DNA of 64,000 bases from Vairimorpha necatrix (Eukaryota). This document shows, one piece after another, positions 1 through 64,000 of the stretch. Numbering within the stretch: the first letter of the stretch is position 1; each line of letters opens with the position of its first letter. The notes beneath the pieces are model-generated. The model did no database searches. It saw only the letters and a list, made by a program, of their open reading frames with translations, and had not been told where the DNA came from. The stretch is taken from NCBI GenBank assembly GCA_036630325.1, contig CP142727.1:1-64000 (forward strand). The letters are read 5' to 3'. A program made the position numbers and the translations under genes.

Positions 1-2334
1 CCTAACCTACCTACCTAACCTACCTACCTACCTAACCTACCTACCTAACCTACCTAACCTACCTAACCTACCTAACCTACCTACCTAACCTACCTAACCT
101 ACCTACCTACCTACCTACCTACCTACCTACCTAACCTACCTAACCTACCTACCTACCTAACCTACCTAACCTACCTAACCTACCTACCTAACCTACCTAC
201 CTACCTACCTAACCTAACCTAACCTACCTACCTAACCTACCTAACCTACCTAACCTACCTACCTACCTAACCTACCTAACCTAACCTACCTACCTAACCT
301 ACCTAACCTACCTAACCTACCTACCTACCTAACCTAACCTACCTAACCTAACCTACCTAACCTACCTAACCTACCTACCTACCTAACCTACCTACCTACC
401 TAACCTACCTACCTAACCTAACCTACCTACCTAACCTAACCTACCTACCTACCTAACCTACCTACCTACCTAACCTAACCTACCTACCTAACCTACCTAC
501 CTAACCTACCTACCTACCTAACCTACCTAACCTACCTAACCTACCTAACCTACCTAACCTACCTACCTACCTACCTACCTACCTAACCTACCTACCTAAC
601 CTACCTACCTAACCTACCTACCTAACCTACCTACCTAACCTACCTAACCTACCTAACCTACCTACCTAACCTACCTAACCTACCTAACCTAACCTACCTA
701 CCTAACCTACCTAACCTACCTACCTAACCTACCTACCTAACCTACCTAACCTACCTACCTAACCTACCTAACCTACCTAACCTACCTAACCTACCTACCT
801 AACCTAACCTACCTACCTACCTAACCTACCTAACCTAACCTACCTACCTAACCTACCTAACCTACCTACCTACCTAACCTACCTAACCTACCTACCTACC
901 TAACCTACCTACCTACCTAACCTACCTAACCTACCTAACCTAACCTACCTAACCTACCTAACCTACCTAACCTACCTAACCTACCTACCTACCTACCTAA
1001 CCTACCTAACCTACCTACCTACCTAACCTACCTAACCTACCTAACCTAACCTACCTAACCTACCTACCTACCTACCTAACCTACCTAACCTACCTAACCT
1101 ACCTACCTAACCTACCTAACCTACCTACCTACCTACCTAACCTACCTAACCTACTAACCTACCTACCTAACCTACCTAACCTAACCTACCTACCTACCTA
1201 ACCTACCTACCTAACCTACCTACCTAACCTAACCTACCTACCTACCTAACCTACCTACCTACCTACCTACCTAACCTACCTACCTAACCTACCTACCTAC
1301 CTAACCTACCTAACCTACCTACCTACCTACCTAACCTACCTAACCTACCTAACCTACCTACCTACCTAACCTAACCTACCTAACCTACCTACCTACCTAA
1401 CCTAACCTAACCTACCTACCTAACCTACCTACCTACCTAACCTACCTAACCTACCTACCTAACCTACCTACCTACCTACCTAACCTACCTAACCTACCTA
1501 CCTACCTAACCTACCTACCTACCTACCTACCTAACCTAACCTAACCTACCTAACCTACCTAACCTACCTACCTAACCTACCTAACCTACCTACCTACCTA
1601 CCTACCTAACCTACCTAACCTACCTAACCTACCTACCTACCTACCTACCTACCTACCTACCTACCTAACCTACCTAACCTAACCTACCTACCTACCTACC
1701 TAACCTACCTACCTAACCTACCTACCTAACCTACCTACCTACCTACCTAACCTACCTACCTAACCTACCCTACCTACCTAACCTACCTAACCTACCTAAC
1801 CTACCTACCTAACCTACCTAACCTACCTAACCTACCTACCTAACCTACCTACCTAACCTAACCTACCTAACCTAACCTACCTACCTACCCAACCTACCTA
1901 CCTAACCTACCTAACCTACCTACCTAACCTACCTACCTAACCTACCTAACCTAACCTACCCTACCAACCTAACCTAACCTAACCTAACCTACCTAACCTA
2001 CCTAACCTACCTACCTACCAACCTACCTAACCTACCTAACCTACCTAAACCTAACCTACTACCTAACCTAACCTAACCTACCTAACCTACCTACCTAACC
2101 TAACCCTACCTAACCCTACCTAACCTACCTACCTAACCTACCTACCTAACCTACCTACCTACCTAACCTAACCTACCTAACCTACCTACCTAACCTAACC
2201 ACCTACCTACCTACCTACCTAACCTACCTACCTACCTAACCTACCTACCTACCCTAACCTAACCTAACCTACCTACCCTAACCTACCTACCTACCACCTA
2301 CCTACCTACCTAAAACCTACCCTAACCCACCTAC
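1..2334. repeat. Telomeric array of irregularly mixed CCTA and CCTAA units (TAGG/TTAGG on the G-rich strand)
   Basis: Starts at base 1, with the C-rich strand on + as expected for a left chromosome end. Built almost entirely from the two units; variants (CCCTA, CCAA, CCA) accumulate from about 1770 onward. Confidence 0.96.
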
Positions 2335-2499
2335 ATAACACGTAAGCTTTTAGCCCTTAAACCTTCCTAATTCTTTTGTTTAAAAAATTTATTAGTTAAA
2401 TCAATATGTAACTAAAATAAATAAAAATTGAAAATTTGTTGATAAAATTTATCTAACTCTTTTTATAATTCAAGTATTTATTTCAGATTAATAATTATA

Positions 2500-5400
2500 T
2501 GTTATACTTTTTTTTAATAGGGGGTTCAACCCCAAGATCCCCCTCCAGACGTGTAGTCTCACGTTACAAGCTTCTAATTTATAATTTTATAATCTTTTAG
2601 TTTATAATGTCGTTTCTTAATGTATCTTTAGCTATCAGTCCTTACAATATAAGAATCATTTTCGTACTTTTCCATTATTTTACCAACATTTGTGAATCTT
2701 CCTTTCATACTTTTTATCTATTTTCCCAAAATTTTATCTTGCGATTTTCACAGCCTGATCTACTTCAAATTTTTCTCTATGTTTTTGTTTAAACTTACTT
2801 GCATACACACCCTTTTAATTGTTTTCAATTAAGACTTCTTCTCCTTGGTCCTTACATGCTTCCATTGGTGTACATTTTATCGTTGTGTGTAGAGTGTTAT
2901 TATAGGTTCATACAGCTTGTTCTAGTTTTTCTTCTGGGTTTCCTTCTTTTTATTTGATCATTGATTCCCTTATTGTTCAAATACATCGTTCTATTCTTCA
3001 ATTACTCCTATGAGCTTCTAAACCTACTTTCCATTGACTAATTTCGTTTTCTATACACCAAGTTACAAAATTCTTACTAAAAATTCCTTATGTTTTCCGT
3101 AATATATTCATCTAGGTATCTATCTCAAATATCCATTTTATAAAGTTTTAGACTAATTTCACTATCATTATTTTCTATCTTTGCGTCACATATTCTTGTT
3201 CTAAGTAGTCCATCCCAAATAGCACGTATCTTTCTATTTGCCAAATATCCAATACGTTAGAAAGTTTTTTAAATTTCTTAAATATTGTTACTTAATTGCT
3301 ACCTCCCATCGTTTTTCTATTATTAATGCTACATACTTCACAATTTTTTAGTGTTGTGGTTATCTGGTACTTCATACCGGACCAGTACCATCTTTGTTTA
3401 ATCTTATAATGTGTTCCCTTAACTCCTCGATCTATTTAATTCCTCATGAACTCTACGAATTTCTGTCTCTTGTTAGTTCGTTGTGTAGTAGTTTTTTAAT
3501 TTCTCCTGTTGAGAACTTCCATTAGTTTTTGCCTTCTCTTTTAGCTATGCGCTTGTTTTCTTTCCCTTTCATCTGTTTTGGGGCCGTTTCTCTCTTTAGC
3601 GATTTTCAATTTCTTCGTTATTTTCAAATTGTCTACTAAGAGCATCCACATACGTCATCAATTCTCCTTTTACTTATTTAATAGTAAAATCGAACTCTTG
3701 TATATATTCTATCCATCTCTTAATTATAAAATTATTGAAAAACGGGTTGTTTCAAATCTCGGCCAGCCCTTTATGATTTGTCATTTATTAAAATTTGCTT
3801 CGTCCAAAACTGACTCAAATTTCTTTATTCCGAATAACACTGCCTTATCTCTTTTTCACTAATCGTATACCTTTTTTAGGTTGGTGTTATCATTTTTGGT
3901 GCCCAATGTATCGGATTCCACCTTTCTTCTTTGTCTTCTTGCAGAAGTATGGCTCAAATTCCCGTATCGCTTGCATCCGTTCTTACTCTAAATATTTTTT
4001 ACTATCTTCTATTTTTAATTTTAACACATTCTTCAAACCCTCTTTGATATCCATAAAAGCTCTTTCCAAATCTTCGGACTATCCCCACTTAACATCTTTT
4101 TTAGTGCTTCTGTAAGACGTGCTGTCCGTTAAGCATAATTTTGAATAAAATCTCTAAACCAGCCTGCCCGTCCCTCAAATCTTCTAAGATCTTTTATGTT
4201 GTTAGGCCATCTGTATTCTTATGTCTTTTGCTTTTTAATTTTGTTAGGTGTAATGTCTTCTCCGTTAATTGATACTCCAAGTAGTTTTACTTCTCCTTTA
4301 TGTTTTATTTTTTTTTAGGTTTCTTTTAATCCACATTTGTTAAATTTTCGAATTACTTGTTTTAAAAAATTTTCGTGTATATTACTATCTCTTGCATGAA
4401 ATATAATAACATCCATGTACACCTCAACACTCTTGCCTCTAAACTTATCTAAAACTCCGTTCATCACTCTTTGCATAATATGGGGAGCATTTTTAAATCC
4501 CATTACCATGCTATTCCATTCGTAAACTCGAACATTTATCTCAAAGCTTTCTTATGTTTTTGAGCTTTCTCAATTTTATATGATAGAATCCTTCCTAGAG
4601 GTCTATAACTGTAAATACTTTAAAACTTTGCTTTGCCCTAATAATGTCTCTAATTAATGGCAATTCATACGGATCCTTTTTAACCAGTTCATTTAAAGCC
4701 ATCAAATGGCTTCTCAATTGTACTTCACCATTTGGTTTTTCTATGGGCTTTATTAGGCTTCTCCATTCGCTCTTTGTCCTTCTGATAATACCTCTACTTT
4801 CTAATAAATAAATATACTTTTCTAACTTTTCTCGAATTATAAGAAATATTTTGTCTTTTTATATCTACTTTCACTTCTTGTTTTGTTTTGATAGAACATT
4901 TCCCCCCTGTTAAGTATTTATTTACTCTTCGTCTTTTCCTATTACCTCAGGAAATTTTCCTTCTAATTCTTAATATTTATTAATATTTTTTCTTCTTGTA
5001 TCTTGGTTTGTATTTTTTACATAAAAACTGTTTCTTGAGTTCTCTCTCTCTACCTCCACTGTTAGTCTTAATTTAAAATCATTTCCTTTTAATATTTTCA
5101 TTTTACTATTATCATGAATGCCAAAATATTTAACACTTTTATTTTCATTATTCTCTTCCTGTCTTCCTTTACGCTCCATACAACCTCTAGCTATATGTAT
5201 AATACTTCAACATATAAAACAATGTTTTTCTTCTCGTCATTGATATTAAAAGTTTCTTCCTGGCACTGCTACAGTCCTGGTAATTTATCGTTTAATCTTC
5301 TTTTTAATTTTTCTTTCATAATCTCTACCATATCTGAAAGTTCTCTACTCCTTATTTTTTCCTTGTTATGATTCTCTTCTTGTTTACAACCAATTTATCA

Positions 5401-5650
5401 ATAATATCATTCCAATTTATCATACTAATTAAAGTTTTATCATTAATAAAATTTTGAATTTCAGTACTTACTTGTTGCGCCTTTTCGTTGTCACTTCATT
5501 TACATTTTTCTGCATTATGATGATCGTCTCACTCTCTGAGCTTTTTTTAGGAATTTATTGTTCTCTTAAACACGGCTCTCACTTGTTACCCTTTTAGTAT
5601 TTTGTGTTCGCCATGTTATAATTTATTTAATAGGAGGTTCAACTTAAACA
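2500..5650 (-). mobile_element. Degenerate Ty3/gypsy LTR retrotransposon with 37-38 bp LTRs, next to the telomere
   Basis: Diverged direct repeats at 2500-2537 and 5614-5650. PBS-like TGGCGAAC follows the 5' LTR on the minus strand; PPT CGTCTGGAGGGGGA precedes the 3' LTR. Broken gag knuckle CFIC*SIIHIARGC (~5180-5225), RT MVMGFKNAP...VYMDV (4315-4509), RNase H and integrase remnants. Flanks TTATA/TTTTA fit a 5-bp TSD with one mismatch. Confidence 0.88.
4315..4509 (-). pseudogene. Reverse transcriptase fragment of the gypsy element
   Basis: MVMGFKNAPHIMQRVM...VEVYMDVII aligns by eye with MVMGYKNSPQILQRIM...VEVYMDDIV of the 41-44 kb element; the catalytic YMDD has become YMDV. Confidence 0.9.
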
Positions 5651-8600
5651 TTTTATTTAAAACACAATGTATTTTTGGTGTAATTCTGCGAATAAATTTA
5701 TGTAATATATATCGCAAAGTATGAAATTAAGTCTTTATTTTGTAATATATATTATTGTAAAAAAGGACAATCTTTTGTTTTAACATATTTTCACTAAAAA
5801 AAATAAAATTTTAGGGATATTATACAAATTACTTTAATTTCGAATGCTGTACTAACGCATATATCAAGACACAGGAGCTTATACTCTTTAGGAAAGCTCA
5901 TAACCACTATGAATAATAAAATTAAATCATTATTTCAAGAAAGTAAAAGGACGTAATAATTTAGAAACATTAAGGACTAGATGACAGTGTTTGTTTGAAA
6001 ATACAATACGAATAACTAATTACAATCAAATATCTCACATTAAAATTATGTGATTTTAAAATAAATCAATGAAAGTAATTAAGATTTATCTAAATTAATA
6101 TGATATAATTTATTTTTATAAAATAAAAAATTGTTTTTTTTTCAATTTTTTTATTGAATATTTCTGTCTACTTTGGAGCTGGATAGGGATGCAGTTTCTT
6201 CTAATGTACAATCTCGTTTATCTTGTATTTGCCCAACTGTCCAGGAAGTCTTTATAATTACAAATGATATTGTGTCTATTTTTTATGTTCTCTTTGGGAT
6301 TTAATTTTTTATAGTAGAAAATATAATATTTTAACAATAAGAGGGATAAAACTATTGGATAATTTAAAAATACATTCTATAAGAAATAATTTGATTATGT
6401 GATCATAATCTTCTAGATATGATTTTATATTTTCTTTTATAACCGTTAGATTTACTTCTTGCTTGATCTTCATATAATTTCAATTATGAAGCAACCAGTT
6501 TGATATTATTGATAACCAGTTAATATTGATAAATTTTTTGCGATTCAGATATGTTGTATATTCAAAATTATTGCATAAAAAATTGCGGATAGTTTAAAAG
6601 TAACTTAACATTCTCTATGAAAATGTTTTACTTAATGTGTTATGTTAAAATGTAATTTTTTATGATAAAACCAATTCATTTTTTATACTAAAATTTTATT
6701 TTTTATTAAATCATTAGATTGATTTCATTTTACAAAAATCAAAATGTTTATTCAAAAAAATTCATAAAGATTTTTTTGTTTTAATAATTAAAATTAAATT
6801 TATCAATTTATTATTATATTTGTATTATCAATTAATATTTAAATTAAATATAATTTAATAATTATTAGAAATCGTCAACCGCCTTTATTTTTTAATATGT
6901 AATTGGGTTTATACATTAAAATATTTTAATTAAATTTTTTTCTGTCATTATTAAAATAAAAATTTGTTTTTATATTTATACGCTCTTACGTTATATTATC
7001 CTTAAATTTATATAAATATCTATTAAGAAGTTGCATTGGGTTTTGTTTATACTTTTTATTAACCCTTCTTAGTCCTTATTGATTAATATTTTTTAATTCT
7101 TCGGTTAGTGTAAGATATTTTTCAATAAATTAAATAATTCTGTATTTATTTTGATTTTATTTTTATCATAATTATAGTATTAAAAATAAATACGTGGAAT
7201 ATATGATATTTACTATAAAAATTCGAATGAAGAAATACGAAATTCATTTCCAGCCTAGTTTTGTGTATAAATTTACAATTTGTATAAATATTAATTATCT
7301 TATTATTTGAAATGTATTTAATTTGTTTTCTGACTATTATTAGTGTTACCTGAAGGCGAAGATGGGGTAGTCTGAGGCTTAGTATTCGAAAAAGAATTCT
7401 TTTTAAGAGACATATTATTTATTTATATAATTTCTTTATAGTTTTATTCTCAGCCTAAAACAATCATGTTTCAGGTTGAGATGAAACGTTTGAAATATCT
7501 TGTTTCAGTTCTTTATTGGTTCCGAAAGTGATGGCGGTAACAATTAGATTTATTTCCTAGATATTTATCATTATTCCCATTAAAATAAATTTTTTTTTTT
7601 ATAATATTTTTACAGATTAATACCATACATTTTAAAATACTGTTGTAATAAACCATAACAGAATGAAATGTCGTACGTTGTGTTACTCTATAGATGTTTA
7701 TATTTTTTCGTCGTATGTCTTTATGTTTCTTTGAGAATTTAAATTTTTATTTATGAATTTTCATGATATTATTTGGTTTTTATATGCTACATTCTCATAA
7801 TAATTTTAAAAACTTAAGTTAAGCATAAAAAAATGAGTTTTTAGATATTAAGAACTTTCCAATGTTTCCTTGTGATAATTAGAATTGAATGTTTTACTAT
7901 AAGAATGATTTAAATCATTTATAAAACTTTTTGAAATATTGATTGTAATTTAATAACTTTTATCTACAATTTTCTAAAACCCTCCGTGATATGGTTTCCT
8001 TTGAAATACCAATATAAGAATTTTTTAATATTTTTATAAATTTTTCATTATTGAATCATATGTTTCTCGTGTAGGTTGTATATGTCATCATGTTTAATAA
8101 TGTAGGGTAATATATTGCATTGTAAATTTTTGATTGATATATTATTTTTAAAAAAAGATTAAGTCGTTATATGTTCTAAAACTAATACTTATTTTAATCA
8201 GTCGTATGTGTATTATTAAGAGCGAAATTTCAAAAAAAAAAATTTAATGATCAAAAAATATTATTTTCGTTTTAGTGGTTGAGACTTCTAGATTAATTAG
8301 TCGTGAAAATTTAATTGTATGAAAATTTTTTTCTTTTTACTTATCTAAAATATTAAAATGTTTAGTTTGAATGTTTTTATTAACTATTCTATATATAAAT
8401 ATGTATTTTCAAAACGCGTTTGAGTTCAATATGTTTTGTATAAAAAATATAACCAACTACTTTACAAATAATTTTCTTTTAAAAATTATTTTTGTAATAT
8501 TAACCTCAATTATCTTTATTGAAATTGCATTTCGAAAAATATTTGTTTTTTCAAAGATTTCTATTGGCATTATGTTTATTTTACTTGTAGATAAATCTTT

Positions 8601-11600
8601 GTGTATTATAAAATTTATATTGAAGTAAAAAATTTTCTTGACCTTTTCATACTTAAATTTAATCTAACGCATTTTGTTGAACTATAGACAATATATAATA
8701 TCAAAATTAAATTACTATTTTTCATCTATAATGTATACTATAACGGTTATATTCAAATTTTTGATTCAAAAAATTTAAATATCTGATAATTATAAGACAA
8801 AGAACTATATTTTTTACTTTATAAGAGGAATTTTTAAGTTTGGTCTTTTAACTAATAATATTTCATTTTTTTGCTAAATAATAAAAATTTTTATTTTTTT
8901 ATTTATATATGTGTAAATGAATTCTAATTTATTTTAAAAATTTAATTTCTTAAGAATACTTTAAAATTTTCGAGACTAACGATATATAAATATTATTTAG
9001 GTGTTTTTTCGAAGATTCTTATTTGTTTCAAAGTATTATCATATTGTTAGTATTTAATATATCCATTCAAACTTTTCGACTTTTTTTTTATTTTTTTGTA
9101 AATAATCTTGAAAACGTCCAGGTGAAAAATTATATAGTATTGTAATTAAGAAATATTTCTCTTGTATTAACATGTCATAAGTAAGTTTTTAATTTTTAAT
9201 AAAGCTAGTGATAAACATTTTATTTTATGTTATTACTCTTTATATTATTTTAAATTATTTTCTGCTTAAATAAATAAATTTTAGAATATATATTCAGTTT
9301 GCGTGTAACTATGCTATACAAGATTTTAAAAAAAATATAGCATTTCATAATCAATTCTATTATTGTTATTAACTGTATTGGATTTATATGCATTTCTATT
9401 TCCAACCCCCCCCCTCCCATTTTTGGTTTTATTTTTTTGAGATATGCGACGCCTTTTTCAAAATCTCGAAAACGTTTTATTCACAACAACCTTGTATTAA
9501 ATTACACGGGATATTGTTTTTATATAACTATTCATAATTAAAAATTTACTTATTATTTCTTATTATATTATAATATGGAATATAACTAAGTAGGTTTCCT
9601 TAGGATTTTTTAAATCAATAACATAAATGTTGTTTCTAAGTAAAATTCTTTTTAGCGTTACTAAACGATTTTACAACACATAGGTAATATTTTATATTGT
9701 TAATTTAATATAATAATTTTCAATTCTTCTAATTATACATTAAATAAGAGATTTTCTTAAAGAATATATAATTTTACGATATTGTTGAATGAAATTAGAA
9801 TTTTTTTTTCTTTCGTAAATGACCTCTTTTTATAATATTTCGATCTTCATGCTTAAATTTTGTTCTATTATTATATATAAATATTATACTTAACGGATTT
9901 AGAAAGTATTATATATAACAAAAGAGCGATTATCAAATATTTAACCGAGAGATTTTTGAATTGATTTGTTCTTATTTATTTGAAATTATTAATAAAATAA
10001 TATATTTTTATAAATATGATAAAAGTATTGATGATTTTACTTTTTAGAATTTTTTGGTCATAATTTCAAATTTTGTGTGGTCAATATGATTGTAAACAAC
10101 AAATTAATATTTGTGACATTTGTTTTTTACCAACTTCGATTCCAAAAGTCTACAATGTTTCATAACTGAAACTTCTTTAGAATTCTATAAATCAAAAAAT
10201 GTAATATACGAGGTTAATCAAAATTCGTTTAAAATTTTTATATAATATTTGTTTTCGTTTTTTACCATTAGTAATTATTATACTTAATAACGTGTACATA
10301 TTTATCAAATATAAATATTATATAGTTGATTTTTCAGTATAATTTTCATTTACAAAATCGTCTGATATGTTTCAGATAATTAAAAAACTAATCTATTTGT
10401 TTTAATTGTACTTAAATAATACTATATGCAATATTGGGATTTATTTTTGTTTATCTTGGCGTAGACTTTATTATAAAAGAAAATTGTATTTCATCTAATA
10501 TCTTGATCGTATATCTTTAGTTTGAATTCTTATGTATTTATCTTGCAAAGCAATATGTATGAATCATATGTTTATCTTTATAATCCCTCTACTATCTAGT
10601 TATAATAAATTTTTATTATTTGTATCCCTTCTAAAACAGTGCTATTTTTGATCGTAAGTAATTCCATTCTTTTGTTGTACTTATACCAAATGAAAAAAGG
10701 AAAAAACAAATTTAAATTATCTTGTTATTGCCTATGTTGTAAATTTAGATAGTTTGTTGAGTTCGTTTAAATTTTGAAAGATATTTTTTCTTTCAACCAA
10801 TATGCTCGTTCTTATTTTTTCTTTATTTTCTGTTTTTCATAGATAAAACTTTGCTACTTTTAAGTAAGAAGGCTAAAAATATTTCGCTATTAATAACTTT
10901 ATGATTGTGTACTTGCTTCATAGATATTCTTTGCCCTTCATATACAAACTTCTTATTAAAATTCTATTTTTATTGTAATTATTTTTTAGCCACGTAAGTT
11001 ATAGGTTAATTATTTTGCATGGATAAACATATTGAATTTTTTGTTTTTTGTTGTATTATTGGTGTGTTGAAACGTGGTTGGTGAATATTTGAATGTAAAC
11101 TCTGACAAATGTTCTTATGATGTAATCGTTAATACACACTTTCATGAACCTTTGTGTTTAGTTTATCAAGTTTTGGTTTTATAACATTTATTTAAATACT
11201 TTAATGCATATACCAAAATTATTTTAGATAGATTTATAATCTTATTTCTTGTATATAAATATGTCCTAATTTATTCAACAAATATATTGTTAGACTAAAT
11301 TATATGTCTTAATTGATTGTTATATAGTGTCAGACATTTCTTGTAATTAAATCACTCAATGATTGTGTTTTAATTTCTTTTTGAAAGAATCTAATTTACT
11401 TGTTTTCAAAAATATGTTTTTACCTTGCAAAAAGAAGTAAATATTGCGTTTAATTAACGTATTTGTCCAAAGCCGAATTAATATGTTTAACTTTACTTCA
11501 ATTTTTTATTTTTATGTCGATTCTGCACATAATGCGTTTCATAATTATTTTATATACAGTAAATTATATACTTACGTACTCATATGAAAAGACAAATAAA

Positions 11601-12146
11601 TCTAAATTTCTTAAAATATTAATTATACAGATACATACGTTGGCAACCTCTAAAAAAAATGTACTAAATTGTGCAAGAAATAATTTTCGAAATAACAATT
11701 ATAATATATATTCAGATGTGTGAGGCTGCAGACCTGCACTGACGAATCTTGTTTATAATTAAATAATGATTATTGGTGCTGTCAATATCTCAGAGCATTG
11801 TAAATAAACATTAGACATGTTTGACATTCACAAACTAAAAGTAAGACAAGTGCATGTCACATGAAGTACTACTAATTCAGTAGAACTTCGGTTTCATGTT
11901 TGTTTGATTACATCTCAAAGAGTTTGACAGTTAATCTGATTGACTATTTAAACGGAATTTACCCCTGACCTACAATTCCGATGAGCAGCAAAACAAACAA
12001 ATAATATAAATCAATATGTAAATTTAGACTCATCACTTCAACTTCGGATCAGGCTTCATGCCGGATATAAGATGTGTAGATACTCCCTAAAGAAAAAAAA
12101 ATTATTAATTTGTCATATATTTATTTCTTGTTTTTATGTTTAATTC

Positions 12147-14116
12147 TTAGGTATTACCCGGGAGTTGGCCATTCCTCAGATAGCATTCTATAATGCTTCT
12201 CCCGGGTATTAAAGTTTTATTATAATGCAAGTTGTATTATTAAATCTGCCTCCTTGGGCTTTATCTTTCCTCTTCTAAGGATGCATTGATTGATACTGCT
12301 TATTTCTAGACTCCTCTGTTCTTATTGACATATTTTGGTGGGGGTAAAAATAAAAAGAAAATATTTATAGAAAAATAAATTCTAAAAATTCATTTGGAGG
12401 GAAAATATAATAATGTGGCAAATAATACCACATACTACCTCCTGCAAAAAATCAGCAAATTAGAATGCGGATTCCTCCGAAATCATCAAATAGTTCTTTT
12501 CGCCGTTTCCTAGTAATAGCTGGGTTGGATATTCTAAACCTCAAATCAAGGTATGAGTTTAACTTATCACATTTAAGCTTCTCAGATTCGCCCTTTACTC
12601 CATATCTACATATGCTAAATTGCATCTGCTGCATTTTATTTTTGAGGCAATGTTTTCTGAAAGTTCCAAGATTTTTTTTTTATTCTGATAACTATCATAT
12701 TTAGATGTTGCCAAATCTTTTACCTGTTGATGGTTATCTTTAATTTTATCAGGAGGCTTGCTTCTTCCTTTGTTATTTATTTTAATATTTTTGAATATAT
12801 ATCATCTGATGGTATCGTATTCCCTGTCCTTTTCACAAAGTCAACAATATTAATTAAGACTTTAGCTGGAAGATTGTCTATTTTTTATTCAAATTCCTTT
12901 TAATACAATTATCTATATTATTTATTCTTTCATTTATACATTTCTGTTTATTGATGATTTTATTTTCTTTTTGTTTCTGTTTTAATAGGCAGTCGGTTTT
13001 TATGTTTTTCATCCAATTCATCGTTAGGGATTTTTTTTATCATTAACGATTTTCCTTTTTTTTTTATTTCTCAATCGTGGGCTTTTGGTTTTCGTAGACG
13101 ACAATCTCGTGTAGCATGTGATCTTGCTCGATGTATACAGCACCACTTATCACTTTTAAAGTATCTTCCTGTTTCTTCAGGTCTTTTATAATTCTCTTTC
13201 TTAGATATAAATTGAGATATTCGTGTCCCTTCCAGTTTCGTCTGTAAAATTATATTTCTTCTAGATCTTGTGAATATTTTAATAGCTCGTCCATTCTCTT
13301 GTTTTTCATTCCTGATTTTAAAACTTCAATGGCAGTTGATCTGCCTAATCCTCTCTCAAAAATCTGTTTCAATCTAACATCAAATTTCTTTTTCGATAGG
13401 TTCATAGATAATCTGTATATTTCAATCATCGACTCTATTTTCTCATAGTAATCTGCTATACTTCTATAATTTACCTGTTTTACAGTTTCCATCTCTGTTA
13501 ATAATAGCAGCATCATTTTTTGGATATCTAAATTCTAGTAGTTCTTTTTTTTGTTTTTTGAAGCTTTTCTTATTTAGCTTATCTTTCACCTTAGAATCTT
13601 CAATCAAAGAATGGTAGATGAGTCTTATCTGCTCATCAGTCCATTTATTGGCCGTTCCTAGCTCTTTAAACAGCTCGAGATGCTTTATGGTATAGTCTCG
13701 TTTTACAGTTTTCAATTTTTTCTTTAACCACTATTGTAGTTCCTTCTATGGTTTTATCAAATGTGGTATATGCTTCATCATCATTTTGTTTCTCAGTATT
13801 ATTACTTTTTTCTAATACTAATGAGCTCATTGAGGTATTACCCGGGAGTTGGCTGCTCCTCAGTATTCATTCTATAATGCTTCTGCCGGGTATTAAAGTT
13901 TTATTATAATTAAAGTTGTATTATTAAATCTGCCTCTCTGGGCTTTATCTTCCTCTTCTGGGGATGCAGTGATTGATACTGCTGATTTCTAGACTCCTCT
14001 GTTCTTCTTGACATATTTTGGTGGGGGCAAAAATAAAAAGAAAATATTTATAGAAAAATAAATTCTAGAAAATTCATTTGGAGGGAAAATATAATAATGT
14101 GGTAAATAATACCACA
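12147..14116 (-). mobile_element. Internally deleted LTR retrotransposon with ~286-bp LTRs and a gag remnant
   Basis: Direct repeats at 12147-12432 and 13831-14116 with inverted termini TGAGGTATTA...TAATACCACA. Exact 5-bp TSD AATTC at 12142-12146 and 14117-14121. Frameshifted gag pieces (13464-13715, 13250-13516), knuckle-like KWCCIHRARSHATRDC (~13100-13150), purine-rich tract before the 3' LTR. Most of pol is missing. Confidence 0.9.
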
Positions 14117-28100: not shown

Positions 28101-28951
28101 TAAAGCATTAAGTATATCCGCTACCTTCGCATCGTGCTTTTAAATTTCAAAAAATCAAGTTTTTTAATTTATCGGTTAAATTGCCCTTGTCATCAATATT
28201 AGCTCTATTTTTTACAAATTCTCTTCTTCCAAGGCCGATGTTTACACACTCTATTTGCCATTTAGAAGAAAATCTACACAGTATGAATATTCTTGTATTT
28301 CAGACACTTTAAGAGTTTAAATTAACAAATTTCTCCACAGCCTTTTTGGATATAAAAAAATCAATAGTCTAATTTTTTAATGGTTAAACATTCCTTTGTT
28401 CCTTCTACATGTCTCACATTGCCTTTGCTTATAACTATAATTATCTTAAAAAAATTTTTGTGGCAATGAAATAACTAGAATATAAAAAAGACATTTTTCC
28501 CTACAAAGCGCTTTTGAATTTTTCATTTTATATATATTTTTTAGTTTGTTTCTGTCATTCTTCTATTGCTATATTTTTATGTCTTTTTCCATTGTAAGTA
28601 ATACTGTAAAATGATTTCAAGAATAATTTGTGAATATAGGAACATGTAGATTTCTTTAACTCTCTTCTTGCGATAAACACCCTCATATTTGACTTAAATC
28701 CCTTAAGGCGACAGTTTTTATGAGCTATAGCACTCAAAATCTCTGTCGTTAAATTAGAAGTGTTTTTTTAGGAACATTAATTTTTTTGTCTCTTTTTCTT
28801 TGCCCGTGTCAATATCTTTATTTTTCATTATAAAATTGTTTTATTCTGTCTACTCTCACTCTTGTCTGTCATGAAATACAAATAGGTGATAGATCTTATA
28901 GTTTAAAAGTAAGTTATGTAGTCAAACTTATTCTTAATTGATATATATATA

Positions 28952-29436
28952 ATATAAAAGATTTATTGAGTTAATTTTCAATTATGTTTAGATATTCATA
29001 GCACAGCTTTCCCCGGTATCGCTCATGGGATTCAGCTCTTCACAGACTTTGGTTTCTGTGGAATTATTAATGTTTTCCAACTTCACTTTAGCAGCTTCAT
29101 TCCCCTTTGCCGACACCACTTCTTTAACAGTCGCCATATTCGCTAGTGCGCTTACAGCTCTAGCCACTTCTTCTTCTCCTGCATCCTCCTGATCGTATCC
29201 TCGTCGTCGTTCCAAAGAGATGGACTCTAGAGTCTTCTTCATCACAATAGACTGGGTATATGCTTCCAGGTAGGGTTGGATTTCTAGCTCCCTGATGTAC
29301 TTTCTGTGATATTTGGTCACCACTCCATCCCATGTCATTACATAAGGAACTATTCTTGTCCGGGATTTATGTATTAGTCCCAGTTCATTTGCAAGAAGGT
29401 CATATTTTCTTAGTTTTTCATTCTCAACTATAGTAA

Positions 29437-29440
<4 letters not shown>
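28952..29440 (-). mobile_element. 5'-truncated non-LTR retrotransposon, restriction-like endonuclease (RLE) type, C-terminal part
   Basis: The frame reads SLTIVENEKLRKYDLLANELG...IVPYVMTWDG, with the KxxKY motif of RLE domains, and stops at 28988. AATAAA and a short 3' UTR follow. (TA)n lies on both sides (28941-28951, 29440-29468). Confidence 0.8.
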
Positions 29441-29473
<33 letters not shown>

Positions 29474-29712
29474 CTTTTTATATTACTTAAAATTCTGGTC
29501 GACACTCTTTCTAACTATTTTTATATAAAGTAGAGTGGTCTTGTATCTTTTATAAAATCTAGTTTCGTGGTCTTTTTCAATATTTTGAAGTACTCATAAT
29601 GATTTTATTCGTCTAGTATGCCAATCGTTCTTGTAAGTATATGTGATACTTTGATAATAAACCATAAAAAATTAACGCAAAACAACATATTTGTATAAAT
29701 TGTGGAAATTAA

Positions 29713-30639
29713 TCAAATTATATTTAATTCGTTTTTATTTAATGTAGGGTGTGATATTATTTTGATTTTAAATAAATTCTTGACATATTCCAATATTTTC
29801 TTATTTATCCCTACTTCGAGTTGCCTTGTCTTTTCACTTATTTCTATCATCCTTGTTTCGAATTCAGGAAAAAAAGACTGCACTTCCCTTAAAAGCTCAT
29901 TTGTCACTTTACCATTCTTAAAATATGCCTTGGCTACATTAGAATTTTTTCCTGCCAATTTACAAGTAAAAAAGGTCAATTTTTTAGATTCCAGATCATT
30001 TCCGGTCTTTTTACTTATTTCTGGGAAGAAATTAAGATAATCGTCTTGCATTTGGAATTTTATTCCTAATAATCTACAATATTCATATAAATTATTTGGT
30101 TCATCTTGGCCAGTGTACGCATACCCTACAGATAAAGGGAAATAAAAAGTGTACCAAGATGTTTTATATTCTGCTATTGCATCATACAAGTCTAATTTAT
30201 ATTCCTCAATTGTATTCTTCATACAATCAAGTGTTTGGCCTAGGCATGTATTAAGTACACACTTATAGTATTGTGCTCTAAAATCAGAGCTAGTTTTATT
30301 TTTGATATTTTTTATAATTCTACCTAGACCCGTCACAAAATACTGTGCATATCTTAAGGACACCAAGCCTTTTTTCTTATAGTAACATTCCACTCCTCTT
30401 CTTTGGTCTGCTTCATCCATAACATCATCAACTACAACAAGTACACTTTGTAGTAATTCAAAAATATTCCCTAGCTTTACAGATTCGTCGGAAGTACTAT
30501 TTTGAAGAATTTTAAATAATTCAGTTCTGTACGCCTTCCCCCCTGTAGTATTATAAGTAATAAAAGATGATATTTTATGAGTATTCTGATAATTACTGTT
30601 TTTTATGAAATCGTTGAGAATTCTATCAATATTTGACAT
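29713..30639 (-). CDS. ERG20: Farnesyl diphosphate synthase (trans-isoprenyl diphosphate synthase)
   Basis: GGKAYR, first Asp-rich motif DDVMD...RRG, GQTLD, YKTSWYTF, second motif FQMQDDYLN, KTGNDLESKKLT; CCC motif before the ATG. Confidence 0.93.
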   Translation of the reverse strand: MSNIDRILNDFIKNSNYQNTHKISSFITYNTTGGKAYRTELFKILQNSTSDESVKLGNIFELLQSVLVVVDDVMDEADQRRGVECYYKKKGLVSLRYAQYFVTGLGRIIKNIKNKTSSDFRAQYYKCVLNTCLGQTLDCMKNTIEEYKLDLYDAIAEYKTSWYTFYFPLSVGYAYTGQDEPNNLYEYCRLLGIKFQMQDDYLNFFPEISKKTGNDLESKKLTFFTCKLAGKNSNVAKAYFKNGKVTNELLREVQSFFPEFETRMIEISEKTRQLEVGINKKILEYVKNLFKIKIISHPTLNKNELNII

Positions 30640-33600
30640 TTATGGGATAAAAAAAATATGTTTTAAAATCATAAATATTTATAAAAAATTTCACTATTAA
30701 TTAACACCAAAGAAAGTGTCAGTGAACGCAAAGGTGCATATTGGGACTTGCTTTAAAGATTTGACTTATGTTTTGACAGGTTATATGAGAAACCAATACT
30801 ATGTTGAAATTTGACAGGGAATATGCAAAGGCTAAGTTGTGTAATGAAGGTCTAGAACTAGCATGTTTTGGCAACTGTACAGTTGTCAACAAAACATAAA
30901 AAAAATTGTTATTTCAACTATTAAAGCAAAGGCACTCTAAGGTGATGAACCTAAGGAGATAAAAAAAAGACGGAGCATTAACGAACATTAAATTACAAAA
31001 TTATAAGATTTAAAACGCATTTTAAGAAGGCAGGTAGAAGACAACAAAAAAAGAGATGTTTGACATTGTAAAAATATATATTTTGAGATGGTTGGAAAGA
31101 ATTTACAACGTGAACAAAATTTTATTATTATCTTTACTATCGATAAAAAAGAAGTACTAGATTATACAACTCGCCTTCTTACCTATAAATACAACTTTTT
31201 TTATCTACTTATTTATAGATGAAGCGGAAAAAATGTAAGGTGGAAAACATAATTCACAATTCACAATATTAATGTATTTGAAAAAAAACATTTGATAAAA
31301 ATACACTTTGTAATTTCTTGATCAAATATTATTTTTATTATGCATAAAATGTCTTCAAGATGCCGTTTCGATCAATATAGCGAACGACATATATTATGCA
31401 GTAACAAATAAGAATCTTTAAATCGCTTTGGAATGCCTCAATATTTTTATGCTGAAGTACGGAAGCATATCGGGGTTGAAGAAGACAAAAGCTTGACGGA
31501 CTCAATTCTTGAGGTTGATAGAACAGTTTGTAAATTTTTTAAAGACTCGAATCTATTTCATAAAAAATTTTAATATAACTATATAATTTTTATAAAGTAA
31601 AATATGTATGTAAAGAAATTATATAAATAATAAAGTTTGTTTAGCACAGAGATCGTTCTTGTTTTAAAATATTAATCAAGCATGGTTAGGAATATTTATT
31701 CGACACGTACTTATATTTTACTTCTACTTTTTCTTCATAACCAATAGATCATTAAAAGTACAAAATAATAATAATAACATGAAGATAATTATTAGTAGTC
31801 TAAAAACTATTATAAACATCTTAAATACTTAGGAACTTTTATGAAAATGCTTATTTAATTCTATAAAGTCCGATTAGGAAATTTGCGGATAATTATATAT
31901 CAAACTATATTGAAAAAATCATAAAAAAAGTCTTATAAATTATGTTTTATGTGTTATAAAGTCAATTGTATCTATTGGACATTTTTTATTATTAAATTTT
32001 TATTTTCTCTTTGACTTTCTATATCAAAGTAAAAAATAAAGAAAAAATTTAATTTTTTACTATAAAGAGAGTTTTTAAATAAAATTGACGATTGTAGATA
32101 GCACGCTGTAAATAAATTTTTTTAACATTTTTTTACAAAAATATGGTAGATACGTCAACTTCAACATCAATATCAATATTTTAAATGAAAAAAATATACA
32201 CAGATCCTCTGATAAATTATTCTTTAAGAAAAATTGCTTTTAAGTCTCTAACTGACCTTCTATATTTTTATCAAAACTTTAGACAATTGGTAATTATTTT
32301 TGATGAATTATTACGTTTATGTTTCACTCAACACTTCTTTAAATTTCAAAACGTATTATTCCAATTTGTTTCCTCATTTTAATTATCATATAGTCCACTT
32401 TTAATAATCTTATTATTGTTTAATACAATTAATTTTTACTTATTTTTCTTGTATTTTCTGTTGTGTATTTTTTTAATTGCCACGAGAAATTATATCGACT
32501 TTTATTTTAATGTTCACATAAAATGAATTCATCGATATTTGATGAATAAAAAATGGGTTAGATTCATGCAGCATTTTTTATTATAATCAATCCTTCTATT
32601 TCGAATATATACTGTTCTCGTTACGTATATTTTTAAAAAAACTACAAAAGTTCTTGAAATTAATATCATTTATTTTTTATATAATTGATGCTTATGAAGC
32701 ATATAAAATATATTTTTTATTTTTTTTTGTTTTTTGCATTTTATAAATTTTCTGTTTAATTTAATTTTTAAATTCTCATTAGTTTCATCTATCATCTTCG
32801 CATCGAGATAATATTCAAGAACTTTTTTCTTTATTAATCTTATAATTTTTAGATGCCAAATAATAAAAGATTTTGATTGTTTCTAATCCTGTAAACAATG
32901 CTTTTATTTTACAGATCGTTTTTTAAATCTAAATATAGATTAAATTTCGAATTCTGTTATGTATATCAACTATTTCATTGAATGTTTGTACTAAATTAAT
33001 ATGGGTTTCTGGAAAATATTTAGAAAAGCATTTTTTTTTGCTTTTCCCTTTGACCAATTTATGTAGAACTTGAACTAGATTTTTATATGTTTTTGTGTTA
33101 TTCTTTATAAATTCTCTTATAATGTTTAAAATTCAATATTTTTTTTTAGATTTTCTAGTGTTATGAATAATAAATCGTCGCTTAAGTTATTTTCATAGAT
33201 ATATTTCTCTGCTTCTAAAAGCATGTAAAATTTATCAAATGAAAATCCGTCGAATGAATATCTGTGTTTAAAACTTTAAAAAGCAGAATTAATAATTTTT
33301 GCTTACTTTTAATATTATTTTCTAAATTATTATACATGTTCGCTAATTGAACTACATCTATTAATTTCTATATAGTAATATTTGAATAATTATAGTATTT
33401 AAGGCTGATCGCGGTTTAATAAAAATACTCTGTATAATATTACATAATACTATTTAGTATATTTAATTCTTAAAACATAATGATACCAGCGTTATTTTTT
33501 ATTATTTTTTTATCCTTAATAAAATTGGTTGAAATTTTTGAAAACGAATTATGCTTATGTAAAAATATTCTTTCCGTTTTATCTTTATTTATAACATAAT

Positions 33601-35699
33601 AATAGTATTTAATACGACCAGTTAAAAAGTTTGCTTTTGTTGATTCTATCTTTATTTCAAATATTAATTAAACCTAGATATTTCGATTTGTAAATTGGCT
33701 TGATATTGTATAATAAAATATGTCACTCAAGTTAAAATTTAAATAAGACAATTTGAATATATCAAAAAGCTTTATTAACAAATGAGCATTATATTAATTC
33801 TGAATATGGACTTCCGTCCGATCAAATAATTTAATTTTATTATACAAAATACAAATAAATATCGAATATCTCTTATTTCAACACGCAAACCAGCACAATA
33901 TTTATTATTTCTATAAATTTTAAAATAGTATATTGGGGAGACCGATATAATTATGTTATTATAACCATTGCTGTATTTTATTTATGAAATATAGTGTGTT
34001 TGATCATCTGCATTACAAATATTTACGTAATATAATTCAAAAATTTTCTCCTCATTTTTTCTCATGTATTTATCTCTTTGTGTTTTTACTAAAATTTTCT
34101 TGGTAGAGTATGTATTGAGATCAAAGCTTTTATATAAAAAATGATCGAATGTTTGTTCGTATCGGATATAATAATTTTTATGTTTATCTCCATTTCATAT
34201 ATATTTCATCAATAGATCCATTTTCTTATTATAACAGATGGATAAAGATTTTTAATAATATGGCGCTCAGGTTTATAATCAGAAAATTCAATTTTTTTTT
34301 TCTCTTATGAAAAATGTATGTATAATTTAATTTGTCCTCTGCTTGGTCTTATCAAAAAAAAATATACATTTTTTTCTCCTTTTTTGCCATAAATTTACTC
34401 TTAATTATGTCAAATTAAATTTTTTTTACTTGTATAAAGGTAATTGCACAAATAACAATAAATATTTTCACATTGGGCACATAAATTTTTTTTAAACAAA
34501 TTTGATCATGGTATAGAACCTTTTAAAATAAAAATGAATTTAGTTTTGTACTGTACATATTTTTTATTATTAACAACAAAAATTATATTGAAAATCTGAA
34601 ATATGCAATATCTTTTTTATACATAAAATTAGGTTGCTACTTATAGCGAATGTACATATAATCTATTAAAAAATCTGAAAGAATTAATAAATTTGGACGA
34701 TGAATTGACTTGTTTTTTTAATTTTTCAATGACAAATAATAATCCAAAGAGAGTATATAAAGGGCGATTCAAAGCTTATAACAGGCCACAACGAACATAT
34801 TACCCCATTATGAAGAAAAATTTAGAGTAGTAATATAAAAGTTGAGATAATTATATATATAGAGCCATGTGCGTAAGTTGATTGTTTAATATATGCCTTC
34901 TTTTACATTTATTTTCTTTATCAACGCGGTTTTCGTGTAATCTCAAACTATTTTCTAAGACTTTTCTATGTAATTTAATTATATTAAATCAAATATAGGC
35001 TTTATGTTGCTATAAAATTTATATATTTTTTTCATTGTAAACGTATATGTAATAATTCCATCCCACTTTCCAATATTACCATTACTTCAAGTAGCCTTAT
35101 ACATTAAATTGCACTTCAAACAACTCATATTTTTTTCATTTGTCGTACTACTGTGTTTTAGTTATCAAAACTCTTATAAATATAGTCACAAAAATTATAT
35201 TTTTCTTAATTTTTAAAGTGACACATATGTTAGGTTCCGTTAATAAAAATTTGGCATTGTAGTACAACTGTATTAAACCTTATTTCACTTTTTTAACGAC
35301 GAAGTATTGTTTTACCTAATTTAGGTCGTTTCCACATCATAGAAAGAACCTAATAAGAAAAAGTTTGATATTGATTAATAACGATACCATACTGGCATCT
35401 TATTGATTATGTTATACGGTTTCAATCAAGATATAATATTTTTTTTTCTTTTTTAATTTAAATTTATTTTTTTCAAAAACATTTTATAAATTAAACTTAA
35501 CCTCTTGTCTATTGTAATGCGTGTATATTCGTCATAAAACAACTTTGGGATATTTTAAAAAATAAAGAATACTGCTATAAGAACACAATGATAAAACCGC
35601 ATAAAAATTTAAAAAAAATCACAGAATAAATGACTTTCGACTCCCATTTAGTCTATCAAATAATTGTAAATTGTCATTTACTCTTAAAAATTCGAATTT

Positions 35700-37640
35700 C
35701 TGTTTTGTACTTACTTTTTTTTGCAAAAAATGTTTCCATTTCATTTTTTCATATTCTCACCAAATAATTTTTTTCTAAATGATTCTATTAATACAAAATG
35801 GAGATCTTATGAAATATTCCATTTAAGCGTATGCAATTTTAGATTTATAGAAATTTGTCTATCAATTTTCTTTTTTTATATGTTTGTTACATTTTGATCT
35901 ATATTCATGCATAAAGGCTTTGATTTACAGTCAATCATCGATTTTACAATGTCATATATTGCTATTTATTCAAACTGAAATTATCTGTTTTGTCATATTT
36001 TCACCGTAAATTAACATCTAAAGAATTGAATTAAATGTTTTTCTACTTTTTATCACATAAAGTGTCAAGTGTGTTTTAAAGTTTTAATCTGTGTTTTCTT
36101 TATTCTTTCCATCGTTTTTCGTTTTTTGTTTTAGATTTTTATCTATTATTTTATGATTTATATCATTCGTAACCAAATTAAAATTTTTTATTACCTCATA
36201 ATTTTCAACTTTATAATCCTTAGAAACTATATTGGTAATTACAATCGTAGTTTTGTATTTAGTGTATAATGCAAGTATAACACATATCTTATTTTAGGTT
36301 TTTTTTATTTATGATAAATTTTTTCATTATAAATACTATTTTCTGAAAAATTACAATTAAATTGATGTATTTGTTTGGGTTATTGATATAGATATGTTAT
36401 CATTGTTTTTTGTCGAAATTAAATAAAAATTATATTTTTAGGTTTGAATGGAAAATCATCTCCTACGTCATTTTAATTGATATTTTTGTCTGTTTCTAAG
36501 TGTAATCTACGTTTAGTAATATCTATAAATTTCATTTTAGAAAAATTGCCTTAAATTTGTTAGTATGATTTTTATTATTAGTATCTTACTAGATTTATTA
36601 TCAAAATTATTTCCAATCATGATTTTCATAGTATTTGCATCTATGGTCTTCTTATATAATAACTGATTGGCAAAAATTATATTTAAAGCCGGTTTTGGTT
36701 TGTTAATAATTCGTTATATTAAAGAATTTATCCTGTTGTTCTTGTCAAAAGCTAAAAAACAAATTAATGCCCATTTCTTTCTCTATATTATTAATTTCAG
36801 AAAATATTGTTTAAATTTCCTGAAAGCACAGTTGCTAATATAAGTTTTATTTATCTCTTTAAAATTTTAATTTTTTTTAAAACTTTTATATTTTGAAAAA
36901 AATTCTATTCTGAAAAATTGCTCTTTATCAAAATATTCTATTTTGCTAGATATGAATGATGCTTTATAACCATATAAAGGGGTTTCGGAGTATTCAATCT
37001 TTTCAAAAGATATATCTTGAATTTTACAGAACATCTTGACTATTTGCTCTTCGATTTTATATGAATGCTAATTTTTTTCAAACAACTGATAAAATTCATT
37101 CCTACAAAATTTAAAAAATACCAAAATCACCTATGTTAATGTGTAAACTAACATTAAGTTATTTTTTACATAGTTTCTATAACAATAAATTGATGAGTAT
37201 GACATATTTACATTTAATTCGTCCTTGGGGGTTAATGCTATAAATAATTTCTTGTAATGTATTACCTCCATAGCAAATATTTTCATATATAATTTCATAC
37301 CCATTATAATGGAAGCTTCTTAAAAGATCTATTTCTCTTGTTTGTTTTACTAACATTTTCATTTTTGAATTATATTTAAAATCATACAGGCTGTTTAAAA
37401 ATGCGACTGATTGTTTTTTTAAAATATTTAATATAACTTCTATATTCACCTCCATTTTTTTATTAATATCACTAATAGAGGGTTCTTTCAATTTATATCA
37501 AAACTTCCAAAACTAGATTCAAAATAAAACTCCACATTCGAATCCGATATTCCAAAAGTTATTATATTTTTTCAAACATTATTAAATGCAAAGATAATTA
37601 CATTTATGCACTGTATTAAAATTAAAAAGATAAATAATCT
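35700..37640 (-). pseudogene. Decayed large gene of unknown family
   Basis: A 104-codon open remnant (37177-37491) within about 2 kb of interrupted coding-like sequence. Boundaries approximate. Confidence 0.35.
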
Positions 37641-40600
37641 CTTTTATAAGTTTTTCTAATAACTTATGATTCACATTATCATACAGGTCTTTACTTGCCC
37701 GTAAAAACAAAAAAATATACTTATTAGTAGTTCTTCATTTAATAGGAATTAATCAAATAATTTTCACAAATTCAATTAGCACTCTTTATGTAAAAAAAAA
37801 ATTGACATTTCTCATATAATTATTTATTTTAGATGTTTGCTTATAATAAATCTAGAATTTTTGATTTATCTTTCTGGTGCAATCATATATCTTTTTTATA
37901 CATATTTCTATACATTTCTGCATAATAAAATTATTTTATAATCTTTTAATCATATTAACAATTTTATTGCTGATTTTGTGTATTTTATGACATTTAGTAA
38001 TTCAAAATTTCAAATAATTTTATGTCGTAGACAAAAACAAAAATGTAATTTGCAAATAGATATCAAAAAAAAATTAAAATTTTTAGTAGGCAATCTAACA
38101 TTACGATTGGGTTTATAATTATATGGCGCACCGTTGACACAAATGACGTGGTGGGGGGTTAATTATGCATAATTTACCAATTATTATGAGTTTATTGTAA
38201 AATCACTTGTAATTTGACAAATTATAAACATTAAAAAAGATTCGTTGGGTGAATTATTATATTCTAATATAATAATGCTTCTTTTTTGTGAGTAATGATA
38301 TTATTTCGCAAGAACATAAAAGTGTCGAAGAATAAATAAACCAATATTTTTTATTGAGTGATAAAAAAGACTAAAATTATAAATAAACCTCTATTATTTG
38401 TTTGTTTTTAGTTCCTTCGAAATACATAAAAGTATTAGTATTAAGATATGAGTTTTGTAAGTATGGTATAGGTGTTTCAGTAATTTTAAGCATAAATTTC
38501 TTTTCTATATTTTTCTTTCTATTTATTATTCAAACTATATCTAATTTCTAAAATTATCAATTAGATTTTTTATTGTTGTATATTTGTTGCATTGTAAACT
38601 CTAATCAGCTCTTACGGATTCATAAATTTCTAGCAGTTTTCTTATTTACAGAAAATAATGTAATGCATTTTATGAAAATGTAACTTACCGAAAAAACATC
38701 AGATATCCAATATTTTCATAGTCTTTATTTTTGTATAATTAAAATTAACATATTTTTTTTGTATAGCGACATAGGAGTTGTGTTTAGTTAATGTAATAAA
38801 TGGTGGGTTTCTACTAATTATAAAATATAATCGTTTGATCTTGTTGATATGACAAATAATGAAGACTAATTATAAGAATCTATAAAAAAATAATTTAAAG
38901 ATCTCATGGTTATCTTACTATTTATATATGGTCATATTTAAGTAAAGTTATGTTATATACATTGTAAGTATTAGATATATTGTATGTTGTTACAAACTTT
39001 CTAAATCATAAGTTAAATCATGATCAAATACAATGTGTAAAGATTCAAATAAAACATTGTTTCTCATAAAAATGCAAATATTGTAGTACTATCAGTATAC
39101 CGAAATTTGTCGGAGAGTATCCACGCCCTTGTTCTAAAAAAGACCGAAATATCTCGAAATTGATGAGACCAAGAGAGAGACGGCGAGTCTAATCATCTTT
39201 ACTCACATTGAGAAGCATATAAAGACTGGTATAGAGAATGAGGAGGAAAAAATTGTCATTAACTGGGATTTAATTGTACTATATATGATTATCTCATTGC
39301 AATTTAATTTGTTGTTTATTACAGTATGATTTTAAGCAGCGTTTTTTTTGTTTTTATTTTTTTTTCTTAATGTCCAAAGAATTACTATTTATGTTATCGT
39401 TAAAATTTTATATTTGGATTTTATTAAATATATAAAAAATAGAATTATTATAAGAGATGTTGTCATTGTGTATATTATGCTTAATTTTTCATGATAAATA
39501 TGTAATTGTAGAGTGTAAAACTTCTTCAAATAATAGTTACAATTGTAAATTACTTATAGAATAATAATAGACTTCTATATGGAGTTTAAATTAATATTTT
39601 AATAAAGATTTCGCTTTTCAATTTCTTAAATGGTAAAGTATAACATCAATGAATGTTTTACATATCTCTTGCACAATCAAATTATTTTTAAAGTATGTAA
39701 TAATGTATTTTTAAGTTTACTTTATGTTCTCTATTATTATCTATGAAAATTTTGTCTTTTTAATGCAAGCATATAAATTACATTATTTGAGAAAAAAGAA
39801 AATTATTTTAATGGAGTTGTAAATCCATTTTGGGGTTTTTTGATTATTTATGCATATATACGTTGTAAATTTATTTTTATTAAAACTTATATCAAATTTT
39901 TTAAACCTTCTGCATTGTTTTCTTACAGTACATTTTAAATTTTACGTTTAAATTCCGGACTTTGAACAAAAAACTTATACGATAATTTTCTTTATTTTCT
40001 CATGAAAACCAAATATTTTTTATGATGTAAATTTTACATCTAAGATATGTTAATTTGGCCATGAAAAATAAAAAGTACAGAGTGTAAAATTTTTAAAATA
40101 ATTTCTACCATTACAGCTACCATCAAATGAGATGTTTATATACAAAAATATTGTGTATTGAATAACATCACTATAAAGACATCATATAATTGCAAATAGC
40201 CTCAGTTGAAATGGGCGTAACAGCTCTTTTTTATTTTTTATAGAATTGATATAATATATTTGGTTCTAATATCTTACCTACTTATTACTTGCCACAAGAT
40301 ACACTCACAATTCCTTCTAACTGTTCTCTGGGTTTCTTCTGGAATACAAATTATGGGCTTTCGAAAACTTCATCAGTATCAAGCCTTTAATCATATGGGA
40401 AAATCTAGTTTTACCGTAAACCGTTCCCCAATGATTTTTTTACATTTATATAGCTTTACAAATGAGGGAAATGATGGAACTTTCATCATACCAACCACTA
40501 TAAATGTAATACAAAATTTTAATTTCATTCTCGATTTTGAGAATGATTTTTCATCTTCGATTTTATACTTATGAAATCACAAGAAAATCTATATGTATTC

Positions 40601-41296
40601 CTCAAGGTATTTATTTTGAAAACAAAAACTTCAGTTATTGTTGCTGTTACATTATTTTTAATATTTTTGTTGTGTTTCTATATTATGATACATCTTTAAT
40701 GCAATTTTTTTGATGTACATTTATTTTGTTTTTTACAAATAAAATTATCATCATCACCTATGAAAGAATTTTTAAAATTTTTTCCTTCTCTTTTTCCTGT
40801 TTGAAAATTTCTAATCTACATACTAAGATCTTATTTTGGAAAAATAATAATCGGGATATAGATTTTATAGTCTTTTCTTGAAATTATAAGTGTGTTTTCT
40901 ATATATATATTGTAAAACTTTTTCATTCTAATTATATTTTTATACTACTTTGATCCAAAATATCGTCAATATCGTTTTTTAAATTTTTATTTACTCTTCA
41001 AAAAAAAAGAAAAAAAATGTTTATAATTCAAAAATTCTCAACGAAGGACAATAATAATTGTATAGAAAGTTTATAAGCACGATTAATTGTGTTTTGAAAA
41101 TAATTTTGGCCCCATATTCAGATCATATGCTACTTAAATGGATTTTTAAAAGGCGAACTTTTTTTATATTCTCTCTTGAGAGAATGAAATTAAAAAAAAA
41201 TAAAGAAGAGTAACAAACTACAAACAAAATATATCGATCCCGCTTTCTAAAAGGGACAAGCGCACGCTTGTAGTTTACAATATTAAAAATATACAA

Positions 41297-44200
41297 TGTT
41301 ATATTCAGAATAATATTAAACCCCAATTATGTTAAGCACTTATATGGGGGCGATACCTAAAGAAGAGTTCACAAGAGAGGACTGTGGCCAAGTGGTCAGA
41401 AAGATGTTACAGGAGTTAGAGCGTATATTGTATGAATTGGATTTGAGAGATGTAGATAGAGTGAAATGGAAGAGTGAGCTGTTCAAGTTGGCTTCGATGG
41501 ATTTAAAAGATTTTATTGTGAGAAATATCAAAAAGGAAGAAAATATTGAAGGAATAAGGAAGAAGCTATTGTTAAGGATTAAGGAAGTAGAGGAAAAAGA
41601 AAAGATATATGAGGAAATGGGAAAAATTATTTCTAGGACTATAAATGAAGAAATTAGTAGAGAACAACCAAGACAAAAATCGAGAGTACCGAGATGCTTC
41701 TATTGTGATAGACAAGGGCATAGGGTGTTTGAATGCAGACTGAAGATTAATAGAGATAATTATTATAAAAAGAATAACAAGGATAACAGTTGCAAAATGG
41801 AAGTAGGTAGTGAATCAGAGTCAAGTCAGGAGCGAGATTTTAGAAGATCAAAAAGAGGACTTAGAGTCAAATTTGAGAAAAATCAAAAAGAATATGCCGT
41901 TAAAGAGGAGAGTAAGAGAATCAGATTAAATTTAGATAAGTATGCTAAGAGTTTTGGAGAGGTTTTTAAGTTAGGAAAAGAGGAGATAAAATATTGTAAA
42001 CTGGAAAAATGTAAAATTAATACTGAAGCGGGTATGAAGGTATTTAAAAAGGGACAAATGGTTCCGCAGGCGTTGATAAAAGATACAGAGCTACATCTAA
42101 AAGATTTATTAAAAAGGAAAGTGATAAGAGAGTCAAATTCAAGTTGGAGGAATCCTATAAGGTCAATCAGAAAGCCAAATGGTGAGATAAGACTGGTTAG
42201 TAATTTGATGGCATTGAACGATATTGTAGAAAAGGACGAGTATAGATTGTCTAACATAAGAGATGTTGTAAGAGCTACACAAGGTGCAAAATATATGACG
42301 GGTTTCGACTTAAAAGAGGCCTTCTATAGTATTGAGATAGAGGAGGAGGATAAACATAAGACGGCGTTTGATTTTAATGGCAAGGTTTATGAATGGAACT
42401 CTATGGTTATGGGATATAAGAATAGCCCGCAGATATTGCAGAGAATTATGGATAGGATTTTTAGAGATATGAAAGGCAAAGGAGTAGAGGTGTATATGGA
42501 CGATATTGTGTTGTACAGCCGAACGATAGGAGAACACGAGCAATTAGTGAAAAGGGTATTAAATAGACTGAAGGAAAACAATTTGAAGCTGAATGCAAAT
42601 AAAGTTCAGTTTTGTCAACGGGAAGTTAAATTATTGGGAGTCACTTTAAATGGAGAAGATATAATACCGTCAGAGATAAAGAAAAATGAAGCCCTAGAGT
42701 TTCCGATACCAACATGCGTGTCAGATGTAAGAAGATTTTTAGGAATGACGGGTTGGTTCAGAGATTTTATTAAGAATTACGCTGGATTGACAGTTAGGTT
42801 GACAGATAGTTTAAAAGGGAAGAATGATAATTGGAAGTGGACGGATGATATGAAAAACGAGTTTAATAATTTAAAAGAAGTATTTAAAGGCCTAGGAAAG
42901 CTGCAAATAGCAGACTATGATAAAGAATTTTTGTTGAGGACTGACGCTAGTAATGTAGGCATGGGCGCAGTACTGTTACAGAAAAATAATCAAGGAGAAT
43001 GGGTGCCGGTACAGTGGGCGTCTAAGAAGTTTACCGTTACGGAAGTTAATTATGGTATATCAGAAAAAGAAATGTACGCAGTTTTTTGGGGCGTTAAAAA
43101 GTTTGAATATGAATTAAGAGGTAAGAAATTTAGAATAGAAACTGATCATAAAACGTTGGGCGAAATAAGAAACAAGCCCGACTTTAAGAATGCTAGAATT
43201 AATAGATGGGCCGAGAAGATTCAGGAATTTGATTTCGTGATAGAATATAGAACTCCAGAAAATATGGTCGTAGCCGATGCGCTAAGTAGGATATATACAA
43301 AAGAAAAAGATGCAAAGAAAAAGAGAAATGAAACACGCCGTGATAGACAAAAAGAAGGGAAAAGAAATAAGCATGTAAAAATTGTAGAAGGCAAAGAATA
43401 CTGGGTATTTGATAGTGGTAGAGAAGGCGAGATGCCTTTGGAACAAGACAGAGAGAGATTAATAATGGATTGTCATTTAAATTTGAGCCACAGAAGCAGA
43501 ACAACGGTATATTATGAGTTGAGGAAACAGTATTATTGGCCAGGAATTAAGGATCAGATCGAAAAGGTCCTTAAGAATTGCGAGACTTGTCAGATTTTTA
43601 ATAAAAAAACGAGTGGCGGTACTGATTTAGTGAACACGACAAGATATTTAGAGAAGGTTGGCTTAGATTTAATAGAATTTAGGGAAGAGAAAGCGTTTAT
43701 TGTTTGAGCAGTTAATTACTTTACAAGGAGATTATGGGAGAGTATTGAAGAGCAAGCACGCATTTGGAATTGCCGAATTTATTAAGGATTTGTGTAAACA
43801 AGGCAGAAAACCAGAGGAAATTATTACGGATAATGGTAAAGAGTTTTGCAACGAAAAAGTTACCGAGCTATGTAGAAATTTGGATATTAGCTATAGAAAG
43901 GTCAGCGTTGAGTCGCACAGAAGTAATGGAAGAGTAGAAAAAGTTATTAGAACTGCAAGAGATAGTATTTTAAAGAGCCAAAAAGAAAAATTCGAGAACA
44001 AGGTTTATGAAGCTATTGAGAAATATAATTTAAGTTGTCATGCTGGTATTAAGTGCACGCCAGTAGAAGCTTTAACCGATTATACAGGAAATGTTAGTAT
44101 GGAGAATAGTCCAGAGGGAAAGTATGCGCAACAGTTTAAAAGTTGGTTTAGAGAAAAGTTCAAAAGGAGCCAGATAGTTAGGGTTGCCAAGAATGAGAAT

Positions 44201-44436
44201 TTAAAGGGATGTAGTAAGTATAGTAAGGGTCGATTTTTAGACATGGGAAGAGTGATTGAGCTATGTTTAGGGGATTCATATATAGTGAGATTAGAGAATG
44301 GAAGGTTGGTGAAAAAAAGGCATTATGATCTTAAGGGTGTAGGGGATTTAAAGTATGTTGAAGGAGACTAACCGTCTGGAGGGGGGATGTTATAATCAGT
44401 AATAATATTAAACCCCAATTATGTTAAGCACTTATA
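41297..44436 (+). mobile_element. Near-complete compact Ty3/gypsy LTR retrotransposon (3140 bp) with 48/49-bp LTRs
   Basis: LTRs at 41297-41344 and 44388-44436 differ by one substitution and one indel. Exact TSD TACAA at 41292-41296 and 44437-44441. PBS-like TGGGGGCG at 41345; PPT GGAGGGGGGA ending 44387. Domain order Gag-RT-RH-IN. Confidence 0.96.
41329..44371 (+). pseudogene. Gag-Pol polyprotein, disrupted in the integrase
   Basis: CFYCDRQGHRVFEC knuckle, RT (FDLKEAFY, YMDD), RNase H (TDAS, EKEMYA, TDHK, ADALSR), integrase HHCC and TDNGKEF. In-frame TGA at 43705-43707 (AFIV*AVNYFTRRLW), then a frameshift near 43738 into ORF 43700-44371. Confidence 0.93.
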
Positions 44437-45364
44437 TACAATACAAAAACAAATATTTGATTTTGCAAAATAACATTTTTTAGTTTGTACAGGTGTATTG
44501 TTAAACCGATTGAAAATTCGAACTAAAGCTTATTTAAACTTCATCTTGTATAATTAATTCATTTATTCTATAAATAGATCTCTATAACACAATATATACA
44601 CCCTTTTGTTTTAAAAGTCTTATGTAGTCTTAAAAATAATGGTTTGTCGGTTTTAAAGCTTACCTAAATACCATAAAACGAAACTTTATATAAATTTTGT
44701 TCTTTTATTACTCTGTCAAGAATCCTGAAATAAAGAGTGATGTATTTTTTTTCTATTCAATTGATTTGAAATCTTAAGCCCTACTTAGCATGTTTATATT
44801 AATATAACCCATGTTAAAAAATCTTATATTTACTTATAACGTGTCAAATATGAAATAAAAATTATGAATAATCTAAAGTTTTAATCTTACAGAATACTAT
44901 TTGCTTTTTTCATATATATGGCCAATATTTGAAATTTATTATTAAATAATTTTTATTTATTTAGTGGGCCTCGTAAAGCTCGATCATATTCTTTTAACTA
45001 ATTTAATGAGTTCCGTTTAATAAACAAATTATATGAAGAACGATTAGACATATTATAATTAAGAGTCTAACAAAAAAAGAACTCTCACTGAATAAAGACA
45101 TAATTTAATAACAAGGATTTTAGATTTATGTTATTGATATTATGCATTTATGACTAGAAAGACAACGATTATTATAAACAAAACATAATCCTAATCAATT
45201 TAGCTTATTTTCAAATAATATTATGATCAAAAATGTAAAGTTGTTTAAAGTTAGACCAGTCAAAAATTTACAACTTATGCCTGTTTGATGTTTTTGTATT
45301 CTTCCTTATATTTAATTAACCTTTTTGTTGCTTACTTAAAAAATCGAAGTTTTTTGATTATTAA

Positions 45365-46114
45365 TGTTGAGAATATAGATTTAATAAATTTAACCCTTAA
45401 CTTACAATTGTCTTTAACATGGTGGAGAATAAAATTATTGAACCCAAACAAAAACAAAAGAAGAGGTCGTAAGTTCCGTCGAAGCATGAGACGTAAAAAA
45501 AAATGCAGTCTAGGTTAGAATGGGGATGGTTGGTTGTCTAACAGAAGAGAAGGTGATGGCTTGCATCAGTCGAGGGACCCGGATAGGTGAAGACGTAAAG
45601 TAGCTATAAAGAGCTATGGAGAAACAGTATTGGTTTTTTTTTGATTCGGCATAAGAGTTGTCGAGATTGAGTGCAGTGGTAATCCCACTATTCACATTAA
45701 AGCTATCGTGGCAAGATAGTTGAACCAATAGTGTTCAAAATCCAGAGAGATTTAAAAAGATAAGAAAATCAAAAAGAAACTGTGTTATAGTCGAAGAATG
45801 AGATAGACGGAAAAAATTCGATTCCATTGTTGGGAAGACATGTGTAAAGAATAATCACATGCCCATAGACTACATGTATTAAAACAGGGAAAGAAAGTAC
45901 CTCGAAGACCAATACTAGAAAGGATTGTAAGACGCGGTAGAGTAAGGCGCAGCCCATGGTCAGTTAACATAAAAATGCACTTTTATTTTGAGAGCCCAGT
46001 AGTAGGCGTAGGAAGTAGTAAAGATAATTTCATCGCTAATTCTGAATTTAGCGCGGGGATGTTGAGAATATAGATTTAATAAATTTAACCCTTAACTTAC
46101 AATTGTCTTTAACA
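45365..46114 (+). mobile_element. 750-bp non-autonomous LTR element (TRIM-like) with identical 55-bp LTRs
   Basis: TGTTGAG...TTTAACA at 45365-45419 and 46060-46114. Exact TSD ATTAA at 45360-45364 and 46115-46119. PBS-like TGGTGGAGAAT at 45420; GCGGGGA tract before the 3' LTR; no long ORF. Confidence 0.93.
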
Positions 46115-46337
46115 ATTAAAGTAGAAATTATGTCACATATACACAGAATATCAAGTTTTATATTGTAAATAGCTGAATTCATGTTGGTTCAACCACCAGA
46201 AAATTATGATTGAATATATTTAATACATTTTTTTATTCGTTTTTGTGATTATAGATCTTTAATTTAATTTTTATGTGTTAAAAAAAATCAAAAATTGCTT
46301 TTTAATTCTCCGTTAAATTTTTTATTAAAAAAAATTA

Positions 46338-46350
46338 TTTTTTTTTACCC
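46338..46350 (+). promoter_or_regulatory. Microsporidian-type poly-T plus CCC motif before the ATG (example)
   Basis: The same CCC/GGG context precedes ATGs at 20792, 25192, 30639, 53518, 56744, 59502, 60181 and 60860. Confidence 0.75.
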
Positions 46351-47007
46351 ATGTACTTTTTATTAATTAGCTTCTATAGATGCTCTGTTATAAATGAAAC
46401 GCAAGATAATCTGATTATGAAGCAAAGTTTTGATTTTACTAGTAAAAATGGTGATGTTTATGCAAGTAAATTAATTCAATCTCTTAAAGCGATTCATTTA
46501 TGGAATAATAGCTTTAAATTACCTAATTCAAAAAATGAAAATGTTCTCAAATATAAAAAATTTGAATATAAAAAAGTATCGAAAAAAGCCAAAAAACTAA
46601 ATAATGGCATCAAAGATTTAAATGACTTATTAGATAAAAATTTCATAGAATTAAATACACAAGTACAGGTAATTTGTAACAAATTGTTTAAACATTTTGT
46701 TAAAACATTTAATTATAACAAAATTAGACATTTAGAAATATATGAAGAAGCTATGACATTGATCTCTCTGCATAAAATAAAAATTGAAAAAATCTATTCT
46801 ATATGTGAAAATATGGAATTTGATTCAAACTTAGCAGTGTTTGAAAATAATAATATCGCAGATAATTGGAAACATTTCGTGAAACAAGTAATAAACTACA
46901 ATATATTACAAAATTTTAAAGTAGTTATAAATGGCTTAGAACATATTAAAAATAAAATTAACAGAAATTATAAAGAACAGTTAAATGTGTTGGAGCATCG
47001 AAATTGA
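46351..47007 (+). CDS. Hypothetical, probably secreted protein (218 aa), paralog of 53518-54168
   Basis: Poly-T-ACCC-ATG context; short hydrophobic N-terminus MYFLLISFYRCS; shares LISLHKIKIEKIY, MEFDSNL and GLEHIKN with the paralog. Confidence 0.9.
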   Translation: MYFLLISFYRCSVINETQDNLIMKQSFDFTSKNGDVYASKLIQSLKAIHLWNNSFKLPNSKNENVLKYKKFEYKKVSKKAKKLNNGIKDLNDLLDKNFIELNTQVQVICNKLFKHFVKTFNYNKIRHLEIYEEAMTLISLHKIKIEKIYSICENMEFDSNLAVFENNNIADNWKHFVKQVINYNILQNFKVVINGLEHIKNKINRNYKEQLNVLEHRN

Positions 47008-50000
47008 ATAAAAAATTCAGTTAAAACATATTCTTAAATTATTTACTCTTAACAAATTATTAGTAATCCGAGGTTGAGATTACAAATCTTTTTTAAATAC
47101 TGCATATACAATTTACATAATAATATAAGTTTTAAAAAAAAATTATATAGTTGCATAATTTTTTAGAAGTTTTCATTAAAAAATTAGCCAAAAATTTTCT
47201 TGTACATTTAACATGCAACAAAATCGATTTTTTTATCATTTATAAAGTTAATTTAAATAAAAGTAATTGTTTAACAATAGTTTAAATATCGTTGTTGTGC
47301 AAATGTGTTTTCGTATAAATTATAAATACTTTTACAGGGAAAAAAATACATCGACAATGTTCAGTGAATTATTTACTCATCACTAATATTTACATTCAAA
47401 CAAGTTTCTAAAAACGTTTGCTTCATTTGAATTGAATTGAAACTTAAACAAAAAATATATTGTCAACAATTTATTATAACTTTCTAATTAGACAATATAT
47501 ATCATCCAAGATCGTGTTTGGGCTTGTACTAGATAGAGAATATATATCATGATTTTTTTATATTTAAACTATTTGAAATTCTTTTGTTTTTCAAATAGTA
47601 CTTCTTGCAAAAAAAAATTTTCATTCAATTTTATTATTACTCATCTGATGCATAACAAATGCGCAGAATTCACTTGTTAAAAAGCGTTATACATTGTAAG
47701 AATACAATAATAACCACTGTAAGAGATCAGATGGTTAGTTATAGATGCACAAGAGTCTCGTATAAACTAATGAACAATACATAGGCCAAAAAGGTTGTAA
47801 TTATGATAATATTCAACCAAATTTTGTTTCTGGCTTTTAATTTAGCCTTATATTTTTATATGTCGTAAACAATTTTGAACAATTACAAAAAAACATTCCG
47901 GCTAATTATTTTATGTATTTTGTGATTTTAGATCAAAATATGTTGCTACTTAATATTCAATAGACGCAGATGCGAACTCTGGCAAATTAATTCAATAATT
48001 GACGTCGTTTATTTATTTTACTATATAATAGTCAATATTCAATTAATATACCTTTTATCTTAATGCTAAAATGTCTTTTAAGAAGACGTAGGTAATGTCT
48101 ACTATTTTGCAGTCGTATTGTAAATTTGTATTTTACAAATTAAAATTCAAAAACTTTAAAACATGTAGAAAAATTTATATATAGTATAGATTTAAAGGTT
48201 AAAATATAAAGGTCTCATAATTTAAACTGTTTTAAACATATAGCAATATTTCAGGATCATAATGCTAAGTAAAGAATTATGATTGTATGAATTTTTATTA
48301 TACATAATTTTATATGTCGAGATATTAAAGAATTCATTTCCAAATTATTATAAGTTACATTTTGGTTTGTACAAATTCATGTATATTTCTTAGGAAAAAG
48401 TGTCAATTAGTAAAAGTAGGATATTCATATGTATTTTATTTAATACAAATAAAACAATTACAACAAGCCACGTTTATTATAATATCAAACAGAACGGTAT
48501 ATTTAAAAAATAACAATCGTAACTCTTTTCAACTTGTTTGATGGTTATATATAATAATGTGATTGCTGTTATGATTTTAAAAATATAGAGGCTATAACAT
48601 TGTAGAAATTTTCATCAATTTTTTACTATTTTAAACGTAATTTATTAGCTTATTCTAAATAAAATTTTGCTTATGTCTGTATCTGTATAATGATTTGTAG
48701 CAGTCAAAGTGTCCAAAACATACTTAATGTCTATATACATATATATATATGGTTATTTCTACCACATATTTATTTTATTAGTCATTTTAAACTATGAAAG
48801 ATTAGTTTTAAAATATTTTTTTTGCAAATTATATGGAACATATTGTATAACTGCCTTATCAATATCAAATAAAAATTTTTATTTTTGCCCTGTTTTTCCA
48901 AAGTCGAAGATGATAGTGTAAAGGAGTCAAAAAAAATCTAAGTATTAACAAATAGCATAATTGGAAAATAAATAATTAATATATTGATTTGTGATAAGAC
49001 AACAGGGATGATCTGAAGTAGACTATAGGGAAAATCAAATAACTATACAATTTTGATGTATACCCTTAATGATTTAAGTGTTGAAAAGTAAAGAGAAAAT
49101 ATTTGGAATAGACCCATGACGGCCTATTTTAAAAAATGTTAAATGCCAATAAAAAACTAACTGTTCAAATGCCTATGTTTGTATTAATAGTTAGCCGACA
49201 CTCATATCAGTCTTCACGTTAATTACAGAGGAATCGCTTACATTGCGGGATTCTGATTGTTGGCGTTTGTTAATCCCGCATCATAAATCTTAATTTTTTT
49301 GATATTTTCTTTTTCCACAAATTTAATCAACTCCTATTCTATTTATACATCGCAATGTGTTTTGGGATTATGTCTTTATAAATCATTATATAAGCAAATT
49401 ACATTAAAAATTGCGATATTTTTTCTGAAAAAAAAATTTAAAAAATATTAATATTTTGCTTTGGGCGGAGTTTGGATATCTCATAAAATTTATGTTTTAT
49501 TAGACTTAGAATGCCTAAAGCATAAATGTTAAATTTTGATTCTCTGTTTGCCTACTAAATTCAATTTAGTACTAAAGAGATCAAATTAATGTATACCAAG
49601 GAATAATAGGTAAATAAACAACAAAAAATTTTGAAACAAATTTTTAAATAACTTAATATATTGTAAAAACCAAAAAACTAGAATATAAAATGATATTTAT
49701 ACAAACTTAGGCTTATTTTTATATATATTTTATAAAAATACGTTATAAAAAGAATTTAATATTGTATTTCCATATTATGATCAAATTAGATCTTAGAAAG
49801 ACCATTTTGATGGCGTAGATGTTTGTATTGTTTTTAATCGGACAGTGCTTAAAACAAAAAAAGATTCTGTAATTATATTGGTAGCGAGACTTAAGCGAAT
49901 TGAGCCTTTAAATATAATCCATTATGCACTTTTATGAATAATATTTACCGAAAAAAACATGCAGTTTTTCTTTTTTCCATAGCTCTTTATTATCGTATAA

Positions 50001-53000
50001 TCCCATTTAACCTATCTAATTTATATGTATCGTTGTATAGGAACTTTAATTTTTCATATAAATAAATAGTTTTACACCAACTTAGTCGAAAAAAATGATT
50101 AATCTTTTAAATATAAAAAATAATTAAACCTAATTATAAAAATTTTTGGAAGTATTTTAATTAAAAAAATATCATAGTTTATCTTTTAACTCACACATGG
50201 TCATAGTTTCATCAAAATTATATATAATACATTGTAAATATTGAATATATGTGATTTATGCATACTTCAAAATCATAAATCAAATCATGCTAAAATACAA
50301 TATATAAAGATCAAAATATAATAGTGTTTTTTTAAAAAATTTTAAATATCATACTAACATATAATTCCTTTTATTACTAAAATTGTACATATACCGATGT
50401 ATGATTTTAAAGAGATTTTTTTATTTACTTTTCATATTTTTGTAAAACTAATCATCTGCTTCATCATCAAGAGTTTATCTTGATAATTAATATCTAAAAA
50501 GGTGCATGATTATATGGTATGTCTTCATCGTATATATTACGCTTTATTTTGTATATTTAATATGTAGTTGTAGCATGAGTAATATTTCCTTCAAAAATAA
50601 ATACAGCTGCAAATTGTCAAAGAATAAAAATTGATTTTTAGTGCGTTAATATTAGTATTTGGTAAACAATTTGGGTTTCAATTTTAAATTAATTTATCTT
50701 ATATAAAATATCCAATATTTTTTTTTCTCAATTATAATCATATGATTTCCAACAACTTTGGGGTAAAAATATGTTTATATTTTACTTTATTTTTATTTAT
50801 TTTTAATATTGTTTTATTTATGTTCAGCATTAAAATTATATTTTTTTAAACGATAAAAATATAAATGAGATGTACTTTTCTTTTATAAATTTTTTTCCAT
50901 CAAGGCATATATTTATGTTTATTTTATTTTCATTATAACTTACATTAAATTTTTTATATCTTTTGTATCTTTCTTGGAGTCTTTATTGAGAATGCGCTTA
51001 TATTACTGTCTTTAAACAAGGTTAAAAAAATTTTGTTTATATAAGTTTTTAAACCCAAAAAAAAAATTTAATTTTACAGATTTAACATTCAAGATATATT
51101 TATTTGAATATTAAAAATTCAAAAGTACCAGTTTAAAAATAATTAAAATGCAGTTTCTAATACATCGGCTATTATATATTGAGACGTAGAATTCACAAAA
51201 ATACTTGTGTACTGATTAAACTTAATATAGAGACATTATATGAGTGCTAATGGCCTTAAATAAAATAAACGCAAAAAGCTCATATGCTTTATTATAAAAC
51301 ATCTCGAATTCGCCGCAATACGCTTCCAATGATTTTTCCAGTGATATAGAATTTATATAAAAATGATGGAACTATCATCAGACCAACCACATTTTGGTAT
51401 AAAGCAATTTATATATAATTTTTAATTTTGATAATCCTTTTATATCTTCGATTTTTCATTTAGACATCTCCTAAATTTTTTTGTGTTGCCCCAAAGTATA
51501 AATTTTGAAAACTATAATTCTAGTATTTATGCTGTTGCCAGGGGTTCCGGGTTATAGAATCTACTCATAGAAAAGACCATATATCTCTTCTATGGTTGGA
51601 TTTTTTTATTATAAAATATTTGAAATTTTTTTAAATTTTTTGGAACTTTGCCCCCATGAAAAAAAATCTTACGCGCTAAAAGAAAAAAAGAAGGATTACA
51701 TAAATTGCGTGAAAACCATGACAACATAAGTATGACTTCTTTCGAGTTGCAGATTACTGGGAAATTAAGAGGCATTATATCAAAGGGTTTTTTTAATATT
51801 AAATTTTATACCATTTGGCTATGGGATGAACCTTATCTATAGGTAGATCTCTTCTACTTTATAAAAATTTTCTTTTAAAAGTCTCTAAATTTGACTTTGA
51901 GGTAGATCTTATAACCCGTTCAACCAGTACTTTTTTATGTTTTTAATTATTTGATACATCTCTGTTATGCATTTTTTTAGATGTAAATTAAATTTTGTTT
52001 CATACGATTTAAATCTTACAGAAGTTTTTTTTTTCAAATTTATACAATAAATTAGTATATTTTGGCCGAAATAGATGTTTTGGATTGGTGCGGATGTATT
52101 AAATTCTACGATCTAAAATCTGAACACGTATTTATAAAATTTATAATTGTGAGTTGAATTGATTTATCTAACACACTTAATAACTTTTTTGTACTTTATA
52201 GTTTTTTATCGTTATAACATATTACTTTCGTCGGTTTTGAGTACAAAAATTTCGAAAAAAAGTTTATATATAAATTAGTACTCATATTATTCAAGAAAGA
52301 CATAAAATTATAGGTTAGTATTTCTATCTATATAATTAAATTTATCTTTTTTTTTAAACATGCCTTGACAACTACGCACCCAAGACTTGTCGGGCTAAAA
52401 AATAGTTAATGATGACAGGCACATTGAAAGATCAAGAAGGGTGTTGACTTATGACAGATAAACGTCACAAATACATGAATATAAAGTACACAACGACACT
52501 GATTTATAAGAGCTTGTCGAAATTTAAATGTCTCAAATAAGTCATCAAAAGTGTATAAAAATACACAAAACGTATGTAACTAAGAGATTTTAAACTGGAA
52601 GACACAAAGAATGCCCATTTTATGACTTACAGTAAATAGTTATATTGCGGAGCAGGCTGGGGCCGGTCTTCTTCTCTATAAGATATTCGAGTTTTTGTTT
52701 TATATGTATTTTATGTACAACATAATACATTTCCTTTCTTATAAATACGACTTTTAAACAAAGTCAAATTTAAAAATCATTTTTACCTCTATAAAATACT
52801 ATTGCTTTTATTTTTCAAATTTATTTGCATGTTTGTAATTTGAATTATGTGCTTTGCAGTGTCCTTATAGGAGAACTCAGAGAATTCGATTGTACCATAA
52901 AACTGATAAAATGCCTTAAATAGAATTGAAAAATATCAAGAAGTTACAATTGAATTTTGATCACTTAAATGATTAAATATAATCTTTGAGAAAAATGATT

Positions 53001-53517
53001 TTTTTTTGATTAAAATTAAAAATTTGTTTTAATATCATTTATTATATCACAATATTTCTAAAACCGATTGCACCGAACAACTAAAAACAATTATAATTGA
53101 AATCAATTTAACTAATTTTACAGTTATATTACATTAAAATTGTAAAAATAAAGAAATTTTTTACTTACAACTTTCATTATTCAATAAACAAATAGTATAT
53201 TGATCTGTTCACGTCAAAATTTTGTGAATTTCTGCTAAAGATTGACGTGTCTTTTAATTATTAGAATAATGTTTTTATTCTTTAAAAAATCAAGATTCTG
53301 GCTACTTAAAAAAGATATACATATGTTGTAAAAAGCCAAAATATTTAACATATTGTAAAGATGATATATCTTAATTAAAATGCCAAAGAACTTAATAAAT
53401 AATTCTAAAATGTTACTTTTTAAAGTTCATAATTTAGTTTTTAAGCTCTTTTATTAAAAAACTACTTTTATAGAATTTTTGTTAAGCATTTAAAAAAAAA
53501 AATATTTTGATTTACCC

Positions 53518-54168
53518 ATGTACTTTTTATTAATTAGCTGCTTAAGATGTTCAGAACTAGAAAATATGCAAAGCAAAACAATTATCCAGAATAACTATGA
53601 CCTTACAAGAGGAGAAGATGCAAATATCAAAAATAATTTAATTCTTTCTTTTCATGCTATAACCATATGGAATAATAGTCTTGAGATTTTTAATACAGCT
53701 AAAAAAGATATCCTAAGGTTCAAAAATTTTGAATTCAAAAGATGGTCGAAAAAATCTAAGATCTTAGACATTAACGTCAGAGAATTAAATGCTTTATTAG
53801 ATGAAGATTTTATAAAGGATAATTCTAAAGTTGCAGCTATTAGCGTTAAATTATATAAACATTTTGATAAATCGATTCATCTTTATGATGTTAAGCATTT
53901 GAAAATGTATGAAAAAGCAATTAAACTGATTTCTTTACATAAAATAAAAATTGAAAAAATTTATAACATATGTAAAGATATGGAATTTGATTCGAATTTA
54001 AAGGTTTATAAAAACATTGATACTGCAAAAAATTGGAAAAATTTTGTGGAACAAGTCAAGAGATACAAAATATTACAAGATTTTGAAGTAGTTTTATATG
54101 GATTAGAACATATAAAAAATACAATCAACAAAAATGTTAAAGAATGTGCCGATGTGCTGGAGCATTAA
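53518..54168 (+). CDS. Hypothetical, probably secreted protein (216 aa), paralog of 46351-47007
   Basis: TTTACCC-ATG context; MYFLLISCLRCS N-terminus; colinear similarity to the 218-aa ORF. Confidence 0.9.
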   Translation: MYFLLISCLRCSELENMQSKTIIQNNYDLTRGEDANIKNNLILSFHAITIWNNSLEIFNTAKKDILRFKNFEFKRWSKKSKILDINVRELNALLDEDFIKDNSKVAAISVKLYKHFDKSIHLYDVKHLKMYEKAIKLISLHKIKIEKIYNICKDMEFDSNLKVYKNIDTAKNWKNFVEQVKRYKILQDFEVVLYGLEHIKNTINKNVKECADVLEH

Positions 54169-56743
54169 AGTTAATTAAAAATTTTAATTTAAGTATTTTT
54201 TTAAATAATGATCCTTTAAATCCTTTTACAAATTAATATATTTAAATAATCGATAATAAAACAACTACATATACAATTTACAAAATAATACAAATTTGTA
54301 GAAAAAATTATATAATTGCATAATTAAAAATTGATGTTTAAAAAAAATTATGCGAAAAAATCTGTTGTACATTTAACATACAACAAAATGCAAATTTGCA
54401 TAAATTATAAATCTAATTTTTTAATGTCTATAATTTCTATCAATGTTTTATGCAAATGTGTTTTTGTGATAAATTAAATATGAATACGGCAAAAAATAGA
54501 TTGCCAATATTAAAGTTAATTATTCACTAGGACATTATGTGATGTTAAAATACAAACGAGTTTCTAAAAACCTTCATTATGTATATAATTACTATTAAAA
54601 CTAAAAAATAATGCGTAAAAAATAAGTTATAAGTTTCTGAGTAAATTTATACATCATTTTAGATTATGTTTGACCAATACTAGCTAGATCATACAATATC
54701 ATCATTTTATATTCATGTTTCGGCAATTTTTAGATACATATTATGAAGTGTGATTACTTAGGTAAATATTTTTGTTAATTCAATCTCGTTGGTTTTTATC
54801 TAATGTAAAAAAAAGCGCAGAAATTTACAATTAAATACACTTCACAAAGTAAAAAACTCCGATACTGGATAAAGTTAAGTATCAAAGTTCCAGTCATAGA
54901 TTTACAAAGTCCGATAGAAAAAAATAAACAATAGATTGTTCGATAATTCTCAGCAAAGACGAGATTTTTTTTTTCGGCTTGTAGTTTATTTCTATGTTTT
55001 AATATACTCTACAATATTTTGATAATTAAATAAAAATGCATCCCGACTTGCAATTGTTATGTAATATTAGGAATAAATTTGATACTACATAATATTTTAA
55101 TAGACTTATATACAAGACATTCACGAATTAATATAATGTTTAACGTCGATTACATTTCTAACATCTTAAAAGATGCCAAATTAGATTAACATACTGTATT
55201 GTCTACTATTTTGCAGTTAAATTGAATTTTACACAATACGTTAAATCTTTAAAATCTTTTGAGAGAAAATACATTATAGAGATTTTTAAAGAAGGACGCT
55301 TTATGACAATTTTTAAAATTTATACAGTTTTAGCATCAAAAACAATCATATAGATGCCAATAATCAATTAGGAAAAGTGACTATTTACATTCTTGTTAAA
55401 TATAATTTTGTATGTCGAATTTTTAAAAGGCATTACAAATTATTGTTCGTTATACTTTGATTATTGACAATTAATGGTATTTATACAACAGACAATGTTG
55501 TTTAGTAAAAAATTGAATATCTTACTTATAAATTTTAATAATATAAAAAAATAATGACAATTCCCACGTAGAATATAATAAAACAGTATTGTTAGGTCAA
55601 TTATTATAAAACAAACAAATTTACCAATTCTCTTTGATAGTTGATTAATATGTCTACTATTTATAATCAAATATAATACTCTAAAAAGTTTCATCAATCA
55701 CACGATGCCCTTATGATGTAATGTATAAAGAACAATTTAAATTGCACCATGTTTAGATTATGTCGGTATGAGTATACTAATTGGTACAGTGGAAGTGACG
55801 AATAACATCCTTAACTTTCTGTAAGATTTATAAATCACTTCTTTAACATATTTATATTTGTTATCAAAAAGAACGCTACAGAAAAATGTTCTATTATATT
55901 TATTGATTTATATACCTTCTAATGTGGTTTTTTATTACTATATTGTGTAGAAATTAATTACATATTTAAAATTTATATTTTTTACATAAGTATGCTTTTA
56001 TAGATGTTTGAAATACATAAAAATTACTTTTAAAAAAATTCTAGATTTGTTAAAATATCAAGTTTTCAAATTACTTAATATATGTCATAATGTGGTCGAT
56101 TGTATTATAAGTTTAAAATTTTGCTTTTTTATACTACAAATTAAGATCTTTTCTATACTATAATATACGAATTTTAGACTATTTTTTTGTGATTGTATTA
56201 ATAGTCATACTAAGAAATTTTCATTGACGTCATATACCGTAAAAATAAGCTGCTCCTGCCTTTTTTAATAAAAAAATGCAATAAGCAATATGAATAATAC
56301 CTAGTCATATTGGGCCTATACTTGACATATACTAATATAATACATAAGGTGTACTATTATTCAATTATGACATGTTTTTTATATAGCGTCAAATTAACTA
56401 AACATTTAAATATAAGATGTTATAAACTTGTATATTAAAAATGTTCTTAGTAAAAATTTTTATATTTGCAATTTGACATCTTTCATTAAATAATGTTTTT
56501 TTATGAATTAAGAAAATAACATTGCAGCCTTAGATCACTGAAATTTTATCTTTACATATAACTTAATTGTACCGATTGACATTTGACATATAACGTTAAA
56601 AGACAATATTTTTTTACATTTAATTTATGAATTAACTCTACTTATTTAATGTTATATTTTATATAATATTTAGTTTTTGTTTGTTTACAAATTACACTTA
56701 GTTTTCTAAATGTTAGTAAGTTTTTTTTTTTTCTCCCCTTAAA

Positions 56744-58015
56744 ATGCAAGACATTGAGTATTCTCTTAAATACACTCTAGACAGTGTTTTACTTAAGCTC
56801 GAAGATGTCAAAGATGTGTCTGTTCCCAATGAAATCATTTCTTTTAGAAAAAAGTTTGGCGATTTAAAAACTTTGAAACTCTACACTAAAGACGGTAAGA
56901 TCTTCCCGTTGTTCAATGTTCCATTGTCTAATGGAATAAAACACACAGTTGAGTATTGTGAAGTTGCTGTCGGCGAGTCTCTGTTTGTTACCAAAGAATA
57001 TTCCAGGACTCTTAACCCACCAGATAAATATTCAAGTTTTATTATTAATGAGAAGTCTGATCAATTTGATTTATTATTAAATGATGATAATATTAATATA
57101 AGAGATTTCAGTTTTATTATTAAAGATAGTTCTAGAGTTTTACCTTTATATTCTATTACTTTTGAATATGACGAGGAATTAGAGCGCAAATCTAAAGGAG
57201 TGATTGTTTGCGAGAGATGCCGATCTAAACAGTCGATTTCTTTTTGCCCGTCGGAGCGGGCGAATTTCTGCGAGCAATGCGACGAAGAAGTCCATTGCGA
57301 TGAATTCCATAAGAGACATGACAGGTATTATTTCAATCAAGGAGGTAAAAGAAGATTTATTTATTGTTGTATTCATTCTGATACACTTGTTGAGTATTTC
57401 TGTATGATTTGTATGATTCCCATTTGTACTAAATGTAAAATTAATGGTAATCATTCTGAATTACCCAATAGTTCTCATGGTTTAGTAGGTTATTTAGAAG
57501 TATGCGATATTTTAAAGAATGAAGTTAAAATGTCCAATGACCAGTTGAATCCCGTGTTAGAACATTTAGTTTCTACTATTGAAGATTTTAAGAATACTTG
57601 CTCAGATTTCCAAATTAATATAAAAGATATTAGACAGAAGATTGAGGATGAATATAAAGCGATAATGAATGAGATAGATTTATATGAGAATACTCAGTAT
57701 CAGAATATAAATGCGCATTATATTAAGAGTATTAGTAAATTGGAGAATTTAGAAAGAATGAAAAATTACGCGATTTCTTTAGAGCCTTCACTTTTAGTGA
57801 AGAATTTCAGGAGTGTAGTTCAACAAAGAAATGAACTTGATGTTACAAATGACATAAATTTCGTACCTAAGAAAGTTGAATTAAAAGGGAAATTGAGTTT
57901 AGGAGATCCAGTGAGTTTGACGCCTAGGACGACGCAGTCTCCTAGGATGGACAAGACGACGAAGATGTATGTTGAGACTCGAGGGAAAGTTTACAACAAA
58001 ACTGATAATTATTAA
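56744..58015 (+). CDS. B-box zinc finger plus coiled-coil protein
   Basis: CERC...FCPSERANFCEQCDEEVH...HKR (B-box type 1) and CCIH...YFCMICMIPICTKC...H (B-box type 2), then a helical region; CCCC motif before the ATG. Confidence 0.9.
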   Translation: MQDIEYSLKYTLDSVLLKLEDVKDVSVPNEIISFRKKFGDLKTLKLYTKDGKIFPLFNVPLSNGIKHTVEYCEVAVGESLFVTKEYSRTLNPPDKYSSFIINEKSDQFDLLLNDDNINIRDFSFIIKDSSRVLPLYSITFEYDEELERKSKGVIVCERCRSKQSISFCPSERANFCEQCDEEVHCDEFHKRHDRYYFNQGGKRRFIYCCIHSDTLVEYFCMICMIPICTKCKINGNHSELPNSSHGLVGYLEVCDILKNEVKMSNDQLNPVLEHLVSTIEDFKNTCSDFQINIKDIRQKIEDEYKAIMNEIDLYENTQYQNINAHYIKSISKLENLERMKNYAISLEPSLLVKNFRSVVQQRNELDVTNDINFVPKKVELKGKLSLGDPVSLTPRTTQSPRMDKTTKMYVETRGKVYNKTDNY

Positions 58016-58377
58016 ACAAGTTAATTATTGTTCGAAAATATAGTCAAAAATATATAATTATAGTTCAAAAATATTGTATAAAATTATAGTTCATTTTATT
58101 GTTATGAATTAAGTATAACTTTTTAAATCGTATTTTAAATTCTATAATACAAAATGTATCAGTATAAAAAATCGTATTTTAAATTATTTAAAATGTTACA
58201 CTATTAAAAATTTTATAGTACAATATTTTACAGTAGTAAAATTTTTTTATAAATTTTTACAGTAGTATAAAATTTTACACAAATTATGTAATACAGTAGT
58301 AGTAAATTTTTTTTAAATAATTTTTATAATACAGTAGTAAAATTTTTTTAAAATATTTCTTTTTAAATAATTTTTTT

Positions 58378-59502
58378 TTATTGACTCACTTGAGTTGATA
58401 AATTACTTCTCGCTTTTTTAAGTGATTCCTCAATATTTTCACTCTGATTTTTATTAATTCCTTCAATTTTCTGACTCGCTCCAAATATTCTTGTTAAATA
58501 TTCAGTCCAGTTCTCATTTTTCAAATTATGATCAAATGGTTTTTCATACACATTTGCAAAAATGTGTGAAAATATTTCTGCTTTTTCTTTAGAATGGATT
58601 TCGTCTGTTCTTTTTTCATCTTCTTTTTGAATTTTCTTCTGATATTTAAATTCATGATTTATTGTCAAATAAGTATAAAGATTAAATAATCTTGAATAAA
58701 TAAATGTTTCATAAGGACTTGCTTTTACAGTAGCCATATTTAAGAAGAAATTATTAATTTCTTCTTTATAATCACTTGCTTTATATCCCAGATGATTCAT
58801 TAATATTTCGATATCTTTATATAAAGATTCAGATACTTTTCCATTTTTAAATTTGTAATCTTTTTCATTTTGACTAAGTTTAGTCAAAATGTCAAGAAAA
58901 CAAGGAGCAGCTTTCCACCAGATAGATGGTTTATTGTCAATAATAAAAGCTTCTTTTATTTGTTGACTTGTTATATTTTTATTTTCTTTAAACCATTTTG
59001 GTTTAAATTCTAATTCATATTTCTTATCTTTCATACTTTTCATGGCTTCTTTTCTCCAAGTATCTTTTTCTTCTTGAGTTTTTTTATTATTTAAAAGTGC
59101 TTTTATATTAAATTGGATTTTCCATAATTCTTTTACTATTTCTTTAGGGTCAATTAGAGTATGTAAATATTCTGGTTCTCTTGGAGCGTGTAAAGGATAA
59201 TTTCCTGCTATTAAGTAACCATCTTCAGTTTGGGCGAATTTTATAAAATTAGTAAATTTTGGATTTTCTTCGTAGTCGTTGATTTTGTATCCTTTGTATC
59301 TTCCTTCAAACATAGAAGCGTCTCCTCCTTTATTTCTCCATACCATGAATGTTCTAGCGTATAATTCTGGATTTATGTTTACGAAATTACCGTAGTAGAT
59401 CATTAAAGAGAGCCAAGAGGCGCATGAGACCAGAGCCCCGTAGAAAGCGAGTTTAAAGAGGACAGAAGATTTAGCGGGTTGTTGTTTAATTTCTCCTGAC
59501 AT
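58378..59502 (-). CDS. Hypothetical protein with N-terminal transmembrane anchor
   Basis: 374-aa ORF; hydrophobic stretch VLFKLAFYGALVSCASWLSLMIYY; GGGG motif before the ATG. Confidence 0.88.
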   Translation of the reverse strand: MSGEIKQQPAKSSVLFKLAFYGALVSCASWLSLMIYYGNFVNINPELYARTFMVWRNKGGDASMFEGRYKGYKINDYEENPKFTNFIKFAQTEDGYLIAGNYPLHAPREPEYLHTLIDPKEIVKELWKIQFNIKALLNNKKTQEEKDTWRKEAMKSMKDKKYELEFKPKWFKENKNITSQQIKEAFIIDNKPSIWWKAAPCFLDILTKLSQNEKDYKFKNGKVSESLYKDIEILMNHLGYKASDYKEEINNFFLNMATVKASPYETFIYSRLFNLYTYLTINHEFKYQKKIQKEDEKRTDEIHSKEKAEIFSHIFANVYEKPFDHNLKNENWTEYLTRIFGASQKIEGINKNQSENIEESLKKARSNLSTQVSQ

Positions 59503-59825
59503 GATGACCCCTAAAAAAAAGAAAAATTTATAAATAAAAAAAAGGAGAAAAAAATCAAATCTATAAATTTATAAATTTGATCTTTTATTTATTAATAAGT
59601 TATGAATTCATTATATAAAATTATGTAAAATTTAATTATTTGTAATTAATTTATGCATGAATTAATGTAAAATGAATATTTATGCATTGTGCATATAAAT
59701 TGAATATTAATTTATTATGCATAAATATTCATTTTTTATTAGTCATCTTGAGATGTTTTACATTTCCAATGTCTTAATTATAAAAAATAACTTACAGAAT
59801 AGAATTAATTAATAAATTATTTATT

Positions 59826-60029
59826 TTAGTGTAGATCAAAGAATAAGACATTACTACCATTTATTATTACATCTCCAAGATATTGTTCTTCTCTCGCTTC
59901 TCTCAAGTGCACATTGACATAAACATCCACTCCACTTAGAATCCCAGAGATCTTTTTATTATTGAAAGTGTAGATGATGACATTTCTACCTATTTGATCT
60001 TTAAGATGAAGCAAAGGACTTTTAATCAT
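59826..60029 (-). CDS. Sm/LSm family protein (LSm6/SmF-like)
   Basis: Sm1 motif ISGILSGVDVYVNVHL and Sm2 motif LGDVIINGSNVLF; CCCCC upstream. Confidence 0.88.
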   Translation of the reverse strand: MIKSPLLHLKDQIGRNVIIYTFNNKKISGILSGVDVYVNVHLREAREEQYLGDVIINGSNVLFFDLH

Positions 60030-60180
60030 AAAACAACAAATGTGAGGGGGCGAGATTGAATTATAAATTATATAGTAGTGTAAAGTAGTGTAACTATATT
60101 AGATATAAATTATATTTATAGTATATAATAATAGTAGTATAAATTATACTATAAATTATAATTGAGTATAATCCCCTTAA

Positions 60181-60716
60181 ATGTTCACGGTTCTTTTCTC
60201 GGATGATGATAAAGAAGATATTTTGGAAAATATCTTCACTAATAATAAAATTATTAATACTCCAAATTACAAGGAAATAAGGACAAATTACCAGAGAGCC
60301 CTGCTCCACTTAAAAAGTGGCATATTTTATGACTTCTTTAAGCACAGGAGACAACTTGATAAATTTACTAAATTCAGAATAATAAACAAGAAGATAAAGA
60401 AATAAGTCAAGAGAAAGTTATCATACAAGTAGACTGTAGTATTAAACAAGGGAATCAGAAGTATGAGATAGAAGAAATAAGTCAAGAGAAAGTTATCATA
60501 CAAGTAGACTGTAGTATCAAACAAGGGAATCAGAAGTATGAGATAGAAGATTGTACAGTGAAAGAAGCCAAGAAATATATATATGAGAAATTAGGAATAA
60601 GTATAAGTAAGCAGGAGATAGTAAAAGAAGAAGAAGTATTAAATAATGGGAGATATTTAAAGAATGAGACAGTCATTGTAAGACAAAAGAGGAGAACAAA
60701 CAAGACAAAGCATTAA
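60181..60716 (+). CDS. Hypothetical protein with C-terminal ubiquitin-like domain; frameshifted, with internal duplication
   Basis: CCCC-TTAA-ATG start. After a 1-nt shift near 60396 a second frame is open to TAA 60716 and reads ...EDCTVKEAKKYIYEKLGISISKQEIV...VLNNGRYL..., which resembles the ubiquitin-fold pattern TV.ELK..I....GI....Q.L. Confidence 0.65.
60397..60546 (+). repeat. Tandem duplication, 2 x 75 bp
   Basis: 60397-60471 and 60472-60546 are identical except for one T/C difference. Confidence 0.95.
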
Positions 60717-60859
60717 AAGAAAAAAACTCGACATATATATAATATTAAACTTGACATATATATATATATATATATATAATAGTAAAACATTTACAAATCT
60801 TTAAATATAATTGTAATAATAAATCTTTAAATTTATTGTTGAATTTTGTTTACCCTAAA

Positions 60860-61096
60860 ATGAAGGGTGACTCGGAAAACAGTCCAGGTATAAAAAACAC
60901 CACAAAATTCACTAGGAAAATCTACGACTCCCCGTCAAGTAAAGCGAGAATCCTCACGCCTGTGAAAAATGCACTGCATAAATCTGACGGAAACCCTTTA
61001 AAATTCTTAAAAGCTGTACAAAATATCGTAGGTAAGGAAAATATACAAGAAGAAGGATTTAATATCAAAAAAACAGAAGAAGAATGGGAAATATAA
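60860..61096 (+). CDS. Small hypothetical protein (78 aa)
   Basis: ATG at 60860 after TTACCCTAAA; AATAAA follows the stop; the listed TTG start at 60836 is unlikely. Confidence 0.7.
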   Translation: MKGDSENSPGIKNTTKFTRKIYDSPSSKARILTPVKNALHKSDGNPLKFLKAVQNIVGKENIQEEGFNIKKTEEEWEI

Positions 61097-61326
61097 AATA
61101 AACATTTATTAAATAAAATTAGTATAAAAAAAATTAGTATGATATTTTATTAAGAAAATTAGTATAATATTATACTAACATTATATAATTAAAATTAATA
61201 TAATGTTTTACTTACATTATATAATATAATAAAATATAATTAACATAATATAATAATTAATTATACTAACATAATATAATAATTAATTATACTAGCATAT
61301 TAATATAACTTTATTAATATAATGTT

Positions 61327-61710
61327 TTATTTGGGGATGTAGTAGCCACCTACAAACATTTCGTCAAGAATATCATAAATCTCCTTAAATTGATACACAA
61401 AATGTAACTCAGAAAAATGACTACTAGAAGAATTTATGCAAACATTTGAAAAATGACTACTAAAAGAATCTATAAAAACATTTATAAGACTCAAAATATA
61501 AAACTCATTTTCATTCTCAATAATAAAACATATAAAAATATTAAAATGCTTCTTAAAAATAATACTAGTATCACTTGTATCATAGATTATATTTGTATCT
61601 TTCTCTTGTAGAACTTTATTCTTGATCTCATCTTCTATGTATTTAAGTGAAAAATCCCTGGATAATTTGGTTTCGCCTTCGGCATTGAAGATTATTATTC
61701 CGTGAATCAT
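61327..61710 (-). CDS. Clathrin adaptor (AP) complex small (sigma) subunit
   Basis: MIHGIIIFNAEGETKLSR, IIFKKHFNIFICF, ENEFYIL, ELHFVYQFKEIYDILDEMFVGG match sigma-adaptin motifs. Confidence 0.88.
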   Translation of the reverse strand: MIHGIIIFNAEGETKLSRDFSLKYIEDEIKNKVLQEKDTNIIYDTSDTSIIFKKHFNIFICFIIENENEFYILSLINVFIDSFSSHFSNVCINSSSSHFSELHFVYQFKEIYDILDEMFVGGYYIPK

Positions 61711-61800
61711 TTTGTTTGTTTAGACAAACAAACTAATTTAAAAAAATATAAATAAAAGTTTTACAGCATGAAAATAAAAAATAAAAAATAAAAAATAAAA

Positions 61801-62593
61801 ATGAAAGGGAGCATATTTGTGTATGATGATATAAATCACTTGATATGTTATACTAATGATATAAAATCAAGTATAACTATCATATTAGTAGGTGGATTAG
61901 ATCACTCTACCTTACACATATTCTCTATACAAAATGTTTTTAAGACTAATAATACCACAATTTAGGAGTCATCCTAATTTCGGTATATTTCCATTTGAAT
62001 ATGATTTAGAAGATCTTAATAAAGTCATGGTAGATTTAGAAGGACAGATCATTCTTATAGGGAATTCTACGGGGTGTCAAGTCATCATGACTTATATAAA
62101 TAGGCATATCAATAATAAGATAGTACTGTGTATACTACAGGGGTCAGTATCAGACACAGAATATTTTGAGAGTCAACGCCATAAATATAATTATAATGAA
62201 AAATTTAGATTTGAAGATGAAACTGGAACAATAATAGACAATGAAGTAGATAATAAAGATATAGAGAATATATTTAGATATGATGGTATAATATACATAC
62301 ATGAAAGATATGTAAGTTTATACAAGAGACATGGTATAGAAGATTTATTCTCTTCTTATTTAGAAGATGAACATTATAAAAACCTAAATAAAAATAATTA
62401 TAAACTCATCTTCGTCATTTCTGACAAAGATGAGTTTGTAGTAAAAAAGATAGACGACAAATTGAGACATGTCAAGAATTCAGAGATTATAAATTTCAGA
62501 GAAGGAGATCATTTCTTACATAATAAAGAGTCACAGAAGGAATTTATTAAATTAATCAAAAAGGAGATACATAAAATGAGAGTACATCAATAA
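61801..62593 (+). CDS. DUF1749-like alpha/beta hydrolase, frameshifted near 61900
   Basis: ATG 61801 gives MKGSIFVY...IILVGGL; the +1 frame continues ITLPYTYSLYKMF... with GNSTGCQ, ILQGSVSDTE, DLFSS, DEFV and GDH motifs. Confidence 0.78.
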
Positions 62594-62658
62594 ACATGCT
62601 AATACAAGATCGTAAGATTTATAAAAAACAGGAGATGTATAATATAGAAGAAGATTAT

Positions 62659-63999
62659 TCATTGGTTGATAAATTCATTGAGTTTATCGATTATCAAGAC
62701 ACTGGCCTCGTCTATTGTAAATAAACAAGAGTCAATCTTGGAATTAACTAGTAGATTTCTAAGATGCTTCGCATTTTCCTTAAGATAAGCTTCATTGTAA
62801 TTTAATTTTATGCCATGAATGCAGCACAGGAAAATACAGAATTTCTTAAGTGTGGGGTCACATGTATCATCAGATATGAGATATTTTAATACACTAGATT
62901 TCTCTAGAATATAATTAGTATCTGCCAATATAAGGAAATATAAAATAGTACCCAGATTTATATCTAGTATAGAGTGATCAAATGTATACTCATAATTCCT
63001 TAGAGATAATAATAGAAGTATATTTGCCACAGAACAAGGATCACTTAGTACAGATTTATATATAATCTCGTATTTAGACTCTGATAAATTTATCTTAGGA
63101 ATAGACAAGTCGTCTCTCAATATTTCAGAGTAGATCAAAAGAACAAAACCAGAAGATTCAAATTTCAAGATATTTTTATGCATAAAATAGTACAAGATGA
63201 TTATGAGGTCAGTGTCTCCTAAGACTTTACCTTCTAAATTTCCAAGATCTTCATTTTCGAGGTCAAGTGTCTCTTGTAAAGATTCCTTAAAGAATATTGA
63301 CGAGAATATCTTTCTATATTTTGTACTCCAGTCTATCATTTTGTAAATGTATTCGTAATTCTTATCTACCAGGGCCCTGTCAAAAGACACAGTCTTATAG
63401 ACTGTGTCTTTTATATAATTTATATTATTATTTGTATTATCTATAAGAGCATTTATTATTTTAGAATGTAGTCTGGTTCTAGTCCAGTCTGTCTCTACGA
63501 AATAATTCTGATTGAAATGATTCCTTCTTAATAATATTTCCAGTATCTCCCTTGACTCTGGTAGTGTCTTGTAATTCTCAAGTAACTTCTCAAATATCCC
63601 CTCAAAGACGATTTCTTTATCAAAATTATTATTCAGATTTAAAAGTCTCCTAATAACTTCTGTATTCCCCATGTCCATAAGATTTACACTGTAACCTGAT
63701 GCACCATTTATTTCTACAAATACTTTACAGAATTCTTTATTATTTGTCAATTCTATAATTAATCTTCTGAATCCTGACTCATCTTTATACTGGTTATTCA
63801 TTAAGATCAGTACAAGTTTGTTGGTTTTTAAGAGTAAATCAACAAATTCGTCTTTATATTTAGAAGTGAAAATCGAGTATAATATTCTGAAATTATAAGA
63901 AATATCTTCTAGATCTTCCATGGAGTAGATTATCGGATATAAAGCGTGTGTACCTGTCTCCAGGATATTTCTATGAGAATAATCTTCTAGATCTTTTAG
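62659..63999 (-). CDS. Helical-repeat hypothetical protein, possibly Uso1/p115 head-like; 5' end probably outside the window
   Basis: The frame is open upstream of the listed ATG (63921) to the window edge (LKDLEDYSHRNILETGTHALYPIIYSMEDL...). The resemblance to the Uso1 N-terminus is weak and by eye only. Confidence 0.75.
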   Translation of the reverse strand, partial: LKDLEDYSHRNILETGTHALYPIIYSMEDLEDISYNFRILYSIFTSKYKDEFVDLLLKTNKLVLILMNNQYKDESGFRRLIIELTNNKEFCKVFVEINGASGYSVNLMDMGNTEVIRRLLNLNNNFDKEIVFEGIFEKLLENYKTLPESREILEILLRRNHFNQNYFVETDWTRTRLHSKIINALIDNTNNNINYIKDTVYKTVSFDRALVDKNYEYIYKMIDWSTKYRKIFSSIFFKESLQETLDLENEDLGNLEGKVLGDTDLIIILYYFMHKNILKFESSGFVLLIYSEILRDDLSIPKINLSESKYEIIYKSVLSDPCSVANILLLLSLRNYEYTFDHSILDINLGTILYFLILADTNYILEKSSVLKYLISDDTCDPTLKKFCIFLCCIHGIKLNYNEAYLKENAKHLRNLLVNSKIDSCLFTIDEASVLIIDKLNEFINQ

Positions 64000-64000
64000 T

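Follow-up and report, generated by a model that had tools for sequence, protein, structure and literature searches.

This study found that positions 41297-44436 (+) of the window, the whole 64-kb stretch of DNA analysed, hold a real LTR retrotransposon of 3140 bp (element 1) with long terminal repeats (LTRs) of less than 50 bp. Taken as a whole, the data are very probably best explained by a dead copy of a multi-copy retrotransposon of the Ty3/gypsy lineage, belonging to a compact clade and hosted by a microsporidian of the Nosema/Vairimorpha clade, together with the LTR mechanism proposed below. Across this compact clade the LTRs range from 37 to 49 bp, and the family polyprotein of about 1000 aa reads gag(CCHC)-RT-RNase H-integrase in one frame, without a protease.

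The initial annotation had described a 3140-bp element with an exact TACAA target-site duplication (TSD) and LTRs of 48 and 49 bp set by the primer-binding site (PBS) and the polypurine tract (PPT); this observation was confirmed to the base level, in coordinates as well as in lengths (Table 1), and its interpretation is supported. The two LTRs of element 1 are one substitution and one 1-nt indel apart, with an exact 37-nt repeat between 41309-41345 and 44401-44437, and the 5' LTR contains an AT-rich AATAATATTAAA block followed by a CCCC run that starts 8 nt ahead of the ATG at 41329. Both LTRs end in ATA (TA) instead of the canonical CA, whereas the remaining LTRs examined all end in ACA. The PBS sits within the gag reading frame, and the A at 41344 together with the TG at 41345-41346 forms an in-frame ATG across the LTR/PBS junction. 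At the other end, the G-rich CGTCTGGAGGGGGG(A) adjoins the 3' LTR. Allowing up to two mismatches, the 14-nt PPT word occurs twice in the 64-kb window, against 0.01 occurrences expected from shuffles, and both occurrences are the 3' ends of elements 1 and 2; the 27-nt LTR core is found only at the two LTRs of element 1 (0.00 expected). Element 1 lies at a gene-poor, repeat-rich chromosome end of a 1.49-Mb contig.

Table 1. Coordinates of the features of elements 1 and 2 in the window
Feature	Positions	Strand	Basis or remark
Element 1, 5' target-site duplication TACAA	41292..41296	+	identical 5-mer at 44437-44441
Element 1, 5' LTR, 48 bp	41297..41344	+	begins TGTT, ends TA
Element 1, PBS by position, TGGGGGCGATACC	41345..41357	+	TGG at 41345 touches the 5' LTR
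Element 1, open frame, 792 aa	41329..43707	+	ends at in-frame TGA 43705-43707
Element 1, CCHC knuckle	41695..41736	+	after the gag helical domain, before the disordered linker
Element 1, RT	42166..42648	+	within the 792-aa frame
Element 1, RNase H	42838..43230	+	within the 792-aa frame
Element 1, integrase zinc finger	43444..43605	+	within the 792-aa frame
Element 1, two lesions of the copy	43705..43740	+	in-frame stop; frameshift near 43738
Element 1, remaining integrase, +1 frame	43700..44371	+	DNG...E part of the core and C-terminal domain; stop TAA 44369-44371
Element 1, polypurine tract CGTCTGGAGGGGGGA, preceded by GAGACTAAC	44373..44387	+	part of the clade-wide 3' motif
Element 1, 3' LTR, 49 bp	44388..44436	+	other copies have loose ends at 44388 (before) and 44437 (behind)
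Element 1, 3' target-site duplication TACAA	44437..44441	+	identical 5-mer at 41292-41296
Element 2, 5' LTR, 37 bp, TGTTTAAG...TATAACA	5614..5650	-	LTR alignment
Element 2, PBS by position, TGGCGAACACAAA	5601..5613	-	directly after the 5' LTR
Element 2, decayed gag-RT-RNase H-integrase	2577..5221	-	tblastn; many stops and shifts
Element 2, PPT CGTCTGGAGGGGGA	2538..2551	-	exact PPT word
Element 2, 3' LTR, 38 bp, TCTTGGGG...TATAACA	2500..2537	-	first TG mutated to TC

A second element of similar size, with the shared PPT word and LTRs of 37-38 bp, had also been noted at 2500-5650, and our measurements agree: it is 3151 bp long and its LTRs measure 37 and 38 bp. This element 2 is old; its LTR pair is identical in 30 of 38 aligned columns, its flanks (TAAAA vs TATAA) match at four of five positions, and residues 122-1011 of the protein P0001 align to it in six pieces with 33-58% identity (tblastn). 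The PBS TGGCGAACAC stands directly behind its 5' LTR.

The copy of element 1 is dead, as both a stop and a frameshift interrupt its integrase, the frameshift falling after the first catalytic Asp and before the second. Its Pfam matches nevertheless run RVT_1, RT_RNaseH, Integrase_H2C2 and rve, which is the gypsy order and bears out the original assignment to the Ty3/gypsy type; the integrase remainder in the +1 frame still matches rve (E = 1.1e-4) and shows 70% identity to residues 805-1014 of P0001 (tblastn). Contigs of two sequencing runs, X1 and X2, differ from element 1 at 43706-43707 and carry two additional nucleotides after 43738, and the family's other copies in these runs are open at both lesion sites.

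The compact clade is without a protease. The order RT, RNase H, integrase, with RT_RNaseH and Integrase_H2C2, was present in all 21 members. Among the first 48 hits, none carried an aspartic-protease Pfam family, and in the 21 members (E <= 1, among the matches listed, for 25 of 49 families) no protease was detected except Peptidase_A17, in two members at E = 0.056. Between the knuckle and the first conserved block ahead of RT lie 51-100 aa, a D[TS]G occurs there in one member of 21, within a low-complexity run, and the AlphaFold model gives pLDDT values below 50 at residues 148-174 and 177-199. As a positive control, protease families scored in five of six longer relatives, and the sixth has LLDTGA. 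Gag upstream of the CCHC amounts to only about 95 aa, modelled by AlphaFold as four helices (residues 18-112, pLDDT 75-86); the CCHC residues C123, C126, H131 and C136 are invariant in the alignment, and zf-CCHC was matched in 17 of the 21 members. Coding sequence makes up about 97% of the element. The start codon of gag is placed either within the LTR or across its junction with the PBS (CA/TGG, with the border at the slash), so that the PBS is read as codons 2-5, and the M of the junction is followed by A or G in 19 of 21 N-termini (alignment A1, by eye); at the other end, the PPT begins one base past the stop codon.

In the phylogenetic tree, the compact clade comprised 29 rows (SH-aLRT 100) of approximately 1000-aa proteins from Nosema, Vairimorpha and Enteropsectra, the named homologues coming from Nosema granulosis, Vairimorpha necatrix, V. 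apis and Enteropsectra breve. It joined the protease-bearing Nematocida elements of about 1300 aa and the metagenomic element L131, again with an SH-aLRT of 100; these trees are quick LG+G4 searches that carried composition warnings. With reference to classification, the family has the direct terminal repeats, the TSD of 4-6 bp and the PPT next to the 3' LTR of the LTR order, and, like the microsporidia-specific Ty3/gypsy groups, a single gag-pol frame and clustering with microsporidian elements only. The aspartic protease that Ty3/gypsy elements have between gag and RT is missing. Since the trees place its descent inside Ty3/gypsy, the family is filed as a derived protease-less lineage and not as a canonical member. 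It does not fall under TRIM or LARD, which have no RT or integrase coding, as it encodes RT, RNase H and integrase. The initial annotation did not contain the missing protease, the broken state of element 1 or the clade-wide design across microsporidian genera.

Among known systems, the microsporidian Ty3/gypsy elements (Nbr1-8 of Nosema bombycis, Xu et al. 2006, and the groups of Parisot et al. 2014) share host phylum and RT lineage with the compact clade. Parisot et al. (2014) described three microsporidia-specific Ty3/gypsy groups, with gag and pol fused in one polyprotein frame (PMC4202319). Nearly all Nbr elements encode Gag, protease, RT, RNase H and integrase according to Gill et al. 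(2008; PMC2474625), whereas the compact clade lacks the protease. LTRs below 50 bp or a protease-less gypsy clade in microsporidia were not found in the main texts searched; LTR lengths may be given in supplements (such as Parisot et al. 2014, table S1 and file S1). In the tree, the closest outgroups are P0051 and P0055 of Nematocida (about 1300 aa) and the metagenomic L131 and L141. The latter two resemble the compact clade in their TGT..ACA ends, in the start codon on the CA/TGG junction and in LTRs below 100 bp (58 and 75 bp, respectively), though no TSD was seen in them, their contigs being nested or chimeric. Retropepsin is retained in P0051 and L141 (Pfam matches) and in L131 (LLDTGA), in contrast to the compact clade, and the Nematocida polyproteins and those of L131 and L141 are 80-300 aa longer. 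The shortest LTR previously known to us, about 77 bp, is that of Mag of Bombyx mori, a Ty3/gypsy element that is likewise unusual for its short LTRs; the compact clade has shorter ones (37-49 bp) and no protease, whereas Mag is about 5 kb long and has one. Ty1 of Saccharomyces cerevisiae has its gag start codon inside the 5' LTR and its PBS inside the gag frame, and as the compact clade shares this start-in-LTR design, coding overlaps cis-acting signals in both; Ty1, however, is copia-type and larger (about 5.9 kb, with LTRs of about 330 bp), and has a protease as well as a frameshift between gag and pol. LTR sizes given in reviews begin at about 100 bp (PMC3532108), and the LTRs of the compact family are half of this minimum. 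TRIMs are similar to the compact clade in very small size, short terminal repeats, PBS and PPT, but they encode no proteins and rely on partners, whereas the compact family encodes gag, RT, RNase H and integrase.

On a tentative reading, which we consider possible, no self-sufficient LTR retrotransposon of smaller design than the compact clade is known; this design would be about 3.1 kb long and 97% coding, with an unprocessed Gag-Pol, no protease, LTRs below 50 bp, an AT block that would act as promoter and poly(A) signal, and an R of about 10-20 nt. It is rather unlikely, though worth weighing, that the family is instead a non-autonomous, coding "semi-parasite" that lost its protease and most of gag and is mobilised by protease-bearing gypsy families of the same genome. 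Such partners could be L141 (75-bp LTRs) and L131 (58-bp LTRs), which bear a protease, have the same end design with the ATG on the CA/TGG junction and share one assembly bin with compact-family contigs, and partner-dependent LTR elements are well known (TRIM, LARD; PMC3532108). However, an assembly bin is not one genome, so their co-residence is putative. Again, long open gag-RT-RNase H-integrase frames have been retained across several genera, which argues for selection on the clade's own proteins. It is general knowledge, too, that foreign polyproteins are rarely cut by the proteases of diverged families.

In the main explanation, the LTR is proposed to hold, from its integrase end TGTT onward, an AT block resembling AATAAA/TATA, a C-run like those found ahead of start codons in microsporidia, the ATG, and finally ACA; how the 48 bp divide into U3, R and U5 is inferred. 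Transcription would start between the AT block and the ATG of the 5' LTR, giving an R-U5 of about 15-25 nt, and the AT block could double as the poly(A) signal, being part of the transcript in the 3' LTR only, or transcripts may read through into the flank. A tRNA would prime at TGG, the strong-stop DNA of about 20 nt would transfer via the tiny R, plus-strand synthesis would be primed by the PPT, and integrase would insert the DNA with a 5-bp duplication, while Gag-Pol might work unprocessed or be cleaved by a protease that the host or a co-resident element supplies. Ahead of N. ceranae start codons, CCC is over-represented between -10 and -3, and TATA around -27 (PMC2685015). The CCCC of element 1, starting at -8, falls in this zone, whereas the C-run of the 37-39-bp LTRs lies 15-24 nt ahead of the ATG, outside the zone of host genes; no exact TATA[AT]A[AT] was found at -27 of the LTR start codon.

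That transcription is not driven within the LTR, and that a promoter inside gag directs upstream initiation as in some non-LTR elements, or that neighbours read through, we regard as improbable. On that view, the AT block and the C-run would serve integrase or packaging alone. Such a reading would suit the short space of about 20-30 bp ahead of any plausible start site, the absence of the exact TATA motif and a C-run spacing that differs between subfamilies. Nevertheless, with a start outside the LTR, strong-stop DNA would be unable to transfer correctly, the C-run followed by ATG mimics the host start context, and the motif order is constant in all 10 aligned LTR ends. As for the initial annotation's proposal that U3-R-U5 was compressed in a reduced genome, the LTR sizes are real, but the "reduced genome" fits loosely at a gene-poor, repeat-rich locus, and the compactness is that of the host's start-signal style. 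An X1 contig beginning at 41325 was rejected as a transcript start, as its 30-nt (k-1) overlap with the LTR unitig marks a break in the assembly graph.

The short LTRs are the norm of the family. Word depth over element 1 was 34-56 in X1, against 2.7-4.0 in the flank (about tenfold), and tenfold or more in X2, which is a rough measure and not a copy number. Contigs of both runs diverge from the reference exactly at 41297/44388 and 44436/44437 into unrelated flanks, one 60-nt contig type consists of one base, the LTR and the first 10 nt of the PBS, and in another X2 copy (loose end at 41309) the flank differs directly upstream of TGTT. As X1 or X2 may be the window's own source sample, they are evidence for other copies, not for an independent organism. 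Among relatives, L003 is complete at 3163 bp, with 39/39-bp LTRs (one mismatch), the TSD TTATA and the PBS TGGCACCCAGTC; TSDs were thus seen as TACAA (element 1), TTATA (L003) and the 4/5 match of element 2. L007 has a 47-bp 5' LTR followed by the PBS, L146, of the same subfamily, has the PPT followed by a 46-bp 3' LTR, and in L005 the PPT precedes a 38-bp LTR resembling that of element 2. LTR ends begin with TGTT in 9 of 10 cases and finish with ACA in 8 of 10. TGG stands right behind all four compact-clade 5' LTRs and likewise in L131 and L141; PBS words vary among subfamilies, the PBS was assigned by position, and no tRNA was found within the 64-kb window. Copies with longer LTRs were looked for among other copies and relatives and none was found, the edges being the same in both sequencing runs. 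It is extremely unlikely that the repeats are remnants of ordinary elements whose LTRs measured hundreds of bp, internally deleted or LTR-truncated in the window, because, though element 1 is damaged by its stop and frameshift and LTRs are longer in related lineages (about 285 bp in L133), the repeats are abutted inside by PBS and PPT and outside by the TSD, other copies end at the same bases, five further LTR ends from four other subfamilies measure 38-47 bp, and the contigs bearing full-length homologues (n = 13; 976-1019 aa) measure 3036-3192 bp. The short-LTR elements are not deletion products.

All six 3' ends have a G-rich tract ending in A directly ahead of TGTT (TCTT in element 2) and carry (G)GACT-N-CGTCT..GGGGA/TGTT, the clade-wide motif being GAGACT-N(2-4)-CGTCT..GGGGA/TGTT. 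The conservation before the PPT is at the sequence level; an AGAC..GUCU hairpin there is unsupported, as folding of the six 3' ends gave z between -2.9 and +1.0, and in element 1 the minimum-energy fold lacks the hairpin. Tf1-like self-priming was rejected too: inspection by eye gave no complement in L003 or L007, and the one in element 1 (CCCCA/TGGGG) is just 5 nt long. A scan of 596 Gb of genome contigs with GAGACT-N(2-4)-CGTCTGGAGG gave at least 120 loci, none encoding the family among the matches listed, so the pattern is too weak for 596 Gb; no relative was found among viral contigs.

In the textbook view, LTRs measure about 100 bp to several kb, and a protease is obligatory in every autonomous LTR element. 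A widespread clade of 3.1 kb with LTRs of 37-49 bp and no protease challenges both assumptions, and element 1 and its clade show how far LTR retrotransposons can shrink. They offer a natural minimal system for the limits of R, U3 and U5 length, for whether polyprotein processing can be dispensed with, and for the adoption of a host's ultra-compact gene-start signals by a retroelement. If the minimal self-sufficient reading is true, it would give a practical minimum for LTR retrotransposition and would explain under-reporting by standard finders in microsporidia. The initial annotation's statement that common LTR finders default to a minimum of about 100 bp holds for LTRharvest, which has a minimum LTR of 100 bp and a seed of 30 (PMC2253517, Table 1). 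Such settings miss these elements, so microsporidian TE content and counts of "intact LTR elements" are likely underestimated. Named matches above 40% identity were microsporidian or mislabelled MAG contigs, and contigs of the compact-family type end up binned into bacterial MAGs.

The compact elements investigated in this study represent a clade-wide design rather than two odd copies: they are about 3.1 kb long, lack a protease, carry LTRs of 37-49 bp and have coding sequence that overlaps the cis signals. Element 1, at window positions 41297-44436, shows a complete LTR retrotransposon layout of 3140 bp. A single substitution and a 1-nt indel distinguish its two LTRs, whose longest exact common stretch is 37 nt; a 27-nt LTR core is present in the window only at these two sites. 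The PBS (assigned by position, as the TGG adjoining the 5' LTR), TGGGGGCGATACC, begins immediately downstream of the 5' LTR, and the last base of the PPT, CGTCTGGAGGGGGGA, directly precedes the 3' LTR. Since the TSD outside and the PBS and PPT inside adjoin the repeats, the LTRs are not extendable either way. The 14-nt PPT word, at up to two mismatches, occurred twice in the 64 kb against 0.01 expected from shuffles, and both occurrences are retroelement 3' ends. Element 2, whose coding region is heavily decayed, carries a TGG-PBS and, without mismatch, the PPT word, with 30 of 38 aligned columns identical between its LTRs and TAAAA and TATAA as flanks. The initial annotation had described the first element with 48/49-bp LTRs, an exact TACAA TSD and adjoining PBS and PPT, and a second, diverged one at 2500-5650 with the same PPT and LTRs of 37-38 bp; every coordinate and length given there was correct, and the latter measures 3151 bp. 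Element 2 lies only 160 bp from telomere-type repeat. Elsewhere in the window, an rve-domain ORF (19901-20467, minus strand, E = 1.8e-14) and RNase H-like and integrase-like pieces (21509-21739 and 22231-22413, plus strand) are fragments of one or more other retroelements that are more distant.

Coordinates of the compact elements, their repeats and the motif preceding the PPT G-run
Feature	Sequence	Position	Strand	Length or remark
5' LTR, element 1	window	41297-41344	+	48 bp
3' LTR, element 1	window	44388-44436	+	49 bp
TSD TACAA, element 1	window	41292-41296 and 44437-44441	+	same 5-mer flanking both LTRs
Element 2	window	2500-5650	-	3151 bp
5' LTR, element 2	window	5614-5650	-	37 bp
3' LTR, element 2	window	2500-2537	-	38 bp
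GAGACT-N(2-4)-CGTCT	window	44362-44387		
GAGACT-N(2-4)-CGTCT	L003	3643-3663		
GAGACT-N(2-4)-CGTCT	L004	3198-3221		
GAGACT-N(2-4)-CGTCT	L005	2701-2723		
GAGACT-N(2-4)-CGTCT	L146	1532-1552		

Coding sequence spans 41329 to 44371 in element 1, that is 3043 of 3140 bp (97%), and a single base separates the stop codon from the PPT. A 792-aa frame starts with the ATG at 41329, within the 5' LTR; a second in-frame ATG straddles the LTR/PBS junction, its A being the final LTR base and its TG the first two bases of the PBS. This frame harbors a CCHC knuckle, RVT_1 (E = 1.9e-36), RT_RNaseH (2e-32) and Integrase_H2C2 (3.2e-14) and stops at 43705 with an in-frame TGA. A different frame encodes the integrase core and C-terminal domain, up to the TAA at 44369-44371; the window copy thus has both a nonsense mutation and a frameshift. 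Contigs of two DNA sequencing runs, X1 and X2, differ from it at 43706-43707 and have two additional bases behind 43738, and therefore the lesions are private to this copy and the family frame is open there.

These contigs were also aligned onto element 1 as a test for other copies; X1 or X2 is possibly the sample behind the assembly, and the runs are evidence for other copies, not for another organism. Word depth in X1 was 34-56 within the element against 2.7-4.0 in the flank, about tenfold, with a higher ratio in X2, a rough measure that gives no copy number. Contigs from other copies diverge from the reference precisely at the LTR edges: one passes from an unrelated flank into TGTTATATTCAGT, one has a poly-T flank up to 44388, and another continues into unrelated sequence past 44437. 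The 49-bp LTR forms a separate 60-nt unitig in X1, with a single base before it and the initial 10 nt of the PBS behind it.

Relatives on metagenome and bin contigs display similarly short repeats. The metagenome contig L003 carries a complete, though decayed, relative (3163 bp) with LTRs of 39/39 bp (TG..CA, one mismatch), the TSD TTATA, the PBS TGGCACCCAGTC and a PPT ending in GGCGGGGA. L007 has a 47-bp 5' LTR followed by TGG, and L146, of the same subfamily, a PPT, a 46-bp 3' LTR and then unrelated flank. The PPT is followed in L005 by a 38-bp LTR closely resembling that of element 2, and in L004 by a probable 49-bp LTR whose end we infer. Short LTRs are no peculiarity of the two window elements. 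Among 10 aligned LTR ends, nine start with TGTT, eight end with ACA and all contain an AT-rich AATAAA-like block and a C-run (only CC in L007), and (G)GACT-N-CGTCT..GGGGA was found in all six 3' ends. The GAGACT-N(2-4)-CGTCT motif is kept among subfamilies with proteins just 45-50% identical, and its frame varies or it is untranslated; RNA folding gives no support for reading it as a hairpin. Many contigs of the compact type were contained in two bacterial MAG bins, and these are repeat contigs of a microsporidian or other eukaryote binned into bacterial genomes. The bins (G001 and G002), GTDB species representatives labelled Clostridium sp. and Turicibacter sp., gave 51 and 16 family matches (L005/L129, L131-L155), mostly on 2-4.5-kb contigs.

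Among 111 protein homologues, the best 48 (41-71% identity) belong to Nosema granulosis, Vairimorpha necatrix, V. apis, Enteropsectra breve, unnamed assemblies and two mislabelled bacterial MAGs. Complete proteins among these 48 measure 976-1052 aa, with one of 1188 aa due to low-complexity expansion, and 13 complete homologues occupy contigs of 3036-3192 bp, the size of a whole element. In an alignment of 21 compact-family polyproteins, most N-termini share an M before A or G, which corresponds to translation across the CA|TGG junction, and several C-termini translate the PPT as ETxRLEGG or RLPSGGGDV, two different frames, so that its conservation is at the nucleotide level. The compact family polyprotein has no protease. 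Precomputed annotation of the best 48 of 111 homologues held no aspartic-protease family, and scanning all 21 aligned members at E <= 1 gave 49 Pfam families, of which the 25 most frequent include no aspartic protease other than Peptidase_A17 (two members, best E = 0.056). Between the knuckle and the first conserved pre-RT block there are only 51-100 poorly conserved residues, where D[TS]G was found in one of the 21, within a serine-rich run. The AlphaFold2 model of the window protein on this alignment (mean pLDDT 76) displays four helices at residues 18-112 and the knuckle, pLDDT below 50 at 148-174 and 177-199, and then a confident RT. Six longer relatives from the same bins served as a positive control: five gave gag-asp_proteas or Asp_protease_2, and the sixth, L131, has LLDTGA; the method can therefore detect proteases in this neighbourhood.

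In quick maximum-likelihood trees (LG+G4, SH-aLRT; with composition warnings), all ~1000-aa proteins grouped in a single clade (29 rows, support 100), which joins, also with support 100, L131 and the Nematocida polyproteins (~1300 aa, with a protease Pfam match in P0051). Among elements with readable ends, LTR length declines with protein length, from ~285 bp in L133 (1309 aa) through 75 bp in L141 (1154 aa) and 58 bp in L131 (1095 aa), the latter two exact pairs and all three with a protease, to 37-49 bp in the protease-less compact clade (~1000 aa). In L131, L133 and L141, too, the start codon straddles CA|TGG, and thus LTRs below 100 bp and a PBS within the ORF are a wider habit of presumably microsporidian gypsy lineages, of which the compact clade is the extreme. 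No TSD was found in L131 or L141. The flank of L141 (minus strand) past its 3' LTR at 262-336 translates to ...YNNSYYVGIKCTPAES..., the integrase region of another gypsy element, in which L141 is a nested insertion; the L131 and L141 contigs are so nested or chimeric.

Gypsy elements of microsporidia have reportedly been known since Xu et al. 2006. To our knowledge, the shortest LTR is that of Bombyx Mag, at ~77 bp, compared with 37-49 bp in the compact clade. In yeast Ty1, as in this clade, gag starts within the LTR and the PBS lies in the ORF. The main texts covered by our full-text literature search contained no report, for microsporidia or any other group, of a protease-less gypsy clade or of LTRs below 50 bp, which is no proof of novelty. 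Microsporidian gypsy elements have a single polyprotein frame (Parisot et al. 2014, PMC4202319), and N. bombycis elements nearly all encode Gag, protease, RT, RNase H and integrase (Gill et al. 2008, PMC2474625), whereas the compact clade has no protease. LTRs are described as ranging from ~100 bp to several kb (review, PMC3532108), and LTRharvest has a default minimum LTR of 100 bp (PMC2253517), in line with the initial remark that common LTR finders default to about 100 bp. The initial reading of an ultra-short-LTR Ty3/gypsy element is confirmed as an observation and supported as an interpretation by the PBS, PPT and TSD boundaries, the other copies and the relatives. This design bears on transposon biology and is a practical warning for annotation.

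The family has defined ends, PBS and PPT positions, TSD, domain set, multiple copies and open frames, and its LTR is probably a complete miniature U3-R-U5. Start codons of N. ceranae show a strong excess of CCC at -10 to -3 and a peak of TATA-like motifs near -27 (PMC2685015). CCCC in element 1 starts 8 nt before the ATG at 41329, with the AT block at -20 to -9, and the corresponding LTR stretches are TTTTTACCCATG in L004 and GAACCCATG in L146; on this similar layout, a transcript start is therefore proposed between AT block and ATG, which would leave an R-U5 of ~15-25 nt. Retroviral R regions of about a dozen nucleotides suffice. Located in U3, the AATAAA-like block would only be transcribed from the 3' LTR and may direct polyadenylation near the LTR end; alternatively, transcripts may continue into the flank, with strong-stop DNA still annealing to the internal R-U5. 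The remaining cycle would be standard: tRNA priming at TGG, first jump, PPT priming, second jump via the PBS, and integration with a 5-bp duplication. In the 37-39-bp LTRs, the C-run precedes the AT block and is 15-24 nt away from the ATG; the order and spacing of signals thus vary, making the model less secure for them. The protease-less polyprotein may act as a fusion, or be cut by a host protease or by that of another element.

The host is a microsporidian of the Nosema/Vairimorpha clade, and the window represents a chromosome end with few genes. It opens with ~2.3 kb of telomere repeat, (CCTAA/CCTA)n, at 1-2339 (TTAGG/TAGG on the other strand), has a G+C of 21-32% beyond it, and contains 10 ATG-ORFs of at least 150 aa. 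Its farnesyl-diphosphate synthase, with 76% identity to the Vairimorpha necatrix enzyme, is on a 1.49-Mb contig. Two Vairimorpha necatrix copies of this enzyme, P0113 and P0114, with 76% and 70% identity to the window protein, are on different large contigs, and the same search gave one in the window's genome. Several window ORFs of 216-572 aa had no Pfam match, a 423-aa ORF at 56744-58015 has a B-box zinc finger (E = 1.2e-7), and a tandem repeat at 60392-60550 consists of 2.1 copies of a 75-nt unit with 97% matches.

Follow-up and report, generated by a model that had tools for sequence, protein, structure and literature searches.

A recently mobile Ty3/gypsy-type retrotransposon lineage of Microsporidia without an aspartic protease

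Analysis of the window (the whole stretch of 64,000 nucleotides under study) revealed a Ty3/gypsy-type LTR element of 3,140 bp on the plus strand (41297-44436) that carried no protease between its zinc knuckle and its reverse transcriptase (RT). A protease-less lineage had been proposed at this place in the initial annotation, and open copies, LTRs with target-site duplications (TSDs) and a clade of relatives showed that the lineage exists, has moved recently and predates this genome. The element was flanked by a perfect pair of 5-bp TSDs (TACAA/TACAA, 41292-41296 and 44437-44441) and bounded by a 48-bp 5′ LTR of the form TG...TA (41297-41344) and a 49-bp 3′ LTR (44388-44436), which differed by one substitution and one gap. 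Within the 5′ LTR lay a run of CCCC, followed by the first ATG of the frame (41329), and this CCC-then-ATG layout was repeated in five subfamilies. CCC was also found directly 5′ of the first ATG in two of the seven other long frames of the window, while most of the remaining ones had a short C or G run close to their first ATG; we take the pattern of the element and of these frames to fit the microsporidian start motif. The primer-binding site (41345-41357) lay within the coding frame and was complementary to the 3′ end of tRNA-Pro(AGG), taken from a gene of the same genome with CCA added, over 13 nt, shorter than the canonical 18. The polypurine tract (44377-44387) abutted the 3′ LTR. Across the protease-less families examined, the whole LTR measured 37-50 bp. 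LTRs of this size fall below the defaults of common LTR finders, so protease-less short-LTR families are probably under-annotated.

The frame encoded a shortened Gag with four predicted helices, the last of them 40 residues long (41377-41664), a CCHC zinc knuckle of the nucleocapsid (C-X2-C-X4-H-X4-C; 41695-41736, residues 123-136 of the ORF from ATG 41329), a charged linker at the usual protease position (41737-41931), RT (41932-42828; PF00078, E=1.9e-36; YMDD at 42493-42504), RNase H (42913-43230; PF17917, E=2e-32), and an integrase (IN) with an HHCC zinc domain, a DDE core and a C-terminal beta domain (43444-44371; PF17921, E=3e-14, and PF00665). The order of the Pfam domains (knuckle, RT, RNase H, integrase) was the gypsy order. 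The knuckle matched PF00098 at E=0.042, with stronger matches in relatives, and its profile matched retroviral nucleocapsid structures. The RT part of the structure model matched Ty3 RT (4ol8, E=1e-32), and the D/E/D/D catalytic positions of RNase H were invariant in 13 aligned rows. The integrase of the main window copy was broken by a premature stop (43705-43707) and a frameshift near 43738; in eight sister copies it was one open frame.

The knuckle was joined in frame to RT by a charged stretch without a D[ST]G motif, as the initial annotation had described. This linker comprised 65 residues up to the first RT helix, of which 48% were D, E, K or R and 20% hydrophobic, and no D[ST]G was found in it in any of the six frames. 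In L003, a sister copy of 98% identity, 81 residues separated the knuckle from the conserved EEIxxC strand; judging from Pfam model lengths, a retropepsin needs about 90-100 residues. HMM searches and structure prediction had been named as ways to reveal a hidden protease, and both agreed with its absence. At E<=1 over residues 1-238, Pfam returned zf-CCHC and one chance match (E=0.18), and no retropepsin between knuckle and RT. AlphaFold2, run on L003 with a 21-row alignment (mean pLDDT 75.6), gave linker residues 146-199 a pLDDT below 50 with no beta domain and no retropepsin fold, and the linker is thus predicted to be disordered. A PF05380 match on a relative (P0030) was considered as a linker feature and rejected, since it fell on the RNase H of that protein.

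A disordered, fast-evolving linker resembles a degradable spacer, and it might be cut by a protease of the host, such as separase, a Ddi1-like protein or another cellular enzyme, or be trimmed by the proteasome. This is improbable, since the linker contained no conserved recognition sequence, its identity between subfamilies was 24%, and its length varied from 45 to 191 aa. In addition, the PF09668 matches in the genome largely coincided with the places of PF13975 matches, and no stand-alone host retropepsin was singled out.

The sole in-frame D[ST]G of the whole element was located at 43411, within an FDSG sequence (43408-43419) that was predicted to form the turn of a beta-hairpin between RNase H and integrase (strands E689-693 and E699-702). 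The recurrence of W-x-F-D-S-G in this genome's subfamilies could point to a hidden protease in another part of the polyprotein, for example at this motif. However, the DSG position read DDG, DNG, DNN or DTG in relatives, RNase H was separated from the zinc site of the integrase by about 67 aa, the junction was modelled as a long helix plus a hairpin, and the other confident parts of the L003 model were all RT, RNase H or IN. The motif was therefore rejected as a protease site, and a cryptic protease is very unlikely.

The same absence was found throughout the relatives. The distance from the knuckle to the RT strand was 45-101 aa in 18 of the 19 knuckle-bearing clade rows, and the remaining row had 191 aa of low-complexity charged sequence in between. 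In one Pfam run, a retropepsin was detected in 0 of 17 clade proteins versus 12 of 13 other elements, the single miss among the latter being a protein cut short at its start; in a further run, it was detected in none of three additional clade proteins versus all eight protease-bearing controls, which brought the clade to 0 of 20. Pfam thus detects divergent proteases in the nearest relatives but none in the clade.

In each RT-RNase H tree, a single branch separated the protease-less rows from the others: 14 of 29 rows in the first (support 100/99), 20 of 47 in a larger tree (SH-aLRT 87) and 20 of 43 in the final one, where they formed one clade (97/93). This clade was nested among protease-bearing relatives of gypsy domain order, and its nearest branches were the protease-bearing P0031, P0036 and P0100. 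The sample was drawn from a clade-profile search (the best 150, limited to proteins of up to 1,400 aa, which excluded longer multi-RT gene models). The final tree was built without P0010, P0029 and P0085, whose N-terminus was too short, L038, which had a long branch, and P0004, P0006, P0009 and P0159-P0161, and P0133 carried a weaker protease label because it was short at the N-terminus. Since the trees were midpoint-drawn without named reference elements and sampled with a clade profile, they support, but do not prove, a single origin of the protease-less state. Clade members included proteins from Nematocida (P0024) and Enteropsectra (P0005) as well as contigs of 2.9-4.0 kb. The host appears to be a microsporidian, since the relatives with a name belonged to Vairimorpha necatrix, Enteropsectra breve and Nematocida sp. 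AWRm77; proteins of V. necatrix, which may be the window's own species, were not counted as an independent host. The grouping of 20 rows in one clade indicates that the protease-less state persisted across Nematocida, Enteropsectra and Vairimorpha-type hosts.

Among the protease-bearing elements, two had an altered catalytic motif in place of D-[ST]-G: D-Y-G in L067a (L067 1256-5095, with an open 1,280-aa frame and identical 160-bp LTRs) and D-P-G in P0031, which belongs to the sister group of the clade. Pfam still detected the protease domain in both. Judged by the motif, these proteases are possibly inactive, which would be a step toward loss. Three other protease-bearing elements, L066, L067b (L067 5318-8680) and L069, had LTRs of 57-87 bp and a primer site inside the frame, suggesting that the LTRs shrank before or apart from the loss of the protease.

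The absence of the protease was not a result of decay, and the family was recently mobile. Of 57 scored genome matches, taken from 1,384 candidates, 34 had the same spacing in a frame that ran for 1,000+ codons without a stop; all genome counts are lower bounds. These open copies belonged to at least four subfamilies, of 98, 57, 57 and 54% identity, and their matches extended over about 2.4 kb, like that of the window copy. The initial annotation had pointed to intact family copies as a place where a protease could come to light; the open copies carried none between knuckle and RT. Among the eight closest open copies, seven had identical LTR pairs and seven had perfect TSDs, mostly unlike one another, which indicates separate recent insertions. 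The 5′ junction of the window subfamily was present 20 times in the genome. Raw pN/pS among five subfamilies was 0.27 for RT, 0.21 for RNase H, 0.33 for IN, 0.60 for Gag and 0.84 for the linker, values of which only the order counts because synonymous sites were near saturation, and the pattern on RT, RNase H and IN appeared to be purifying.

Since many protease-bearing elements reside in the same genome, the family could in principle consist of ordinary non-autonomous deletion mutants, whose RNA is carried wholly by a helper and whose own enzymes are passengers. However, RT, RNase H and integrase had intact and invariant catalytic residues, the frames were open across branches of 43-70% identity, the three enzymes showed the apparently purifying pattern, and all members formed one old clade. 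The conserved enzymes thus seem to have largely refuted this reading already, and its remaining probability is minimal. Enzymes for copying and insertion that are kept under selection imply that the element uses its own.

A second, decayed element was located on the minus strand at 2500-5650, beside telomere repeats, and had LTRs of 37/38 bp. Its knuckle (5221-5180), charged linker and KFPEVIG (at about 4957) were confirmed on the minus strand in one frame with two stops, the layout that had been reported for it. The two elements had been presented as two copies, both integrated with TSDs. Both lacked the protease, but judged by their sequences they are different families, since the aa identity was 40-54% in tblastn pieces and the primer site of the second was of the tRNA-Arg type rather than tRNA-Pro. 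The TSD of the main copy was perfect (5/5), and that of the second (TAAAA/TATAA) was alike at four of five positions. Among 43 matches to the second family were 27 further near-full-length ones at 85-88%, nearly all of them near contig ends, and the flanks were alike in seven of eight retrieved loci, those with LTRs found (L046-L053). These matches are most simply explained by one old insertion that was copied with the subtelomere to most chromosome ends, and the second family therefore counts once. A decayed element with shared flanks at most chromosome ends also offers a marker for dating subtelomere exchange. The adjacent telomere array (1-2330) consisted of 5-base and 4-base units, irregularly mixed.

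Other features were seen in the window. A 750-bp element (45365-46114) had identical 55-bp LTRs, an ATTAA duplication, a polypurine tract and a tRNA-Ala-type primer site, as in the protease-bearing L066, L067b and L069; none of 29 polyproteins matched it, L074, L070 and L012 contained copies at 78-92%, and it is TRIM-like. A decayed gypsy fragment covering RNase H-integrase lay at about 21000-22720 on the plus strand, and a separate integrase-like frame at 19900-20470 on the minus strand. Two related genes (46306-47007 and 53494-54168), 7.2 kb apart and of 65-72% DNA identity in parts, had no Pfam match. Host genes encoded a polyprenyl synthetase (29713-30639), a B-box zinc-finger protein (56720-58015) and a DUF1749 hydrolase-like protein (61901-62593).

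The Gag of the clade was shortened as well, a feature that, like the 49-bp LTRs, had escaped the initial annotation. In the L003 model, its N-terminal part (pLDDT 81) formed helices 17-39, 44-54, 57-66 and 73-112, followed by the knuckle, giving a helical part of about 96 aa. Residues 24-83 gave a weak alignment (probability 8%, E=0.004) with the first half of Gag from protease-bearing relatives; when a local HMM of protease-bearing Gags was run against the clade proteins, the knuckle and coiled-coil bias dominated the result. Foldseek gave no match to the Gag model at E<=0.001 (the Arc C-lobe ranked 13th, E=2.8), and a second fold search found no capsid among the 50 matches listed, which were generic helical ones with a best Z of 6.7. 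ESM Atlas placed residues 1-140 with zinc-knuckle and Gag-like clusters at 0.89-0.94, matches probably driven by the knuckle and taken as a lead. The fold searches gave no capsid assignment; from the predicted helices and the weak alignment, Gag is probably a capsid remnant, one capsid lobe's worth. A second-lobe motif, a pattern written by the analyst from the alignments that marks the start of the second lobe in relatives, was present in 12 of 23 protease-bearing rows and in one of 21 protease-less rows, some rows on both sides being short at the N-terminus. The only protease-less row with the motif was the basal P0015, which suggests that the protease was lost first and that the second lobe was lost later in most branches.

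Taken together, the evidence leans to an uncleaved polyprotein over cleavage by a helper or a host protease. That the lineage descends from Ty3/gypsy, lost its protease once, long ago, and makes an uncleaved Gag-RT-RNase H-IN polyprotein is the reading we favour, at a little better than even chance. One mRNA starting inside the 49-bp LTR would yield one polyprotein of about 1,014 aa that is not cleaved. The short helical Gag, together with the knuckle, would bind tRNA-Pro and the RNA of the element itself, and may bring several chains together. Owing to the disordered linker, RT/RNase H could dimerise while tethered and copy the RNA, and the integrase, still attached, would insert the cDNA and thereby create a 5-bp duplication. 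A fixed 1:1 ratio of Gag to Pol and a single capsid lobe would make a small ribonucleoprotein likelier than a closed Ty3-like shell. In one report, a CA-RT-IN fusion of Ty3 rescued cDNA synthesis (PMC5371799). Against the uncleaved reading, titles cited in PMC6952103 report that Ty1 and Ty3 need processing in order to transpose. We propose more tentatively, and with less than even confidence, that the element is a self-sufficient 3.1-kb retroelement that works as an uncut ribonucleoprotein, without protease maturation or a closed capsid, and was kept in this form across much of Microsporidia.

The main competitor of the uncleaved reading is cleavage in trans, in which the element would itself supply the Gag remnant, RT, RNase H and IN and be cut by the retropepsin of a co-resident Ty3/gypsy element. 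A helper is available: the genome contained at least 146 PF13975 matches above the cut-off, and the co-resident protease-bearing families had open frames and LTRs of 98-100% identity. The linker is predicted to be exposed and disordered, and a half-conserved NK..[FY] stretch after the knuckle in many clade members could be a retained site, although the subfamily of the window copy, which spread recently, had no aromatic residue there. At the RNase H-IN junction, a cleavage-site-like motif was present in 10 of 22 protease-bearing rows versus 0 of 17 protease-less rows, and the three closest protease-bearing relatives likewise had none; on the knuckle side, such a motif was present in 11 of 24 versus 8 of 21 rows and did not separate the groups. 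The predicted helix and hairpin at the RNase H-IN junction also count against cleavage there. Moreover, the primer was tRNA-Pro, versus tRNA-Ala in the nearest protease-bearing families of the genome, and a one-lobe Gag would be unlikely to join a two-lobe lattice, the rarity of the second-lobe motif in the clade arguing against co-assembly with a helper's shell. Cleavage by a borrowed protease is thus possible but rather unlikely.

Both the protease and the capsid are counted among the core components of every Ortervirales-type element, and Ty1 and Ty3 are held to depend on processing. With a clade that is old and mobile but has no protease, it becomes testable whether cleavage is needed for reverse transcription and integration as such, or only for freeing enzymes in a crowded shell. 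If the polyprotein is uncut, it would be a natural single-chain RT-integrase; if the protease is borrowed, the clade would represent an unusually old, enzyme-only dependence between retrotransposons. The clade also shows that the compaction of the parasite genome extends to the parasite's own mobile elements.

Compared with known systems, the element resembled Ty3/gypsy (Metaviridae; type element Ty3 of S. cerevisiae) in its LTRs, tRNA primer site, polypurine tract, 5-bp TSD, knuckle, RT-RNase H-IN order and RT model. Of the Metaviridae features (PMC7879559), the two direct LTRs, primer site, polypurine tract, nucleocapsid domain and RT-RNase H-integrase order with intact catalytic residues were present, whereas the protease in pol and the canonical LTR size were missing (48-49 bp for the whole LTR here, versus 200-1200 nt for U3 and 75-250 nt for U5 according to ICTV). 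Unlike in Ty3/gypsy, the start codon was in the LTR and the primer site inside the frame, and four Gag helices were predicted, versus two four-helix capsid lobes described for Ty3 in the available part of PMC6525542. Lacking the protease and the LTR size, the element was filed as a variant and not as a canonical member of Metaviridae.

DIRS-like elements and hepadnaviruses, the latter without an integrase, are RT-RNase H elements that work without an aspartic protease of their own. DIRS-like elements integrate by a tyrosine recombinase (PMC12440569, accessible part), whereas the clade has retained LTRs and, as the presence of PF00665 and PF17921 shows, an integrase of the DDE type. TRIM and LARD elements are non-autonomous LTR derivatives without an intact RT or integrase, unlike the open frames of 1,000+ codons described above. 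DGLT-A of Dictyostelium and Troyka are likewise LTR elements with a single Gag-Pol ORF. A figure legend in the available part of PMC5006619 lists DGLT-A without a protease; it was rejected as a precedent because its 1,437-aa protein has a protease at aa 231-425 (PMC6101501, accessible part), and Troyka was rejected because it encodes a retropepsin.

The element was like the microsporidian Ty3/gypsy groups 1-3 of Parisot et al. 2014 (PMC4202319, seen in part) in its host group and single polyprotein ORF; these groups include the Nbr elements of Nosema bombycis, and the word "protease" was absent from the available main text and supplementary file 2. Set beside these groups by description only, the clade could easily belong to one of them. 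In the literature covered, no description of a protease-less gypsy clade was found; Xu et al. 2006, reportedly a paper on the Nbr elements, Repbase and GyDB were outside this scope and may contain members. The available part of PMC10759460 counts about 109 retroelements and does not contain "gag" or "aspartic", and PMC2836005, PMC13149256 and PMC7313128 had nothing bearing on protease-less gypsy elements. The closest likeness was to the protease-bearing P0031, P0036, P0100, L066, L067b and L069, which have a compact single ORF as well, with short LTRs and a primer site in the frame in the last three; unlike the present element, all six keep the retropepsin, and P0031, L066, L067b and L069 also keep the second-lobe motif.

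Follow-up and report, generated by a model that had tools for sequence, protein, structure and literature searches.

The closest described system in microsporidia to the element analysed here is Aalg retro L of Anncaliia algerae (Parisot et al. 2014, PMC4202319). This Ty3/gypsy element of 3127 bp has a 50-bp LTR and encodes a single polyprotein in an ORF at 32–3049. Inspected by eye, its LTR carries a CCC directly before the ATG and forms an in-frame ATG at its junction with the primer binding site (PBS). The likeness to our element is one of layout; the primer site differs. A count from Table S1 of the same paper gives 43 of the 50 complete consensus elements with an ORF that starts within the LTR, and the other seven entries are annotated with a start beyond it. 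An in-LTR ATG was found in all six consensus starts that we read by eye, four of them behind a strict CCC or GGG. Among the seven exceptions, retro S has an in-LTR ATG behind a GGG, and five of the other six contain a GG(G)-ATG inside the LTR (the former by eye, the latter irrespective of frame). The main text of PMC4202319 contains no occurrence of CCC, and we found no mention there of in-LTR ORF starts or primer sites.

In Ty1 of Saccharomyces cerevisiae, a copia-type element primed by the initiator Met tRNA, the bipartite PBS (RNA nt 94–104) lies inside the GAG ORF, and one RNA is both message and genome (PMC4974528). A coding PBS is therefore already known, as are the ORF and LTR coordinates of the Anncaliia elements in the 2014 table. 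In Ty3 of the same yeast, the PBS segments adjoin the 5' UTR and sit in the 3' UTR (PMC4974528). The grass element SMART (FRetro129) has an LTR of 85 bp, and its candidate autonomous partner FRetro64 has LTRs of 76 and 90 bp (PMC3281118); in contrast, the LTRs of 38–49 bp described below belong to full-ORF, protein-coding elements.

A start motif is described for microsporidian genes. Transcripts of E. cuniculi have 5' UTRs of less than 7 nt, and a CCC-like motif lies upstream (PMC2803860); in Nosema, expression is linked to a CCC or GGG that lies no more than about 20 nt from the ATG (PMC11592040). Both sources describe the motif for host genes. The literature searched, with the Nbr elements of Nosema bombycis (Xu et al. 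2006) outside the comparison, contained no general rule linking LTR layout to the host start motif and no coding LTRs of 38–49 bp.

Structure of the element

The window, a stretch of 64,000 nt, is the start of contig C2 of the Vairimorpha necatrix genome (15.0 Mb in 12 contigs, with a GC content of about 20–30% outside elements). An LTR retrotransposon of 3.14 kb occupies 41297–44436 and has the same 5-bp target-site duplication (TSD) on both flanks. Its features are as follows.

41292–41296 (+): 5' target-site duplication TACAA, same as 44437–44441
41297–41344 (+): 5' LTR, 48 bp, TG...TA (49 bp in sister copies), repeat of 44388–44436; edges set by the TSDs of sister copies
41315–41320 (+): ATTAAA, candidate poly(A) signal, the sole A(A/T)TAAA in the LTR of this element family
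41321–41324 (+): CCCC, host-type start motif, 4 nt upstream of ATG 41329
41329–41331 (+): most likely Gag-Pol start ATG, within the LTR; the position, −16 from the LTR end, is the same in families F00–F04
41329–43707 (+): gag-pol ORF, 792 codons (small Gag, zinc knuckle, RT, RNase H, start of integrase)
41344–41346 (+): junction ATG (last LTR base plus PBS), codon 6, in frame, possible back-up start
41345–41357 (+): PBS, 13 nt, complementary to the 3' end of host tRNA-Pro(AGG), codons 6–10
44378–44387 (+): polypurine tract GGAGGGGGGA, adjoining the 3' LTR
44388–44436 (+): 3' LTR, 49 bp; CCCC and ATG as in the 5' LTR
44437–44441 (+): 3' target-site duplication TACAA, same as 41292–41296

The two LTRs are one substitution and one indel apart. 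The ORF carries RT, RNase H, and the integrase zinc domain and ends at a premature stop at codon 793, while intact sister copies have 1014 codons. ATG 41329 and ATG 41344 both lie in the Gag-Pol frame, just as the sequence-only reading of this locus had stated. The ATTAAA would act as a poly(A) signal in its 3' LTR copy. In a search for the LTR core of this family that allowed at most two mismatches, the ATG and the CCC run were kept in all 44 matches. Of these matches, 36 are paired and at most eight could be solo LTRs, as would be expected if 49-bp repeats recombine poorly. Folding of the 5' RNA as inferred (41323–41440) shows no special structure (z = 0.49) and so gives no sign that the PBS or the ATG is hidden in a hairpin.

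Primer sites were compared with host tRNA genes taken from 50 of 63 Rfam matches in this genome. The TGGGGGC PBS of the element matches tRNA-Pro(AGG) over 13 nt. The TGGTGGAGA PBS of a second element at 45365–46114 matches tRNA-Ala(AGC) over 12 nt, and the TGGCGAAC PBS of a third at 2500–5650 matches tRNA-Arg(ACG) over 13 nt. The Pro-like and Ala-like primers that had been predicted for the first two sites were thus both found. Across the 22 families described below, the primers are Pro, Arg, Ala, Ser, and Leu. The L158/L159 family, a divergent RT family on a long branch with LTRs of about 225 bp, has no TGG primer site that matches the collected tRNA set. Just beyond the 3' LTR of L081 lies a second element, whose Ala PBS matches its tRNA past the usual 12–14 nt.

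Comparison with host gene starts

In a control set of 53 proteasome, Ras, and kinase genes of the host, in which the start was taken as the first ATG and not mapped, a CCC or GGG stands 0–11 nt before the ATG in 41 (CCC in 37, GGG in 4), with a median spacing of 4 nt; by this strict rule 12 genes have no motif. Internal methionines have the motif within 15 nt upstream in only 42 of 307 cases. The CCCC of the LTR, 4 nt from ATG 41329, lies at the host spacing expected of a microsporidian CCC-type promoter. The earlier claim of a host-gene-like context at this ATG holds for the spacing but not for the bases upstream, because the family's LTR has an A-rich run upstream of the motif, whereas the host-type motif is preceded by T-rich sequence.

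Conservation across families

Related elements were collected from 68 of 92 RT relatives retrieved, 65 of 150 RVT_1 matches, and 13 of 43 matches to the 2500–5650 element; the RT searches scored part of the candidates (91 of 1234 and 150 of 835). Clustering of RT at 85% identity gave 23 clusters, and a 24th with 38-bp LTRs was added. Two were left out for want of an intact copy (the L087 cluster has no LTR pair, and the L110 cluster is broken), which leaves 22 families. A copy counted as "intact" if no stop interrupts the frame between RT and the end of the LTR, a definition that could bias the family count; the non-intact copies with an LTR pair all belong to families that have intact copies, except L072, L089, L110, and L255. 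In a tree of this genome's elements, the 22 related families fall into some six or seven lineages, and the counts given below therefore overstate independence.

The LTRs of these families range from 38 to 350 bp. The Gag-Pol frame of every family extends without a stop upstream into the 5' LTR, and an open in-frame ATG lies within that LTR in 21 of the 22, against 4.6 expected from 400 dinucleotide shuffles per LTR. A CCC or GGG is found within 16 nt before the in-LTR ATG (gap 0–13 nt) in 19 of the 22 families, against 1.18 expected. For the other two reading frames the count is 1 of 44. In each of the 19 families with the motif, the in-LTR ATG is the first ATG after it. F14 and F17 have no strict CCC or GGG; in F20, represented by a single copy, the junction ATG is the sole candidate and stands 20 nt from CCCC. 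By eye, the broken single copies L072, L089, L110, L255, and L098–L100 also have an in-LTR ATG in frame with the junction. An in-LTR start behind a host-type motif appears to be the rule over almost all families sampled in this genome. The family comparison bears out the earlier claims that the host motif stands at host spacing, that almost no room is left for a leader, and that the PBS is coding. It had also been proposed that the layout explains how a 50-bp LTR works. However, LTRs of up to 350 bp share it, so that tiny LTRs are permitted by the layout but the layout is not special to them. Taken as a whole, the earlier interpretation is partly supported.

Among individual families, that with 38-bp LTRs (L240–L247, L254) has an ORF of about 1006 codons, an Arg(TCG) primer, and an in-frame stop directly before the in-LTR ATG. 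The LTRs of F00 (L032) and F18 (L150) end in TA and AA, respectively, instead of CA, with perfect 5-bp TSDs.

Selection on the reading frame

In the families without a spacer between the LTR and the PBS, the in-LTR ATG lies at −10, −16, −25, −28, −31, or −40 from the LTR end, and these positions differ by whole codons. The sister families F10 and F12 (support 100/100) have a common CCC-ATG and nearly identical U5 and PBS bases, which are read in different frames. One is a base shorter before the PBS, and this is compensated after it, so that both rejoin the same Gag sequence. This compensated frameshift keeps the LTR ATG in register and suggests that selection acts on the frame and not on the sequence. 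In the 750-bp non-coding element at 45365–46114, the CCC is kept, and the in-LTR ATG is absent from all seven copies seen.

Of the 21 families with an in-LTR ATG, 14 have an AATAAA downstream of that ATG and still within the LTR. It is translated as Asn-Lys in every one of the 14; F22 has a second AATAAA in another frame. The possibility that the N-terminus forms a Met-Gly lipid anchor was rejected because other families have Met-Ala or Met-Val.

Reading out of the 3' LTR, 4 of 79 copies run at least 100 codons into the flank. Three of them are, by sequence resemblance, in-frame insertions in the ORFs of other elements. The fourth, L118, is an in-frame insertion in an ORF of no assigned identity, with an open frame of 1921 codons and the 3' LTR ATG in frame with the remainder. 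Since the long read-outs are insertions within ORFs, gene capture is without support, and no host gene clearly started by an LTR was found.

Proposed mechanism

From the element boundaries, primer match, reading frame, motif spacing, and conservation across families, all of which are established, we infer the promoter activity, the start site, the use of ATG 41329, the poly(A) site, and the time of priming. The host-type CCCC-ATG in the 5' LTR would launch both the RNA and Gag-Pol at 41329, and the PBS would be translated; we give this reading a probability of about 0.82. In microsporidia, polymerase II begins a few bases ahead of the start codon and immediately after a CCC or GGG motif. Because the RNA of the element must start within the LTR to hold R, U5, and the PBS, the start codon would be drawn into the LTR as well. 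The 5' LTR would provide the CCCC, the RNA would begin beside it, and ribosomes starting at ATG 41329 would read five LTR codons, the PBS (codons 6–10), and then Gag-Pol. The LTR-encoded peptide may be a passive linker that keeps the frame. The same RNA would later be packaged, with tRNA-Pro(AGG) as its primer; presumably translation comes first, as it does in Ty1. The PBS of Ty1 also lies within GAG (PMC4974528), so that translation followed by priming in the particle would be the simplest reading.

If the LTR uses the host start machinery, R plus U5 would measure only about 16–23 nt, and the initiating ribosome would adjoin the PBS. tRNA priming and initiation may compete, as the sequence-only reading proposed, although Ty1 tolerates a coding PBS. 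With a leader shorter than 7 nt, minus-strand strong-stop DNA would be about 16–23 nt here and 10–17 nt in the family with 38-bp LTRs. Several families have an AATAAA 7–19 nt short of the LTR terminus, which would place cleavage at the terminus or past it and leave no separate U5. The very short R and strong-stop lengths predicted bear on first-strand transfer.

Alternative explanations

The sequence-only reading had placed the start either in the LTR or at the junction. ATG 41329 is most likely the start, since the junction ATG is preceded by a conserved ATG and stands 19 nt away from CCCC. That ATG 41344 is nevertheless a real or co-used start, with the upstream ATG serving a second isoform or going unused, is improbable. 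It has a G at +4, the base favoured by the host (PMC2803860), and this type of ATG is the sole candidate in F20 (L155) and in a metagenome element with a 57-bp LTR (L262). Its frame is also not random, as the suggested comparison across families showed, because it is kept in 13 of 13 families without a spacer; these families, however, make up only about three clades. The spacing of 19 nt falls outside the host range of 0–11 nt. Moreover, in all eight families with a spacer of 1–3 nt between CA and TGG, the junction ATG is absent or out of frame, which makes it dispensable.

A somewhat more probable alternative, although still an unlikely one, accepts the CCC-ATG unit as the source of the mRNA but has the packaged RNA start further upstream, in U3 or by read-through from the flank, with a longer R and a longer strong-stop DNA. 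Read-through and blurred 3' ends are reported for microsporidia (PMC2803860), and a strong-stop DNA of about 20 nt appears very short for strand transfer. However, the 49-bp LTR leaves only about 25 nt upstream of CCCC, and the copies lie in unrelated flanks with perfect TSDs and have identical LTRs in 80 of 100 cases, which fits one self-contained promoter. The whole arrangement could also be a product of chance, in that every A|TGG junction spells ATG and shuffled AT-rich LTRs yield an open in-frame ATG in 8–35% of cases, depending on the family. This is very improbable and is rejected by the counts, as 21 of 22 families were observed where 4.6 were expected and the motif co-occurs in 19 where 1.18 were expected; the compensated frameshift of F10/F12 and the same pattern in Anncaliia also oppose it. 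A start of both RNA and Gag-Pol at the CCCC-ATG of the LTR is the reading that we prefer.

Classification and the missing protease

The element has the two LTRs, TSD, host-tRNA PBS, and polypurine tract of a Ty3/gypsy element. In the intact sister L031, RT (280–440), RNase H (529–634), and integrase (706–857) follow one another in Ty3/gypsy order. The LTRs of the family depart from the TG...CA pattern and end TG...TA with perfect TSDs, while the four closest families end in CA. With Ty3, the element shares the RT-RNase H-integrase order, the 5-bp TSD, the polypurine tract, and tRNA priming. In Ty3, however, the GAG and POL frames are separate and a protease is present, whereas the present clade has a single frame and lacks the protease domain. 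In Pfam searches (E ≤ 1), an aspartic protease was absent from six of six Pro/Arg-primer families and present in three of three controls, and no D(S/T)G motif was found. Because the protease domain is missing, the element is probably a protease-less single-ORF derivative that works like Ty3/gypsy, and not a canonical member. In the tree, which covers this genome's elements only, the protease-less clade joins the protease-bearing Ala-primer clade with a support of 98/99. The Gag of the Pro/Arg-primer clade (41329–42120 in the window; L049, L065, L077, L079, L240) is about 140 residues long, and although no protease domain is present, the clade includes many full-length ORFs as well as LTR pairs that are identical.

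As in Ty1, the PBS lies within the ORF, which begins 5' of it. In other respects the element differs from Ty1/copia, since integrase follows RNase H, the primer is an elongator tRNA, Pro(AGG), instead of the initiator Met, and the PBS lies about 16–23 nt from the inferred 5' end. The Ty1 LTR is about 330 bp long.

Distribution and significance

Relatives outside this genome were sought in metagenomes, where 21 of 41 loci were examined, and in viral contigs, where none was found among 100 candidate stretches. The closest metagenome matches (L260 and L261, 62%) have no LTRs and are fusions with other RNase H sequence. The gypsy-like L263, L273, and L275 have the ordinary layout with a downstream start. 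L283 has its start in its own LTR, L274 has no LTR pair but shows both in-frame ATGs, and L262 has a junction ATG only. In L287, the LTR is about 54 bp and the start lies 72 nt downstream of it, behind a CCC run, so that a short LTR does not force the in-LTR layout.

The layout spans RT families 30–70% identical to that of our element, in two microsporidian genera, and ties a host trait, the near absence of a 5' UTR, to the architecture of a set of mobile elements. There is perhaps an even chance that the lack of leaders in host transcripts has imposed a common design on LTR elements of microsporidia as a group, in which the motif, the ATG, usually the poly(A) signal, and the first codons all lie in the LTR and self-copying becomes near-minimal. 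If true, this minimal design, with its missing protease, would offer a direct way to probe the lower length limit of R. Each LTR would be a portable motif-plus-ATG cassette. LTR finders usually have a floor of 100 bp; LTRs of 38–70 bp fall below it, and Gag starts would be mis-annotated if sought 3' of the PBS.

Other features of the window

Two further elements had been cited as side examples of the same layout.

45365–46114 (+): non-coding LTR element, 750 bp, with 55-bp LTRs, Ala(AGC) PBS, and TSD ATTAA; CCC present, in-LTR ATG absent
2500–5650 (−): decayed LTR element, with LTRs of about 37 bp and Arg(ACG) PBS at 5601–5613

While the main locus was confirmed, these examples stood only in part. 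The CCC of the 45365–46114 element is present, but it lies 22 nt from a junction ATG that opens only 17 codons in a non-coding element. The 2500–5650 element has a CCC-like CCTCC in its 5' LTR, but this is not CCC, and the copy is full of stops; in its sister copies, an in-LTR ATG lies 10 nt from the LTR end. The 750-bp element has at least 40 copies with 80–99% identity, and its LTR resembles that of the coding element L255. The 2500–5650 element is found near most contig ends at about 85% identity and has apparently spread with the subtelomere.

A telomere array of mixed CCTA/CCTAA occupies 1–2330; a composite TAGG/TTAGG telomere is described for Nosema (PMC11592040), and together with the CCC start motifs this points to a Nosema-type microsporidian. 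Two paralogous ORFs, each some 217 codons long and set in duplicated flanks, lie 7.2 kb apart at 46351–47007 and 53518–54168, and a diverged direct duplication is found at 12149–12420 and 13833–14100, 1.68 kb apart. A stand-alone integrase-core ORF is located at 19901–20467 on the reverse strand.
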